A stretch of DNA of 64,000 bases from Desulfuromonadaceae bacterium (GCA_028681335.1 JAQUIT010000007.1:950-64949); one strand, 5' to 3'. Positions 1-64,000 are shown, counted from the stretch's first letter. The notes: generated by a model from the sequence alone, not told the origin. Program-made: numbers and translations.

Positions 1-504
1 TGGAAATACCATCACCGTCCAGAATTGCCCCCCGACCGATCGAAGATGAAAGGTGATAAAATCACGTATTCCACCAATTCCGATATCGATCCTGAGGTTG
101 CCATCGGTTACTTTACCGAGTCGCGGAATCCTCACATCGGTAATGATGATCCCCTCTTTCATAGGTGATTCCTGTAAAAAAGGGTCGGATGGCACATTGC
201 CGCTGCCGTCAGCCCCTATTTCAAAAATCCCTACGGTTTCTGTGCCTGGTTCCAGATGCAAATAATAACCTGTTCTCGACGTTGCTGCCCTCTCCTGCAT
301 GTAGCGAATTGTCGAGGCAAGTGTACGGGCGGATATTTTCAGATTTTCCTGATCAGAGGAGGGGAGTCGCGGCAGTACCAGTAGCATTACCATACTGATA
401 ATTACCAGCACCACCGCAATCTCAATGAGTGTAAAACCACGCCGGTTAACCTGTTGCTGGTACAGCAGCTCCGAATCTGAACCGTAGGCAGGATGACGTG
501 TCAT
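1..504 (-). CDS. Prepilin-type (class III signal peptide) pseudopilin, GspH/FimT-like; C-terminus cut by window edge
   Basis: Not in the ORF track because it runs off nt 1. Reverse-strand ATG at 504-502. I translated all 168 codons by hand and found no in-frame stop. N-terminus MTRHPAYGSDSELLYQQQVNRRG-FTLIEIAVVLVIISMVMLLVL has the G/FTLIE prepilin cleavage-methylation motif plus a hydrophobic helix. Confidence 0.7.
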   Translation of the reverse strand, partial: MTRHPAYGSDSELLYQQQVNRRGFTLIEIAVVLVIISMVMLLVLPRLPSSDQENLKISARTLASTIRYMQERAATSRTGYYLHLEPGTETVGIFEIGADGSGNVPSDPFLQESPMKEGIIITDVRIPRLGKVTDGNLRIDIGIGGIRDFITFHLRSVGGQFWTVMVFP

Positions 505-508
505 CAAA

Positions 509-1657
509 TTATTCCAGGGTGAGTATGCGTGCAAGATCTTCGCCGAATAGACGCTTTTGCCACACCCTCATACCAGGGACCATGTCCAGCTCAGCCTGCG
601 TTGCACTCTCCGTGTCGGCAATGGCTTCCAGCAGCCAGTTAGGAGCGAGCAGGCCTGGTTCCAATCCCAATTCGGCGCTGTATCGTTCACGCCATGCCTT
701 GAGTCTCTTCAAGCGTTCCTTGACCCGCTCCAGCACCTCTTTTTTACCGTTGCGCGGAAAACGCGGCAGCTTGCTTTCCGGAGTCGCCAATCCCTGCTCA
801 ACTGCAGCCAGAATGCCGCTGCCATGCCGCTGGAGCTGTCCTGATGTCATTCCTTTAACCAGTGACAGATCATGCAACGACGTGGGCCTGCATTCCGCAA
901 CCTCAATGAGGGTGTCTGCCGATAACACCTTGAACGGCGGACGATCCAGCAGTTCTGACTGCCGATCACGCAGCTGTAGTAATTCTTCCAGAATGGCAAG
1001 AGTGTGGCCACGCAATTTGCTGGCACCCTTGCAGTACATAAACAGCGGGCCGTCTTTTTCAGAAACGCGTGCCTGGCATACAAGCTGCCCCTCTTCTTCA
1101 AGCCAATCCAAACGCTTTTTGTCTTCAAGCTCTGCCCGAAACTGGTCATAGAGCGGCAGCAGGTCAGAGGTATCGGCTACTGCGTAGGCACACATCTCAC
1201 GGCTCAATGGACGCTTGCTCCAATCAGCCTTCTGGTATTTCTTGTCCAGTTCAATACCAAAGCGGGCTCTTAACAGCGCAGCCAAACCAAACTCGCCAAT
1301 CCCAAGAAAACGTGCCGCTATCATCGTATCGAACAGGTTCGTAACTTCAATACCGAAATCCCGATGTAGCGAGCGGATATCGTAATCAGAGCCGTGCATG
1401 ACAACGACTATTTCCGGGTCGGCAAGCGGACCAGCCAGTGGTGTCAGAGATGGCAGCGCCAGCGGATCTATCAGCCAGCTTTGCTGACGTGTTGAGACCT
1501 GGGCAAGACAGACCTTTTCACGATAGTGGTGGAGAGAATCCATCTCAAGATCGACCGCAATTTCCTTCTGCGCTCCGAGTATGGCGGCAACTTCCGTTAA
1601 ACGCGCCATTGTTGTGATTATTTCGCAGGTTCCAGCCTGCCTATGGAAAGAACTCAA
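509..1657 (-). CDS. rnd: Ribonuclease D (DEDD 3'-5' exonuclease + HRDC)
   Basis: 382-aa ORF with exonuclease motifs (IAVDLEMDSLHHY, VVMHGSDYDIRSL, YAVADT) and a C-terminal HRDC-like region. The TTG start at 1657 overlaps the upstream stop (TTGA) and has AGGAG 7 nt upstream. An alternative ATG at 1609 lacks an SD. Confidence 0.85.
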   Translation of the reverse strand: MSSFHRQAGTCEIITTMARLTEVAAILGAQKEIAVDLEMDSLHHYREKVCLAQVSTRQQSWLIDPLALPSLTPLAGPLADPEIVVVMHGSDYDIRSLHRDFGIEVTNLFDTMIAARFLGIGEFGLAALLRARFGIELDKKYQKADWSKRPLSREMCAYAVADTSDLLPLYDQFRAELEDKKRLDWLEEEGQLVCQARVSEKDGPLFMYCKGASKLRGHTLAILEELLQLRDRQSELLDRPPFKVLSADTLIEVAECRPTSLHDLSLVKGMTSGQLQRHGSGILAAVEQGLATPESKLPRFPRNGKKEVLERVKERLKRLKAWRERYSAELGLEPGLLAPNWLLEAIADTESATQAELDMVPGMRVWQKRLFGEDLARILTLE

Positions 1658-2733
1658 ACCGCAAACTCCTGAATAATTGAATAGGTTGTGGTACGCTGTG
1701 CCGCCCTAAATCCGGCACCTTGTATGAGACTGATCATCTCTTGCTGCGACATGCAGAAACTGCAACCGGCAGCGGCTACAACGTTTTCTTCAAGCATTGT
1801 GCCGCCAAGGTCATTGGCCCCGAAAAACAGGGCTACCGAAGCCATCTTTGCTCCTTGTGTGACCCAGCTCGCCTGGATATTGGGGATATTATCAAGCACT
1901 ATCCGCGACAATGCCAACACTTTTAGATAATCGATACCGCTGGCGGTGTCTCCACCGAGCTCAGTATTACCTGGCTGATACGTCCACGGAATAAACGCCG
2001 TGAACGACCCGCCCGCATCCTGCATCTCACGAACGCGGAAGAGATGCTCGACAATATCCTCTGTTTTTTCACTACTGCCAAACATCATCGTGGCAGTAGT
2101 CGGCATTCCAAGGCCAGCGGCTTTCAGCATGACCTCTCCCCACTGTTTCCAGCCTATTTTCTTGGGGGAAATGTTGCTGCGTACCTCATCAACCAATATC
2201 TCTGCCCCGCCACCGGGAATTGAATTCAGGCCGGCTTCCTTGAGTCTCAGCAGCGTTTCGTCAATGGTAAGAGCCGAATTGGCCGCGATACACGTGACTT
2301 CTGCCGGAGAAAGTGAGTGATTCTGCACCCCCGGGAAACGTTTCTTTATCTCCTTGAACAGTCCTTCAAAAAAATCTATTTTCAAATCGGGGTTAAGCCC
2401 ACCCTGCATAAGCAGTTGCGTGCCACCCTGCGCCACCAGTTCGGCTATCTTCTCATAAATCTGTTCAGGGTCAAGAATATAGGCATCCGCAGCATCCTTT
2501 GATCGGTAAAAAGCGCAGAAGGAACATTTAGATTCACATATATTGGTATAATTAACGTTGCGATCAACAACAAAAGTAACAATATTGTCAGGATGAAGCT
2601 TGCGTCTGATAGCATCCGCTCTCTTCCCGAGCATAAGCAAATCACCGTTGATCAGCAGCTCAAGGGCAGCTGCACGCTCGATTCTTTCCTCGCCAGCTAT
2701 TTTCATCGTCTGACCCGAAATGTTTTCATACAA
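1654..2733 (-). CDS. Futalosine-pathway menaquinone radical SAM enzyme (MqnC/MqnE family; the two cannot be separated by eye)
   Basis: 359 aa. Radical SAM CxxxCxxC lies in NYTNICESKCSFCAFYR. Overall length and C-terminal pattern are typical of the MqnC/MqnE/CofH group. Confidence 0.75.
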   Translation of the reverse strand: MYENISGQTMKIAGEERIERAAALELLINGDLLMLGKRADAIRRKLHPDNIVTFVVDRNVNYTNICESKCSFCAFYRSKDAADAYILDPEQIYEKIAELVAQGGTQLLMQGGLNPDLKIDFFEGLFKEIKKRFPGVQNHSLSPAEVTCIAANSALTIDETLLRLKEAGLNSIPGGGAEILVDEVRSNISPKKIGWKQWGEVMLKAAGLGMPTTATMMFGSSEKTEDIVEHLFRVREMQDAGGSFTAFIPWTYQPGNTELGGDTASGIDYLKVLALSRIVLDNIPNIQASWVTQGAKMASVALFFGANDLGGTMLEENVVAAAGCSFCMSQQEMISLIQGAGFRAAQRTTTYSIIQEFAV

Positions 2734-3127
2734 GATTCTCCAATTCTGTGCCGAGCATTTCGCGGATCGCCAGCGGTATCCTCCTGGCTTTTAATGTTGG
2801 ACCTATGCAGGCCAATGTGACCAACCCTTCTACGAGTAACTTGTTATCATGCTTCCTTACTATTTTTTGGCTGAGCGTAATCGATGACCCACCACTACGG
2901 ACCGGACAGGTGGCAACCGAGAGAAGGTCGTCATGAAGAGCTGGATATCTGAAATGAATTTCAAGTTTTACCACCGGAAAAACGAAGCCGTTACCGGCAA
3001 GCACGGCTACACTAAAACCATGGCTGCGAAAATACTCAGTTCTCGCCCGCTCCATATACTTAAGGTAATTGGCATGGTAAACGACTCCACCGGAATCCGT
3101 ATCCTCGTAATAAATTCGAACATCCAT
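2726..3127 (-). CDS. YbgC/FadM-type 4HBT hotdog acyl-CoA thioesterase
   Basis: 133 aa. N-terminus RIYYEDTDSGGVVYHANYLKYMERARTEYF is the classic YbgC active-site Asp region. Confidence 0.85.
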   Translation of the reverse strand: MDVRIYYEDTDSGGVVYHANYLKYMERARTEYFRSHGFSVAVLAGNGFVFPVVKLEIHFRYPALHDDLLSVATCPVRSGGSSITLSQKIVRKHDNKLLVEGLVTLACIGPTLKARRIPLAIREMLGTELENLV

Positions 3128-3372
3128 TGACTATCGCTACTCCATCTATGCTATTGGCTTAGTTTTGCCTATCCGGGTTGATTACTCTAGTGCAGATTCT
3201 ATTCATCTGCAACTTATTCTCTGATATTACACTTCAAAAGGCTTATTTTATCAAAATACGGCCAAAAATTGGCCTGAAGACCAATTTCCATAAAACGCAT
3301 AGCAAGATAAGGGACTCTAGAAAACAAAGCTCTGGAGCCTTATTTTGGGGCATCACCCTCTGACCCCCCGTT

Positions 3373-4035
3373 CTATGCGGTTTTACACTGTTTTATAAAT
3401 GTAAGCGTCCGCTCACCCATGCTATGTGGCAGTGAATAACGTTGTATTGAGGCAACAGTGAACCCGCCGGAATGAACAACGGCATCAGCTGCTTCAATTT
3501 CATTTTCAGCCTGGTCGCCCTTCATGGCAATCAGGATACCACCCTCTGCAAGGAGCGGGGCAGCCAGAGACACAAAACGATCCAGCCGTGTAAAAGCTCG
3601 TGACGTAATTATGCTGAATGAATGACTGTGCGTTTTATGCAAATCTTCAATGCGAGTGTGGATCGCTTCAATATTTTGCAGCCCCAACACTCGAATGACA
3701 TGCCGTTGAAAATGTATTTTTTTAGCAACAGCATCAACAGAAATCATAACTGTTTCAGGGTTGATTATTTTCAAAGGTATTATCGGGAGCCCTGCTCCGG
3801 ACCCAATATCGAGCAGACGATCTCCGGAGGCTATATACGGGGCAAGACTGAGTGAATCCACGAAATGCTTGATAGCAATTTCGTTAACTTTTGTAATCGC
3901 CGTCAGGTTTACCTTTTTATTCCACTTTACAAGCTCTGCAGCATATGCTTCGAATAAAGCCAATTGTTGCGTAGAAAGTGACAGCCCCATAGCTACTGTT
4001 TCCCGGGATAGTATGTCGCTGATTATGGAGTTCAT
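3373..4035 (-). CDS. rsmG: 16S rRNA (guanine527-N7)-methyltransferase RsmG (GidB)
   Basis: 220 aa with SAM-binding LLDIGSGAGLPIIPLKI. Position directly downstream of mnmG with a 4-nt overlap. Confidence 0.93.
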   Translation of the reverse strand: MNSIISDILSRETVAMGLSLSTQQLALFEAYAAELVKWNKKVNLTAITKVNEIAIKHFVDSLSLAPYIASGDRLLDIGSGAGLPIIPLKIINPETVMISVDAVAKKIHFQRHVIRVLGLQNIEAIHTRIEDLHKTHSHSFSIITSRAFTRLDRFVSLAAPLLAEGGILIAMKGDQAENEIEAADAVVHSGGFTVASIQRYSLPHSMGERTLTFIKQCKTA

Positions 4036-5930
4036 TGTTCCGCACTATCCTTCCATGATGAGGACTTCAAGGCGATAGACAGGATCGATATGGCAGCGGG
4101 TGTCACCCCGGGGATCCTGGAAGCCTGCCCAAGTGTATCGGGTCTGTTTTTTGTGAGCTTTTCACGAACTTCGGTTGTCAGGCTTTTAATTGATGCATAA
4201 TCAAGAAGCGAGGGGATACATGTTTTTTCCAGTTTCTTAGACTGCTCTACCTGCTCGAGCTGACGGTCAATATAGCCCTTATATTTTGTCTGTATTTCAA
4301 CCTGTTCACGTATCGCTGCGGGGGTTTCACGTGAAACAGTGTCCAGTTCTGCCAGGTCAGAATAACTTACATCCGAACGTTTCAGAAGGTGTTCCAGAGT
4401 ATTACCTTTCTGAAGACCTTCTATACCCATCCTCGCAAGAACATCCAACTGATGTGGCGAGTGTGACATACGCGTCACCGAGATACGCTCCAATTCCTCC
4501 GATATCATGCGTCGCTTCTCAGTAAAAACATCATACTCCTGCTCCGTTACAAGACCCAGCCGATACCCTGCATCACGCAGACGCAGATCGGCATTGTCTT
4601 CGCGTAAGAGCAACCGGTATTCTGCCCGCGACGTGAACATACGATACGGTTCTTTGGTCCCGAGCGTCACGAGATCGTCAATCATGACGCCTATATAGGC
4701 CTGACTTCTCCCCAGCACGAGAGGATCTTGCCCTTTAACGCGAAGAGCGGCATTGATGCCGGCCATAAGCCCCTGCCCCGCCGCCTCTTCATAGCCGGAA
4801 GTACCATTGATCTGTCCGGCATGATACAGGTTAGTAAGCAACTTCGTTTCGAGAGTATTGTGTAACTGGATTGGATCGACGTAATCGTATTCAATCGCGT
4901 AAGCCGGGCGCATAATTTCAACCCGCTCGAGGCCAACAATTGAACGATAAAAAGCGATCTGAATATCTATCGGGAGCGACGTCGACATGCCACTGGGGTA
5001 AACTTCGATTGTATCAAGGCCTTCCGGTTCAATAAAGGTTTGGTGACGGTCCTTCTCTGGAAAACGCACAACCTTGTCTTCAATCGACGGACAGTAACGC
5101 GGGCCAACACCTTCTATAATGCCCGAATAGAGCGGTGAACGGTCAAGGCCGGAGCGTATAATATCGTGAGAACGTTGATTGGTATACGCGATGTGACAGG
5201 GAAGTTGAGGCATCGTGATCCGTTCCGTTGATAGCGAAAACGGCAGCGGATTTTTGTCACCATATTGCGGTTCTAGCTTTGTAAAATCAATGGAACGGGC
5301 ATCTAGTCTTGCCGGCGTTCCTGTCTTTAGCCGGCCGACCTGGAAACCAATGGTGCGAAGTTGGTCCGAAAGCCCAATCGACGGCTGATCACCGGCACGG
5401 CCTCCCGGATAGTGGTTGAGACCAATATGGATAAGTCCACGCATAAACGTGCCGGTCGTAACAACAACTGTTTTTGAGATAAACCTGATCCCAGACTGCA
5501 GTTCAACGCCTCGAAGTTCACCATTTTCCAGATAAAGAGAGGTAACCTCTCCCTGCTTGAGATCAAGGTTGATTTGCTGTTCAAGGACGCGTTTCATCCT
5601 GAGTCGATACAGTTGTTTATCTGCTTGGGCGCGCGAAGCCCTTACTGCAGGCCCCTTTTTGGTGTTGAGAATACGAAACTGAATGCCGGTAGCATCTATG
5701 TTTTTGGCCATCTCGCCACCAAGAGCATCAATTTCTTTTACCAGATGCCCCTTAGCGAGGCCGCCTATAGACGGATTGCAGGACATGAGAGCTATGGCAT
5801 CAAGGTTGATGGTCAGCAACATCGTACGGCACCCCATGCGGGCAGAAGCCAATGCAGCTTCACACCCGGCGTGTCCGGCACCGACAACAATTACGTCATA
5901 GAGCTGATCATAGGTCATCATAAGTCCCAC
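4032..5930 (-). CDS. mnmG: tRNA uridine 5-carboxymethylaminomethyl modification enzyme MnmG (GidA)
   Basis: 632 aa. FAD motif YDVIVVGAGHAGCEAALASARMG with full-length GidA-like sequence. Confidence 0.97.
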   Translation of the reverse strand: MGLMMTYDQLYDVIVVGAGHAGCEAALASARMGCRTMLLTINLDAIALMSCNPSIGGLAKGHLVKEIDALGGEMAKNIDATGIQFRILNTKKGPAVRASRAQADKQLYRLRMKRVLEQQINLDLKQGEVTSLYLENGELRGVELQSGIRFISKTVVVTTGTFMRGLIHIGLNHYPGGRAGDQPSIGLSDQLRTIGFQVGRLKTGTPARLDARSIDFTKLEPQYGDKNPLPFSLSTERITMPQLPCHIAYTNQRSHDIIRSGLDRSPLYSGIIEGVGPRYCPSIEDKVVRFPEKDRHQTFIEPEGLDTIEVYPSGMSTSLPIDIQIAFYRSIVGLERVEIMRPAYAIEYDYVDPIQLHNTLETKLLTNLYHAGQINGTSGYEEAAGQGLMAGINAALRVKGQDPLVLGRSQAYIGVMIDDLVTLGTKEPYRMFTSRAEYRLLLREDNADLRLRDAGYRLGLVTEQEYDVFTEKRRMISEELERISVTRMSHSPHQLDVLARMGIEGLQKGNTLEHLLKRSDVSYSDLAELDTVSRETPAAIREQVEIQTKYKGYIDRQLEQVEQSKKLEKTCIPSLLDYASIKSLTTEVREKLTKNRPDTLGQASRIPGVTPAAISILSIALKSSSWKDSAEQ

Positions 5931-5966
5931 CCACCACCCGATTTATGTTTCACGTGGAACATAACA

Positions 5967-7334
5967 TTATTTCCCGATACAAAATGATGAAAAGATAAGG
6001 TCAAGCACGTCGTCAGTTGCCGTTTGACCGGTCACCGCCCCGACAGACTGAAGAGCTCCACGCAAATCGAGAGCAAGCAGTTCAAGATTGCGATCCTTTA
6101 GATTGCAGGAAAACTGCTGTAAATGCTGCTGAGCAGTCACAAGTGCATCACGATGGCGGGCACGTGACAGTGCCACAAACTCTCGAGAATCTGGGGCGAC
6201 CGAATGCAGAAACTGCCTGCACACCGTATGCTTGAGAATATCCATGCCGTCGCCGGAAAGTGCCGCGATCCTGACAATATCAACAAAACGCGCTTCATCA
6301 GGCAGAACAAAACACTGCTGCAGATCAGTCTTGTTTAACACCGCTATTGTCTTGCAACCAGCCAGCGCATCAAATATTAACTGGTCTTCTTGACCGAACT
6401 CTCTGGAGGCGTCAAAAACAGCGAGAACGAGATCTGCCTGGGGAATCTTGGCAAGGGCTCTACTAATCCCCTCCTGCTCAACAAGATCATCAGTATGACG
6501 GATTCCGGCCGTATCAAGCAGGCGAACTGCTAAGCCGTCAAACGTCACAGTCTCCTCGATGATATCACGGGTTGTGCCTGGTATATGCGTTACAATCGCA
6601 CGGTTCTCGTTTAGCAGACGATTAAGTAGACTGGATTTACCTGCGTTCGGCTTGCCGACAATGAGAACCGAAATCCCATCCCTCATGATCCGTCCCTCTT
6701 CAAAGGTCAGCAGCAAAGATGAAATCATCTCCTGTGCCTCTGAAACGGAAGCAAGAATGGCTGACAGGTCAGTCTCACCCAGGTCATCATCAGGGAAATC
6801 GATATAAGCCTCCACCAAGGCAAGTGCGCGTAGCATAAAGCCACGAACAACGTCGATTCTTGCTGAAAGAGCACCTTCACGCTGCTTCTGGGCGAGTTGA
6901 AGCGCAGAATCGCTCTTTGAAGCAATAATATCCATGACCGCCTCAGCCTGGACAAGGTCAATACGGCCATTAAGGAACGCCCGCCGGGTGAATTCGCCCG
7001 GATCGGCCAAACGAATCCCACACGAAAGGACGACCGCCAAGACTCTTTCAACAACCAGCCAGCCGCCGTGACAATGGAGCTCCAAAACATCTTCCCTGGT
7101 ATATGAACGTGGGGAGCGCATATAAACGGCCATCGCCTCATCGACCTTTTCACCACTGGCAGGGTCAACGATAGCACCAAAAGAAAAACGGTGGCTCACA
7201 AGGCCACCGTCATAAACAGGTCTAAAAACAGCATTTCCGACCATAGCGGCCTGTTCACCACTCACCCGGATTATACCGATACCGCCATTACCAGGGGGGG
7301 TACTGACAGCCGCTATTGTATCGCGGATATACAT
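5967..7334 (-). CDS. mnmE: tRNA modification GTPase MnmE (TrmE)
   Basis: 455 aa. G1 motif [22 protein letters not shown], and the hallmark C-terminal CIGK. Confidence 0.97.
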
Positions 7335-7363
7335 AACACGTTACTCCGAAGTCCGTGGACTAA

Positions 7364-8968
7364 TCATTCCACCGTCTTGTTTATATACATCTGTTGGCCG
7401 ATAGTTAACACATTGTTGACCAACCAGTAAAGTACCAGACCGGAAGGAAAGCTGAGAAACATAAAGGTAAAAACAACCGGCAGGGCCAGCATCATTTTCT
7501 GCTGCATCGGATCCATATTGGATGGTGTCATTTTCTGCTGAAGAAACATTGTAATGCCCATGATAACAGGCGTTACATAGTAAGGGTCTTTGTCTGCAAG
7601 ATCAGTAATCCAGAAGAAGAATGGAGCATGACGAAGTTCAATAGAAAACATCAGCGATTTATAAAGAGCAAAGAAGACCGGTATCTGCACGACCATCGGC
7701 AAACAGCCACCCATTGGATTGACCTTATGCTCACGATACAGCTCCATGACCGCCTTATTCATGGAATCCTTATCGTCCTTGAATTTTTCGCGGAGCTTTG
7801 CCATTTCGGGCTGGATTTTCTGCATGCCCTTCATCGACTTATAGCTTTTATGGGTCAGTGGGAAAAAGAAGGCTTTAAGAATAACCGTAATTATTATTAT
7901 GGCAATTCCATAGTTGCCAACATAGCGATAAAAGAATTTCAGTGAGTAGAGTAGCGGTTTGGCAATGACCGTAAACCAGCCAAGATCGAGAGACCGCACA
8001 AGCGAATTACCTTGCGCTTTGAGTATATCAATATCCTTTGGACCGACAAAAAGGCGATTAGCAATAGTAACTGATTTACCTGGATTAACCGTAAACTGTG
8101 GTGATGAAACAACCGACTCGAAAAAACCGGTATTACTTTTCAAAAGTTCTACGGATGCAATGCTGTTGTTCTCGGAAAGGATCGCATTCAGAAAATACTT
8201 GTCTGCAAAACCGGACCACTGGATAGTCTTATCATAACGCTTTGAAGAACTGGCAACATCCTTGATTTTATTAGACTGCAGACCGTTATCTGCAAAGATG
8301 TATGAACCGGCCGTATCAAAACGGTTGTTCTTAACTTTAGGTTGTGCTGGATAGGTCATTACATATTGAATGGTACCTACCAAAGGAGCTGCAGAGTTAT
8401 TAAAAACCTGCGTTTCCAGCTTGATACCATATTGACCGTAAGAGAAGGTATACACTTTACGAACAGTATAACCCTGCCCTGAGACATAGTTGAATGTCAG
8501 TTGCCTGGATCCGTCTTTTTCAACCTTTATTCCGTCGGCATCAACAGCAAACACCGTACCGTCAGGAAGGTTAAAACCAGTGGCTCGGGTTGAGAATGAT
8601 AGAAGATTAGGATCAGCGTCATTGCCAAGGGTAACTTTATTTGACGTAGGAGTGTTTTCTTCCCGGTAGTTTTTAAGTGTCATGCTCTTGAGGCTCGCAC
8701 CTCGAGAAGAAAATACCGCAGTATACAGGTCCGTTTCTACAGTGACATCTTTTGTGGGGGCCGTTGAAGGTAGCTGCTGCACTGTAACTGGAGTAGAGCT
8801 CTGTAGCAGCCCTGGATTCTGGGTCTTCACAGCCTGACTGCTATCAGGCGAGGAGACAGTCTGAGGAGCGGGAGGTTCTACCTTTTGCTTATCTGGACCA
8901 AAAAACAGAGAGAACAGATAAAAAACAGCAATTGAAAGACCTACAGCTATAAAAGCGCGCTTTTCCAT
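7364..8968 (-). CDS. yidC: Membrane protein insertase YidC
   Basis: 534 aa. N-terminal TM, large periplasmic domain and a C-terminal 60-kDa IMP core ([16 protein letters not shown]). Confidence 0.96.
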
Positions 8969-8998
8969 CGATGCTCCTGATTAGAATTTACTTTTATA

Positions 8999-9211
8999 CT
9001 AGGGTACCGGATCGTGGCCGCCCGGATGAAACGGATGACACTTGCATATTCTAACAAAGGTAAGGAGCAAACCCCTGGCAACACCATGCCGAATTAAAGA
9101 CAAACGGGAATATTCGGAACAGGAGGGATAAAAGCGACAGGTCTGTGGAAGAAGAGGCGAAATCACCTTCTGATAAAACCTGATTACAAGGAGCAAGCAG
9201 CTTCTGAACAT
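8999..9211 (-). CDS. yidD: Membrane protein insertion efficiency factor YidD
   Basis: 70 aa. [23 protein letters not shown] motif. Located between rnpA and yidC. Confidence 0.93.
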
Positions 9212-9564
9212 GGAGATATGCCTATGAACCTGAAGGCTTTATTGAGTTCATGCACAACTTCTGAATACGTCATTTGTGCAGATTCACGCCGTGGTATTAT
9301 ATTAACATCCACGGCTGCCATACCAAAGCGATTATGTCTAAAATATTCGCGTAGATAACGCTTAAGCCTGTTACGGACAACTGCACAACCAATTTTCTTG
9401 CTTGCAGTAACTCCCAGCCTGGCCGTTTCGAGGTTATTTTCACGCCACACGACAAGAAAACCACGCACTGTCGTTTTATTACGAGCGGAAGAGAGCTGAA
9501 GGAATTCTGCTCTCTTCCGCAAGCGTGCTGTTTTTGGAAATGTAGCTGCGGAGTTAGCAATCAC
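9184..9564 (-). CDS. rnpA: Ribonuclease P protein component
   Basis: 126 aa, basic. RLRKRAEF and [13 protein letters not shown] motifs. Immediately downstream of rpmH. Confidence 0.92.
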
Positions 9565-9580
9565 GCAATATGGTCTAAGA

Positions 9581-9730
9581 CTATTTTGTTGCTATCTTTA
9601 CAGACAGGCTCTTACGCCCTTTTGCTCTTCTGCGTTTAATAACCAACCGACCATTCTTTGTGGCCATTCTTACCAGAAAACCGTGGGTGCGCTTGCGTGA
9701 AGTATTGCTTGGCTGATACGTTCTTTTCAT
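9581..9730 (-). CDS. rpmH: 50S ribosomal protein L34
   Basis: Below the ORF-track size cutoff, found by hand. Reverse-strand ATG at 9730 gives [49 protein letters not shown] with stop TAG at 9583-9581. The listed ORF 9636..9833 is the wrong frame. Confidence 0.95.
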
Positions 9731-10073
9731 CGTAATTTACCTCTACAAAATTATTTTTCAGGAAATGGGTTATTAAACACAACTCTCTCTTTATGTCAAT
9801 ACATATATCACATATTGTCACAACATCATACAAATTGATTTGCCTTGAAAAAGATGGGCGCCTCTGTTATTCTGCACCACCTTGAACGCACCTGTATTAA
9901 TCCTAAATATACCTTAATACCCTGTTTTTATTAAATATATTAGTTATCAACAGCTGTTGACAATAGTGTTGATAACTATTATGTGCATAGGTAACACTTA
10001 TTTAATAATACGCTTTTACTTATGAGCAGTTACGTGTCAAAATCGATGTTGATAACCACTACTACCATGAATT
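9731..10073. other. Candidate oriC / dnaA promoter region: AT-rich spacer with three identical DnaA-box variants
   Basis: TTATCAACA at 9944-9952, and its complement TGTTGATAA at 9967-9975 and 10047-10055 (1 mismatch to TTATCCACA). A weaker TGTTGACAA lies at 9955-9963. The first two form a dyad GTTATCAACAGCTGTTGACAAT. AT-rich tracts at 9903-9943 and 9997-10024. Divergent rpmH/dnaA position is a classic origin location. Confidence 0.6.
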
Positions 10074-10085
10074 GTGATTTCCCTG

Positions 10086-11435
10086 ATGTTAGATGCATGG
10101 CTACAAGCAACTGAAAATATTGAGAAAGTCTTATCGGAAGCCGATTTTGGCGCCTGGGTAAAGCCGGTTCATTACAGCCACCATAACGGTTCTACCGTTT
10201 TTTTGACTGTACCCAATTCATTCGTGAAAGAATGGCTGGAAGATCACTATTTAAAGGTCTTGACCGGAGCACTATCTGCAACATCAGGGTCCGCCGTTAC
10301 CCTGAACTTTATCATCAGGGACGATGAAGAACACCAACCATACATTTCAGAAGATTTTGTCGTTAAAGCTGAATCTGAACCAACAGCAGGTAGGAATGTA
10401 CCGCTGGAACAGGTATTCACCCCTCTCAATCAGAAGTACACGTTCGACCTTTTTGTAAGTGGAACCGGAAATCAATTTGCTCATGCTGCTGCAATGGCTG
10501 TAGCCAATAATCCTGCAGATACCTACAATCCTCTTTTTATCTATGGTGGCGTCGGTCTTGGGAAAAGTCACCTATTGAATTCAATTGGACACACAATCCG
10601 TGAAAATTCACCGGAGCTGAATGTCTGTTACTGCTCGGCAGAAAAATTCATGTATGAAATGGTAAACCACCTTCGTTTAAAGAAGATGGACGTATTCAGA
10701 AATAGATTCAGAACCGTTGATGTACTTTTAGTCGATGATATCCAGTTTATTTCCGGTAAGACAGGGACACAGGAAGAGTTTTTTCACACCTTTAACGCAC
10801 TCCATGATGCCCATAAACAGATTGTTATTACTTCAGATAAATTTCCTCGCGAAATATCCGACCTCGAAGAACGTCTGAGATCCAGATTTGAATGGGGTCT
10901 CATTGCCGATATACAACCACCAGATGTTGAAACAAAGATAGCAATTCTTAAAAAGAAATCCGAAATAACGAGGGTGTTTTTTCCGGAGGATGTTTATTAC
11001 TTCCTGGCGTCGAGTGATACGAGAAATATCCGTGAACTTGAAGGAATGCTCATAAGACTCGGAGCTTTTAGTAGTCTTCAGAATATTCCTGTGACACTTG
11101 ATATGGCAAAGGAAAATCTTAAAGATATCCTTGGAGACCGACATAAAGAAATTACTGTTGAGTTAATCCAGAAAACTGTTGCTGATTATTTTGACCTGAA
11201 ATTAGTTGACCTAAAGTCTGAGAAACGGTTAAAAAATATAGTCCAGGCTCGTCAAATAGCCATATGGTTCTGCAGAGATATGACTAAATCATCCTATCCT
11301 GACATAGGATTAAAGTTCGGCGGCAAGGATCATTCTACAGTTATACACTCGTACAAAAAAATAGACAAAGCACTGGCATCAGAACCAAAACTTTCTCGAA
11401 TTATGGATGAAATTAGACGAACACTTCTCAAGTAG
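10086..11435 (+). CDS. dnaA: Chromosomal replication initiator protein DnaA
   Basis: AAA+ Walker A GGVGLGKSHLL, Walker B LLVDDIQF and the C-terminal DNA-binding helix (GGKDHSTVIHSYKKI). The ORF opens at GTG 10074. I prefer ATG 10086 (MLDAWLQ...). Confidence 0.97.
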   Translation: MLDAWLQATENIEKVLSEADFGAWVKPVHYSHHNGSTVFLTVPNSFVKEWLEDHYLKVLTGALSATSGSAVTLNFIIRDDEEHQPYISEDFVVKAESEPTAGRNVPLEQVFTPLNQKYTFDLFVSGTGNQFAHAAAMAVANNPADTYNPLFIYGGVGLGKSHLLNSIGHTIRENSPELNVCYCSAEKFMYEMVNHLRLKKMDVFRNRFRTVDVLLVDDIQFISGKTGTQEEFFHTFNALHDAHKQIVITSDKFPREISDLEERLRSRFEWGLIADIQPPDVETKIAILKKKSEITRVFFPEDVYYFLASSDTRNIRELEGMLIRLGAFSSLQNIPVTLDMAKENLKDILGDRHKEITVELIQKTVADYFDLKLVDLKSEKRLKNIVQARQIAIWFCRDMTKSSYPDIGLKFGGKDHSTVIHSYKKIDKALASEPKLSRIMDEIRRTLLK

Positions 11436-11657
11436 GTAAAACCTGTTTATTCAATGTGGACAACTGTTGATATGTTTTTAGTCTGTTCATAAGTAAGAGA
11501 AACACGATTACATATGCACAGGTAAAAAGAGTCGTTATACGTAACAAATTGTGCATGTTATGCGTTTATCCCCTGTTTCCACAGGACCAACAATGTACTA
11601 CAAGGTTTTTAAATATATTATAAACATACTACTACGTAAGTAGAACAAGGGGCATCT
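11436..11657. other. dnaA-dnaN spacer with weaker DnaA-box-like sites (alternative or second origin segment)
   Basis: TGTGGACAA at 11455-11463 (1 mismatch to TGTGGATAA), TGTTGATAT at 11465-11473, and GTTTCCACA near 11575-11583 (2 mismatches). AT-rich tail before dnaN. Confidence 0.3.
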
Positions 11658-12779
11658 ATGGAATTCAAAATAGAAAAAGACCAATTCCTGAAGTCACTGC
11701 AGAAAATACAAGGCATTGTTGAAAAAAGAACCTCGATGCCTATTTTATCCAATGTCCTTCTGGAAGCTACTGAAACGTCGCTTCTGGTTACTGCAACAGA
11801 CCTGGAAGTAGGCATGAAAAGCTCTTATGCAGCCGAAGTTATTTCCACAGGAAAAATTACCGTTTCAGCAAAGAAACTATATGAAATTGTAAAGGAACTT
11901 CCAAACCAGCCGATATCATTTTTAACTAAAGATAATGACTGGGTTGAAATTAAATGTGGAAAAGTTCAGTTCAACATAGTTGGACTTTCTCCAGATGAAT
12001 TTCCTTATTTTCCTGATGTAAAGGAAGAAAATCTCTTTGAAATTGAAACATCTTTGCTGCGGGGCATGATCGAAAAAACCTCGTATGCCATCTGTACTGA
12101 TGAAACCAAATACAATCTCAACGGAATTTTTATCAAAGAGGAAGTACGCCCGGACGGCAGCAACGGTCTTAAAATGGTTTCTACGGATGGCCATCGCCTC
12201 TCGATAGCTTCAGGTAGTCTCAAAGGTACAGCCGGACCTGAACTCTTAAAAGGTGTCATACTACCCAAAAAGGGTGTTTATGAGATGAAGAAGATCACTG
12301 ACGAAGAGGGAGGCACACTGCTGTTTGGTTTTATGGATAACAGTGCTGTTATCAAGCGAGGTGATTCATACATGGTTATGCGCCTTGTAGATGGAGAGTT
12401 TCCCGATTACAACCGAGTGATACCAACTACAAATACGCAGGTGGTAACTGTCAACAAGGAAGATTTCAGTCATTCTGTACGTCGTATGGCAATTCTTTCC
12501 AGTGAAAAATTCAAAGGGATCATGCTGGAGATTTCAGCCGGTGGCATTAAGATTTCCTCCAGTAATCCGGAACTCGGAGATGCTATGGAAGAGCTGGATG
12601 TTGCCTATAGCGGGGACCCTATTTCCGTTAGATTTAATGCCCGTTATCTCCTTGATGTTCTTTCTGTTGCCGAAACTGAACGGGTTGAGATGAAATTCAA
12701 GGATGAACTTTCACCTTCGATAATTGTCCCGGAAAACTCTGACAGCTTTCTTGCGGTTATTATGCCGATGAGGCTCTAA
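11658..12779 (+). CDS. dnaN: DNA polymerase III beta sliding clamp
   Basis: 373 aa. N-terminus MEFKIEKDQFLKSLQKIQGIVEKRTSMPILSNVLLEA and C-terminal AVIMPMRL. Confidence 0.97.
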   Translation: MEFKIEKDQFLKSLQKIQGIVEKRTSMPILSNVLLEATETSLLVTATDLEVGMKSSYAAEVISTGKITVSAKKLYEIVKELPNQPISFLTKDNDWVEIKCGKVQFNIVGLSPDEFPYFPDVKEENLFEIETSLLRGMIEKTSYAICTDETKYNLNGIFIKEEVRPDGSNGLKMVSTDGHRLSIASGSLKGTAGPELLKGVILPKKGVYEMKKITDEEGGTLLFGFMDNSAVIKRGDSYMVMRLVDGEFPDYNRVIPTTNTQVVTVNKEDFSHSVRRMAILSSEKFKGIMLEISAGGIKISSSNPELGDAMEELDVAYSGDPISVRFNARYLLDVLSVAETERVEMKFKDELSPSIIVPENSDSFLAVIMPMRL

Positions 12780-12788
12780 AAGCGTCAG

Positions 12789-16296
<3,508 letters not shown>

Positions 16297-16356
16297 CTGA
16301 ATTAAATCAATTACTTTCTCATCGTTTTGATGATGAGCAGCAGATACGAGGTACCA

Positions 16357-18936
16357 ATGCAGATCCCAACGGAAATTCCAGCCAACAAGATAGCGGTTAA
16401 TATTGAAGATGAGATGAAGCGGTCCTACATGGACTACGCCATGTCGGTCATTATCGGCCGGGCGCTGCCGGATGTGCGCGACGGCCTCAAACCGGTTCAT
16501 CGCCGCTGCCTGTACGCCATGTACGACATGGGCAACGACTACAACAAACCGTACAAGAAATCCGCCCGTGTTGTCGGTGATGTTATCGGTAAGTACCACC
16601 CGCACGGCGATACGGCTGCGTACGACACGATCGTGCGTATGGCCCAGGATTTTTCCCTGCGCTACATGCTCGTAGAAGGCCAGGGTAACTTCGGTTCAGT
16701 GGACGGCGACCGCGCGGCGGCTATGCGTTATACCGAGATCCGCTTGCGTCACCTTTCCCATGAACTACTGACCGACCTTGACAAAGAAACGGTCAACATG
16801 GCGCCCAACTACAACGACGAGATGCTGGAACCGACGGTACTGCCGTCCAAGTTCCCCAACCTGCTGGTTAACGGTTCAACCGGTATTGCGGTCGGCATGG
16901 CCACGAACATCCCGCCCCACAATCTGGGGGAGATCATCGACGGCATAATAGCTGTCATCAACAATCCGGGGATCAGCTTTGAGGAGATGCTGGAAATGAT
17001 CCCAGGGCCTGATTTCCCGACCGGCGCCACGATTTATGGCCGCAAGGGTATCAGGGACGCCTATAGCACCGGCCGCGGTATCATCCAGATCCGTGCAAAG
17101 GCGCATGTTGAAGCTTCCAAACGTTCCGAGCGTCAGGCAATTATTGTCACCGAACTCCCTTATCAGGTCAATAAGGCCCGCCTTATTGAGAAGATAGCTG
17201 AACTGGTCAAGGAGAAGAAGGTTGAAGGGATTACTGAAATCCGCGACGAGTCCGATCGCCAGGGGATGCGGATCGTTATCGAGGTTAAACGGGACGAAAA
17301 CGCCGAGGTGCTGCTCAATCAGCTCTATAAGCAATCCCAACTGCAGGTTTCCTTCGGGATAATCATGCTGGCGATTGTCCACAATCGTCCCCGTGTGCTG
17401 ACACTGCGTGAGATGATGGACTGTTTTATTGAACACCGCTGCGAGGTCGTCACCCGCCGCACCAACTTCGAGCTGAAGAAGGCGCTGGCCCGGGCCCATA
17501 TCCTGGAAGGTCTCAAGATAGCCCTGGACTGGCTGGATGCCGTGATTGAGATGATCCGCGAGTCCAAGACACCGCCAGAAGCCAAACAGGGGCTGATGGA
17601 CGGTAAATTTGCCGATCCGGAATTCCTGACGCGTCTCAACCTGCCGCGTCCGGTAGATTTTGAAGGTTCGGTGCAGCTGTCCGAGATTCAGGCCCAGGCT
17701 ATTCTTGAGATGCGTTTGCAGCGCCTGACCGGCCTCGAGCGGGACAAGATCATTGCCGAGTACGAAGAGGTCATGAAACTGATCGCCCGTCTCCGGGAAA
17801 TCCTGGCGTCCGACACCGAGATCCTTAAGATTATCGTTGCCGAGCTGACCGAAATCAGGGAGCGCTTTGGCGACAAGCGCCGCTCCGAGATCGCGGATCA
17901 GAGTGCCGATATTTCGCTGGAAGATACCATAGAGGACGAAGAGATGGTGGTCACCATTTCCCATACCGGCTACATCAAGCGGAGTGCCGTTGACCTGTAT
18001 CGCTCGCAGCGACGCGGTGGCAAAGGGAAAACCGGCATGAAGACCAAAGAGGAGGATTTTGTCGAGCAGCTCTTCATCGCCTCGACCAAGGACTACCTGC
18101 TCTGCTTTACCGATGCCGGACGTATGTACTGGCTTAAGGTATACGAAATTCCCGAGGGGAGCCGTACCACCAAAGGGAAGGCGGTTGTCAATCTGGTCAA
18201 CGTTTCGGCCGGGGAAAAGATCACTACGATTCTGCCGGTCAAGGAGTTCAGCGAGCACACCTACCTCTTTATGGCGACTCAGAATGGCGTCGTTAAGAAG
18301 ACTCCGCTGGTGGACTACTCCAACGTCCGTTCCGGCGGCATTATCGCCGTTAATCTGGATGATGGCGACAGACTGATCTCCGTGGCCCTGACCGATGGCA
18401 CCAAGGACATCTTCCTCGCTTCGCGGAACGGCAAAGCGATCCGTTTCAACGAGGAGGACGTCCGTTCGATGGGACGTGTCACCCGCGGGGTGCGCGGCAT
18501 GAACCTTGCCAAGGATGACCGGGTAATCGGGATGGAGATCGTTGACAATCAGGCCGTGGGCTCGACGATCTTCACCGTGTGTGAGAACGGCTTCGGCAAG
18601 CGTACCGATCTGGACGAGTATCGCGACCAGTCGCGCGGTGGCAAGGGGATCATCACAATTAAAACCACCGAGCGTAATGGCTGCGTGGTCAATGTCATGC
18701 AGGTTGCTGATGATCACGATCTTATGGTGATAACCGACCAGGGCAAGATTCTGCGGGTACCGGTGTCCGGATTCTCGGTAATCGGTCGTAACACCCAGGG
18801 TGTCACATTGATGAATACCGAAGATAATGAGAAGGTTGTTGCCGTTGCCCGTCTGGCTGAAAAAGATGAAGACGAGGATGGTGAAGGCCTTGAAGAGGGC
18901 ATAGAGGGAACTGAAGAAGGGGAAGCAGAGGTCTAG
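16357..18936 (+). CDS. gyrA: DNA gyrase subunit A
   Basis: The ORF opens at TTG 16327. ATG 16357 has GAGG 5 nt upstream. Carries [24 protein letters not shown], the active-site AAMRYTE, beta-pinwheel repeats and an acidic tail. Confidence 0.97.
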
Positions 18937-18973
18937 CGGTAAAACCCCTCAAACAGCGAGCAGGAGACAGACA

Positions 18974-19012
18974 AAATCGGGACGCGACCAATCAGGTGCG
19001 TCCCGATTTTTA
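18974..19012. terminator. Intrinsic terminator between convergent gyrA and the PagL-like gene
   Basis: AAATCGGGACGC (18974-18985) pairs with GCGTCCCGATTT (18997-19008) around an 11-nt loop, followed by TTTAT. The A-tract on the left makes it potentially bidirectional. Confidence 0.8.
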
Positions 19013-19037
19013 TATCGGCGCAATGGTGCCGCTCCTC

Positions 19038-19628
19038 TTAGTAGTAAAATGAGACCCCAAACAGTATCTTGCTGGAGTTGATCGGTTCATTTGGCGAGGC
19101 TGTACCGGCATTTGAGATGTGATGATATCGGTATTCCATACTCAGGGTGGTCTTCTTGTGTATGAAATACTGAAGACCTGTGCCTCCCTGGTAGCTGTAG
19201 CACAGCCTTGTTCCCATCGTTGGCAGTCCAAGGTCGACATACAACGGACCGCCGCCGGCCAGCACATAAGGTACATATTTGTCCAGACTGGTGAATCTCC
19301 AGTGACCAATCACATACACGCCCACCATGGAGCGTCCGCCATAATTGATGGCCAGGTGATAGGGAAGTTCCACTACAATCTCATGTCGGCCTTGATACCA
19401 ACTTCCTTTACCGATCTCACCCGATACAAAAAAACCGGCCCGAGGGATCAAATCCAATGTTTGAATCTCATGGCGGGTGTCACCAAAGCCGATATGTGAG
19501 ATGCCGTAACCGGCAAGGAAGCCGTATTCACCGGTCGCAGTGGAAGCCGTGTTATCGGCTGAGGCCGGCAACGGCAGAGAAAGAATGATGAGCAGTATAA
19601 AAAAAAGAGATTTTTTTCTATGATTCAT
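19038..19628 (-). CDS. Outer-membrane acyloxyacyl hydrolase / lipid A 3-O-deacylase (PagL-like beta-barrel)
   Basis: 196 aa. Signal peptide MNHRKKSLFFILLIILSLPLPASA, alternating beta-strand pattern, aromatic C-terminus FGVSFYY and a PagL-type catalytic His/Ser motif YRYHHISNAG. Confidence 0.6.
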   Translation of the reverse strand: MNHRKKSLFFILLIILSLPLPASADNTASTATGEYGFLAGYGISHIGFGDTRHEIQTLDLIPRAGFFVSGEIGKGSWYQGRHEIVVELPYHLAINYGGRSMVGVYVIGHWRFTSLDKYVPYVLAGGGPLYVDLGLPTMGTRLCYSYQGGTGLQYFIHKKTTLSMEYRYHHISNAGTASPNEPINSSKILFGVSFYY

Positions 19629-19969
19629 TACGTGACTCCTGTGGAATGAATATCGTGCTAAGGTCTTTCAGCCATCCGGGCAAATTGCTGCCGTAACGGT
19701 GAAGGAGAAGGTTTTTCACTTATAGGCTCCGCGATAAAGGGAATAACCGGTTTCATGTATCTTCAGAGGTCGGGTGAATATCTATAGCACAGAGTTGTCG
19801 TAAAAGCTGGTTCGTTGTCATTAATAAATCTCATTACACCCGTCATATATGGCGGATATGTTGTGCGTGACGGGTGCCGCTGCTGGTTTGCACGTTGACA
19901 CACACCCTGCAAATTCATTTTTATTCGTACAATCATAGCGTTGCACTCATGCAAGTTTCTGGTATTCTC

Positions 19970-19985
19970 TGGCACGGTACTTGAA
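19970..19985 (+). promoter_or_regulatory. Sigma-54-like -24/-12 element upstream of the lipid cluster
   Basis: TGGCACGGTACTTGAA compared with consensus TGGCACG-N4-TTGCW. The -24 half is perfect and the -12 reads TTGA instead of TTGC. It lies about 160 nt upstream of ATG 20146 in a 517-bp non-coding gap. Confidence 0.3.
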
Positions 19986-20145
19986 GTTATTACGTCAGTA
20001 AAATTTGGCAGGACTACCGACAGATAGTTCCGCAGACAACGCAGATGCAAAACCGGACTGTGGAACCCTGTCATTAGCAGCCAGTTGAAGAATACTCTTC
20101 ACACTATTTTAGACCGGGTTGTTCGGGCCGGTAAAGGGAATCGGA

Positions 20146-21570
20146 ATGCCAGAAGAATCATCAAAACGCGCACCGCTTTCGCACCTCCACCCCCCGCAAC
20201 AGGCTCGTCCGAAACTCCTTCTTATTTACCCTGCAACCCACAAACTTGGCTGGGCAAAATATTTTCAGCTTCCTTCCCTCTCTCTCCAGCAGGTTGCCGC
20301 AGTGACGCCTCCGCAGTGGGAGGTGACTCTCGTGGATGAAAGCCAGGAATTGATTCCCTACGGCAGCCACTTTGATGTCGTCGGAATAACCGCCATGACC
20401 CACCAGGCGACACGTGCCTACGAAATTGCCGACCAGTTCAGGAGAGAGGGTGTCACGGTCATCATGGGGGGAATGCACCCGACGGTTATGCCTGAAGAAG
20501 CGCTCACCCACGCAGATGCAGTCGTTATAGGCGAAGCTGAGCCGGTCATGGCCAGGCTCCTCGACAATTTTTTCAGCGGCAGCCTGGAAAAGATCTACCG
20601 GGCACCGATTCCGCAGGACGATACACTTGTTGTGCCCTGGCCACGCCGCGAGATTTTGGCCGGCAAACGATATCTGACCACCCAGACTATTCAGGCCAGC
20701 CGCGGTTGCCCGTACGATTGCTCTTTTTGTACCGTTACGCACTATTTCGGGAATCGCTTCCGCTATCGCGACCCTGCCGACATCCTCGCCGAGATCCGCT
20801 CTTTTCCCCGGAAACTGGTGATTTTTCTGGACGACAATCTTCTGGGGGACCCTGCGATAGCGCGGCCGGTTCTTGAGGGGATGGCGGAGATGGGTATACG
20901 CTGGGGCTCTCAGACAAGTCTGCGTTTTGCCGAAGACCGGGAGCTGCTCAAGCTCGTCGCCCGTTCCGGCTGCATCGGCTTATTCGTCGGAATTGAGTCG
21001 GTAACGGGTCCGTACTCACTGCTCGCTAAATCAGCGGGGCAGACGTCTCAGGCCGAACTTATGAAGCGGGTCAGTGATGCCGGTATTATCCTTGAAACGT
21101 CTCTTATCTTCGGCTTTGACGACCACGATCAAAGCATTTTCGAACGGACTCTCCGTTTTGTTGAGAAGTGTTCTGTGAGTGTTCCAACCTTCAACCTGTT
21201 GACCCCGTATCCGGGAACGAAGCTTTTTCACCAGTATGAACAGGAGGGGCGCCTTTTGCACAGCGACTGGAACCGTTACAACCACTCGGAGGTTGTTTTC
21301 CAGCCGAAGCTGATGTCGCCTGAACAGCTCTACCGGGGGTGGCTGGAGGCTCGTAAGGAGGCGTATACCTGGCCTGCCGTCCTGTCCCGTGTCTGGAGAA
21401 ATCCGGGCCGCCGCATCACAAACCTGGCTTACAACATACTCCGCAAAGGGCCCAACGACCGTCTTAAGGCCGCAGATATGGATGAATGCTCTTTTCAGCA
21501 ACCAGTTCAGGAGTCACTCTATGAAGCCGACGGTACAAAATGCAGCCAGGAGTCGCACCATGCGCGATAG
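20146..21570 (+). CDS. Class B (cobalamin-binding domain) radical SAM enzyme with DUF4070-like C-terminus
   Basis: N-terminal B12-binding-like Rossmann region (LLLIYPAT..., VVGITAMTHQATRAYEIADQFRREGVTVIMGGMHPT), a radical SAM cluster ASRGCPYDCSFC, and a C-terminal tail. The ORF opens at 20119. ATG 20146 has AGGGA upstream. Confidence 0.85.
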   Translation: MPEESSKRAPLSHLHPPQQARPKLLLIYPATHKLGWAKYFQLPSLSLQQVAAVTPPQWEVTLVDESQELIPYGSHFDVVGITAMTHQATRAYEIADQFRREGVTVIMGGMHPTVMPEEALTHADAVVIGEAEPVMARLLDNFFSGSLEKIYRAPIPQDDTLVVPWPRREILAGKRYLTTQTIQASRGCPYDCSFCTVTHYFGNRFRYRDPADILAEIRSFPRKLVIFLDDNLLGDPAIARPVLEGMAEMGIRWGSQTSLRFAEDRELLKLVARSGCIGLFVGIESVTGPYSLLAKSAGQTSQAELMKRVSDAGIILETSLIFGFDDHDQSIFERTLRFVEKCSVSVPTFNLLTPYPGTKLFHQYEQEGRLLHSDWNRYNHSEVVFQPKLMSPEQLYRGWLEARKEAYTWPAVLSRVWRNPGRRITNLAYNILRKGPNDRLKAADMDECSFQQPVQESLYEADGTKCSQESHHAR

Positions 21571-22300
21571 CAGCGCCATCAACCGCGACTTCTATGATGT
21601 TCTCTGGTCAGAGTCTCACCTGAAACAGCCCGATCGTTTCAATACCTGGCCTCTGATTTCCGGTTTATTAGCGCTTGCCCCTGCACGCCTGGAGATAGGC
21701 CCCGGTCTGCGCCCGCGGCTGCCAATATGCGGCACCAGTTTCATAGACATCAGCCCACCGGTTATCGAATGTCTGGAGAAGTGCGGCGGCATCGCGGTCA
21801 CCGGTGAAATAGGTGCTCTCCCGTTCATCACCGGGAAATTCGAACTTGTCTGCGCGTTTGATGTCATTGAGCATGCCGAGGATGACCGGCGGGTTTTTGG
21901 TGAGGTAAGCCGCGTGCTCAAGGAGGGAGGCCATTTTGTCTTTTCCGTCCCGCTGCATACAAAATTCTGGACAAAATTTGACGAATTCGTGGGCCATGTG
22001 CGCAGGTATGATCCTGCTGATTTGCTGTTGCTGATTGCTGCCCACGATCTGGTTCTCGAAAAAAGTGCCATCTACGGCATGCAACCGGCAAACCCACGCT
22101 TGTTGGACCTCGGCATCTGGTGGCTCAAACATCACCGGCGGGAAGCGATGTGGTGCTATAATAAGGTGCTGATGCCGCTGGGGATGCTCATTCAAAAGCG
22201 ATTGAAATTCGTCGATGGACTGGTAGATACGGCCGGTGTCGATGAAATTGTTCTCGTGTGCCGCAAGCGGACCGGGACTTCACAGGGACAGGTACATTGA
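21521..22300 (+). CDS. Class I SAM-dependent methyltransferase
   Basis: Motif I-like LEIGPGLRPRL and FDVIEHAEDDRRVFGEVSRVLKEGGHFVFSVP (Methyltransf_11-like). The ORF opens at 21389 inside the upstream gene. ATG 21521 has AGGAG 7 nt upstream; ATG 21560 is an alternative. Confidence 0.75.
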   Translation: MKPTVQNAARSRTMRDSSAINRDFYDVLWSESHLKQPDRFNTWPLISGLLALAPARLEIGPGLRPRLPICGTSFIDISPPVIECLEKCGGIAVTGEIGALPFITGKFELVCAFDVIEHAEDDRRVFGEVSRVLKEGGHFVFSVPLHTKFWTKFDEFVGHVRRYDPADLLLLIAAHDLVLEKSAIYGMQPANPRLLDLGIWWLKHHRREAMWCYNKVLMPLGMLIQKRLKFVDGLVDTAGVDEIVLVCRKRTGTSQGQVH

Positions 22301-22366
22301 CTTGAAATCGCTTGTAATGTAATGATTATCAGTTTTTTACCGCACTTCCCGGGGTTTACTTAACAG

Positions 22367-23206
22367 ATGCACAATGTTTTAACTGTTGATGTCGAGGATT
22401 GGTACCATGTCTGCGAGCCGGGTAAGGCAGCACCCGTTCCACCGCGTGAATCATGGCGGATTCGTCGTAACCTGGAGAGGATTTTGGCACTGCTTTCCGG
22501 CCATGGTCAGAAGGGCACGTTTTTCATGCTCGGTTCCGTGGCGGAAAACGATCCTGATTTGGCACCTATGATCTGTTCGGCGGGGCATGAAATTGCCTCA
22601 CACGGCTATTCGCACCGTCTGGTCTCTGATTTGACACCAGAGCAGTTTCGGCATGAACTGCAGCTCACCGCACGGATACTGGTGGAGCAGACCGGGCAGC
22701 AACCGATCGGCTACCGGGCGCCGCAATGGTCTCTGTCTGAACAGGTCGGCTGGCCCTTTGCGATCCTGCGGGAAGAAGGGTATCGCTACGACTCAAGCCT
22801 CAATCCTCTTCCCTTTGTGGGTAATTCCCGCGGCAGCCGCACTCCCTATCCACTTGAGGGTGAAGGGGCAGGTCTGTGGGAGATCCCGCCGATGGTGACC
22901 CGGTCCTGGATCGGCAATTTGCCCACCGGTGGCGGGTGGGGCTTCAGGTTATTCCCTTTCAGGGCCATTTGTTCGACTATCGATGGGCTGAATCGGTCCC
23001 GTCAGCCGGCTGTTCTGTATCTCCACCCCCGGGAGGTGGACCCTGCCGGCCCCCGGCTTGACCTTCACGTCCTGAAACGGTTCGTATCCTATGGAACCAG
23101 AACGGATGCGTCCATCCGATTGGGTGGGTTGTTACAGCGGTATCAATTTACCACTATCAAGGAGTTACTAACACGTGGCAGCATGTATCCTGATTCCTGC
23201 ATATAA
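22367..23206 (+). CDS. CE4 polysaccharide deacetylase with DUF3473-type C-terminus
   Basis: N-terminus LTVDVEDWYHV, metal-binding HGYSHR and a YRAPQWS motif. This pattern is typical of deacetylases found in exopolysaccharide and lipid loci. Confidence 0.8.
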   Translation: MHNVLTVDVEDWYHVCEPGKAAPVPPRESWRIRRNLERILALLSGHGQKGTFFMLGSVAENDPDLAPMICSAGHEIASHGYSHRLVSDLTPEQFRHELQLTARILVEQTGQQPIGYRAPQWSLSEQVGWPFAILREEGYRYDSSLNPLPFVGNSRGSRTPYPLEGEGAGLWEIPPMVTRSWIGNLPTGGGWGFRLFPFRAICSTIDGLNRSRQPAVLYLHPREVDPAGPRLDLHVLKRFVSYGTRTDASIRLGGLLQRYQFTTIKELLTRGSMYPDSCI

Positions 23207-23837
23207 CGCTGCAAAAACCATTCTGCCGGTGGTACGGGAGAGTCTGGAACATGGCTTGTCGGTCGTACTGGTGGATGACGGTTCAACAGACAGTACGTCG
23301 ACTTTGGTGGCCGGACTGCCGGTGACGCTGCTGCGGCACCAGCAAAACCGTGGTAAGGGGGCTGCGCTGAAAACCGGGTTTGCCTGGGCGGTCAAGTCCG
23401 GATTTGATGCCGTCGTCACCATCGATGCCGATGGCCAACATGATGTTGCAGCCATCCCGAGGTTGATCTCATCGGCACAAAACGGTGCGTGGGGGATACT
23501 GATTGCGTCGCGTCACACCCAGTTTGAACAGATGGCCGGACTCCGTAAATTCTGGAATCGAATCGGTGTCTGGTGCATCTGGAAACGCACCGGTTTTGAG
23601 ATCACCGACAGTCAGTCCGGCTTCAGGTACTATTCGGGTGACGTCGTGGAAAAATTATCACTGGAGTCAAACGGATACGCACTTGAGATGGAAATCCTGC
23701 TTAAGGCCTGGAAGAACGGTTTTACGATTGGTTCCCTCCCGATTGCCGCACGGGTTGCCGATGGGCGCGCAACCAGCCACTACCGGCCCATAAGCGATAC
23801 CTTTACTATCAGCATGACATTCTTACGTAATATGTGA
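23175..23837 (+). CDS. Family 2 glycosyltransferase (short, soluble, DPM1/ArnC-like catalytic domain)
   Basis: 220 aa. ILIPAYNAAKTI, VLVDDGSTDST and TIDADGQHD (DXD). GTG start overlapping the upstream gene by 32 nt. Confidence 0.8.
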   Translation: MAACILIPAYNAAKTILPVVRESLEHGLSVVLVDDGSTDSTSTLVAGLPVTLLRHQQNRGKGAALKTGFAWAVKSGFDAVVTIDADGQHDVAAIPRLISSAQNGAWGILIASRHTQFEQMAGLRKFWNRIGVWCIWKRTGFEITDSQSGFRYYSGDVVEKLSLESNGYALEMEILLKAWKNGFTIGSLPIAARVADGRATSHYRPISDTFTISMTFLRNM

Positions 23838-23852
23838 CGAGGAACTTTTCAT

Positions 23853-25229
23853 ATGATCAACACCCTGAAAAACTATACAAAAGAGAAGGTCCTTTCCTAC
23901 CTCCTGGAACTGGCGATAAATTCATCGGATGAGACCCTGATCCGCATGACCCATCTGATGGAGATGATTCCCAAGAAAGACTACTACAAGGAACGCATCC
24001 GCTGGATTCGCGGCCTGGTGCGGGATAAGCATCCGAGTATCGAATTTCCGCGCCGGATTTTGCGTGATCTGCACCCCAATCAGCGCGACAAATGGATCAG
24101 CAATCTGTTGGTCAATCACCTGCTGAACGGCACCAACAAACGCAAGGAGTGGAGCGACACCCACGGCTATTATCCTCCTTCAACGGTGGTCATCAGCCCT
24201 ACCATGCGCTGCAACCTGAACTGCTATGGCTGTTACGCCGGCGACTACAACAAGTCGCTGGAGCTTTCTCTGGATGAGGTTGATTCCATCCTGCTCCAGA
24301 TGAAGGAGATGGGTGTCTACTTTGCGGTAATATCCGGCGGTGAGCCGTTTTATATGGAAGGTATCTTCGAGATATTCAAAAAGCATAGCGACATGGCCTT
24401 CCTGGTCTTTACCCACGGGGGCCTGATCGATGAGAAGATGGTTGAGAAGCTGACCGAGGTCGGCAACGTCATGCCGTCATTTTCGCTTGAAGGGTATGAA
24501 CAGGAAACCGACGAACGCCGCGGCGCGGGACATTTCAAAAAAGTCATGCACGCCATGGACCTGCTGCGGGAGGGGGGGCTCTCCTTCTGCGGTTCATTTA
24601 CCCATTCGCGCAAAAACTCCGATATTATCACCAATGGCGACTATATCGACATGCTCCTGAAGAAGGGTGTTTTTGCCATGTGGCTCTTTTCCTATGTACC
24701 GGTTGGCCGTAAGCCCGAGCCGGAGCTGATGCCGACCCCCGAACAGCGCGATGGCCTGCGCCGTACCGTTATCGACTACCGTGCCACCAAGCCGATGCTG
24801 TTCATCGATTTCTGGAACGACGGGCCGATGATCTCCGGCTGTCTGGCCGGCGGGCGCAAGTATTTCCATATCAACGCCAACGGCGATATCGAGCCGTGTG
24901 TCTTCTGTCATTTTGCCGTTGATAATATTCGCCGGACAACCATTCATGAGGCACTGGCATCGCCGTTTTTCACCAAAATCCGCCAAAAACAGGGTGAACA
25001 TGACAACCTGCTCCGTCCCTGTATGCTGATCGATCAACCTGCAGCCGGACGCGAGTTGTTCGCCTCGGAGGGTGCCTATCCGACCCATGACGGGGCGGAT
25101 GAAATTTTCACCGGGCTGGCGGACAGCATGGATGAATACTCCCGTGCCTATGGTGAGATTGCCGATCCGGTCTGGGAAAACGAGTTCAAAACTCTTCAGC
25201 CGAAGACGAAAAAAAGGGGCGGCAACTGA
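23853..25229 (+). CDS. Radical SAM enzyme with SPASM/twitch-like C-terminal Cys cluster and a roughly 110-aa N-terminal extension
   Basis: 458 aa. Radical SAM cluster ISPTMRCNLNCYGCYAG and an auxiliary-cluster-like ISGCLAGGRKYFHINANGDIEPCVFCHF. No precursor-peptide ORF is visible nearby. Confidence 0.8.
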   Translation: MINTLKNYTKEKVLSYLLELAINSSDETLIRMTHLMEMIPKKDYYKERIRWIRGLVRDKHPSIEFPRRILRDLHPNQRDKWISNLLVNHLLNGTNKRKEWSDTHGYYPPSTVVISPTMRCNLNCYGCYAGDYNKSLELSLDEVDSILLQMKEMGVYFAVISGGEPFYMEGIFEIFKKHSDMAFLVFTHGGLIDEKMVEKLTEVGNVMPSFSLEGYEQETDERRGAGHFKKVMHAMDLLREGGLSFCGSFTHSRKNSDIITNGDYIDMLLKKGVFAMWLFSYVPVGRKPEPELMPTPEQRDGLRRTVIDYRATKPMLFIDFWNDGPMISGCLAGGRKYFHINANGDIEPCVFCHFAVDNIRRTTIHEALASPFFTKIRQKQGEHDNLLRPCMLIDQPAAGRELFASEGAYPTHDGADEIFTGLADSMDEYSRAYGEIADPVWENEFKTLQPKTKKRGGN

Positions 25230-26584
25230 TGGATGTACTGCTGGTAAACCCCCCATCATCCAGCGTATTTAACACATTCGGCCTGAGTCTCCCATCCATC
25301 GGCCTGCTCTATGTCGCCGCCACCCTTGAACAGGCTGGCCACAGCGTGGTCGTACGGGATCTGGCCGCAGATGACGGACATCTGGATGACGCCGATATCC
25401 GCCAGGCTGACGTGGTCGGGATTTCGGCTGATACGACAAGGTCGGCCAAGGCGCTCGCCATTGCCCGCAGGGTCTCTGTGCTCGGCCGGCCGGTGGTGAT
25501 GGGCGGTCCGCATCCCCAATTCATGGCGGCTGATATTTTTGCTTCAGGATTTGTTGACTATATTGTCAGGGGAGAGGGGGAATTCATTTTTCCCAACCTG
25601 CTGGCCGCTCTTCAAAACCGGGATAGTGTCGCCTCGGTAAAAGGGTTGATCATCAAGGATGGGGGCCACCTGATTGAAACCGCTGCCGCCGATCCGATTG
25701 ACGTTGAAACCCTCCCTTTTCCCGCCCGGCACCTGGTGGATCTGCATCAGTACCGGGCCAGTATGGACGGCCGTCCCATCACTCCCATTGTTACCAGCCG
25801 CGGTTGCCCCGGTGCCTGTCATTTCTGCTCATCTTCAAGTTTTTTCGGCAGGGGATGGCGCTTCCGGAGTGCCGAATCGGTGCTGGCGGAGCTGGATGAG
25901 ATTTATACCCGCTATGGTTTTCGGGCCGTCTGCTTCATGGATGACAACTTCACCCTTGCGCCGCCGCGGGTCGAACAGATTGCCGCCGGCATCATCGAGC
26001 GCGGCTATGACCTGAAATGGTGGAATTTTTCACGGGTCGATACCATCGTGAAGAATCCGGCCATGGTCACCCGAATGGCGGCGGCCGGTTCCAAAACGGT
26101 CTATCTCGGCATCGAAAGCGGCAACGAGGATACGCTGAACTCCCTCGGGAAGAACACCAACGCACGTGATGTTACCAGGGCCGTGGAAATCCTGCGGCAA
26201 AACGGGATCGAATCCTATGGCAGCTACATCATCGGCAACCTGAACGAGACCGCCGCAGATGTTGAAAGTACGATTGATCTGGCGGTAAGGCTTAATACCA
26301 ACATTGCCCAGTTTACCATCCTGACCCCCTATCCCGGCACTCAGCTCTATGAGGAGATCAAGGACCGCATCTTCTGCCGGCGCTGGAAGTTTTACGATGG
26401 CTTGCACCTTGTTTTCCGCCATCCACTGATAAACCGTCATTACATGCAGTTTCTGCTGGTAAAGGCTTTTATGAAATTTTATCGACGTTCGCACGAGGCC
26501 ACCCGGGGTTTCAAGCAGGCTGCCGGCCGGGGCAAGCTAACCTCCCGAAAGCTGGCGCTCTGTGCGTGGGATCTCTTTTTTTAA
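25229..26584 (+). CDS. Second class B (cobalamin-binding domain) radical SAM enzyme
   Basis: 451 aa. B12-domain-like N-terminus (VLLVNPP..., VVGISADTTRSAKALAIARRVSVLGRPVVMGGPHP) and a radical SAM TSRGCPGACHFC. The start overlaps the upstream stop (TGATG). Confidence 0.85.
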   Translation: MDVLLVNPPSSSVFNTFGLSLPSIGLLYVAATLEQAGHSVVVRDLAADDGHLDDADIRQADVVGISADTTRSAKALAIARRVSVLGRPVVMGGPHPQFMAADIFASGFVDYIVRGEGEFIFPNLLAALQNRDSVASVKGLIIKDGGHLIETAAADPIDVETLPFPARHLVDLHQYRASMDGRPITPIVTSRGCPGACHFCSSSSFFGRGWRFRSAESVLAELDEIYTRYGFRAVCFMDDNFTLAPPRVEQIAAGIIERGYDLKWWNFSRVDTIVKNPAMVTRMAAAGSKTVYLGIESGNEDTLNSLGKNTNARDVTRAVEILRQNGIESYGSYIIGNLNETAADVESTIDLAVRLNTNIAQFTILTPYPGTQLYEEIKDRIFCRRWKFYDGLHLVFRHPLINRHYMQFLLVKAFMKFYRRSHEATRGFKQAAGRGKLTSRKLALCAWDLFF

Positions 26585-26640
26585 CCATGAAAGCGGGATG
26601 TTATCCTTACAACGATCATGCCGATACCGAGTGATATAAA

Positions 26641-27558
26641 GTGACCTTTTACAGCAATTTCAATCTGTTCCTTATCAAACTGTTCACCATTCTGGTGCCG
26701 CGGTGGCTGTTTCCGCCGTTCACTTTTTTCTGGGGGGGGCTGTTTTACCTGCTGCTGACGGAGACCCGGAGGGGTGTGCGTTCCAATCTGCAGGTGGTCA
26801 CCGGCAGGAATAATGTGGAACGGCTGGTGTTTTCAACCTTCCGCACGTTCAGCCATAACTGGTGTGATGAGATGCTGTTTATGCGGCTCAAGGGGGAAAA
26901 ACTCCAGGCGCTGATCGGGCGGCGCTGCAGCAGCGACTCACTCGATCGGGCGCTGGCAGCCGGCAACGGCGCGATCCTTGTCTCGCCCCATCTCGGCAGC
27001 TGGGAACTGGGCGGCTTGGCGCTGGCGGATTTAGGCTATACGGTCAACGTGTTGACGTTCCGCGAGCCGGATGAAAAGGTGAACGAGCTGCGTGAAGCGG
27101 TCAGACGGGAGCGTGGTGTCCGTTTCATCTATGTTGACCGGGACGATTCCTCGCCGTTTGCCATAATCGAGGCGGTTCACGCACTGAGGCGTAACGAGGT
27201 GCTGGCGATACTCGGTGACCGGGATGGCTCCTCCCACACCATTCTGATCGATTTTTTCGGTCGGCCGACCAACATCCCGGTGGGGGCAGCCTATCTGTCG
27301 CTGGCCAGCAGTGCGCCGGTAATCCCGGTTTTCGTGCTGCTGGAGGATAAAGGGCGCTATGCGACCGTCATGGAAGAGCCGATCTTTTTCACCAGCGGTC
27401 ACGGGGAGCATGAGAGTGCCATCCGCTCCGGCATGGAGAAGCTGCTGGCGGTGTTTGAGAGATATATACGGGCGTACCCTGATCAGTGGTACAATTTGTA
27501 TGATTTTTTCGGAAGAGGCATTGAACCGGACAAATCAAAAGGGCAGATAAACAGGTAA
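26641..27558 (+). CDS. LpxL/HtrB-family lysophospholipid / lipid A acyltransferase
   Basis: 305 aa. N-terminal TM, catalytic HX4E box VSPHLGSWELGG and a C-terminal YPDQWYNL motif typical of the Lip_A_acyltrans family. Confidence 0.8.
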   Translation: MTFYSNFNLFLIKLFTILVPRWLFPPFTFFWGGLFYLLLTETRRGVRSNLQVVTGRNNVERLVFSTFRTFSHNWCDEMLFMRLKGEKLQALIGRRCSSDSLDRALAAGNGAILVSPHLGSWELGGLALADLGYTVNVLTFREPDEKVNELREAVRRERGVRFIYVDRDDSSPFAIIEAVHALRRNEVLAILGDRDGSSHTILIDFFGRPTNIPVGAAYLSLASSAPVIPVFVLLEDKGRYATVMEEPIFFTSGHGEHESAIRSGMEKLLAVFERYIRAYPDQWYNLYDFFGRGIEPDKSKGQINR

Positions 27559-27607
27559 CGGCCGTTTGACGATAGTTAATAATGCGGACCAGAGAGAGGA
27601 ATAGTTC

Positions 27608-27865
27608 ATGAGCGATGAGTTGATTGAAAAGGTTAAACAGATGATTATTGACAGCCTGCGTATCGAGGGGATGGCGACCGATGAAATCGATGCTGACGCC
27701 CCGCTGTTCGGCGAAGGGCTGGGGCTTGACTCCATTGATGCGCTGCAGCTCGTTGTGGCCATGGAGAAGGAATTCGGCGTAGTCGTCCCTGACGCCGCCA
27801 CCGGTTCAACAGTTTTTGCCTCGGTGCGGAGCATGGCCGGGTATATCGGGGAACACCGGAAATGA
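27608..27865 (+). CDS. Acyl carrier protein (cluster-dedicated)
   Basis: 85 aa. Phosphopantetheine site GLGLDSIDALQLVVAMEKEFG. Confidence 0.9.
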   Translation: MSDELIEKVKQMIIDSLRIEGMATDEIDADAPLFGEGLGLDSIDALQLVVAMEKEFGVVVPDAATGSTVFASVRSMAGYIGEHRK

Positions 27866-27905
27866 AGGGACTCCTGATCTCCTCCGGGCGCAAGGGGAGA
27901 GGTGC

Positions 27906-28733
27906 ATGATCTGCTGGATGTACCCCGGACAGCCGGTAGCTTTTACCGATACCTACAATAACGATCCCGAATTTCAGAAGATCGCTCTGCTCTGCCAGGG
28001 TGCGACCGGCTTCAATCCGCTGGAAAGCGACACGTCAGCCCCAAGCCTCACCCGGAGTGTGCGTCTCCAGCTGCACGGGGTCTCTGTCAGCCTGTATCGT
28101 TCCGGGCTGCTGATGAGCCAGGGAGCAGGGCCGGATCTGATTGCCGGGCACAGCATGGGGATCTATGCCGCACTGGCGGCCTCCGGATCGATAGACAGCG
28201 GGACGGCCCTTGCATTGACATGCCGTCTCGGTGTCGCCATGGCAGGAATGGGGGAGTATGCGCTCGGATGTGTCATCGGCCTGACCTCCGGACCGCTGGT
28301 GGCAATAGCGGCCAACAACGGCGTATATATTGCCAATCACAACACCTCGCGCCATTTCCTGCTGGCAGGCGGACGGAAAGAGGTGGCTGCGGCACTGGCT
28401 GAAGCCACGGTTTCCGGCGCCTTTTCGGTGAACCTTTTCCCCTGTGACGCCCCGCTGCACACGCCGCTGATAGAAGCGATCGCCGGAGATCTGCGGCGGA
28501 TTGTGGCGGAGTACCGCTTTTCCGAACCACGGATACCGCTCGTAGAACACATCGGGCAGACGACCCTGGCAGCCGCCACCATTCCGGCGTTTCTGGTGGA
28601 TGAGCTCTGCCGCCCGGTGTATTGGGAAACAACCTACCGCACGCTTCGTTCCCGAGGGGTGACGCGTTTTCAAGAGGTGGGAGCCGGCTCTGTGCTTACC
28701 AAATTCAACCGCTGGATCGATAGCGATACATGA
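27906..28733 (+). CDS. FabD-like acyltransferase (malonyl-CoA:ACP transacylase family)
   Basis: Nucleophile elbow AGHSMGIYAALAASG. The ORF opens at 27816 but ATG 27906 has GGAGAGG upstream. About 275 aa, shorter than housekeeping FabD. Confidence 0.7.
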   Translation: MICWMYPGQPVAFTDTYNNDPEFQKIALLCQGATGFNPLESDTSAPSLTRSVRLQLHGVSVSLYRSGLLMSQGAGPDLIAGHSMGIYAALAASGSIDSGTALALTCRLGVAMAGMGEYALGCVIGLTSGPLVAIAANNGVYIANHNTSRHFLLAGGRKEVAAALAEATVSGAFSVNLFPCDAPLHTPLIEAIAGDLRRIVAEYRFSEPRIPLVEHIGQTTLAAATIPAFLVDELCRPVYWETTYRTLRSRGVTRFQEVGAGSVLTKFNRWIDSDT

Positions 28734-29152
28734 AAAATCACGAAATCTCCATAACAGTCCGTTTCAACGAAATCGATGCCTACCGGGTGGCGTGGCACGG
28801 CCATTATGTTGCCTGGATGGAGGTCGGCCGCAATGCTCTGGCGGGCCAGTTCGGTCTCGATGCCCTCCAGCTGATTGCCGACGGTTTTTTGGGGCCGGTC
28901 GTCGCTCTTGAGTTGAAGTATCTGCGTCCGGCCCGATTTAACGAGGTACTGACGGTCCAGACCACCATGCGGCGCACCGCCACCGCCACACTGGAATTTA
29001 TCACCACTATTATCGGCCCGGACGGTACAAAATGTGCCACGGGCGTGACTACCCACGCAGTGACCGATTTGAATGGCGTGCTCCAGTTCCGGATGCCGCA
29101 GGTGATCGCCGAGCGGGTAATCCGCCTGCTGGAGTGGCTTGAGGTGCCGTGA
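28730..29152 (+). CDS. 4HBT hotdog thioesterase
   Basis: 140 aa. ITVRFNEIDAYRVAWHGHYVAWMEVGRNAL (YbgC-like Asp). 4-nt overlap with the upstream gene. Confidence 0.8.
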   Translation: MKNHEISITVRFNEIDAYRVAWHGHYVAWMEVGRNALAGQFGLDALQLIADGFLGPVVALELKYLRPARFNEVLTVQTTMRRTATATLEFITTIIGPDGTKCATGVTTHAVTDLNGVLQFRMPQVIAERVIRLLEWLEVP

Positions 29153-29390
29153 CGCTGCCGGCCATCTTCTGGCCGTGCTCGACCTCTGTTTTGAATCAGA
29201 TACCCTGCAGGCGGTTTCCTCCACTCTTGCGGAAGAGTAACCCGGTGCCGCTCTCCTCTCCCTGTGCAACATGATCCAGGGCAGACATCATCGGTCGCTC
29301 TGTTGACCGCTCCAGCAAGTGCCACTTGCTGGACATTTTACGGTGTGACCAGTATAGTGGGAGAACTGTTTATAAGGGCTTGGGGTGGGT

Positions 29391-30131
29391 ATGGAGTTTA
29401 AGGATTCAATCATTATTGTTACCGGCGGGACGAGGGGCATCGGCAGGGCCGTCTCCCTGGCTTTTGCCCGTGAAGGCGCCACCGTATTCGCCGCCTATCT
29501 GAGTAATGACGGAGCGGCCCGGACGGCGACCGAAGAGGCCGTCGGCCTGCCGGGGACAGTTACGCCGTTCAAGTGTGACGTGTCGACCTCAGAAGGGGCA
29601 TCCAGTCTGATTAACGCCGCTGCGGCGGCATCCGGGCACATTGATGTACTGGTGAACAACGCCGGGATCATCAGGGACTGCTACCTGGCCATGATGTCGG
29701 AGGAGGATTGGGACGCGGTCATCCGCTCAAATATCAATCCGCTTTTTCACTGCTGCAAGTGGGGCCTGCGCAAGATGATGGGGCGCCGCAGCGGCAGTAT
29801 TGTCAACATCTCTTCAATCTCCGGGGTGATCGGCACCCAGGGACAGACCAACTATGCCGCCTCCAAAGGGGCTGCGATCAGCTTCACAAAATCGTTGGCT
29901 CGCGAGGCCGGACCGATGGGGATACGTGTCAACGCGGTTGTCGCGGGGATGATTGCGACGGAGATGACCGCTGGTCTGAAACAGGATGTGGTGGAACAGG
30001 TTGTCCGCAGGTCGTCCCTCGGGAGGATCGGTACCCCTGAGGAGGTTGCAGCCGCAGTCCTGTTTCTCGCGTCGGAGCGGGCTTCGTATATTACCGGCCA
30101 ATCAATCATTGTTGACGGTGGTATCGTGTGA
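29391..30131 (+). CDS. 3-oxoacyl-ACP reductase (FabG-like SDR)
   Basis: TGGTRGIGRA cofactor motif, NNAG and the catalytic YAASKGA. ATG 29391 is 2 codons into the listed ORF. Confidence 0.88.
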   Translation: MEFKDSIIIVTGGTRGIGRAVSLAFAREGATVFAAYLSNDGAARTATEEAVGLPGTVTPFKCDVSTSEGASSLINAAAAASGHIDVLVNNAGIIRDCYLAMMSEEDWDAVIRSNINPLFHCCKWGLRKMMGRRSGSIVNISSISGVIGTQGQTNYAASKGAAISFTKSLAREAGPMGIRVNAVVAGMIATEMTAGLKQDVVEQVVRRSSLGRIGTPEEVAAAVLFLASERASYITGQSIIVDGGIV

Positions 30132-31333
30132 ACAGAAAACGTGTCGTCATCACCGGTTTGGGGGTCTTCTGCAGCGTCGGGAAGAACGTCGTGGAATTTA
30201 CCGATGCGCTCTGCACAGGCAGATGCGGCATTGGGCCGGTGGACCTGTTTGACGTTTCTCCCTTTCCGGCCAAAATAGGTGCGCAGATCAAGGGGTATGA
30301 CCCGCTCGATTACTTCGATTCACGTTCATCCCGCAAACTGTCCCGTTCCGATCAGTTCGGTGTCATTGCCGCCGGCCAGGCGCTCCGGGACAGTGGCGCT
30401 GTTGACTGTTACTCCCCCTATGACAGGGGGGTCTCCATGGGTGCGGGCGCTGCCGGCATGTTCCAGGGAGAGACCTGGCTCAAAGCCCTGCTCGAGGGGA
30501 GGGAGGAGCGTCCATCGCTGCTGCGCGGCATCCTGCCGGATCAGACCTCGACGGATATCGCCCGTACCTACAATCTCTGCGGCTACCAGGGGACGGTGAC
30601 GACCGCCTGTTCCTCCTCCGCAACCGCCATCGGGTGGGCGGCAGATCTGGTGGCGTGCGGTCGTCAGAAGCTTATGGTGGCAGGCGGAGCGGATACGCTC
30701 TCGATGCTTACGTTTGCAGGGTTCAATTCACTGCGGGTGGTCGACTCCCAGCCCTGTGCCCCTTTCAGCCTCGGCCGTCAGGGCATTTCCCTCGGTGAGG
30801 GGGCTGCTTTTGTTGTGCTGGAGCGTGAGGAGGATGCCCTCGCCCGCGGCGCCCGGGTGTACGGTGCCGTGCTCGGCTATGCCCTGGCGGGCGAAGCGTA
30901 CCACATGACGGCGCCCGAACCGGGTGGTACGGCGGCGGCGGGTGTCATGCTCCAGGCCCTTGAGCGGTCGGCTGTTGATGCGTCGCAGGTCGGCTGGGTT
31001 AACGCCCATGGTACCGGTACGCCGCTCAACGACGTGGTTGAGTCGAATGCGATGAAACTGGTCTTTGGTGAGCGCGCTCCCCATGTGCCCCTCATTTCCA
31101 CCAAAGGGATGACCGGACACTGCCTGGGTGCTGCAGGAGCTATCGAGGCCGTCGCAACCGTGATCGCACTCAATAGGAAAATTATCCCCCGGACGCTCAA
31201 TTTCCGTGGCCGTGACCCTGAATGTGACCTGGAGTATTGTCATGGCGGCAGCGTGCCGACCGATAGTACCATCGCCATGTCCAACTCCTTTGCCTTCGGC
31301 GGGAATATTACCTCTCTGGTGCTGTCACTATGA
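30128..31333 (+). CDS. Beta-ketoacyl-ACP synthase (KAS II-like, catalytically complete)
   Basis: 401 aa. Cys in TTACSSSATAIG, His in NAHGTGTPLND and His in STKGMTGHCLGAAG. Confidence 0.9.
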   Translation: MNRKRVVITGLGVFCSVGKNVVEFTDALCTGRCGIGPVDLFDVSPFPAKIGAQIKGYDPLDYFDSRSSRKLSRSDQFGVIAAGQALRDSGAVDCYSPYDRGVSMGAGAAGMFQGETWLKALLEGREERPSLLRGILPDQTSTDIARTYNLCGYQGTVTTACSSSATAIGWAADLVACGRQKLMVAGGADTLSMLTFAGFNSLRVVDSQPCAPFSLGRQGISLGEGAAFVVLEREEDALARGARVYGAVLGYALAGEAYHMTAPEPGGTAAAGVMLQALERSAVDASQVGWVNAHGTGTPLNDVVESNAMKLVFGERAPHVPLISTKGMTGHCLGAAGAIEAVATVIALNRKIIPRTLNFRGRDPECDLEYCHGGSVPTDSTIAMSNSFAFGGNITSLVLSL

Positions 31334-32373
31334 ATACTCCGATCTCAGGAATTGTCGTTACCGGTTACTCCGCTGTATCCGCTGCCGGAATTGGGATAGC
31401 CGCCATTCAGGAGCTTCTGTGCAGTGGACGTGATGCGCTTGCGCCCATTCCCGGCGATCTGATTGGCAGGGATGGCTTGCGCTGGGGGAAAGTGAACGGG
31501 TTCAAGGCGTCCGATTTTATGCCGCCCATGAAGGCCCGCAAGATGGATCGTTGCAGCCAGTTTGCGGTTGCGGTCGCCGGTCTGGCCTTGAAAGAGGCCG
31601 GTATCGACCTGAAAGAGCTCCCTCCGGAACGGGTCGGAATTGCGCTCGGCAGCGGTTTTTGCGGTGTCTCCAATTCCGCCGAATTTCTGACCGGGTACTT
31701 CACCGGTGGCGTTGAGGGGTTGATCCCGATGATTTTTCCCAACACCGTCCCCAATTCCCCTGCCAGTAATGCCTCCATCGAGCACGGCTTCAAGGGGCCC
31801 AACGTTACTCTGATCCAGCGCTTCTGCTCGGCAGAATCCGCGTTCATGATGGCATGCCGTTTTATCGAAGAGGGACGTGCCGATATCATGCTGACCGGAG
31901 GAGCGGATGAGCTCATACCGCTCATCGTCAAGGGTTTGGATACCATGGGGCAGATGAAGCCCGCTTCCGCACCATTCGGAGAAGGGTGCGGCATGGTCGT
32001 CCTGGAGAGTGCGGCCCATGCCGCACGGCGCGGTGCATCGGTAAAAGCATCGGTAGAAGCCATCACAACCATCGGTATGCTTGCTTCCGGACATGAAGGT
32101 GAAGCTCTCGACCTGCTTGCCGGTTCACCTGATTCCGGGTGCCACGTCTCGCTCTCCGGGACGGCAGCTGATATGCCGGGACTACTGGAGCGGGTTTCCC
32201 CCGGCTCCGCGATCGATATCGGGCGTACGGTCGGCCGTTCTCTGGCCATGGGCGGCACCGCCATGGCGGCACTGCTTGCCTCGCTCCAGCATGGCCAGGC
32301 AGGCCTGCACCTGGCTGCCTCACCCGAAGGTCCGTACTATGCCATCCGCTTCAGAGGAGGAGCCCCTGTTTAA
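31330..32373 (+). CDS. KS-like partner subunit (chain-length-factor-like; lacks the His-His dyad)
   Basis: 347 aa with thiolase-fold similarity to the upstream KS (LTGGADE). A Cys is retained in QRFCSAESAF, but no HGTGT or GH motifs are present and the C-terminal half is short and divergent. 4-nt overlap with the KS gene. Confidence 0.7.
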   Translation: MNTPISGIVVTGYSAVSAAGIGIAAIQELLCSGRDALAPIPGDLIGRDGLRWGKVNGFKASDFMPPMKARKMDRCSQFAVAVAGLALKEAGIDLKELPPERVGIALGSGFCGVSNSAEFLTGYFTGGVEGLIPMIFPNTVPNSPASNASIEHGFKGPNVTLIQRFCSAESAFMMACRFIEEGRADIMLTGGADELIPLIVKGLDTMGQMKPASAPFGEGCGMVVLESAAHAARRGASVKASVEAITTIGMLASGHEGEALDLLAGSPDSGCHVSLSGTAADMPGLLERVSPGSAIDIGRTVGRSLAMGGTAMAALLASLQHGQAGLHLAASPEGPYYAIRFRGGAPV

Positions 32374-32749
32374 TCCCGACCCTGCACATTATCTGCCGCA
32401 CCGCTACCCCTTTCTGTTCCTTGACCGGATTCTTGAGCTGGAACAGGGGGTACGGGGAGTTGCCCGGAAAGGTGTGGGAGCTACCCGCGGTTTCCCTCAG
32501 ATCCTCATGATCGAATGCGTTGCCCAGTTGGCCGGTATTGTTGTTGCGCAGGAAGAGGGGGAGGGAGGCTTTATGGCTTCGATTGATCACGCCGAATTTT
32601 CCGCCCCGCCGGATGCGGGGGAGATACTGACCGTTTCAGCAAGGGTGATAAAATCATTCGGGCGGTTGTTCATGATAGAAGGGACTGTTTCCAGCGGCGC
32701 GGATCAGCTCCTCTCCGTGCAACTGACCCTGGGAGTGGGAAAACTGTGA
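32339..32749 (+). CDS. FabZ/FabA-like 3-hydroxyacyl-ACP dehydratase
   Basis: Hallmark LPHRYPFLFLDRI plus a hotdog core (IECVAQLAG). The listed ORF (32081) starts inside the upstream gene. ATG 32339 gives 136 aa. Confidence 0.85.
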   Translation: MPSASEEEPLFNPDPAHYLPHRYPFLFLDRILELEQGVRGVARKGVGATRGFPQILMIECVAQLAGIVVAQEEGEGGFMASIDHAEFSAPPDAGEILTVSARVIKSFGRLFMIEGTVSSGADQLLSVQLTLGVGKL

Positions 32750-33381
32750 AGTGTATGAATCAGGCACGGCTGTTGCCAACTATATTCGTTTTGTTGCTGG
32801 TGATGCTCCTGCTGGACAGCACCATCTGCACCGCACGTACCATTTCTCCTCTTGAAGGGCTGGAGGCTTTTCGCCGCGGCTTTGCCGGCATTACTGATTT
32901 CACCGCCGATATCACCCAGGAAAAACGGCTCTCCCTGATGAAACGGGCCATGGTGATGAACGGCTCGCTTCGCTTTAAAAAGCCCGATCTGTTTTTTATG
33001 GAGATAAACCCTCCCTTCAGCAGCCGTATGCTGCTGCGGGATACCGTCATTGAACAGGTCGCCGGCAGAGACAAAAGCCCCACCAGGATTGCACTTCCGC
33101 CGGAACAGGGGCTGAAACAGTGGTTTTCCAAACTGGCTGCACCGGTCACGTCGTTGCCGGACGGGGTTCAAGTGCGGGCCGACCTGACCAACTCCGTCTA
33201 CACCTTGACAATTTCCCCTGCAGACAAAGGGCAGGTCTCGGATATCTCCATAGTTTTTCTGGAGAACGGCACGGTCAGAAAGCTCGTTATTAACGAGAGG
33301 AACGGTGACCGGGCCACCATGACCCTTAAAAATGTACGCCGCAATGTCGGCCTGACCGAGAAGGATTTCCGGCTGGAATAG
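32746..33381 (+). CDS. LolA-like outer-membrane lipoprotein/lipid carrier protein
   Basis: 211 aa. Signal peptide, then FTADITQEKRLSLMKRAMVMNGSLRFKKPDLFFMEI, the LolA-family pattern. Confidence 0.75.
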   Translation: MKCMNQARLLPTIFVLLLVMLLLDSTICTARTISPLEGLEAFRRGFAGITDFTADITQEKRLSLMKRAMVMNGSLRFKKPDLFFMEINPPFSSRMLLRDTVIEQVAGRDKSPTRIALPPEQGLKQWFSKLAAPVTSLPDGVQVRADLTNSVYTLTISPADKGQVSDISIVFLENGTVRKLVINERNGDRATMTLKNVRRNVGLTEKDFRLE

Positions 33382-33395
33382 ATTGAGTATCAGGA

Positions 33396-33557
33396 GAGCC
33401 TCTTGCAAAAGTCACAAAAAGTTCCCTCACCTCTGGCGGGGAAGGGTTAGGGTGGGGGGGAGGTTGCCATGAAATCAGCATGTTGTAACTTCACCCACCC
33501 CCCCAACCCCCTCCCGTCAAGGGAGGGGGAGTCAAATTCTAAGACTTTTGCAAGAGC
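33396..33557. repeat. Composite palindromic G/C-tract element (REP/MITE-like) inside the cluster
   Basis: Outer arms CTCTTGCAAAAGTC (33400-33413) and GACTTTTGCAAGAG (33543-33556) are perfectly complementary. Inner arms are CCCTCACCTCTGGCGGGGAAGGGTTAGGGTGGGGGGG and CACCCACCCCCCCAACCCCCTCCCGTCAAGGGAGGGGG, imperfectly complementary. Confidence 0.85.
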
Positions 33558-33575
33558 CCCAGGAAAGAGTCCATT

Positions 33576-34271
33576 ATGCCGTTCTATCGATTACTAAAAC
33601 ATCTGCTGCCGCTTCTGCTGCTGACCGCGTGCGCCACGATCCCGACCCCGCTGCCCGATCACCGCCCGGGAGCGGTCATGGAAACACTCTCGTCTGCCGT
33701 ATCCATATCGATCCACACCGCAGGTCGGAGTATGGGTGGGAGCGGTTATCTGCTCTTTCGCCGCCCCGATCAACTCCATCTCGTGGTGCTCTCACCCTTT
33801 GGTACGACGATGCTGGAGGCCTTTGCCCTTGGAGACCGCATCACCCTGATCTATCCCTCCCGCTCAACCGCCTATGTGGGGCGTTTTGATGAGCTGCCCG
33901 AAAAGGGGGGCTTGCAGGGATGGCGTTTGATGCGCTGGGTGATGGATGCGGACCCTCGCGAAGCGGGGCAGCCGCTGAACGGAACGGTGGAACGCACCGG
34001 TGCGCTGGGAAGTTCTGAAAAGGTGACCTACGAGAACGGCCTGGTCACCGCCAAGGATTCTGCGAGCGGCGATCATGTCAGCTACAGCAGCTATAGCGTC
34101 GTCAACGGTGTCCCGGTTGCAGCGGAACTGGACCTGCGCAACGCGCGAGACAACCGGATCCGGATAACACTCGATGAGCCGGAGGTCAACACACACCTTG
34201 ATGATGCCGTTTTTGCGCCGCATCTTGACGGGTTGACGGTCATGCCCCTGTCGGCCATCAAGGGGCTTTAG
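33576..34271 (+). CDS. Lipoprotein (LolB/DUF3261-like, as found beside LolA-like genes in aryl-polyene-type clusters)
   Basis: 231 aa. Lipobox LLLTAC in MPFYRLLKHLLPLLLLTACA. No other motif is recognisable by eye. Confidence 0.55.
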   Translation: MPFYRLLKHLLPLLLLTACATIPTPLPDHRPGAVMETLSSAVSISIHTAGRSMGGSGYLLFRRPDQLHLVVLSPFGTTMLEAFALGDRITLIYPSRSTAYVGRFDELPEKGGLQGWRLMRWVMDADPREAGQPLNGTVERTGALGSSEKVTYENGLVTAKDSASGDHVSYSSYSVVNGVPVAAELDLRNARDNRIRITLDEPEVNTHLDDAVFAPHLDGLTVMPLSAIKGL

Positions 34272-34277
34272 AGCCGG

Positions 34278-36833
34278 ATGCCTCTGAAAACCGCCTTCCG
34301 GCTGACGTCACTGTTCAACGCCCTCACCCGCCGCCATCTGGAATGGCTCTTTCGGGTCACCACCACGAGGCCCCGGGCCGTCCTGGGCGCTTTTTTTATT
34401 TCGCTGCTGATCTCGGTCGCCGTGATCTCCACAACCCGCTTCGACTCCGATATCTTTCAGCTCTTCCCATCGCGCCAGCCTGCACTGAAGCTCCTGCTCG
34501 ACTCACTGCAGTGGAGCGGCAGCGCCAACGAAGCCTATTTTCTGCTGGAAGGGGAGAGTCAGGAGCTGCCCCGAGAGGCGGCGCGTTTTGCCGAACGTCT
34601 CCGTACGGCGCAGGTTGACGGGAAGCCGGCCTTCCGGCGCATCACCTGGAGAGTGTTCGACGAGAGTGAGGCCGCTTCCTTTACCGACTTCATCGCCTAC
34701 GCCGTGACCCATCCGCAACTGTTTATCGGCCCCGACGATGTCCCCGCTCTGCTGCAGCGCTTTACCCCCGCCTCAATGGACGAATCACTACGCCGGACCC
34801 AGGCCGATCTCGCCGGCCAGTTCGGCGGTGCCATGACCGGGTTGGCCAGTGCCGACCCGCTCCAGCTGCGGGATCTTATCCTGCCGCGCCTCAAGGCTGC
34901 AAGCCAGGCGCTCGACCTGGACCCGGACTCACCCTACTTCATCTCGCGGGATGGCAAGGTGCTCATCATGATCGCCGAGCCGGCCCGACCGGTACAGGAT
35001 ATGGTTTTTGCCCGCGCCCTGGTGGCGACCATCAACCAGGCGCGACAGGGGTCAACGGTCGCCATCTCCTGCGCCGGTGCCCATATCAGTGCGGTGCTGG
35101 ATGAGGCGGCGATGAAGTTCAATATTCTCGCCTGCATCATCTCCTCGCTCGTGGTGGTACTGGCGATCTTCTATGCGGTCTACCGTCGCCTCCTGCCCAC
35201 GCTGCTCCTGCCGCTGATCATCAGCGTCGGCGTTATCTTGGCGCTGGGGGTTGCCGGGGCGCTGCTCCCTTCGATCCACATCATCTCCTTTGCCTTTATG
35301 GCGCTTATCGTCGGTCTCGGGACCGACTATTCAATCCACCTCTATGACCGTTTTCACAGCGAACGGGCTGGCGGCAGAGATTCGGAGGAGGCGCTCCACC
35401 TGGCGGTTGTCGATACCGGCCACAGCCTTTTCACCGCTGCCACCACCACCTCCATGCCGTTCTTCGCCCTGATGCTCTCCGATGTGCGGGCCCTGTCCGA
35501 GTTGGGACTGCTGGTCGGGCTGGGGGTGCTGTTCTCGCTCTACACGACCTTCTTCTTTCTTCCGCCGCTCCTGGTGTTTATGGAAAAACGCTTTCCCGCC
35601 ACCTACCTGCCGATACCGGGTCTTGGCATGCGCCATATCTGGCGCCTGGCCGGCCGGTTTCCCCGTGCCGTCGTGACACTATCGCTTCTGATAGTCGTCA
35701 TTATGGCCGCGGCTTCCACCCGGACCTTCTTTGACGGTGATCTTAAAAACCTGCAGCCGCGCCATTCCGAGGCGTTTCTGGCCCAGGAGAAGATCGAGCG
35801 CCACCTGAGTCTGGCCCCCAAACAGCTGCTCGTAGCGGTGGAGGGGAAGGCGTTGGCAGAGGTGCTCCGGCGTGCGTCACTCGTGGATGGATTGGCCGGA
35901 AGGTGGCTGAGTAGCGGCCGTATCAGCAGTTGGTCGTCACTGGGACAGATTGTAAATAACCGTGACCGGCAGAGCGAGGTCAGCCGCGGCATCACCGCCG
36001 GGGCGGAGGGTGGCCTGCCGGTTATGAGCTTGAACGGAGTGCTGGAAAAGCAGGGGTTCGAGACCCGCCCCTTTCAGCCCTTCATTGCGGCGCTTTCCGG
36101 CGGTAGTGCCCTGACACCGGTGCCCGAAGAGGAGGCGCTTGCCCGGCTGAAAGCCTCGCCGCTGCGGGGAGTCGTTGAGCGCCATCTGGTGAAAGATGCC
36201 AACGGGTATCACGCGCTGCTCTATCTGTATTACCGGAATACCGGCTTTGACCAGAGCGCTTTTCTGCGCGAGCTGAGCGCAATCGATCCCACGGCACGGG
36301 TTACCAGTGTGGATCTGGTGAGCTCGCAACTGGCCACATCGGTCCGGCAGGGTTTCCTCCGGGCATTTCTGGTCGGCGGCCTGTTGGTGCTGTTTCTGCT
36401 CTTGTCCCATTTTAAATCCCCCGGCGGCATCTTCTACACGATGTTTCCGATAATTGCCGGTTCGCTGGCAATGTTGGGCCTCATGGCGTTCAGCGGAATG
36501 GGGCTCAATTTTATGAATGTCATGGTACTGGTGACGATCATCGGGATGGGGAGCGATTACGGTCTGCATCTCAGCCACCGGATTTCAACCGGTGATCCGC
36601 AGGGGAGAGAGAGTCGGTTCATCCAGGCCGGCCGGGCGGTGATCATGTCGGCGCTGACCACCATCGCCGGCTTCGGTTCCCTGGCGCTGGCCGATTACCC
36701 CGCCCTCGCCTCCATCGGCTGGGCCACAAATTTCGGGGTTGGGTGCACCGCTCTGTTTGCGCTGGTGACGTTACCGGCGGTTATGGTTCTGCTGCTGCGA
36801 CGGAGGGAGGCAGCGTGCGGTCAGCCGGAATAA
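34278..36833 (+). CDS. MMPL/RND-superfamily lipid exporter (two 6-TM bundles, two periplasmic loops)
   Basis: 851 aa. Duplicated hydrophobic blocks (around aa 280-440 and 700-840), each preceded by a long soluble loop. The architecture resembles HpnN/ApeM-type exporters. Confidence 0.8.
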   Translation: MPLKTAFRLTSLFNALTRRHLEWLFRVTTTRPRAVLGAFFISLLISVAVISTTRFDSDIFQLFPSRQPALKLLLDSLQWSGSANEAYFLLEGESQELPREAARFAERLRTAQVDGKPAFRRITWRVFDESEAASFTDFIAYAVTHPQLFIGPDDVPALLQRFTPASMDESLRRTQADLAGQFGGAMTGLASADPLQLRDLILPRLKAASQALDLDPDSPYFISRDGKVLIMIAEPARPVQDMVFARALVATINQARQGSTVAISCAGAHISAVLDEAAMKFNILACIISSLVVVLAIFYAVYRRLLPTLLLPLIISVGVILALGVAGALLPSIHIISFAFMALIVGLGTDYSIHLYDRFHSERAGGRDSEEALHLAVVDTGHSLFTAATTTSMPFFALMLSDVRALSELGLLVGLGVLFSLYTTFFFLPPLLVFMEKRFPATYLPIPGLGMRHIWRLAGRFPRAVVTLSLLIVVIMAAASTRTFFDGDLKNLQPRHSEAFLAQEKIERHLSLAPKQLLVAVEGKALAEVLRRASLVDGLAGRWLSSGRISSWSSLGQIVNNRDRQSEVSRGITAGAEGGLPVMSLNGVLEKQGFETRPFQPFIAALSGGSALTPVPEEEALARLKASPLRGVVERHLVKDANGYHALLYLYYRNTGFDQSAFLRELSAIDPTARVTSVDLVSSQLATSVRQGFLRAFLVGGLLVLFLLLSHFKSPGGIFYTMFPIIAGSLAMLGLMAFSGMGLNFMNVMVLVTIIGMGSDYGLHLSHRISTGDPQGRESRFIQAGRAVIMSALTTIAGFGSLALADYPALASIGWATNFGVGCTALFALVTLPAVMVLLLRRREAACGQPE

Positions 36834-36954
36834 TCTTTCCGTTTGAGACGGCGCAACCGTGTAGTATATCCATGTTTTCCTATCATTGCCTTCATGCTGT
36901 GCGTATGATAGGATTGGTTCCCTAATTCGAGAAGCAATTGAGGCAAGCAAACAT

Positions 36955-38541
36955 ATGGCGATGGTGATGAAACTCGACAAAACCCTCCGTGAACGGCGCA
37001 GCATCAACCGCTTGCTGGAGTTCCTCAAGCGGGATAACCTGACCGGCGAGCAGATGGAACGTATTGGCCGGAGATTGCAGAAGTCCGGTAAACGGGCGCT
37101 CTCACCGCTCGTGCGCAAGCTTTGGCGTGAGCAGAATGGCACCGCCATCTACCGTTATACCTGCATGCTCGATTTTTTCGATGCCTCGGCCTGGATGGAT
37201 CAGCTGATCCAGATTACGCTGCGGCGCAAGGATCTTGAAGAGGATGGCAAGCTGGCGCTGCTTGATGTCCTTCATGACAGCGGCATCGACGTCACCGCCC
37301 CACCCTTCGCCGCCATGACCGGTTACGGCTCACCGACACTGGAAGGTTTTGTTGACGACTGCCTGGGCGACCACGAACGCGGTCTGGTCAGGTTTGTGGA
37401 TAGTTTTCTTGATGTGGCCGACGAGTTCCGCGAGCGGATGATGGGGCGTCTTGCCGAGGTTGGCACTGCTGAAGCGGCGGCGCTTCTGGAAATCCTGGTG
37501 TCGTTCGAGAAGCAGGAGATCGTACGCGAAGCGATCAGCGCTCTTGGCCGTGCCAGAAGCGGCTACGCCCTCGATGTCCTCAAGCGCGCCGAAGAGCGCT
37601 TTGACGGGGAACTTGCCGATATGATCAGGCGCAGCATCAGGCGACTCTCTTTCGTCGGCATTAGCAATGCCGTATCATTACCGCGCTCTTTCCAACAGCC
37701 GCTCCCGTTTTACGAAGTGTATGCCGGTCCGGTCGATTTCTACGGTTCCCGCACACTCTGGTTTTCGTGGCAGCTGGATAACCAGAGTTTTGCCGCCATG
37801 CTGATCCTTACCGGTGAGGCTGACGGCATGTTGAATGCCATCAGCTACCGCATGAAGGACCAGAAAGAGTACGGCCATATTCTGAAAGATGTGGCCGGTG
37901 GCGAAATGCTGCTGCCGGTTGAACATGACTATGCCCTCGCTTCGTTGCGTGATGCACTGCACCGCAGCCGCGAAGGGGGATTTTACCTGCCGCCGGACTT
38001 CTACGTCGATATGCGCCTTTTCCGCCAGGACTCCCTGAAACCGGAAGCGTACATCCCCCGTTTCAAAATCAAGCATCTGGAAGACATCGTCGAGAAAATT
38101 CCTGCCCACGTCGCCACCAGCAATGAACTGTTGGACCAGCCGGGGCTCGAAGGGTGGGTGTTGACCGAGACGGCGCTCTACGATTCTGCCGAGCGTTTCA
38201 ATGCCATGGAAGCTGCCGGCATTGAAACCGTGATGCCTGAGGATGTTGAGCGGGAGATCACCCGCTGCTGTGAAGAGCTGATTGTGCCGCGCCGCGCCGA
38301 TATCATCAAACGGATGATGCTGACTGCGGATTACCTGCAGCAGATACAGGGAGATGAAAATGCGGTACAAAAGACGCTTGCCACCGCCTTAAGTCTTGTT
38401 GGCGGGTTTTTACCGGATTGCCGGCATCCTTTTATCCGGCGGCTGCTGCTGGACAGTGTGGACGCTGCCCGGCAGACGCTGGCAGAGGGATACGATCCGC
38501 GTCTTGAGGAAGGGTACGATGACGATGACTATGAAGAGTAA
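36955..38541 (+). CDS. Conserved-looking cytoplasmic protein of unknown function, acidic C-terminal tail
   Basis: Long ORF (opens at 36886; ATG 36955 = MAMVMKLDK...). No TM segment, signal peptide or recognisable motif. Ends EEGYDDDDYEE. Its last 11 nt overlap the gpsA start. Confidence 0.7.
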   Translation: MAMVMKLDKTLRERRSINRLLEFLKRDNLTGEQMERIGRRLQKSGKRALSPLVRKLWREQNGTAIYRYTCMLDFFDASAWMDQLIQITLRRKDLEEDGKLALLDVLHDSGIDVTAPPFAAMTGYGSPTLEGFVDDCLGDHERGLVRFVDSFLDVADEFRERMMGRLAEVGTAEAAALLEILVSFEKQEIVREAISALGRARSGYALDVLKRAEERFDGELADMIRRSIRRLSFVGISNAVSLPRSFQQPLPFYEVYAGPVDFYGSRTLWFSWQLDNQSFAAMLILTGEADGMLNAISYRMKDQKEYGHILKDVAGGEMLLPVEHDYALASLRDALHRSREGGFYLPPDFYVDMRLFRQDSLKPEAYIPRFKIKHLEDIVEKIPAHVATSNELLDQPGLEGWVLTETALYDSAERFNAMEAAGIETVMPEDVEREITRCCEELIVPRRADIIKRMMLTADYLQQIQGDENAVQKTLATALSLVGGFLPDCRHPFIRRLLLDSVDAARQTLAEGYDPRLEEGYDDDDYEE

Positions 38542-39568
38542 CGGGCCGGTTAAATTGTCAACCGGTGTTGAGCGGATTGCTGTTATCGGTGGCGGCAGCT
38601 GGGGTACAGCCCTTGCCGGGCGACTGGCGGCAAACGGTAATGATACGCTCTTGTGGGCCTACGAGCCGGAACTGGTGGCAGAGATCAACTCCAGCCATAC
38701 CAACTCGGCCTATCTGCCCGGCATCAACCTGCACCCGGCTCTGGTGTGCACGGGAGATCTGGCGGAGGCGGTTCGCGGGCGCGGTATCGTGTTGCTGGTC
38801 ACGCCGGTACAGGTCATGCGCGGAGTGCTGAAACAGCTTGCCCCTTACATCGGGGCTGATACGATCATAGCCAATGCCTCCAAAGGGATTGAACTCGAAA
38901 CACTCCAGACGGTTTCACAGATCTGCGGGGAACTGCTCGGCGAGGCTGCACTTGACCGCTACGTGGCGCTGTCAGGACCGACCTTCGCCCGCGAAGTCGC
39001 CCAGGAGCTCCCTTCGTTAATCGTCGCCGCGTCACGCAACCCGGGCGCTGCCGAGCGCGTTCAGGGGGCCTTCAGCTGTCCCTGCCTGCGGGTTTATACC
39101 AACAGTGATGTTGTCGGTGTTGAACTCGGCGGGGCGGTAAAGAACGTCATCGCCATCGCTGCCGGGATCTGTGACGGCCTCGGCTTTGGTCACAATGCCA
39201 GGGCAGCCCTGATTACCAGAGGGCTGGCGGAGATGAACCGCCTGGGGCAGGCCATGGGAGCTCAGGCAGCTACCTTTGCCGGTCTGGCAGGCATGGGGGA
39301 CCTGGTACTGACCTGTACCGGAGACCTTTCCCGCAACCGCACGGTCGGCTTCAAGCTTGGTCAGGGGATGAAACTGGCTGATATTCTTGCCGAGATGCGC
39401 ATGGTGGCCGAAGGGGTCAAAAGTTCCGAATCAGTGTATCAACTTGCGTGCCGTCTTGGTGTCGAGATGCCGATCGTCGAGAATACCTATCATATTCTGC
39501 ATGAAGACAAGCCGGCACGGCAGGCGGTCATGGAGCTGATGACGCGAGACCTGAAGGCCGAAGGCTGA
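38531..39568 (+). CDS. gpsA: NAD(P)H-dependent glycerol-3-phosphate dehydrogenase
   Basis: IAVIGGGSWGTALA dinucleotide fold, GVELGGAVKNVIAIAAG and LSRNRTVG. Candidate ATGs at 38519, 38525 and 38531. The listed ORF start at 38396 is an in-frame upstream extension. Confidence 0.93.
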   Translation: MKSNGPVKLSTGVERIAVIGGGSWGTALAGRLAANGNDTLLWAYEPELVAEINSSHTNSAYLPGINLHPALVCTGDLAEAVRGRGIVLLVTPVQVMRGVLKQLAPYIGADTIIANASKGIELETLQTVSQICGELLGEAALDRYVALSGPTFAREVAQELPSLIVAASRNPGAAERVQGAFSCPCLRVYTNSDVVGVELGGAVKNVIAIAAGICDGLGFGHNARAALITRGLAEMNRLGQAMGAQAATFAGLAGMGDLVLTCTGDLSRNRTVGFKLGQGMKLADILAEMRMVAEGVKSSESVYQLACRLGVEMPIVENTYHILHEDKPARQAVMELMTRDLKAEG

Positions 39569-39615
39569 ACGGGAACGTTCCAATAGCTGATTTACTTGGT
39601 GAACGAGCCAAAATA

Positions 39616-39685
39616 AACAGGGATGAGCAGGATGCTGCGGATATTTTTGATCCAGACAATCCTGGGCATCCCTGTTATTTTTTTA
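39616..39685 (+). terminator. Intrinsic terminator after gpsA
   Basis: AACAGGGATGAGCAGGAT pairs with ATCCTGGGCATCCCTGTT (10 bp + 2x2 internal loop + 6 bp), followed by ATTTTTTTA. Confidence 0.75.
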
Positions 39686-39702
39686 TCTGAAAGGGCATGG
39701 GT

Positions 39703-40176
39703 ATGAGAATTGGTCACGGTTATGACGTCCACCGTCTGGTAGAGGGAAGAAAGCTGATCATGGGTGGAGTGGACATCCACTATGAAAAGGGGCTGCTGGG
39801 ACATTCCGATGCCGATGTGCTGCTGCATGCGATTGCGGATGCTATCCTTGGCGCTCTCGGTGAAGGGGACATCGGCAGGCATTTTCCCGACACGGACCCG
39901 GCATTCAAGGGGGCCGACAGCCTGAAGCTTCTGGCACACGTGATGACTCTGGCTGATGAACGCGGTTACAAACTGGGCAACCTGGATGCAACAATCATTG
40001 CTCAGCGGCCGAAGATGGCGCCACATATACCGGTCATGTGCGCGAATATCGCGCGGGTTCTGAACAGCACGGTCGGGCAGATAAATGTCAAGGCAACCAC
40101 CGAAGAGGGGCTCGGTTTCACCGGCTTGGGAGAAGGAATTTCTGCTCATGCTGTGGTGCTTCTCATAAGAAGGTAA
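39703..40176 (+). CDS. ispF: 2-C-methyl-D-erythritol 2,4-cyclodiphosphate synthase
   Basis: [12 protein letters not shown]...[19 protein letters not shown], about 157 aa. Confidence 0.96.
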
Positions 40177-40244
40177 TTCAGTGCCTGTTCTTTCTGCTCA
40201 AGTTTCAGTTGAGAACGGCAGATGTATAGAAGAGGAGGTATTTA

Positions 40245-42035
40245 ATGAAATACATGCGTTCAGAATTTATTAAGAGTACCTCAATCGTGTCAGCTTTCAT
40301 ACTGTCGGCAGCGTGCAGCGCCGCATACGCTGCTGATGGCGCTGGTGGCGTTCTTCAGCAACTTGAAAAAACCGATACAATGTACAAGTTCAAGAATCAG
40401 GCCCCACCGGTAGTGGAAAAAGAGGATAAAAAGCCGTCCATGGAGCAACAGCCGGCCAATGTCAGGGTTTTTGTAAAGAGATTTCGGCTTGAAGGGAATA
40501 CCCTGATAAGCGAGAAGGAACTCCTGTCGGGCATTAAACTTGGCAGCGGGAAAGATATGACTCTGGACGAAATTAAAAGTGTGGCTGACATGATTACGGC
40601 CAGATATCGCGCCAAAGGCTTCCTCATCGTTAATGCCTATGTACCGTCGCAAAGCATCTTCGACGGGGCTACCATAATAAAAAGCAAAAGCGGTTTTCAT
40701 ATTGTAAATGCGTTTGGGGCGGTCATGATAAAGGTTGTCGAAGGGAAAGTCGGGACTGTTTCCGTAACCGGCAACGATTATTACAAGAGTTCATTTATTG
40801 AAGGCTATCTGAACACGGTGAGAAAGGACCCTTCACTGAAGGAGGAGGCGTTGGAAAGGGCGCTGCTTCTCCTTGGTGAGTACGAGTCCCTGTCGGTGAA
40901 GGCAACGCTGAAAGCCGGAACCGAATTCGGGACGACGGATATCATCGCCACGGTAACAGATAAATTCCCGCTATCCGGCACGGTTGCCTATGACAACTTT
41001 GGTGTGAAGTCCACGAGCAAGAATCGCCTCTCAGCATCACTGAATGTCGGCAATTCGATCACGAGCGGAGATGTTCTCAAGCTGAACGGCATTATCGGGC
41101 TGGATGACCTGGATCCGGGCAGGCTCTCATACGGGCGTGCCGAATATATCGTCCCGGTGGGAGTCTTCGGTACACAGGTCGGCGCCTACTATTCGAACAC
41201 GGTATACAGTGTTGGCGGAGTGGATCCGCTTGCCACATTGGGGCTTAACGGTAAAGCGCATGTTGCCGGTATCTATGCAACCCATCCGCTAATAAAGAAG
41301 CGCAGTGAAAGCCTTACAATAAGATTTGGTGGCGAATACACTTCTCTGCATGACAACCTGCTGGGGAGCACCCAGGATAAAGATGAAATCCGCAAGATGG
41401 TGACGGGGATTTCCTACGAATCGACGGACAGATTCCTGGGGAGAAATTTCGTCGGCTTCGGCTATGCACAGGGAATCGGCGCCTTATTGGGTGGTACGGA
41501 AAAAGGGGCGCTTAATCCCAGTCCCAGTTATCTCGGCGCTGACAACATGTTCAGTAAATTCAATCTTGATGCGATGAGATTGCAAAAACTGCCCGGCTAT
41601 AATTATCTGACGGCAAAGGGGAGCTTCCAGTATTCGCCGGACCGCCTCTTTTCCGCAGAGAGAATGCAGCTTGGCGGTGAAGGTTCCGTAAGGGGGTTCA
41701 AGCCGGCCAGCGTAAGCGGAGACAGCGCCTACTTCACGTCACTGGAGCTGTTACTGTCGCCCCTCTATCCCGAAGCTGAGATATTCGGGCAGAAGGTGGG
41801 CAATACGCTGAAATTTGCCCTGTTCACCGATTACGGCGGGGTAATCAACACGAGTCCACGTCCCTCGGAAATAACGTCCGCAAAACTTTCAAGTATTGGT
41901 GCCGGACTAAGGCTGTACGGCGGCAGCACGCTTTACTGCAAACTTGATTGGGCGCTGCCCGGTGAGGACGGCGGTTACAGCGGCTTTAAAGTGGATAACA
42001 GCCGGATTTATTTCCAGACGGTAGTGTCGTTCTAA
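40245..42035 (+). CDS. Two-partner secretion outer-membrane transporter (ShlB/FhaC/HecB family TpsB)
   Basis: 596 aa. Signal peptide ending AYAADG, a POTRA-type VKRFRLEGNTLISEKELL, a 16-strand-barrel-sized C-terminal region and an aromatic terminus VVSF. Confidence 0.88.
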   Translation: MKYMRSEFIKSTSIVSAFILSAACSAAYAADGAGGVLQQLEKTDTMYKFKNQAPPVVEKEDKKPSMEQQPANVRVFVKRFRLEGNTLISEKELLSGIKLGSGKDMTLDEIKSVADMITARYRAKGFLIVNAYVPSQSIFDGATIIKSKSGFHIVNAFGAVMIKVVEGKVGTVSVTGNDYYKSSFIEGYLNTVRKDPSLKEEALERALLLLGEYESLSVKATLKAGTEFGTTDIIATVTDKFPLSGTVAYDNFGVKSTSKNRLSASLNVGNSITSGDVLKLNGIIGLDDLDPGRLSYGRAEYIVPVGVFGTQVGAYYSNTVYSVGGVDPLATLGLNGKAHVAGIYATHPLIKKRSESLTIRFGGEYTSLHDNLLGSTQDKDEIRKMVTGISYESTDRFLGRNFVGFGYAQGIGALLGGTEKGALNPSPSYLGADNMFSKFNLDAMRLQKLPGYNYLTAKGSFQYSPDRLFSAERMQLGGEGSVRGFKPASVSGDSAYFTSLELLLSPLYPEAEIFGQKVGNTLKFALFTDYGGVINTSPRPSEITSAKLSSIGAGLRLYGGSTLYCKLDWALPGEDGGYSGFKVDNSRIYFQTVVSF

Positions 42036-42069
42036 GATACTGAACACGTAGTGATTCAGGAGGAAACTC

Positions 42070-45000
42070 ATGCAACAACACCATAAGTTTAGTGCGGCCG
42101 GTACGGCAGTCTGTACCCTCACGCTTTTATCCGGATTAGCAGCCTCCCCCTGTTACGCCCTGCCGCAAAATGGTGCTGTTGTCGGAGGAACGGCGACCAT
42201 TGCGCAGCCGAACACCACGACCATGAATATCAATCAGACCTCCGCCAACGCCATCATAAATTGGCAGGGGTACAATATCGGTGCCAATGAGGCGGTAAAG
42301 TATATCCAGCCCGGCAGCAGCTCGATTGCCCTGAACAGGGTGACCGGTGTCGACCCCTCGTATATTTACGGCCTCCTCTCCGGCAACGGCCAGGTCTGGG
42401 TGATAAATCCCAACGGCCTGCTGGTCGGTCCCGGGGCAACGGTACAAACCGGCAGCTTCCTCGCCTCAACCATGAATATCACCGATGAAAATTTCCTCTC
42501 CGGTAAACATCTCTTCACCACCACGCCAGGCTCTCAGGCATCAATCGTCAACCAGGGAAATATTACGGCCGCAAACGGCGGCTATGTGGTTCTTGCCGCT
42601 CCCACGGTCAGTAATTCCGGCACGATCGTCGCGAACCTGGGCTCGGTGCATCTGGCATCGGGCGACACCGCGACTCTCACGATTGATAACGGCAGCCTCA
42701 TCAACGTGGCGGTAGACGGTGCGGTTGCTGCACAGGCGCTCGGGGTCTCCAATAGCGGCCGCATAAGCGCCGCTGGCGGCCAGGTGGTAATGACGGCAAA
42801 AGTTGCCGGCGACATCATGAAGAGTATCGTCAATAACGACGGGATTATCGAAGTAAATTCCACTCTTGATGGCAGCGGCTTTATCCTTCTGGACAGTGGC
42901 GACTACGGGATTGCGGCAAACAGCGGCATCCTCGATGCGTCGGGCAAAAACGCGGGAGAGGTTGGCGGTACGGTCAAGGTCCTGGGCGAGAAGGTGGCTC
43001 TATACGCCGGTTCAACCATTGATGTGTCCGGCGATGCCGGCGGCGGCACGGTACTGGCCGGCGGAAACTTCCACGGGGCAGGAGCGGAGCAGAACGCCTC
43101 CATGATCTATGTGGATAAAGACGCTTCCATAAAGGCCGATGCGCTCACTAATGGTAACGGCGGCACGGTGGCGGTCTGGTCGGATGATGCGACCCGTTTT
43201 TACGGCACCATATCCGCAAAAGGGGGGGCTAAGGGGGGCAACGGCGGCTTCGCCGAAGTGTCCGGCAGGCATTCATTGACCTATGCGGGGCTTGTCAACC
43301 TCGGCGCGGCAAAAGGTGCGACCGGGACGCTGCTGCTCGACCCTGACGAAATCACCATCATTCACGGTGCCGGCGACACAAATATTCTGGTAACCGGCAC
43401 AAGTCCCTTTGACGATACAAGTTCCGGCAGTGGTTCTCTTCTTTCCGATGGCACACTTACTACCCAGCTGGGCACTGCAAGCGTTTCGGTTATAACCTCA
43501 ACAGGCAATATAACCTCCAACTCCGGTGTGATTATCGATATTAACAGCAACACGCTGACGCTTGACTCTGCGAAAGACATTACACTGGGTGGTCTCTTCA
43601 GCGACACCGGCGCAGCAGGCACCCTCGCGTTGAAAATAGGTCAAAGCGGCAGCGGCGGGACGCTCACCATTCCCGGTACCACCACGATCGATGCGAATAA
43701 CGTGACCGTTAGCGGCGGAACCGGAAGCGACACGATAAACGTCACTCGTGATGCGGACATGACGCTCACGAATACAGCGCTGACGGTCGGTACCGCCTAT
43801 ACACTCAACCACGCGAGTATTGAGTCTGCCGTCCTGACGGGTGGTGCGGGCGACAATGTCATCGATGCCGGTGGTTGGGGAGGATCCGCTTCGATCTATG
43901 ATACCGGCGGTGCGGATACGCTCACCGGCAATGGTGCGCATACGACCCTCATCGGTTCAAACAGCGGCTCAACGTTTGCAATATCAGGATCGAATGCCGG
44001 TACGCTCAACGGTGTTACAACGTTTTCCGGGATCACAAGTCTGATCGGCGGTTCGAATGCAGACACCTTTACGTTGAACACAGGGAGTTTCAACGGCTCG
44101 ATTGCCGGCGGTGGCGGCACTGACACACTGGCCGCAACCAACGGCACCAACAGCTGGCAGGTGACAGGAGCGAACGCCGGCACGCTGAACACAACGACAA
44201 CCTTTTCGGGGATCACGAACCTGGCCGGCGGTGTGGACGCAGATACGTTCACGTTGGGAGTGCCGACTTTCGGCGGCTCGATTGCCGGTGGCGGCGGCTC
44301 CGACACGGTGGCTGCCGCTAACGGCACCAACAGCTGGCAGGTGACAGGAGCGAACGCCGGCACGCTAAACACAACGACGACCTTTGCGGGGATCACGAAT
44401 CTGTCAGGCGGTTCAGTGGCAGACACCTTCACGTTAGCCACGGATATTACCACTTTCAACGGCTCGATTGACGGCGGTGGCGGCACCGACACTCTCCATG
44501 TGACCAACGGGAGCAACGCCTGGCAGACGACCGGCACCAACAGCGGCACGCTGAACGCAACGACAGCTTTTTCCGGGATTACCAATCTGTCAGGCGGGTC
44601 CGGTGCCGATACAATCACACTGGGGGTTTCGACGTATAACGGCTCGATAACCGGCGGTGGCGGCATCGACACACTTGCCGCCAGTAACGGGGCCAATATG
44701 TGGCAGTCAACCGGTTCGAACAGCGGCACACTGAACACAACCACACTCTTTTCAGGAATTACGAATCTGACCGGCGGTTCCGGTGTTGATACGCTGACGG
44801 GCCGTAATGTCATCAATAGCTGGAATATTACGGGCGCCAAAGCGGTAACAGTTGACAGCATGAACGCAACAGGAATGGATGCACTGGCAGGCGGTTCGGC
44901 CGCCGATACCTTCAGGTTGGCTACCGGTGTTTCAACATTCAACGGTTCCGTTACCGGCGGTGGTGGGAGCGACTTACTTGCCGCTATCAATGGAACCAAC

Positions 45001-48000
45001 GCCTGGCAGGTGACGGGAGCGAATGCCGGTACGCTGAATGGAACGACATCCTTTTCAGGAATCACGAGCCTGAGCGGCGGTACCGGTGCGGATACGTTCC
45101 GCTTAGGTTCGGGTGTTCCGGTTTTCAGCGGCTCGATTACCGGTGGTGGTGGTGTCGACACCGTTGCTGCTACCAACGGGGTCAACTTGTGGCAGGTGAC
45201 CGGAAATAATGCCGGCACACTGAACGGCTCCACAATTTTTTCAGCGATTACCAACCTTGGCGGTGGCACCGATAGCGACACGTTAACGGGACTGAATTCA
45301 ACCAATACGACCGGGTGGAGTATTACCGGCATCAATGCTGCGACTATCAACAGCATGAACGCAAGCGGAATGGATGCGCTCGTCGGCGGCACCGGAAAAG
45401 ACATCTTTACGTTGGCTACGGGAATATCGGGTTTCAACGGCTCGATTACCGGCGGTGGCGGTATTGACACGCTGGCCGCCACCAACGGCACCAACAGTTG
45501 GCAGGTGACCGGGCCTGCTGTCGGAACGCTGAACGGTTCCACAACTTTTTCAGGGATCACAACTCTGGCGGGCGGTTCCGGAGCGGATACCTTCAGGCTG
45601 AGTGCGGATGTTCCGGTTTTCAACGGTTCGATCAGCGGCGGTGGCGGCGTTGACACGCTTGCTGCTACCAACGGCCCCAACGTCTGGCAGGTGACCGGAG
45701 CTAATGCCGGTACGCTGAATAGTACCACGGTCTTTTCGGGGATCACGAACCTGACCGGCGGCGTCGATAGCGATACGCTGAAGGGGCGCAATACCACCAA
45801 TGACTGGCGTATCACCGGCCAGACCGCCGCGACAGTGGACGGCATGAGTGCCACCTTGATGGATGCACTGGTTGGCGGTACGGCTGCGGACACATTTACA
45901 CTGAATGCCGGCATAGCGACTTTCAACGGGCCGATCAGCGGCGGTGGCGGCGTTGATACGCTTGCCGCTACCAATGGCCCCAACACCTGGCAGGTGACCG
46001 GAGCTAATACCGGCACACTGAACGCGACCACAACTTTTTCCGGGATGACGAATCTGACCGGTGGCTCGGATGCAGACGTGTTTACGCTTGGCACGGGGGT
46101 AACAAGTTTCAACGGTTTGATCGCCGGTGGTGGCGGTACCGACACACTGGCGATGACTGACGGCAGTAACGCATGGAAACTCGGCGGAGCTAATGCCGGT
46201 ACGCTGAACACGACGACTGTTTTCTCCGGGATCACCAACCTTAACGGCGGCACGGATACTGATACCCTCACGGGTACTAATCAGACGTACACCTTGGACA
46301 ACCTTATTCAGGACAAGGGGAGCAACGGCAACGTAAACTGGACGTCAATGGAGAATCTGACCGACACCGCTGCGGGTGTCTTCAAATTTGGCACGGCAGG
46401 GAGCGTCTCAGGCAACATTGCCGCCTCGGGCGGTACGCTGGATTACACCGACCGCACCATAGCAGTAAACATGAACCTGGCCGCCGGTACCGGCACCGGT
46501 ATCGGCATCGGCGGTGCCTGGAGCGGGATAGGCCACGTGATCGGCAGCGGTAACGCCGACACTCTCAGTGGCACCTCGCAAACCTACAACCTGACCGCAG
46601 CCAATGCAGGTAACAATGGCGTTGTCTCCTGGACATCATTTGAGAAAATAGATGACAGCGGCATCGGCACACTAACGACCTCAGGCGGTCAGACCTACAA
46701 CCTGACGGGCGCCGACAGCGGGACTGTGACAACGCTGCTGCCGGGTGGCTACACCGGCATCGGAAACCTTCATGATGCGGGCGCCGGCATTTTCAGGTTC
46801 AGCACTGGCGGTGCAGTATCCGGCGGCATCACGGCAACGGACGGCACGCTGGACTATTCAGGAGCCGCGGGGCCGGTTGCACTGAACCTTAGTTCAAAAA
46901 CCGGCAGCGGTATCGGTACCACGTGGAGTGGAATCACTACCGTGACCGGCAGTGGCGGTTTACTGGATACTATTGGCGGAACTAACGCCACCTACAACCT
47001 GACTGCGGCCAATGCCGGCAACAGCGGCGGCATTTTCTGGACTTCATTTGAGAAGATAGCCGACACCGGGACCGGATCCATCACGACAGGCGGCGGCCGG
47101 ACCTTCAACCTGACCGGCGCCAACAGCGGTGACGTAACAACCTTGCTGCCGGGCGGCTACACGAACATTGGTAACCTGTCGGATTCCGCTGCAGGGAACT
47201 TCCTGTTTGGACCGGGTGGCGCTGTTTCCGGAAATATTACTGCTGATAACGGCACATTGGCTTACGCCGCTTATAATGCCGACGTACACGTCAATCTCGG
47301 CGGCACGGTCGGCGCTACCACCGGCATCGGCGGCAGCTGGAGCGGCATCGGCACGGTGACCGGCAGCAGCGGCTTGCAGGACACTATTGGCGGGACCAAT
47401 GCAACCTACAACCTGACGGGGCTGAACAGCGGCACCGACGGCATCGTCTCCTGGACATCCTTTGAGAACCTGCATGATACGGCTGCCGGGATATTCAAAT
47501 TTACTGCAGCAGGCGGCGTCACGGGCGGTGTCTCCGCAACAGGCGGTACGCTGGACTATTCGGAACTCACCGGGCCGGTAACGGTGGATCTGACGGCACA
47601 GAGTGCTCCCAATATCGGCACCGCCTGGAGCGGGATTACCACGGTGGCCGGCAGCGCAAGCGGTGCCGATAGTCTCACCGGCAGCAACCAGGCGTACAAC
47701 CTGACAGGCGTTGACACCGGCAGCAACGGCAGCCTCAACTGGGTTTCGTTCGAGAATATCTTCGGCGTGGGCGGAAACAACTCTTACAGCGGAATCAGCG
47801 GTTCTCTGCTCTCCGGCGCGATCAGTGACAGCGGCAGCGCTGCCACCGTCCAGGGCTATCTACAGACCGGGGGCGCCCAGACCTATGCCGGTCCGGTGAC
47901 GCTTGCAGGCGCGACAACCATGACTTCAAACGGCTCCGGTGACATCACCTTTGCCGGCACGGTAGCCAGTGACGCGACTCCCCGTGACCTGACGGTAGGT

Positions 48001-49083
48001 ACCTCCGGCGTAATCACCTTTGCCGCTGCTGTCGGAGCAACACCGCTCAACAGCCTGACGATCAATGCCGGGGGCACGACCCATATCAACGGCGGTCTGG
48101 TTGCAACGAGCGGAGCGGCCGGCCAGACGTACAACAACGACGTTGTCCTTGCCACTGACACTACTTTGAACGCCGCTTCCGGCGCAATTTCCGAGGGAAG
48201 CAGCGGTTCCATCACGACTCCGGGGCTTTTGACCACACTGTCCGGCAGTGGTCAGGACCTCGTCGGCAACGGCGCCAATGCCATCGCCTTCTTTGATGCC
48301 ACCAACAGCAGCAGCGGTGATATCAACCTGACTAACAATGCACAGCCGCTGACCATTGCCGGTATTAACCAGGCCGGTGGCGGACTCAACATAACAAACA
48401 GCGGTGCAATTACCAGTTCCGGCCCCTTGACGGTAAGCGGTACAACGTCAATAACCGCTGTCGGTCAGCCGATTACCCTGACCAATGTCAATAATGACTT
48501 TGTCGGCAGCGTGGCCGTAACCGGAGCAGCAACCGAAATCACGGACAAAAATGATCTGGCCGTGGTTCTGGATACCACCGGCACGACAACCGTGACAGCC
48601 GGCGCAAACCTGACTCTCGCCGGTACGAGTACGGACACTGTTTCAGCAACAGCCGTTGCCAAGGTGACTTTGCTCGACCCGACGGCTTCACTGCTCACGG
48701 TAACCGGCGCAACAATCGTCGGCACCATGAACAATTCCAGCCCGCTCAATCTTACGACAACCAGTGATCATGACCCGATTACCGTTAACCTGACCGGTAA
48801 CCTCCCCTTCCTTACGCTTGAAGGTGATATAAAAACGCAAATCATGAGCCTCGGTTTATACAATGGGGCGATCGTCATGGGCACTGAGATGGATCATTAT
48901 AAGGAGTCGATTGACTTGAGAGCGGCAACCACAGCCCTGGCTGTCAACGCCGAACGATTCGGTACCATGGGGATGCAGGAGTCTTTTGGTAGCTTTTTCA
49001 ACATTGCGCCGCCGGCGAGCGGCATAGATGGCAGCCAGGCATTTATCGCGCCTGAGACGGAGCCGAAACTCATTGATCGCTGA
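42070..49083 (+). CDS. Giant TpsA exoprotein (filamentous-haemagglutinin-type TPS domain + repetitive beta-helical passenger)
   Basis: 2337 aa. Signal peptide, then a TPS domain with ANAIINWQGYNIGANEAVKY and VWVINPNGLLVG (NPNG motif). The rest is Gly/Thr/Asn/Ala-rich repeats. No VENN or other pretoxin motif at the C-terminus. Confidence 0.9.
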   Translation: MQQHHKFSAAGTAVCTLTLLSGLAASPCYALPQNGAVVGGTATIAQPNTTTMNINQTSANAIINWQGYNIGANEAVKYIQPGSSSIALNRVTGVDPSYIYGLLSGNGQVWVINPNGLLVGPGATVQTGSFLASTMNITDENFLSGKHLFTTTPGSQASIVNQGNITAANGGYVVLAAPTVSNSGTIVANLGSVHLASGDTATLTIDNGSLINVAVDGAVAAQALGVSNSGRISAAGGQVVMTAKVAGDIMKSIVNNDGIIEVNSTLDGSGFILLDSGDYGIAANSGILDASGKNAGEVGGTVKVLGEKVALYAGSTIDVSGDAGGGTVLAGGNFHGAGAEQNASMIYVDKDASIKADALTNGNGGTVAVWSDDATRFYGTISAKGGAKGGNGGFAEVSGRHSLTYAGLVNLGAAKGATGTLLLDPDEITIIHGAGDTNILVTGTSPFDDTSSGSGSLLSDGTLTTQLGTASVSVITSTGNITSNSGVIIDINSNTLTLDSAKDITLGGLFSDTGAAGTLALKIGQSGSGGTLTIPGTTTIDANNVTVSGGTGSDTINVTRDADMTLTNTALTVGTAYTLNHASIESAVLTGGAGDNVIDAGGWGGSASIYDTGGADTLTGNGAHTTLIGSNSGSTFAISGSNAGTLNGVTTFSGITSLIGGSNADTFTLNTGSFNGSIAGGGGTDTLAATNGTNSWQVTGANAGTLNTTTTFSGITNLAGGVDADTFTLGVPTFGGSIAGGGGSDTVAAANGTNSWQVTGANAGTLNTTTTFAGITNLSGGSVADTFTLATDITTFNGSIDGGGGTDTLHVTNGSNAWQTTGTNSGTLNATTAFSGITNLSGGSGADTITLGVSTYNGSITGGGGIDTLAASNGANMWQSTGSNSGTLNTTTLFSGITNLTGGSGVDTLTGRNVINSWNITGAKAVTVDSMNATGMDALAGGSAADTFRLATGVSTFNGSVTGGGGSDLLAAINGTNAWQVTGANAGTLNGTTSFSGITSLSGGTGADTFRLGSGVPVFSGSITGGGGVDTVAATNGVNLWQVTGNNAGTLNGSTIFSAITNLGGGTDSDTLTGLNSTNTTGWSITGINAATINSMNASGMDALVGGTGKDIFTLATGISGFNGSITGGGGIDTLAATNGTNSWQVTGPAVGTLNGSTTFSGITTLAGGSGADTFRLSADVPVFNGSISGGGGVDTLAATNGPNVWQVTGANAGTLNSTTVFSGITNLTGGVDSDTLKGRNTTNDWRITGQTAATVDGMSATLMDALVGGTAADTFTLNAGIATFNGPISGGGGVDTLAATNGPNTWQVTGANTGTLNATTTFSGMTNLTGGSDADVFTLGTGVTSFNGLIAGGGGTDTLAMTDGSNAWKLGGANAGTLNTTTVFSGITNLNGGTDTDTLTGTNQTYTLDNLIQDKGSNGNVNWTSMENLTDTAAGVFKFGTAGSVSGNIAASGGTLDYTDRTIAVNMNLAAGTGTGIGIGGAWSGIGHVIGSGNADTLSGTSQTYNLTAANAGNNGVVSWTSFEKIDDSGIGTLTTSGGQTYNLTGADSGTVTTLLPGGYTGIGNLHDAGAGIFRFSTGGAVSGGITATDGTLDYSGAAGPVALNLSSKTGSGIGTTWSGITTVTGSGGLLDTIGGTNATYNLTAANAGNSGGIFWTSFEKIADTGTGSITTGGGRTFNLTGANSGDVTTLLPGGYTNIGNLSDSAAGNFLFGPGGAVSGNITADNGTLAYAAYNADVHVNLGGTVGATTGIGGSWSGIGTVTGSSGLQDTIGGTNATYNLTGLNSGTDGIVSWTSFENLHDTAAGIFKFTAAGGVTGGVSATGGTLDYSELTGPVTVDLTAQSAPNIGTAWSGITTVAGSASGADSLTGSNQAYNLTGVDTGSNGSLNWVSFENIFGVGGNNSYSGISGSLLSGAISDSGSAATVQGYLQTGGAQTYAGPVTLAGATTMTSNGSGDITFAGTVASDATPRDLTVGTSGVITFAAAVGATPLNSLTINAGGTTHINGGLVATSGAAGQTYNNDVVLATDTTLNAASGAISEGSSGSITTPGLLTTLSGSGQDLVGNGANAIAFFDATNSSSGDINLTNNAQPLTIAGINQAGGGLNITNSGAITSSGPLTVSGTTSITAVGQPITLTNVNNDFVGSVAVTGAATEITDKNDLAVVLDTTGTTTVTAGANLTLAGTSTDTVSATAVAKVTLLDPTASLLTVTGATIVGTMNNSSPLNLTTTSDHDPITVNLTGNLPFLTLEGDIKTQIMSLGLYNGAIVMGTEMDHYKESIDLRAATTALAVNAERFGTMGMQESFGSFFNIAPPASGIDGSQAFIAPETEPKLIDR
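44047..46290 (+). repeat. In-frame tandem repeats, family 1 (180-bp / 60-aa unit, some about 100-aa extended units; about 10 units)
   Basis: Unit GGSxADTFTLxxxxxxFNGSIxGGGGxDTLAATNGTNSWQVTGANAGTLNxTTxFSGITNL. For example, 44101-44220 and 44281-44400 share an identical 47-mer aacggcaccaacagctggcaggtgacaggagcgaacgccggcacgct. A higher-order period of about 165 aa is visible. Confidence 0.9.
46290..47770 (+). repeat. In-frame tandem repeats, family 2 (about 135-aa / 400-bp unit, about 3.5 units)
   Basis: Unit TYNLTAANAGNxGxxSWTSFEKIxD...NLTGAxSGxVTTLLPGGYTxIGNL...GGAVSGxITAxxGTLxY...WSGIxTVTGSxGLxDTIGGTNA. Confidence 0.85.
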
Positions 49084-49203
49084 TTTGCCCGGCGAGAGGT
49101 ATTTCAAGCTCCCTTTACAGTGTTTACAATTAGATGATATAAGTGGCGAACGGTACGCGAGTCCGCTTACACGTCAGAGCAAAGAGTGGTAAAGGAGAAA
49201 ATT

Positions 49204-49806
49204 ATGAAGATACTGTTGGGAGCTATGATGGCTCTGTCCATTATCTGTCTTGCCGGTGGCTGTGCAACCTACTCCGCTACCGACAGCAGCGCACCGATAG
49301 AAAAAGATGTCGCCCTTCCCCCGGTCGGTGACTTTAACGACAAAATGAAAAACCTTGCCGATCAGCTTGACAAAAATGCCGGTGCCAACAGTCTGTCCAA
49401 CATTTACATCGTCACAAGTTTTACGAATCTGGACAAAATCGACGATACGATGGCGCTTGGGCGCCTGATTTCCGAAAACCTCATATATGGTCTGCAGATG
49501 CATAAATGGCGGATCATCGAGATCAGGCTGACGAAAGGGGTTGATGTCAATGCGGCGGGAGAGTTCTTTCTGAGCAGGGATATCAATAAACTGCGCGATG
49601 AATACAAGATAAGCGGCGTTATTACCGGCACATACTCTGTTGCCGAAGGTAACCTGACGATAAATGCCCGTGTGATTGACGTCAACACCGGTGAAGTGAT
49701 CTCTTCGGCTCAGACGTACGTACCGGTAAATATGGTGCCTAAGGCGCAGCCCCGGAATGAGAATACCAATAAAACAATGAAAATTGTCAGCGACGGGATC
49801 AACTAG
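49204..49806 (+). CDS. FlgO-family outer-membrane lipoprotein (non-flagellar context), copy 1
   Basis: Lipobox LAGGC (MKILLGAMMALSIICLAGGCA) with AGGAG upstream of ATG 49204. Core VTSFTNLDKIDDTMALGRLISENL...IEIRL...GEFFLSRDINKL...GTYSVAEGNLTINARVIDVNTGEVISS matches my recollection of the FlgO-family pattern. Confidence 0.6.
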   Translation: MKILLGAMMALSIICLAGGCATYSATDSSAPIEKDVALPPVGDFNDKMKNLADQLDKNAGANSLSNIYIVTSFTNLDKIDDTMALGRLISENLIYGLQMHKWRIIEIRLTKGVDVNAAGEFFLSRDINKLRDEYKISGVITGTYSVAEGNLTINARVIDVNTGEVISSAQTYVPVNMVPKAQPRNENTNKTMKIVSDGIN

Positions 49807-49807
49807 C

Positions 49808-50428
49808 ATGAATATATTTAAAACTGCAGTGGCGGCCTGTGTGGTGATAGTTCTCAGCGGTTGTGCTTCCCAGAGCGTGGTCAAACGCTATAGTACCTGC
49901 TCCGGCAAATCGTTCAACCAACTGCTGGAGGCAACCGAGCTGAAACCGCTCTTCAACGATATTGCCCGTGAGCTCTGCTCGGAGCCGTGTGTCAATGAAG
50001 ATGGTACGCCGACTGAGACGAGGTCAAAATGTTCCAGCGGCAACGACAGTACTGATTATTCTGTCCTGATTACCGACTTTGTTGACATTCAATCCTTCGC
50101 TCCGGCGTCTCAAGGGCTGTTGATGGGGGAGTTAATGCGCGGCAGCCTCAGTTCGGTCTGCAGCACAAAGATAACGCAGGTCGAGTTCGCAAAATTCTTC
50201 AATCTGAATGAGAGGGGGCTGGTCGTGCTGTCACGGAAGGTTTCCGAGATAAAGAAGGACGAGTACGATCAAACTGAGGCTGTTGTCGGAACGTACAGCT
50301 ATCTCAACAATAAAATCGTCATATTTGTACGTAAAATTAATGTCGTGTCCGGCAAGATATCGCGGATGGTCACGCGTGAGATCGATTATAACTGCGCTGG
50401 CGGCACGGTGAGCTACAGCGTTAAATAA
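49808..50428 (+). CDS. FlgO-family outer-membrane lipoprotein, copy 2 (diverged paralogue)
   Basis: Lipobox VLSGC (MNIFKTAVAACVVIVLSGCA). ATG 49808 begins 1 nt after the copy-1 stop. Core ITDFVDIQSFAPASQGLLMGELM...VVLSRKVSEIKKD...GTYSYLNNKIVIFVRKINVVSGKISR has the same architecture as copy 1. Confidence 0.55.
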   Translation: MNIFKTAVAACVVIVLSGCASQSVVKRYSTCSGKSFNQLLEATELKPLFNDIARELCSEPCVNEDGTPTETRSKCSSGNDSTDYSVLITDFVDIQSFAPASQGLLMGELMRGSLSSVCSTKITQVEFAKFFNLNERGLVVLSRKVSEIKKDEYDQTEAVVGTYSYLNNKIVIFVRKINVVSGKISRMVTREIDYNCAGGTVSYSVK

Positions 50429-50432
50429 CCCC

Positions 50433-50981
50433 TCAGCGGGTTGAATACTTCAGGCATTTCCTGTGCCGTTTTTTTGCCCCCTTGTGCTTGCGACCGGCTT
50501 GTTTCGAGGGGGTAGTTTTTTTCTGTGTGGACGCTGTTTCAGCCTCTAGGCGGGGATTTTCAATCAATGCCGCCTTGGCAGCCTCCAGTCGCGTTATGGC
50601 GGCTTGCAGTGCGGCCTCTTCTTCCTGCGCTCCTTTTATCTCTGCAAGGCGATCCTGCTCCGCTTTTTCAGCCACCTCCCCTCCCCCTTCCACCGCAGAA
50701 GCGGACTGAGCCGCTTCTGGCCGCACAGCCTGCTTGCGGGCTGGTTTCGGGGATGTCGTCTGTTTGTCGCCGATAATCCTGATGAAGGTCTTCCCTCCGG
50801 CAGAAGAAGGAGGAGTCTCCACAACCGCCTGTTTGTTTTCTTCTCGATGCTGAGCCGTCGGAGCCCTGTTGCCGGTGATGTGCATAACGGTATCCGCACT
50901 GACTGGCTCGGTGAGGGCACAGAAGAGCAGGGCAGCGGCTGAAAGCGCGCAGTGTGCTCTGTAAGAAGATAATCGTATCAT
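50433..50981 (-). CDS. Secreted low-complexity protein with coiled-coil segment and Lys/Arg-rich C-terminus; function unknown
   Basis: ATG 50981 gives MIRLSSYRAHCALSAAALLFCALTEPVSA (signal peptide). It carries an Ala/Glu-rich heptad-like AEKAEQDRLAEIKGAQEEEAALQAAITRLEAAKAAL and the tail KKTTPSKQAGRKHKGAKKRHRK. Downstream of the cbpA-like gene on the same strand. Confidence 0.5.
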   Translation of the reverse strand: MIRLSSYRAHCALSAAALLFCALTEPVSADTVMHITGNRAPTAQHREENKQAVVETPPSSAGGKTFIRIIGDKQTTSPKPARKQAVRPEAAQSASAVEGGGEVAEKAEQDRLAEIKGAQEEEAALQAAITRLEAAKAALIENPRLEAETASTQKKTTPSKQAGRKHKGAKKRHRKCLKYSTR

Positions 50982-51052
50982 GGTGTTAGTCTGTCCAATA
51001 AACTGCACTTTTAAATTCCAAAAATGTCTGTACGGCACTGCTTACGACAGAG

Positions 51053-51964
51053 TTACAGCCCGCTCTTCGCCAGCTCTTCCACCAGCTTCTTCTGCTCGCC
51101 GTTCAGTGTCTCCGGGATATGTACGCTGATCTTCACATACAGATCCCCTTTGGCGTTTGAACCGATCGTTTTGATGCCGCACCCCTTCAGCCTGATCTTG
51201 GTGCCAGGTTGAATCCCTGCCGGCACCTTGATCCGTTTGTCACCCTCCAGGGTTGGTACGTCCAGTGAAATGCCCTGGCAGGCCGCGCTGAAAGGAATGA
51301 CGCGCTCGACAAAGAGATCGCCGCCGTCGCGGGTGAAGACCGGGTCCGGCAGTACATGGATGATCAAGAACAGGTCGCCCGGCTGGCCGCCCCCCTCTCC
51401 CTGGGCTCCTTTGCCGCTGATACGGATCTTGCTGCCATTATCGACACCAGCCGGAATTTTGACCCTCAGCTCCTCACGCTGGCCGCCGCGCCGGAAGGCT
51501 ATCTGCTTTTCCGCCCCCTGTGCCGCATCGCGAAAAGAGACGGTCAGCTCCATCTCATGATCGCCCCCCTTTTGCGGGCCTCTGCGGAACCCGCCGCGGG
51601 CGTCTCCCCGCCCGAAAGCGCCGCCGAACAGGCGTGAAAAAAGGTCGTCAGCCCCGCCTCCGCCGACGCCTCCACCCATATCCTTATAGGCATTGCCGAA
51701 GTCGAAACCGCGGAAGATATCCTCCTGGCTGTACTGCTTGTGAAAGCCGCTGGAGCCGAAGGTGTCGTACTGCTGTTTCTTCTCCGGGTCGGAGAGCACC
51801 GCGTAGGCTTCGTTGATCTCCTTGAACTTATCCTCGGCGTCCTTGTTGTCGGGATTGCGGTCCGGGTGATACTTAACCGCCAGTTTGCGGAATGCCTTCT
51901 TTATCTCGTCCGGTGAGGCCCCTTTTTCGAGTCCCAGCGCCTTGTAATAATCTGCCTGTGCCAT
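51053..51964 (-). CDS. cbpA: DnaJ-class co-chaperone without zinc finger (CbpA-like)
   Basis: J domain ADYYKALGLEKGASPDEIKKAFRKLAVKYHPDRNP, a G/F-rich linker and DnaJ C-terminal domains. No CxxCxGxG repeats. ATG 51964 (MAQADYY). Confidence 0.85.
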   Translation of the reverse strand: MAQADYYKALGLEKGASPDEIKKAFRKLAVKYHPDRNPDNKDAEDKFKEINEAYAVLSDPEKKQQYDTFGSSGFHKQYSQEDIFRGFDFGNAYKDMGGGVGGGGADDLFSRLFGGAFGRGDARGGFRRGPQKGGDHEMELTVSFRDAAQGAEKQIAFRRGGQREELRVKIPAGVDNGSKIRISGKGAQGEGGGQPGDLFLIIHVLPDPVFTRDGGDLFVERVIPFSAACQGISLDVPTLEGDKRIKVPAGIQPGTKIRLKGCGIKTIGSNAKGDLYVKISVHIPETLNGEQKKLVEELAKSGL

Positions 51965-52042
51965 AAAATCCCCATCCTTCAATATTTGCATACAATGTAA
52001 GCTCTAACACCGGAGCTGTCAACTGCGGCAGCAGTGTATACC

Positions 52043-52071
52043 TTGACAGAGCCGGTGCCCATACGTACTAT
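52043..52071 (+). promoter_or_regulatory. Near-consensus sigma-70 promoter for the hemY-type gene
   Basis: TTGACA (52043-52048), a 17-bp spacer, then TACTAT (52066-52071). About 38 nt upstream of ATG 52110. Confidence 0.55.
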
Positions 52072-52109
52072 CAACAGCTGTGCGACATCAACTATGCGGG
52101 GGTTTTCCC

Positions 52110-53522
52110 ATGAAAAAAATAATCATAATCGGCGGCGGCATCTCCGGCCTGGCAACAGCCTGGCTGCTCCGTTCCAAGGCACTGGCTGCCGGAAAAGAGC
52201 TGGAGATAACCCTGCTGGAGAAGGAAGAGCGCCCGGGGGGGAAAATCCGCAGCATCAAGGCCGAAGGCTACACCTGCGAATGGGGGCCGAACGGTTTTCT
52301 GGACAGCAAGCCGCAGACGCTCGACCTCTGCAGGAAGCTTGGCGTCGAGGACAACCTGCACCGCAGCAATGATAACGCCCGCAAGCGCTTCATCTTTTCC
52401 GGCGGCGAGCTGCACCAGCTGCCGGACGGCGCCCCCGCCTTTCTGAAGAGCCGCCTCATCTCCTGGCCCGGCAAGTTGCGTCTGGCGCTGGAACCGACCC
52501 CGTTCATAGCGCCGCCCCCCGCAGGCGTAGACGAAACCCTGGCCGCCTTCGGCCGACGCCGATTGGGGGGGGAGGCGCTGGACAAGCTGATCGCGCCGAT
52601 GGTTTCCGGCATCTTCGCCGGCGATCCTGAGACGATGTCGCTCGTCTCCTGCTTTCCGCGCATTGCCGAACTGGAGCGTGAATACGGCGGCCTGATCCGC
52701 GCCATGATCATGCTGGCCAAAAAGAAGAAACGTGACCAGGCCGCCGGAAAGGTTGTCTCCAGCGCCGCCGGCCCCGGTGGCGTGCTGACGTCGTTCCGTG
52801 AGGGGATTCAGTACCTGGCCGATGCCATGGCCGCGTCGCTGGGGGATCTTGTCAAGCCGGGCATTGCTGTCACCAGCGTGGAGAAGGGAGCGGATCTCCC
52901 CTATCTGGTAAAGTGCAGCGATGGCAGCGAGTACGGCGCAGATCAGGTGATCATCGCTTCTCCTGCCTTCGCAGCGGCAGAGATGCTCTCCGCCATGGAC
53001 GGCGAAATTGCCGGGACGTTGCGCCGGATTCCCTACGCCAGCATGACGGTGATCTGCTTCGGCTACAGCCGTGGCCAGATCGGCCGTTCACTGGACGGTT
53101 TCGGCTACCTGATCCCGAAGAAGGAGGGGCTGAGCACGCTCGGCACCCTGTGGGATTCAAGCATGTTCGAAAATCGGGCTCCGGAAGGGAAAGTGCTGTT
53201 GCGCAGTATGATGGGTGGGGCCTGCTTCCCTGACTACGTTACATTGAGTGATGATGAAGTTGTCGCCAGGGTGAGGGAAGATCTACAGTTGACGATGGGC
53301 ATAGACGCCGCGCCGGAGTTTGTCAGGATTTTTCGCCATCCGCAGGCGATTCCGCAGTATACGGTCGGACACAATGATCGGTTGCAGGCGCTGGAGCAGG
53401 CGCTTAAAGCGTATCCGGGACTTATTTTGACCGGCAATTCTTATCGCGGCATCGGTCTGAACGACTGTGTAGCGGCGGCAGAGCGGGCCGCAGACGAGGC
53501 GTTGGCATGCGTATTGGATTAG
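52110..53522 (+). CDS. hemY: HemY-type FAD-dependent protoporphyrinogen/coproporphyrinogen oxidase
   Basis: MKKIIIIGGGISGLATAW dinucleotide fold, about 470 aa, with C-terminal LTGNSYRGIGLNDCV typical of the PPOX family. Confidence 0.88.
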   Translation: MKKIIIIGGGISGLATAWLLRSKALAAGKELEITLLEKEERPGGKIRSIKAEGYTCEWGPNGFLDSKPQTLDLCRKLGVEDNLHRSNDNARKRFIFSGGELHQLPDGAPAFLKSRLISWPGKLRLALEPTPFIAPPPAGVDETLAAFGRRRLGGEALDKLIAPMVSGIFAGDPETMSLVSCFPRIAELEREYGGLIRAMIMLAKKKKRDQAAGKVVSSAAGPGGVLTSFREGIQYLADAMAASLGDLVKPGIAVTSVEKGADLPYLVKCSDGSEYGADQVIIASPAFAAAEMLSAMDGEIAGTLRRIPYASMTVICFGYSRGQIGRSLDGFGYLIPKKEGLSTLGTLWDSSMFENRAPEGKVLLRSMMGGACFPDYVTLSDDEVVARVREDLQLTMGIDAAPEFVRIFRHPQAIPQYTVGHNDRLQALEQALKAYPGLILTGNSYRGIGLNDCVAAAERAADEALACVLD

Positions 53523-53710
53523 GAATAATCTTTGCTCTGTTCATAGTCTGTTTTGTCGTGATCATCGTGGAGGAGACGTTTCTCGGTGGCCGGCGTCGTC
53601 GCAAGGCGCTTAAAAAAGCGAGAGAGCGGGAGATTGAAGCAGAAATGCTGACGTCTGCTACAAAAGGCCCCGCTCGACAAAACTCAGGTACTCACCATCC
53701 CCCACAATAA
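53507..53710 (+). CDS. Possible small membrane protein (one TM helix + basic tail)
   Basis: ATG overlaps the hemY end by 16 nt. MRIGLGIIFALFIVCFVVIIV then GGRRRRKALKKAREREIE. Its 3' end overlaps convergent radC by 53 nt, which weakens the call. Confidence 0.3.
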   Translation: MRIGLGIIFALFIVCFVVIIVEETFLGGRRRRKALKKAREREIEAEMLTSATKGPARQNSGTHHPPQ

Positions 53711-54347
53711 TGTGGTCAAGCACCTTGATCCCCATGATCTCCCCCGCCTCCTTCAGCCGCCGTGTGATGGCGATATCCTCGCTGCTGGGGGCCGGGTCAC
53801 CGGTCGGATGGTTATGCACCAGGATTACTGCGGCAGCCGATTCCTTCACCGCCGGTGAGAAGACCTCACGTGGATGGACGATGCTCTGATTGAGGCTTCC
53901 CTCTGATACCTGTACCCGCCTGATAATGCGGTTCTTGCCATCCAGCAGCAGGATGAGGAAATACTCCTTGCGGCTGTCGCGGAACTCGTGGTGGAAATAG
54001 TCAAATACCTGCTGCGGCGAGGTGAAGCGGTCGAGGTGTTCCAGCTTGCGCCCCTGGAAGCGTCCAGCCAGGGTGAAGGCCGCTTTGACGCTGGAGGCCT
54101 TGGCCAGCCCCATTCCCTTTACTGCACAGAGTTCACTGATATCCGCTCCGCCCAGCTCCCGCAGGTTGCCGCTGAAATGCGTGATCAATTCACGGCCGAG
54201 ATCGATAGCGCTCTGCCTGCTGCCCGGGTCGCCGCTTCTGATAACCAGCGCCAGCAGTTCGGCGTCGGAAAGTGTTGCCGCGCCTTTTTTGAGCATCTTT
54301 TCGCGCGGGCGCTCGTCCTCCGGCCACTCCTTGATGCCGCCAGTCAT
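53658..54347 (-). CDS. radC: RadC-family JAMM-motif protein
   Basis: MTGGIKEWPEDERPREKM...LSDAELLALVIRSG (HhH region) and HNHPTGDPAPSSEDI (JAMM). The listed 296-aa ORF is extended upstream through non-coding repeats. ATG 54347 gives 229 aa. Confidence 0.9.
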   Translation of the reverse strand: MTGGIKEWPEDERPREKMLKKGAATLSDAELLALVIRSGDPGSRQSAIDLGRELITHFSGNLRELGGADISELCAVKGMGLAKASSVKAAFTLAGRFQGRKLEHLDRFTSPQQVFDYFHHEFRDSRKEYFLILLLDGKNRIIRRVQVSEGSLNQSIVHPREVFSPAVKESAAAVILVHNHPTGDPAPSSEDIAITRRLKEAGEIMGIKVLDHIIVGDGEYLSFVERGLL

Positions 54348-54362
54348 AAATCCCCCCTGCCC

Positions 54363-54510
54363 CCCTTTCATAAAGGGGGGAACCTTGAAATCACTGCACC
54401 GAATGTACAAGAGAACGTTTTTAAGCATCCCTCTTTTCATAAGTGGGAACCTTGAAATCACCGCACCGAATGTACAAGAGAACATTTTTAAGCATCCCCC
54501 TTTATGAAAG
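54363..54510. repeat. Two tandem 67-bp repeats, each headed by a CCCTTT...AAAGGG mini-palindrome
   Basis: GGAACCTTGAAATCAC(T/C)GCACCGAATGTACAAGAGAAC(G/A)TTTTTAAGCATCCC starts at 54379 and again at 54446. A third mini-palindrome CCCCCTTTATGAAAGAGG follows. Confidence 0.9.
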
Positions 54511-54522
54511 AGGAGAATATAA

Positions 54523-54606
54523 AACCACTCATTTTGCAAACCACTCACTTTGCAAGATGGAATGATTCCAAGCCTCCCCCTTTAAGAAAGGGGGATTGAG
54601 GGGGAT
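54523..54606. repeat. 17-bp direct repeat plus G/C-tract hairpin and shared 18-mer
   Basis: AACCACTCATTTTGCAA / ACCACTCACTTTGCAA (54523-54555). Hairpin CCCCCTTTAAGAAAGGGGG. The 18-mer AAAGGGGGATTGAGGGGG at 54587-54604 recurs at 57302-57319. Confidence 0.85.
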
Positions 54607-54613
54607 TTGCTTT

Positions 54614-55435
54614 TTACCCCAGGCATCCTGCCAGAATGGCGACAATCAGACCACACCCGACAACCACCCGATACCAGACAAACGGTGCAAGGCTCCGCTT
54701 TTGCACAAAACGGAGCAGGAAGGCGACGCTGATATAGCCGGTAACAGCAGAGAAGGCTATTCCGACAAGCATCGGCAGGCCTTCACCGGCAGGAATGCCA
54801 TGCTCAAACAGCTGGATGGATTTAAGCAGCGCCGCCCCGGCAACAATCGGCAGTGACATCAGGAAGGAGAAGCGGGCGGCACTCTCGCGGGTGAAGCCGA
54901 GCATCAGGGCGGCGGTGATCGTGATCCCGGAGCGGGAAACACCCGGTATAAGCGCCAGGCACTGCATTATACCGATGGCCATGGCGCTGAGCGGTTTGAT
55001 CTCGTCCAGAGCCAGACGTTTGCGGCCGAGGTAGTCGGCCAGGCCGAGGATAAAGCCGAATACGATCAGAAACGCGGCTATGAGCAGCGGACTTGAGCGG
55101 AACATCGCCTCCACCGGCCCTTCGAGCAGCTTACCGGCGACGGCGGCCGGGACCGTTGCGGCGATGATCAGAAACGGCAATCTCCGGGCGGGGGTGTTCA
55201 GGCGGCGCGAAGTGACGGCGTCAAAGAAAGAGAGCACGATCTCGATGATATCGCGCCAGAAATAAAGCGACAGTGCCAGAAATGTTCCGAGATGCAGTGC
55301 AACATCGAATGTCAGGCCGGATTCGGGCCATTGCAGCAGCCACGGGAGCAGAATAAGGTGGGCCGAACTACTGATCGGAAGCACCTCGGTAAAACCTTGC
55401 AGTGTACCAAGAACGGCAGCGTGAAGCAGATTCAT
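54614..55435 (-). CDS. uppP: Undecaprenyl-diphosphate phosphatase (BacA/UppP)
   Basis: GFTEVLPISSSAHLILL and PGVSRSGITI motifs with 8 TM-like segments. ATG 55435 or 55438 with AAGGAG upstream. The listed ORF start at 55492 is too far upstream. Confidence 0.93.
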   Translation of the reverse strand: MNLLHAAVLGTLQGFTEVLPISSSAHLILLPWLLQWPESGLTFDVALHLGTFLALSLYFWRDIIEIVLSFFDAVTSRRLNTPARRLPFLIIAATVPAAVAGKLLEGPVEAMFRSSPLLIAAFLIVFGFILGLADYLGRKRLALDEIKPLSAMAIGIMQCLALIPGVSRSGITITAALMLGFTRESAARFSFLMSLPIVAGAALLKSIQLFEHGIPAGEGLPMLVGIAFSAVTGYISVAFLLRFVQKRSLAPFVWYRVVVGCGLIVAILAGCLG

Positions 55436-55612
55436 CATGTACTCCTTAACGTGGTAAGCGCAAAGGATACTGCAACTGATCGGCAAAGGCAATCCATGTT
55501 GCTACGTTAGATGGCGGTCATGAATAAATTTAGTCTGTGAACAGCGCTAAAAGTATGGTATTAGTGGCAAGTTTTAATGCGGTCGGCACGAAAATTTACG
55601 GAGGCGTAACCT

Positions 55613-56233
55613 ATGTTCGGATTGATTCCCAAGGAAGAAAAATTTTTCAGACTTTTCAAGGATATGACCGAGAATATCATCGAAGGAGCCAAGCTCCTCA
55701 AAGACATGCTCGACAACTTTGATACCCCGGTTGAAAGTCAGCGCAGGATCAAGGATGTTGAGCACAAGGGTGATTCAATAACCCACGAGATTATCCAGAC
55801 GCTGCACAAAACCTTCGTAACACCGCTCGATCCTGAAGATATCTACGCACTCGCTTCAAAGCTGGATGATATCCTTGACCTGATCGACGCCTCTGCCCAG
55901 CGGATCATCATGTACAATGTCGAAGCCATCCCTGCCGAAGCAAAATCGCTCGGCTTCATCATCCTGCAGTCATGCATTGCAATTGACAAAGCGGTTGCCA
56001 TGCTCGGCAAGAAGACCAACGAGCAGATTTTTGAGGCGTGCGTGGAGATCAACTCGCTGGAGAACGAAGCTGATCGCGTTTCACGCGAAGCTATCAGCCG
56101 TCTCTTTGATGAAGAGAAAGATCCGATCCAGCTGATCAAGTGGAAGGAAATCTACGAAACGCTTGAAAAATCGACCGACAGGTGCGAAGACGCCTCCAAT
56201 ATCCTTGAAAGCGTGGTGGTAAAGAATGCTTGA
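55613..56233 (+). CDS. DUF47 (PhoU-like, TIGR00153-type) phosphate-transport accessory protein
   Basis: 206 aa. MFGLIPKEEKFFRLF..., KDVEHKGDSITHEI and the conserved pairing with a Pit gene (8-nt overlap). Confidence 0.85.
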   Translation: MFGLIPKEEKFFRLFKDMTENIIEGAKLLKDMLDNFDTPVESQRRIKDVEHKGDSITHEIIQTLHKTFVTPLDPEDIYALASKLDDILDLIDASAQRIIMYNVEAIPAEAKSLGFIILQSCIAIDKAVAMLGKKTNEQIFEACVEINSLENEADRVSREAISRLFDEEKDPIQLIKWKEIYETLEKSTDRCEDASNILESVVVKNA

Positions 56234-57227
56234 GCCGGCCTTCCTGATGCTCTGCCTCGTGGTCGTGGCAGCGCTCCTGTTCGACTATATCAACGGTTTC
56301 CACGACACCGCCAACGCCATTGCCACCTGTATCTCGACGCGCGCCCTTTCGGTCAGATCGGCCATCATCATGGCGGCGGTGCTGAACTTTGCCGGTGCCA
56401 TGATCTCCACCAAGGTGGCAACGACGATCGGCAAGGGGATTGTGGACGCATCCAATATAACCCAGATGGTCGTATTGGCCGGTATTGTGGGGGCAATTAT
56501 CTGGAACCTGATAACCTGGTACTACGGACTGCCATCCTCCTCTTCGCACGCCATTATCGGCGGAATCTCGGGGGCGGTCATTGCCCACGCCGGGGTTTCC
56601 GCCCTGAAGTGGGCCGGTCTCAAAAAGATTATCATGGCGCTGATTCTGTCGCCGATCATGGGAACCCTCGTCGGTTTCATCTTCATGTTGATCCTCTATC
56701 GCGTCTTCCGCAACAGCGCCCCCAGTGGTTTAAATAAGAACTTCCGCAAACTGCAGGTTGCATCGGCCGCCTTGATGGCGTTCTCGCACGGCACCGCCGA
56801 TGCCCAGAAGTCGATGGGTGTCATCACCATGGCTCTGGTCAGTTATGGGACGCTTAAAACATTTGATGTCCCCTGGGAAGTCATGGTGGCCTGTGCTACG
56901 GCGATGGCTTTTGGAACAGCCGCCGGCGGCTGGCGGATCATCAAGACGGTCGGCCGTGACTTTGTCAAGCTGCAGCCGGTCCATGGTTTTTGTGTAGAGA
57001 CCGCTTCGGCCGGTGTTATCCTCGGAGCCTCGGCTTTCGGCATGCCGACCAGTACCACACACGTTATAACCTCTACCATTCTCGGCGTCGGTCTTTCCAA
57101 AAGGCTCAACGCAGTAAACTGGAACGTTGCCAAGCGGATTCTTATCGCCTGGGTTCTTACCATCCCGGCCTCGGCTCTGGTCTCCTACCTGACCTATCAG
57201 GTTTTGAGCCCGCTGTTAGGGAGATAA
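56226..57227 (+). CDS. pit: Inorganic phosphate transporter, PiT (PHO4) family
   Basis: 333 aa. FDYINGFHDTANAIAT and the duplicated PHO4 signature (GTADAQKSMG). Confidence 0.93.
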   Translation: MLEPAFLMLCLVVVAALLFDYINGFHDTANAIATCISTRALSVRSAIIMAAVLNFAGAMISTKVATTIGKGIVDASNITQMVVLAGIVGAIIWNLITWYYGLPSSSSHAIIGGISGAVIAHAGVSALKWAGLKKIIMALILSPIMGTLVGFIFMLILYRVFRNSAPSGLNKNFRKLQVASAALMAFSHGTADAQKSMGVITMALVSYGTLKTFDVPWEVMVACATAMAFGTAAGGWRIIKTVGRDFVKLQPVHGFCVETASAGVILGASAFGMPTSTTHVITSTILGVGLSKRLNAVNWNVAKRILIAWVLTIPASALVSYLTYQVLSPLLGR

Positions 57228-57245
57228 ACTAACCCCTCCAAACCT

Positions 57246-57322
57246 CCCCTTATCAAGGGAGGCTTAAAGGCTTCCCCCCTGATAAGTACCCTCTGGGGCA
57301 TAAAGGGGGATTGAGGGGGGGG
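57246..57322. repeat. G/C-tract palindromic element, same family as 54575-54606
   Basis: Hairpin CCTCCCCTTATCAAGGGAGG (57246-57265) and the 18-mer AAAGGGGGATTGAGGGGG (57302-57319) followed by a G-run. Confidence 0.8.
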
Positions 57323-57371
57323 GAAACCAGCGGTATACTTAATTACTATTTATATACGGAGGAAACTACCG

Positions 57372-58421
57372 ATGAAAAAAGCGCTTATCACCGGCATAAC
57401 CGGCCAGGACGGCTCCTATCTGGCGGAACTTCTCCTTGCCAAAGGATACGAAGTTCATGGCATGATCCGCAGATCCTCCTCTTTCAACACCGCTCGTATC
57501 GACCACCTCTACCGCGACCCGCACGAAAAAGATGTGCGCATGTTCCTCCACTACGGCGACCTGAACGATGCCAGCTCCATCAACATTCTGCTGCGCAATA
57601 TCCAGCCTGATGAAATCTACAACCTCGGTGCCCAGAGTCATGTACGGGTCTCCTTTGATGTCCCTGAGTACACCGGTGAAGTAGACGGTCTGGGTGCCGT
57701 GCGTATCCTTGAGGGAATCCGCGAAACCGGCCTGCAGACAAAATTCTACCAGGCATCATCGTCAGAACTGTACGGCAAGGTAGTGGAAACCCCGCAGAAG
57801 GAGACCACCCCCTTCTACCCCCGTTCCCCCTATGCCTGCGCCAAAGCCTACGCCTTCTACATCACCCAGAACTACCGCGAAAGCTACGGCATGCACGCCT
57901 CCAACGGCATACTCTTCAACCACGAATCGCCCCGTCGCGGTGAGACCTTTGTTACCCGTAAAATCACCCGCGCAGCCGCCCGTATCAAGCTCGGTATGCA
58001 GGAGTGTCTCTACCTCGGCAACATCGATGCGAAAAGGGACTGGGGCTTTGCCGGCGATTACGTCGAAGCGATGTGGCGGATGCTGCAGCAGGAGCAGCCG
58101 GACGATTACGTCATCGCCACCGGCGAGACCTACATGGTGCGCACCTTTGCCGAAAAAGTCTTTGCCCGTCTCGGCATGCCGCTGGAATGGCAGGGGAGCG
58201 GTGTTGATGAAGTGGGAACCGACACGGTAACCGGCAGGGCGGTCATTCGCATCGACCCGAAATACTTCCGTCCGGCGGAAGTTGACCTGCTTCTCGGTGA
58301 TCCGGCCAAGGCAAGGAAACAGCTGGGATGGGAGCTGAAGACCAGTTTCGAAGAGCTCGTGAATATGATGACCGATGCCGACTTCACGCTTGCAGAGCGG
58401 GAGAAGCGGGCGGACGGGTGA
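57372..58421 (+). CDS. gmd: GDP-mannose 4,6-dehydratase
   Basis: [40 protein letters not shown]...; YACAKAYA catalytic motif; 349 aa. Confidence 0.96.
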
Positions 58422-58436
58422 CTCATGAACAATAAC

Positions 58437-59195
58437 GTGGCTAAAGAAAAGATTTAATACTGTTTTGGCCACGGATTAACACGGATGTTCACGGATAACG
58501 GCAAACCATAGATGCCTTGGTTTAACCAATAAAAGTTTTACAGGTTCAGATTTCATCCGTGTTCATCAGTGTCCATCCGTGGCTAAAGAAAAGATTTAAG
58601 ACTGTTTTGGCCACCGATTAGCACGAATGTTCACGGATAACGGCAAACCATAGATGCCTTGGTTTAACCCAAAAAAGTTTTACAGGTTCAGATTTCATCC
58701 GTGTTTATCAGTGTCCATCCGTGGCTAAAGAAAAGATTTAAGACTGTTTTAGCCACCGATTAGCACGAATGTTCACGGATAACGGCAAACCATAGATGCC
58801 TTGGTTTAACCCAAAAAAGTTTTACAGGTTCAGATTTCTTCCGTGTTTATCAGTGTCCATCCGTGGCTAAAGAAAAGATTTAAGACTGTTTTAGCCACCG
58901 ATTAGCACGAATGTTCACCGATAACGGCAAACCAAGATGCCTTGGTTTAACCCATAAAAGTTTTGCAGGTTCAGATTTCATTCGTGTTTATCAGTGTCCA
59001 TCCGTGGCTAAAGAAAAGATTTAAGACTGTTTTAGCCACGGATTAGCACGAATGTTCACCGATAACGGCAACAACCAGAATTCATGGTTCCATCCGGAAG
59101 ATTTTTTGTAGGTTTTGATTTCATTTGTGTACATCCGTGGCTGAAAAAAGATTCTAGAATAAATTTCCCACCGACTATACATATAGTCACTGAGG
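58437..59195. repeat. Tandem array of five 141-142-bp units plus one degenerate unit; each unit is itself a long imperfect palindrome
   Basis: GTGGCTAAAG recurs at 58437, 58579, 58721, 58863 and 59004 (periods 142, 142, 142, 141), with a degenerate copy at 59137. Unit: TTTAGCCACCGATTAGCACGAATGTTCACGGATAACGGCAAACC...CAGATTTCATCCGTGTTTATCAGTGTCCATCCGTGGCTAAA plus an 18-bp linker GAAAAGATTTAAGACTGT. Confidence 0.95.
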
Positions 59196-59213
59196 ATGAC
59201 AAAAAGGTCCATT

Positions 59214-59600
59214 ATGCCAGATGATGCCTTTGCGGAACTGCTTTACAAGGACACCAGTTTTCAGATTATTGCTGCTGTCTATGAAGTACACAACGTTCTT
59301 GGCTATGGATTTTTGGAGGCTGTTTACCAAAAAGCGCTTGAAAAAGAACTTCGCTTAAGGGATCTAAAAGCCGAGGTACAGAAAGAGATAACAGTTACGT
59401 ATAAAAATGAAGATATTGGCTCGTACTATGCCGATATAATAGTAAACGATGAAATAATTCTAGAGCTGAAGGCTGTAGAAAATTTGACAAAAGCCCACGA
59501 ATCTCAACTACTGAATTACCTGAAGGGGACCGGACTAAAGCTTGGTTTTTTGATCAATTTTGGGAAAGAGAAAGCCATATATAAACGTATGGTATTGTGA
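59214..59600 (+). CDS. GxxExxY-family protein (PD-(D/E)xK-like fold)
   Basis: Signature GYGFLEAVYQKAL (G-x-x-E-x-x-Y), then ADIIVNDEIILELKAV...LLNYLK. ATG 59214 has a better SD spacing than 59196. AT-rich relative to its neighbours. Confidence 0.85.
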   Translation: MPDDAFAELLYKDTSFQIIAAVYEVHNVLGYGFLEAVYQKALEKELRLRDLKAEVQKEITVTYKNEDIGSYYADIIVNDEIILELKAVENLTKAHESQLLNYLKGTGLKLGFLINFGKEKAIYKRMVL

Positions 59601-59604
59601 TTTT

Positions 59605-59664
59605 TCCGTTTATAGTCGTGTTCGGCGGTTAAACAAAGAATCGAAATACTTTTGGCTGCGGGAT
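59605..59664. repeat. Half-elements of the palindromic family (right arm after GxxExxY, then a left-arm-like start)
   Basis: TCCGTTTATAGTCGTGTTCGGCGGTTAAA (59605-59633) parallels ATCCGTGTTTATCAGTGTCCATCCGTGGCTAAA. TTTTGGCTGCGGGAT (59650-59664) parallels TTTTGGCCACGGAT. Confidence 0.6.
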
Positions 59665-59720
59665 CTAGCGAAGAATTGATTCTTCGTTGATTTGAGCCGA
59701 CGTGATGTGGAGGAGATAGG

Positions 59721-60152
59721 GTGCCAACTCAACCGCTTGATGCAAATGTTGGTGTTTCTGATACGGTTTCAACAACTGTCCAGCAGTTGTCTGATATGCT
59801 TGTCAGCATCAATGGGATTGAGCTGGCGATCCTGATCGGTAGCCGGGCAACCGGCACTGCTGGCCCGGAGAGTGATTGGGATATTGCCATCCAGTGGAAA
59901 CGCGGAATGGATTTTATGCAGCAGCTCGCCGCCACCGAACAGCTTCGTAGAGCCGTTGCAAAAATGCTTGGTATCTCAGAGCAGGAAGTTGACCTGATTG
60001 ACCTCCCGACTGCCCGGCTTGCCATGCGGGCGGTGGTTGCTGAAGATGGAATCGCGCTAAAGGGAGAGGACAGTCTGGCCTGGCACCATTTTCTGCAGCG
60101 GACCTGGCGGGAGCTTGAAGAACAATATTGGGAGAAGACCTATGCGGCTTGA
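59721..60152 (+). CDS. MNT-type nucleotidyltransferase (type VII antitoxin-like)
   Basis: 143 aa. LAILIGSRATGTAGPESDWDIAIQW carries the GSxxxG...DxD nucleotidyltransferase motif. GTG start. Confidence 0.8.
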   Translation: MPTQPLDANVGVSDTVSTTVQQLSDMLVSINGIELAILIGSRATGTAGPESDWDIAIQWKRGMDFMQQLAATEQLRRAVAKMLGISEQEVDLIDLPTARLAMRAVVAEDGIALKGEDSLAWHHFLQRTWRELEEQYWEKTYAA

Positions 60153-60561
60153 TCTCTACCAGGCGGAAACCGCCCTCATTGCCCAGGACCAGACAGCCCT
60201 GCTGGATGAAGCCCGCGCAACAATGCTTGCAGGTGGTGCTCTGTCACGTTTGGAGCAAAACGGTGTCCTGCATGCGATCCAGGTATTGGTAGAAAATGCG
60301 ATCGGCAAGGCTAAGCAGCTGCTTAAGGCCGCAGGAAAGCACGTGCCGTTGTCTGCCTATGACGGTTTTCTCGGCGTGGCAGCGCTTGGTGCGGTGAAAA
60401 GCAGTGACCTGACCGCCTGGAATGCCGCCATCGGACTGCGTAACAGGATCGTTCATGACTACATGAATATTGACATGCTACGGGTACTGGAGTTGGTAAA
60501 AAACGAGCAGTATCGGTTTATTACAGACTTCCTGCTGGCACCAAATGACTTTCTGGAATAG
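60142..60561 (+). CDS. HEPN/DUF86 (HepT-like) toxin
   Basis: The R-x4-H HEPN motif lies in GLRNRIVHDYMNID. ATG 60142 overlaps the MNT stop by 11 nt. Confidence 0.8.
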   Translation: MRLDLYQAETALIAQDQTALLDEARATMLAGGALSRLEQNGVLHAIQVLVENAIGKAKQLLKAAGKHVPLSAYDGFLGVAALGAVKSSDLTAWNAAIGLRNRIVHDYMNIDMLRVLELVKNEQYRFITDFLLAPNDFLE

Positions 60562-60606
60562 GAAATAGATTGGATTAAAACCAGAAACGGCGGTTCCCCT
60601 AGAAGA

Positions 60607-60660
60607 GTTTTTATAGGTTTAGATTCCATCCGTGTTTATCTGTGTCCATCCGTGGCTAAA
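60607..60660. repeat. Right arm of the palindromic element family after the HEPN gene
   Basis: GTTTTTATAGGTTTAGATTCCATCCGTGTTTATCTGTGTCCATCCGTGGCTAAA is nearly identical to the right arm of the 142-bp units. Confidence 0.85.
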
Positions 60661-60705
60661 TAGTATGTTATACCAAAGTATCTGATTTATCGTGGAGTAG
60701 TTATA

Positions 60706-61926
60706 ATGTCCTGTCCTGAAAACAAAAACCTGGATCTACAAACCCCTCCGACTGAACCTGACGAAATAAACCTGCTCGACCTACTTCTTGTCCTGGCAAA
60801 AAACTGGAAGATGATTATTGGCGTGCCCTTTATCGTGGCGGTTATCACTGCCATCTTCAGTTTGTCCATGCCCAATATCTACACCGCCAAGGCAATGATC
60901 CTGCCGGGAGACGATAACAGCAGCGGGTTGATGAGTGCGATGATGGGTCAACTGGGTGGCCTGGCCGGTCTGGCAGGTGGTTTGGGTGGTGCCACCAAAG
61001 CGGACCTTTATGTGACCATGCTCAAAAGTGAATCGCTTAAAGACCCGATCATCGATCAATTTAAGTTGATGCAGCTGTATAAAGCCAAGTTTCGCGCCAA
61101 TGCCTACAAAACACTCGGCAGCAATGCGGCCATCAGCACCGGCAAAAAGGATGGTGTCATCACCATTGCGGTCTCCGACAAAGACCCTAAGCTGGCTGCG
61201 GCCATTGCCAATGCCTATGTGGATGAGTTGGGCAAAATGGCGGCAAAGTTGAGCATGTCCGGTGCCGGCAGGAGCAGGGTCTTCCTCGAAGAGCGTCTTA
61301 CCAAGGCCAAGGTTGATCTGGCGGCGGCGGAGGAAACACTGAAGAGTTTCCAGACGAGGAACAAGGTGGTGGCCGTCACCGATCAGGCCAAGGCGACGCT
61401 GGAAGGGGTGGCGCAGCTGCGTGCCCAGTTGGTTGCCCAGGAAGTGCAGATGGCAACCATGCGGCAGCAGTTCACCGATGAGAGCCAGGAGATCAGATCG
61501 ATCAAGGCTACCATCGCCAGTCTGCGCGGGCAGGTAGCCCGTCTGGAGGGGGGCGGTTCGGCAGGCTCCATGCCCGGCGTCGGCGCCATGCCGCAGTTGG
61601 GGCAGGAATACATGCGTCTGATGCGCGAGTTCAAGATCCAGGAAACGCTGGTGGAGCTGTTGACCAAGCAGTACGAGATGACCAAGCTGAATGAGGCCAA
61701 AGATGTGGTGCCGTTCCAGCTGTTGCAGTCGGCCAGGGTGCCGGAGCTGAAGAGCAAGCCGAAGCGGAGCAGGATTGTTATCATGGCTGCCTTTGCCAGC
61801 GGTTTTCTGATGGTGCTGGTTGCTTTTATGCGTGAGTTTGGTGCGAAGATGAATGACGAGGATCGTACGCGGTGGCAGGAGCTGAAGAGGGTGCTGCCAC
61901 TCCCGCGCCGGTTCAGGCAGGAATAA
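60706..61926 (+). CDS. Polysaccharide co-polymerase / chain-length determinant (Wzz + GNVR type, no kinase domain)
   Basis: 406 aa. N-terminal EINLLDLLLVLAKNWKMIIGVPFIVAVITAIF (Wzz TM1), a long coiled-coil periplasmic region and a C-terminal TM after KPKRSRIVIMAAF. Confidence 0.85.
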   Translation: MSCPENKNLDLQTPPTEPDEINLLDLLLVLAKNWKMIIGVPFIVAVITAIFSLSMPNIYTAKAMILPGDDNSSGLMSAMMGQLGGLAGLAGGLGGATKADLYVTMLKSESLKDPIIDQFKLMQLYKAKFRANAYKTLGSNAAISTGKKDGVITIAVSDKDPKLAAAIANAYVDELGKMAAKLSMSGAGRSRVFLEERLTKAKVDLAAAEETLKSFQTRNKVVAVTDQAKATLEGVAQLRAQLVAQEVQMATMRQQFTDESQEIRSIKATIASLRGQVARLEGGGSAGSMPGVGAMPQLGQEYMRLMREFKIQETLVELLTKQYEMTKLNEAKDVVPFQLLQSARVPELKSKPKRSRIVIMAAFASGFLMVLVAFMREFGAKMNDEDRTRWQELKRVLPLPRRFRQE

Positions 61927-61962
61927 CGAGAAGATGTTCGCGGCAGAACAAACTTCAAAGCC

Positions 61963-62055
61963 TTTAGCTTCAGGATTCCCCAGGATTTCGACGGATTACG
62001 GCAAAGACTTTTTGGTTTTAGAATCCCGGGTAATCGCAGTAATCCCGAGGCTAAC
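61963..62055. repeat. Complete diverged unit of the palindromic family after wzz
   Basis: TTTAGCTTCAGGATTCCCCAGGATTTCGACGGATTACGGCAAAGAC...GAATCCCGGGTAATCGCAGTAATCCCGAGGCTAAC. It has the same architecture, with the arm repeats changed on both arms (CAGGATT / AATCCCG). Confidence 0.75.
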
Positions 62056-62330
62056 AGACTTAAGGCCTTTGGGATCAAGGCAATAGGCAGAAGAGTTGAA
62101 GAGCAGAGAAATAATCAATCTGTACTGAGAGAAGAACCTGTCGCTTACAATAGTGGTTTTGACCACAAAAGAGACTTTTAAGCTCGAAAAACAGCTGTTT
62201 ATGGGGTGTAAAACTTTAAATATTAAATGGTTACCTTGGTCCGACCCCCAAGCAACGCATCCGGAGAGGACGACCATGGGGCAATTTAGTAAAGCAGCCT
62301 GTCCCATTTACTCTAAAGGATAATTACTAA

Positions 62331-63467
62331 ATGTTGAAAGTTCTGTCTGTTTTTGGTACCCGCCCTGAAGCAATCAAGATGGCTCCTGTCATCAAAGAGC
62401 TGGAAAAGTATCCCGATCTGTTCAAGAGCATTGTCTGTGTTACCGCTCAGCATCGCCAGATGCTCGATCAGGTGCTCAGTCTTTTCAATATCGTCCCCGA
62501 CTATGACCTGAATATCATGAAGCCGGGACAGGATCTTACCGATATAACCTGCAACGTCATACAGGGACTGAAACCTGTTCTCGAAAAAGAGCGCCCCGAT
62601 ATCGTTTTGGTACATGGTGATACTTCTACAACCATGGCTGCTTCGATAGCAGCTTATTACGCGAGAGTAAGGGTTGGGCATGTTGAAGCAGGGCTCCGGA
62701 CTGGCGATAAATTTGCTCCGTTTCCCGAGGAGATGAATAGGCGGGTTACGGGTTCTTTGACGGATCTTCATTTCGCACCGACTGGAGCCGCGCGGCAGAA
62801 TCTCCTCAGAGAAGGTGTTACAGACAGCACTATTTATGTCACAGGTAATACGGTAGTTGATGCACTTCTTTTAGTTTCAGAGATGCTCACCAAGAATCCT
62901 GAGCTTGACCGCAAATTTACTAATGAGTTCTCTTTTCTGGATCCAAGTAAAAAACTCATTCTTGTCACCGGCCATCGTAGAGAGAATTTTGGATCAGGTT
63001 TTGAAAATATCTGCTTCGCCCTTGTCGACATCGCCAGCAGGAACCCGGACGTGGAGATACTCTATCCAGTTCATCTGAATCCAAATGTTCAGGAACCGGT
63101 GCAACGGATTCTAGGTGCCGGGAATATAAGTAACGTGCATCTTATCGAACCGGTTGACTATCTACCATTTGTATATCTGATGAACCGATCATATCTGATC
63201 ATCACTGATTCCGGTGGGGTACAGGAGGAGGCACCGTCTCTCGGCAAACCGGTGCTGGTCATGCGCGACACGACTGAGAGGCCGGAGGCAGTCGAAGCGG
63301 GTACCGTCAAGCTGGTGGGAACGGATAAGGCAAAAATCGTTACTGAAACGCTGGCGCTCCTGTATGATCAAGCAGCCTATGATCATATGGCTAAGGCTCA
63401 TAACCCGTATGGGGATGGACAGGCCGCGTCACGGATCTGTCAGGTGCTTGGTAAAACCATTTTGTAA
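62331..63467 (+). CDS. wecB: UDP-N-acetylglucosamine 2-epimerase (non-hydrolysing)
   Basis: [28 protein letters not shown] and [20 protein letters not shown]. Confidence 0.95.
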
Positions 63468-63568
63468 CCGCCGATAGGCGTAGAGAAACCAAGATAAGGG
63501 GTTAATTTCTACCCAAAAACAGTTTTTGAACTTTTCGGCGTGCATCCGCTTTTATCGGCGGTTACAAA
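63461..63568. repeat. Complete diverged unit of the palindromic family spanning the wecB stop
   Basis: TTTGTAACCGCCGATA (63461-63476, containing the wecB TAA) and TATCGGCGGTTACAAA (63553-63568) are 16/16 complementary across a 76-bp loop. The right arm CTTTTCGGCGTGCATCCGCTTTTATCGGCGGTTACAAA parallels the array's right arm. Confidence 0.8.
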
Positions 63569-63592
63569 TAGTTTTTAAGGAAGGTGTCTTAC

Positions 63593-64000
63593 ATGCAATT
63601 CGAAACAATCTCCGTTATCGGCCTCGGTTACATCGGCCTACCAACTGCGGCAGTCTTTGCTTCACGCAAGAAAAAGGTGATCGGTGTTGATGTTAACCAG
63701 CACGCTGTTGATACGATAAACCAGGGTAGAATCCACATCATTGAACCCGACCTGGATATGGTCGTGCAGGCAGCAGTGTCGCAAGGTTATTTGCGTGCCA
63801 CGAGCACCCCCGAATCTGCCGATGCTTTTCTGATTGCTGTACCAACTCCATTCAAGGATGGCCACCACCCCGATTTGAGTTACATAGAAGCGGCGAGCAA
63901 AGCTATTGCACCGGTGCTAAAAAAGGGCGATCTGGTTATCTTGGAATCCACATCGCCGGTCGGCGCTACCGAGCAGATGGCTGATTGGTTAGCTGAGGTT
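63593..64000 (+). CDS. wecC: UDP-N-acetyl-D-mannosamine dehydrogenase (UDP-glucose/GDP-mannose dehydrogenase family), N-terminal 136 aa only
   Basis: Not in the ORF track because it runs off the window. ATG 63593 gives MQFETISVIGLGYIGLPTAAVFASRKKKVIGVDVNQHAVDTINQGRIHIIEPDL...FLIAVPTPF. Confidence 0.85.
   Translation, partial: MQFETISVIGLGYIGLPTAAVFASRKKKVIGVDVNQHAVDTINQGRIHIIEPDLDMVVQAAVSQGYLRATSTPESADAFLIAVPTPFKDGHHPDLSYIEAASKAIAPVLKKGDLVILESTSPVGATEQMADWLAEV

Follow-up and report, generated by a model that had tools for sequence, protein, structure and literature searches.

The window, by which we mean the whole 64 kb stretch of DNA analyzed, carries a sugar-polymer operon with palindromic elements in the spacers of its gmd-wecC interval: five tandem type-A units, a solo right half, a type-B unit, a type-C unit and a type-C tail. 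These elements and the small genes beside them are as follows:

58436-59150, + strand: type-A array of five palindromic units, recognized by TRF, arm complementarity, fold z and heptad reading
58464-58587: unit A1
58517-58529, no strand assigned: apical loop core TTGGTTTAACCAA of A1, recurring in A2-A4 (alignments)
58606-58729: unit A2
58748-58871: unit A3
58890-59012: unit A4
59031-59148: unit A5, degenerate
59214-59600, + strand: GxxExxY / PDDEXK_3 gene, 128 aa, small Cas4-like PD-(D/E)XK nuclease (TIGR04256, E = 2.6e-41)
59622-59633, + strand: type-C right-arm terminus remnant TCGGCGGTTAAA, 12 nt, an exact 12-mer match to the type-C units of locus L203 (z = 4.7, 1/500 shuffles)
59721-60152, + strand: MntA antitoxin gene, nucleotidyltransferase (NF047752, E = 4.2e-19)
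60142-60561, + strand: HepT toxin gene, HEPN RNase (NF047751, E = 7.5e-17)
60609-60660, + strand: solo right half, type A, after HepT (right arm preceded by the 3′ side of the loop), 92% identical to the array right half over 52 nt, with an exact 17-mer match
61963-62055, + strand: complete type-B unit with CAGGATT heptads after wzz (z = 21.8 against the type-B units of locus L204)
63452-63577, + strand: complete type-C unit with CGCCGAT heptads after wecB (z = 17.3 against L203 type-C units; fold z = -5.9)

The tandem repeat proper occupies 58436-59071 (period 142, 4.5 copies, 96% matches by TRF), and the degenerate fifth unit extends to ~59150. At the start of the array, 15 nt past the gmd stop codon, stands a right-arm tail, CGTGGCTAAAG; units of ~124 nt separated by spacers of ~18 nt (GAAAAGATTTAAGACTGTT) follow. 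Each type-A arm repeats the CACGGAT heptad three times, once every 10 nt; the 33-nt arms are 73-82% complementary, and the array units fold as long imperfect hairpins (z -3.6 to -6.9). The complete units that a sequence-only reading of this DNA had placed after wzz and wecB were both confirmed, the wzz unit as a member of a real repeat family. Against the array, the wzz unit scores z = 5.0 (TTCgACGGATwACGGCAAA), and its loop, ACGGCAAAG...TTTTGGTTTTAG, resembles the type-A loop; taken alone, it folds weakly (z = -1.4, no better than shuffles). The wecB unit has 25-nt arms that are 88% complementary, including the 16/16 pairing of TTTGTAACCGCCGATA with TATCGGCGGTTACAAA, and the wecB stop codon (63465-63467) lies inside its left terminus.

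An apical loop core, TTnTGGTTTAaCCCaAAAAg, is common to types A and C and to a GGGGAT type found at locus L166, the A1 core TTGGTTTAACCAA is kept in type-C and GGGGAT-type units from other organisms, and units repeat with a period of 138-142 nt. Unit ends read TTTRGCC...GGCYAAA, TGTAACC...GGTTACA or TGGAACC...GGTTAAA. By these sequence comparisons, the elements are supported as a single family with conserved architecture. The proposal that one such family punctuates every gene boundary of the locus is wrong: no such element was found in the spacers downstream of wecC (L001, 14114-14283, 16327-16453 and 18472-18518), and a search of the remaining 58 kb of the window returned zero further elements. 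No terminator-like or promoter-like site was detected in the unit sequences scanned, which is consistent with read-through transcription. One promoter-like match was seen at 59174-59202, in the spacer that separates A5 from the GxxExxY gene; it is on the minus strand.

The predicted GxxExxY protein is modeled with a pLDDT of 91; its top fold match in the PDB is Cas4 SSO0001, and residues D74, E84 and K86 are conserved. It had been suggested that this gene and the MntA-HepT pair each lie between a left and a right half of a unit. The right halves stand 3′ of the genes: the remnant TCGGCGGTTAAA starts 21 nt past the GxxExxY stop codon, and the half unit proposed after the HEPN gene is genuine. 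The left halves do not differ from chance. The left-arm-like half before GxxExxY scores z = 1.3-1.4, no better than shuffles, and the one before MntA (59650-59664), read earlier as a left-arm start after GxxExxY, scores z = -0.1 against shuffles, the sole common string being TTTTGGC. The small genes of the window thus have no demonstrable left half. No PF05635 gene was present among the window ORFs scanned.

Comparison with a close relative (locus L204), whose Wzz is 93% identical, indicated how the site has changed. L204 is 89% identical to the window up to 58435 and again from 60659, and between these points the 2223 bp of array and small genes in the window are replaced in L204 by 243 bp, a pair of empty type-B units. 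The end of the solo right half after HepT coincides with this resumption of homology (breakpoint 60659). The expectation that a strain lacking the small genes would have an intact empty unit at the orthologous site was therefore upheld. At the position of the wzz type-B unit, L204 has at least four tandem type-B copies, and upstream of wzz the L203 locus has six type-C units together with ~14 small toxin-antitoxin genes. Element type, copy number and presence thus vary at orthologous boundaries, even among close relatives.

The family extends well beyond this operon. The exact arm 18-mer TGTCCATCCGTGGCTAAA occurs in at least 120 genome stretches against ~17 expected by chance; among the matches listed are Planctomycetota, Verrucomicrobiota, Acidobacteriota, Nitrospinota, Proteobacteria and Geobacteraceae, and in at least 64 of the 124 matches listed a matching left arm lies 59-230 nt away. 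Small genes lie between such arms elsewhere, and for GxxExxY and four-helix-bundle genes this is a general rule. Heptad triplets adjoin 67 of 81 GxxExxY genes (83%) vs. backgrounds of 1% and 6.8%, and 34 GxxExxY genes sit closely between inverted arms with 91% complementarity; at locus L039, perfect arms (35/35) enclose exactly one GxxExxY ORF. In a set of 77 loci from metagenomes, upstream and downstream arms formed 27 pairs that exceeded the 99th percentile of controls. Four-helix-bundle (PF05635) genes elsewhere are likewise bracketed by inverted heptad arrays. The GxxExxY gene is cargo typical of the element family. Gene and arms evolve together: the closest protein pairs have identical heptads or heptads differing by 1 nt. 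Cargo genes mostly point the same way as the adjacent genes (49 of 55 upstream, 44 of 54 downstream). Taken together, the elements form a widespread and apparently undescribed family of hairpin-forming elements.

The two arms of a unit change in concert. In an arms-only alignment of 13 units, which comprises four heptad types and amounts to only about four independent ones, 77.4% of cells were paired vs. 60.1% in shuffles (0/500) and 37-42% with slid partners, a significant excess; 26 of 34 pairs were altered on both sides, and the covariation score was 0.51 vs. 0.20. The concordance of arm heptads noted earlier is thus real, except that the CAGGATT/AATCCCG pairing is incomplete, with one A·C. 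It had been read as covariation pointing to selection for the hairpin, a conclusion that the data do not support. Mismatches show no bias toward G·U over A·C, either in 34 cassettes (18 vs. 27) or in the operon units (21 vs. 20), and of 17 single-base changes in heptads only 5 have a compensating partner. Since the mismatches lack a G·U bias, selection at the RNA level is not established, and copying or symmetrization of inverted repeats at the DNA level accounts for the data equally well. Overall, the sequence-only reading was partly confirmed: its observation is largely real, and its interpretation is supported in part.

Intervening sequences (IVSs) interrupt 23S (or 16S) rRNA genes within a helix and are excised from the transcript by RNase III with no ligation; their loop may encode an S23p or four-helix-bundle protein (PF05635). 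In the 23S IVS of Coxiella, three tandem GACAGAT heptamers, adjoining the start of the ORF, and a 28-bp terminal inverted-repeat stem surround an S23p ORF in the loop, RNase III cuts within the stem as mapped by RACE, and heptamer copy number differs among strains (PMC4990558). IVSs are thought to be horizontally transferred, and forms with and without an ORF exist (PMC11270868). We propose, with a probability of about one half, that the elements described here are selfish cassettes of this kind that ride in operon spacers, i.e., non-ribosomal relatives of ORF-bearing rRNA IVSs that would be processed by RNase III. They resemble the IVSs of Coxiella burnetii and Leptospira (S23p / 23S_rRNA_IVP ORF) in several respects. 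Both have long-stem complementary termini (terminal inverted repeats with a ~28-35 bp stem) and arms in which a heptamer is repeated in tandem (for Coxiella, GACAGAT x3; for the elements, CACAGAT and CACGGAT, three per arm), both occur with a small promoterless ORF filling the loop or in ORF-less versions, heptamer copy number is variable, and the patchy distribution suggests horizontal transfer. Additionally, the four-helix-bundle genes outside rRNA are bracketed as in IVSs.

A cassette consists of two inverted arms, each a short tandem heptad array, and under this proposal it would spread horizontally. The arms enclose either a short conserved loop, giving an empty unit of ~120 nt, or one small promoterless gene, typically a GxxExxY PD-(D/E)XK nuclease or a four-helix-bundle protein, with toxin-antitoxin genes also beside units in the window. 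Cassettes would sit in transcribed spacers in the orientation of the host operon, and because of this shared direction the host would transcribe them. In the transcript, the arms would pair into a stem of ~30 bp, which RNase III would cut, by analogy with IVSs; cleavage would split the polycistronic RNA at element boundaries and free the loop or ORF segment, with a possible effect on expression. How efficiently the window units would be cleaved is uncertain, as predicted folds leave them only ~74% paired and place the wzz unit at shuffle level. At the DNA level, units would multiply, shorten and supplant one another by recombining between shared termini and spacers, and the heptad arrays would change jointly on both arms.

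Several features set the elements apart from IVSs. They lie in mRNA or tRNA spacers (between protein-coding genes in the window), whereas IVSs lie in helix 25 or 45 of 23S rRNA; they carry a GxxExxY nuclease as cargo and have toxin-antitoxin genes next to them; the heptads of GxxExxY elements have a 10-11 nt period, whereas those of the Coxiella IVS and of four-helix-bundle elements are contiguous; and empty units form tandem arrays with a conserved apical core. RNase III cleavage is documented for the IVS and would apply here by analogy only. A search for seven conserved 16S/23S rRNA motifs placed none of the loci examined in an rRNA gene (two isolated 11-mer matches, at L056 and L174, were judged to be chance), so the link to IVSs draws on architecture and one cargo family, with no direct intermediate. 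An Rfam scan of the window gave no match.

A second, rather unlikely explanation is that the elements are MITE-type DNA transposons. The arms would then be terminal inverted repeats whose three heptads, one per helical turn, bind a transposase encoded elsewhere; empty units would be non-autonomous and the genes passengers. The empty units are indeed short and non-coding and end in inverted repeats, the repeats have a 10-11-bp periodicity, mismatches lack an RNA-type wobble bias, some Planctomycetes MAGs carry many copies per genome, and elements are nested within the loops of others (L093, L014, L082 and L121). In size and intergenic position they also resemble ERIC, Correia/NEMIS and the Chunjie repeat of Geobacter uraniireducens, which are imperfect palindromes of ~100-200 nt that are co-transcribed in operons, form stable RNA hairpins and, in the case of Chunjie, insert while leaving the operon unbroken. 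Chunjie, however, has 9-bp direct repeats with 21-bp inverted repeats, whereas no target-site duplication or direct repeat was found around 34 well-bounded cassettes. No transposase lay between such arms at ~200 loci, nor did those loci or the window contain a parent insertion sequence that encodes a transposase and shares the ends of the elements. Heptads vary widely among otherwise homologous units, so that transposase specificity would have to change in step, and the regular tandem arrays with their fixed spacer suggest recombination or slippage over repeated transposition. Unlike MITE-like repeats, the elements have modular arms, can carry a gene and share one arm sequence across phyla. 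REP/REPIN elements, mobilized by RAYT transposases, are similar as inverted pairs of short repeats that form a ~100-nt extragenic hairpin in many copies, but they have a GTAG-type REP head where the present elements have heptad-triplet arms, and they are confined to single lineages rather than spread across phyla; no RAYT gene was found in the available flanks.

Somewhat less probable is a homing-type spread, in which the GxxExxY nuclease cuts empty units or cruciforms at their apex and repair from a gene-bearing copy follows, with the arms as homology. The conserved D...ExK catalytic motif and confident Cas4-like fold fit this idea, as do an ORF that fills the loop exactly, a cargo stop codon abutting the conserved apical core (in the window and at L123), protein clades that track heptad type and plentiful potential targets in the form of empty units. 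It also recalls an old idea of Ralph and McClelland, as relayed in PMC4990558, that the IVS ORF was needed for mobility. However, four-helix-bundle genes, which do not encode nucleases, have similar arms, loci with abundant CACGGAT units, ~900 kb in all, contained only one GxxExxY gene, and arms of ~35 bp offer little homology for repair. Moreover, the tracking of heptads by proteins is equally expected under simple co-inheritance, and nuclease action is predicted from sequence and model.

That the host selects the hairpins as RNA punctuation, keeping them as processing or stability elements that set relative expression within the operon and tolerating the small genes, seems improbable. Although stable hairpins are predicted at successive boundaries of one co-directional operon, with concerted arm changes and no terminator signals, the turnover at orthologous boundaries of close relatives argues against it, as do the lack of elements in the downstream half of the locus, the eroded stems without G·U bias and the presence of elements beside unrelated housekeeping genes across phyla.

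Finally, an integron-like array with attC-type palindromes served by a tyrosine recombinase elsewhere (an attC cluster without integrase) is very improbable: imperfect palindromes of ~120 nt that keep their structure while their sequence varies do lie 3′ of small genes without promoters, toxin-antitoxin pairs among them, close relatives differ in gene content and L203 has its toxin-antitoxin genes upstream of wzz, but those genes are bounded by a different repeat, RYYYAAC / GTTRRRY core sites are absent from unit ends as read from the sequence, the arms are symmetric heptad arrays rather than R''/L''-L'/R' boxes, empty units stand in tandem with 18-nt spacers, the elements enclose a gene between two arms where an integron cassette gene precedes one site, and none of the ORFs in the 10-kb downstream flank or in the 64 kb window, the upstream ORFs of which were family-scanned in part, was recognized as an integrase. 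The suggestion of cassette-like insertion thus fits in spirit, but without attC cores or an evident insertion mechanism.

Returning to the proposed kinship with IVSs, we tentatively entertain a broader and rather doubtful extension. The rRNA IVS may be the visible tip of a cross-phylum set of minimal mobile cassettes, heptad palindromes of ~0.1-0.6 kb that could enter any transcribed spacer, and their own 125-aa Cas4-like GxxExxY nuclease might propagate them by cutting at the hairpin apex, guided by structure or heptad, with copying to follow. If this is true, few known autonomous mobile elements would be smaller, and the cassettes would supply the long-missing mechanism of IVS mobility. The frequent presence of a single small nuclease gene in these elements offers a route to testing how such elements spread.

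We consider it about an even bet that the palindromic elements between gmd and wecC are non-ribosomal relatives of the ORF-bearing intervening sequences (IVSs) of rRNA genes, that is, selfish heptad-repeat palindromes that reside in transcribed spacers and are either empty or loaded with one small gene. The host locus is a co-directional run of genes with a promoter-like site upstream of gmd. Its genes, named by family assignment, and its elements are listed in order.

Genes (all in the co-directional run) and elements of the locus
57372-58421: gmd
58436-59071: type-A array, a 142-bp tandem repeat (4.5 copies, 96% matches), with a degenerate fifth unit that ends near 59150
59214-59600: GxxExxY/PDDEXK_3 gene
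59622-59633: exact type-C terminus, TCGGCGGTTAAA, 3′ of the GxxExxY gene
59721-60152: MntA gene
60142-60561: HepT gene
60609-60660: solo right half of a unit (52 nt), 3′ of HepT, 92% identical to the array right half
60706-61926: wzz
61963-62055: complete type-B unit (CAGGATT heptads), 3′ of wzz
62331-63467: wecB
63452-63577: complete type-C unit (CGCCGAT heptads), 3′ of wecB, with a perfect 16/16 terminal stem
3′ of wecB: UDP-sugar dehydrogenase gene, followed by more polysaccharide genes

The type-A unit is an imperfect palindrome of ~124 nt that reads TTTRGC, three CACGGAT heptads at a 10-nt period, a ~58-nt loop, three ATCCGTG heptads and GCTAAA, and its predicted hairpins are far more stable than those of shuffled sequence (z of -3.6 to -6.9). 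The stop codon of wecB is located inside the left terminus of the type-C unit. The sequence-only reading had placed such elements at every gene boundary and had set each small gene between a left and a right half-unit. Elements were found at four or five boundaries; an objective scan for heptad triplets put 7 of its 13 window matches in 58469-61999 and none in the spacers of the locus's next 8 kb, and the arm 17-mer did not recur elsewhere in the 64-kb window. The left-arm-like half proposed before the GxxExxY gene scored no better than shuffles (z = 1.3-1.4), and the one before MntA (z = -0.1) shares only TTTTGGC. Chance similarity accounts for these claimed left halves and is rejected for the right halves and complete units; the window's small genes have right halves on the 3′ side only.

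A terminator or promoter role is rejected as well, since scans found neither a terminator-like nor a promoter-like site within the units, and the stems are flanked 5′-TTT...AAA-3′, so that no U-tract follows the stem on either strand. A single promoter-like match on the minus strand (59174-59202) lies between the degenerate fifth unit and the GxxExxY gene. Rfam searches gave no match in the whole window at gathering thresholds and only noise in 58300-63700 at permissive E-values. In the 275 nt that separate the type-B unit from wecB (62056-62330), no unit is recognisable, and the one Rfam match, to Bacteroidales-1, is weak and sub-threshold (E = 0.52). Other repeats in the window include a different, G/C-rich palindromic repeat in the PHO4-gmd spacer (57235-57330; CCTCCAAACCTCCCCTTATCAAGGGAGG...GGGGGATTGAGGGGGGGG), a 67-bp tandem repeat of 2.1 copies that contains CCCCCTTTTCATAAGTGGG (54360-54503) and is followed by two copies of AGGGGGATTG at 54589 (region 54360-54607), and tandem coding repeats of 180 nt and 366 nt (73-74% matches) at 44017-44780 within a 2337-aa ORF (42070-49083). 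CCCC..AAGGGG palindromes similar to the window's G/C-rich repeats were seen in three other fetched loci (L033, L054, and L111).

Within the window, similarity across unit types is modest: the wzz unit matches the array at z = 5.0, limited to TTCgACGGATwACGGCAAA, and the wecB unit at z = 3.2, limited to ACCCAAAAAcAGTTTT. Two close relatives settle the question of a single family for the window's types. The first, L204 (Wzz 93% identical), has six or more type-B units, which the window's wzz unit matches at z = 21.8; in the second, L203 (Wzz 91% identical), six type-C units lie in tandem at a ~139-nt period, and the wecB unit matches them at z = 17.3. When aligned jointly, the type-A and type-C units and a GGGGAT type taken from an unrelated metagenome contig (L166) have a common unit length, termini, and apical loop core (TTnTGGTTTAaCCCaAAAAg), and differ in their heptads.

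The same relatives reveal turnover at the orthologous site. L204 aligns to the window with 89.5% identity up to 58435, the last base before the array; alignment resumes (88.6%) within the terminal GGCTAAA, at 60659, and extends over wzz and the first type-B unit. Between these anchors, the window has 2223 bp comprising the array, GxxExxY, MntA/HepT, and the half unit, vs. 243 bp in L204 made up of two intact, empty type-B units, which is the outcome that the sequence-only reading required of strains lacking the small genes. On the 3′ side of wzz, a tandem of at least four type-B units in L204 compares with one in the window, and the L204 contig ends before wecB. L203 bears its six type-C units and ~14 small toxin-antitoxin genes 5′ of wzz. 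Based on these differences, the array-to-wzz site is hot and fast-changing. A second assembly (L002) is identical to the window and hence uninformative. The toxin-antitoxin genes of L203 (1-4940) include ParE/Unstab_antitox, PemK, HicA, and an MNT-like gene plus a 148-aa ORF; its MNT/HEPN-like pair is unrelated to the window's pair. Boundaries of these genes carry a separate repeat, GGAGTAAATAAATCTGTCCCGTTTTCT (at 640, 1510, 2384, 3404, and 3473), that is absent from the window and all other loci.

Presence of a small gene in the loop is the rule for GxxExxY. Among 80 fetched metagenome loci, whose GxxExxY proteins are 45-83% identical to the window's, the upstream flank matched the reverse complement of the downstream flank beyond the 99th percentile of mismatched-locus controls in 27 of 77, and 34 have ungapped arms of at least 24 nt, tight around the gene and 91% complementary. 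The sequence-only reading had asked for such arms around these genes elsewhere, and a heptad triplet indeed lies within 160 nt of the gene, on at least one side, in 67/81 loci, relative to a background of 1% in ordinary sequence and 6.8% in other parts of those loci. More than 10 heptad variants occur (CACGGAT, CACAGAT, CGCAGAT, CGCAGAC, ACAGGAT, CACGAAT, CGCAAAT, GGGGATA, and others), and in every case the two arms of a locus match in their heptad. Since the closest protein pairs (≥73% identical) have identical heptads or ones that differ by 1 nt, gene and arms evolve as one unit. The GxxExxY genes are co-directional with their neighbors (49/55 upstream, 44/54 downstream), the cassette ends 8-20 nt before the next start codon, and the neighbors, as judged by reading their translated ORFs, are diverse housekeeping genes and not polysaccharide genes alone. 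Arrays of empty units adjoin the gene-bearing unit in five loci (L133, L136, L139, L166, and L175). In the closest GxxExxY relative (L123, 83% identical), the gene lies between two right arms and its stop codon directly abuts the apical core, as does that of HepT in the window. Direct and inverted arms punctuate successive genes in L175 (975-2424), in the order right arm, leuD-like gene, left arm, GxxExxY, left arm, 117-aa ORF (no Pfam match), and right arm.

The GxxExxY protein itself has a conserved D...ExK motif and a confident predicted structure (pLDDT 91) whose best fold matches in the PDB are Cas4 SSO0001, MGME1, and lambda exonuclease; a PDB sequence search gave no match. The protein is probably an active small PD-(D/E)XK nuclease. 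A Pedobacter (Bacteroidota) MAG encodes GxxExxY proteins 83-84% identical to the window's (P0016 / P0022), which indicates recent horizontal transfer between phyla.

The arms themselves are widespread. Among species-representative genomes, more than 120 stretches contain an exact match to the 18-mer TGTCCATCCGTGGCTAAA (~17 expected by chance), with Planctomycetota, Verrucomicrobiota, Acidobacteriota, Nitrospinota, Nitrospirota, Gamma- and Betaproteobacteria, Desulfobacterales, and Geobacteraceae among the matches listed. A matching left arm lies 59-230 nt upstream in at least 64 of 124 matches, forming complete non-coding palindromes, and one match, in a Chthoniobacteraceae MAG (L039), has perfect 35/35 arms around exactly one GxxExxY ORF. 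Many other heptad types surround these matches (ATCTGCG, TTCAGTG, ATCCTGT, CTCCGTG, CGCAAAG, and CGCCAAG), and nesting of one element in the loop of another is often seen. Three palindromes are nested in L093 (2912-4049), a CACGGAT-type inside a CGCAGAT-type inside a CGCGGAGGA-type; the CACGGAT-type element spans 992 nt with ORFs of 131 and 83 aa (no Pfam match). Several more families of short palindromes with arms of 7-9-nt tandem repeats are present in Planctomycetes and Verrucomicrobia loci, of the CGCAAAG (L038, L069, L081, L084, and L098), CGCCAAG (L065 and L093), and GTCCCAT (L075 and L099) types, which suggests a much larger superfamily. No target-site duplication was found at the cassettes. 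Integron attC sites are rejected because the core sites are absent, and so is identity with the Chunjie MITE of Geobacter, which differs in size and has inverted repeats of 21 bp and direct repeats of 9 bp.

What maintains the pairing of the arms is a separate matter. MAFFT misplaces the right arms across heptad types (RNAalifold on that alignment gave only -2.07 kcal/mol), and we therefore used an arms-only alignment with explicit structure instead of a covariance model: 13 units anchored at the first GAT and last ATC, with a mirrored 34-pair stem. Concordant changes between arms are real, with 77.4% of cells paired vs. 60.1% for shuffled partners (0/500 reach the observed value) and 37-42% for partners slid 1-3 columns, but the 13 units represent only ~4 independent types. 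The covariation score was 0.51, vs. 0.20 (0/500) and 0.11-0.16, respectively, and both sides changed in 26 of 34 pairs. The sequence-only reading saw selection for the hairpin in this covariation, an explanation that the mismatches do not support. Transcript-level selection on pairing should make G·U exceed A·C mismatches on the sense strand; counts were 18 vs. 27, plus 59 other mismatches, in 34 cassettes, and 21 vs. 20 in the units of the window and L204, where pairing reaches only 74%, both tests being negative for RNA-level selection. Indels and register changes fall symmetrically on the two arms in 43 complete CACGGAT-type elements, and in these the frequent G/A change of the second heptad has a compensating change in only 5/17 cases. 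Given these observations, the concerted pattern looks like DNA-level copying or symmetrisation of whole arms rather than base-by-base compensatory selection, and it is compatible with cleavage of a transcribed stem. A role in CsrA binding is rejected: CACGGAUG resembles the ANGGA motif that CsrA binds, but GGA is missing from the remaining heptad types and base pairing would occupy the motif.

Kinship with IVSs is suggested by the 23S rRNA of Coxiella burnetii, whose IVS is described with the same architecture as the heptad-repeat elements. There, terminal inverted repeats pair into a 28-bp stem whose loop contains an S23p ORF, with three tandem GACAGAT heptamers just 5′ of the ORF (two or three copies by strain), and RNase III cuts map within the stem (PMC4990558). 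IVSs are regarded as horizontally transferred and occur with and without ORFs, their origin and mechanism of mobility being unknown (PMC4990558, PMC11270868). Outside rRNA, genes for the PF05635 four-helix-bundle protein ("23S rRNA IVS protein") are bracketed by inverted arrays of short tandem repeats (e.g., GAGTGGA, GGTAAGA, GTTATNA, and GTTTATT); a scan of viral contigs for such genes yielded only five loci. In L113 (1-700), a PF05635 gene lies between two tRNA genes with inverted ~21-nt repeats at its flanks (GACAAATGACTTATAACTAAG, two copies). The literature searched, which covers few subscription journals, does not describe elements of this kind outside rRNA and mentions GxxExxY only in family listings. 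To our knowledge, four-helix-bundle/S23p and GxxExxY are both very common small protein families with no known function. By extension from Coxiella, operon RNA could be processed by RNase III at the element sites, and candidate mechanisms of insertion would be homing by the cargo nuclease, a trans-acting transposase, or simple recombination of one unit with another.

Genome annotation is affected too, in that the repeats cause assembly breaks and spurious ORFs (e.g., ...IRVHPWLK), and operon transcripts may be cut by them. How rRNA IVSs arise and move has been an open question since 1990. Outside rRNA, the heptad-repeat architecture proves to be common: most GxxExxY genes, in several phyla, are bracketed by it, and a comparison of close relatives shows its turnover at an orthologous site in the operon. 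These findings give a tractable approach to the long-standing question of IVS origin.
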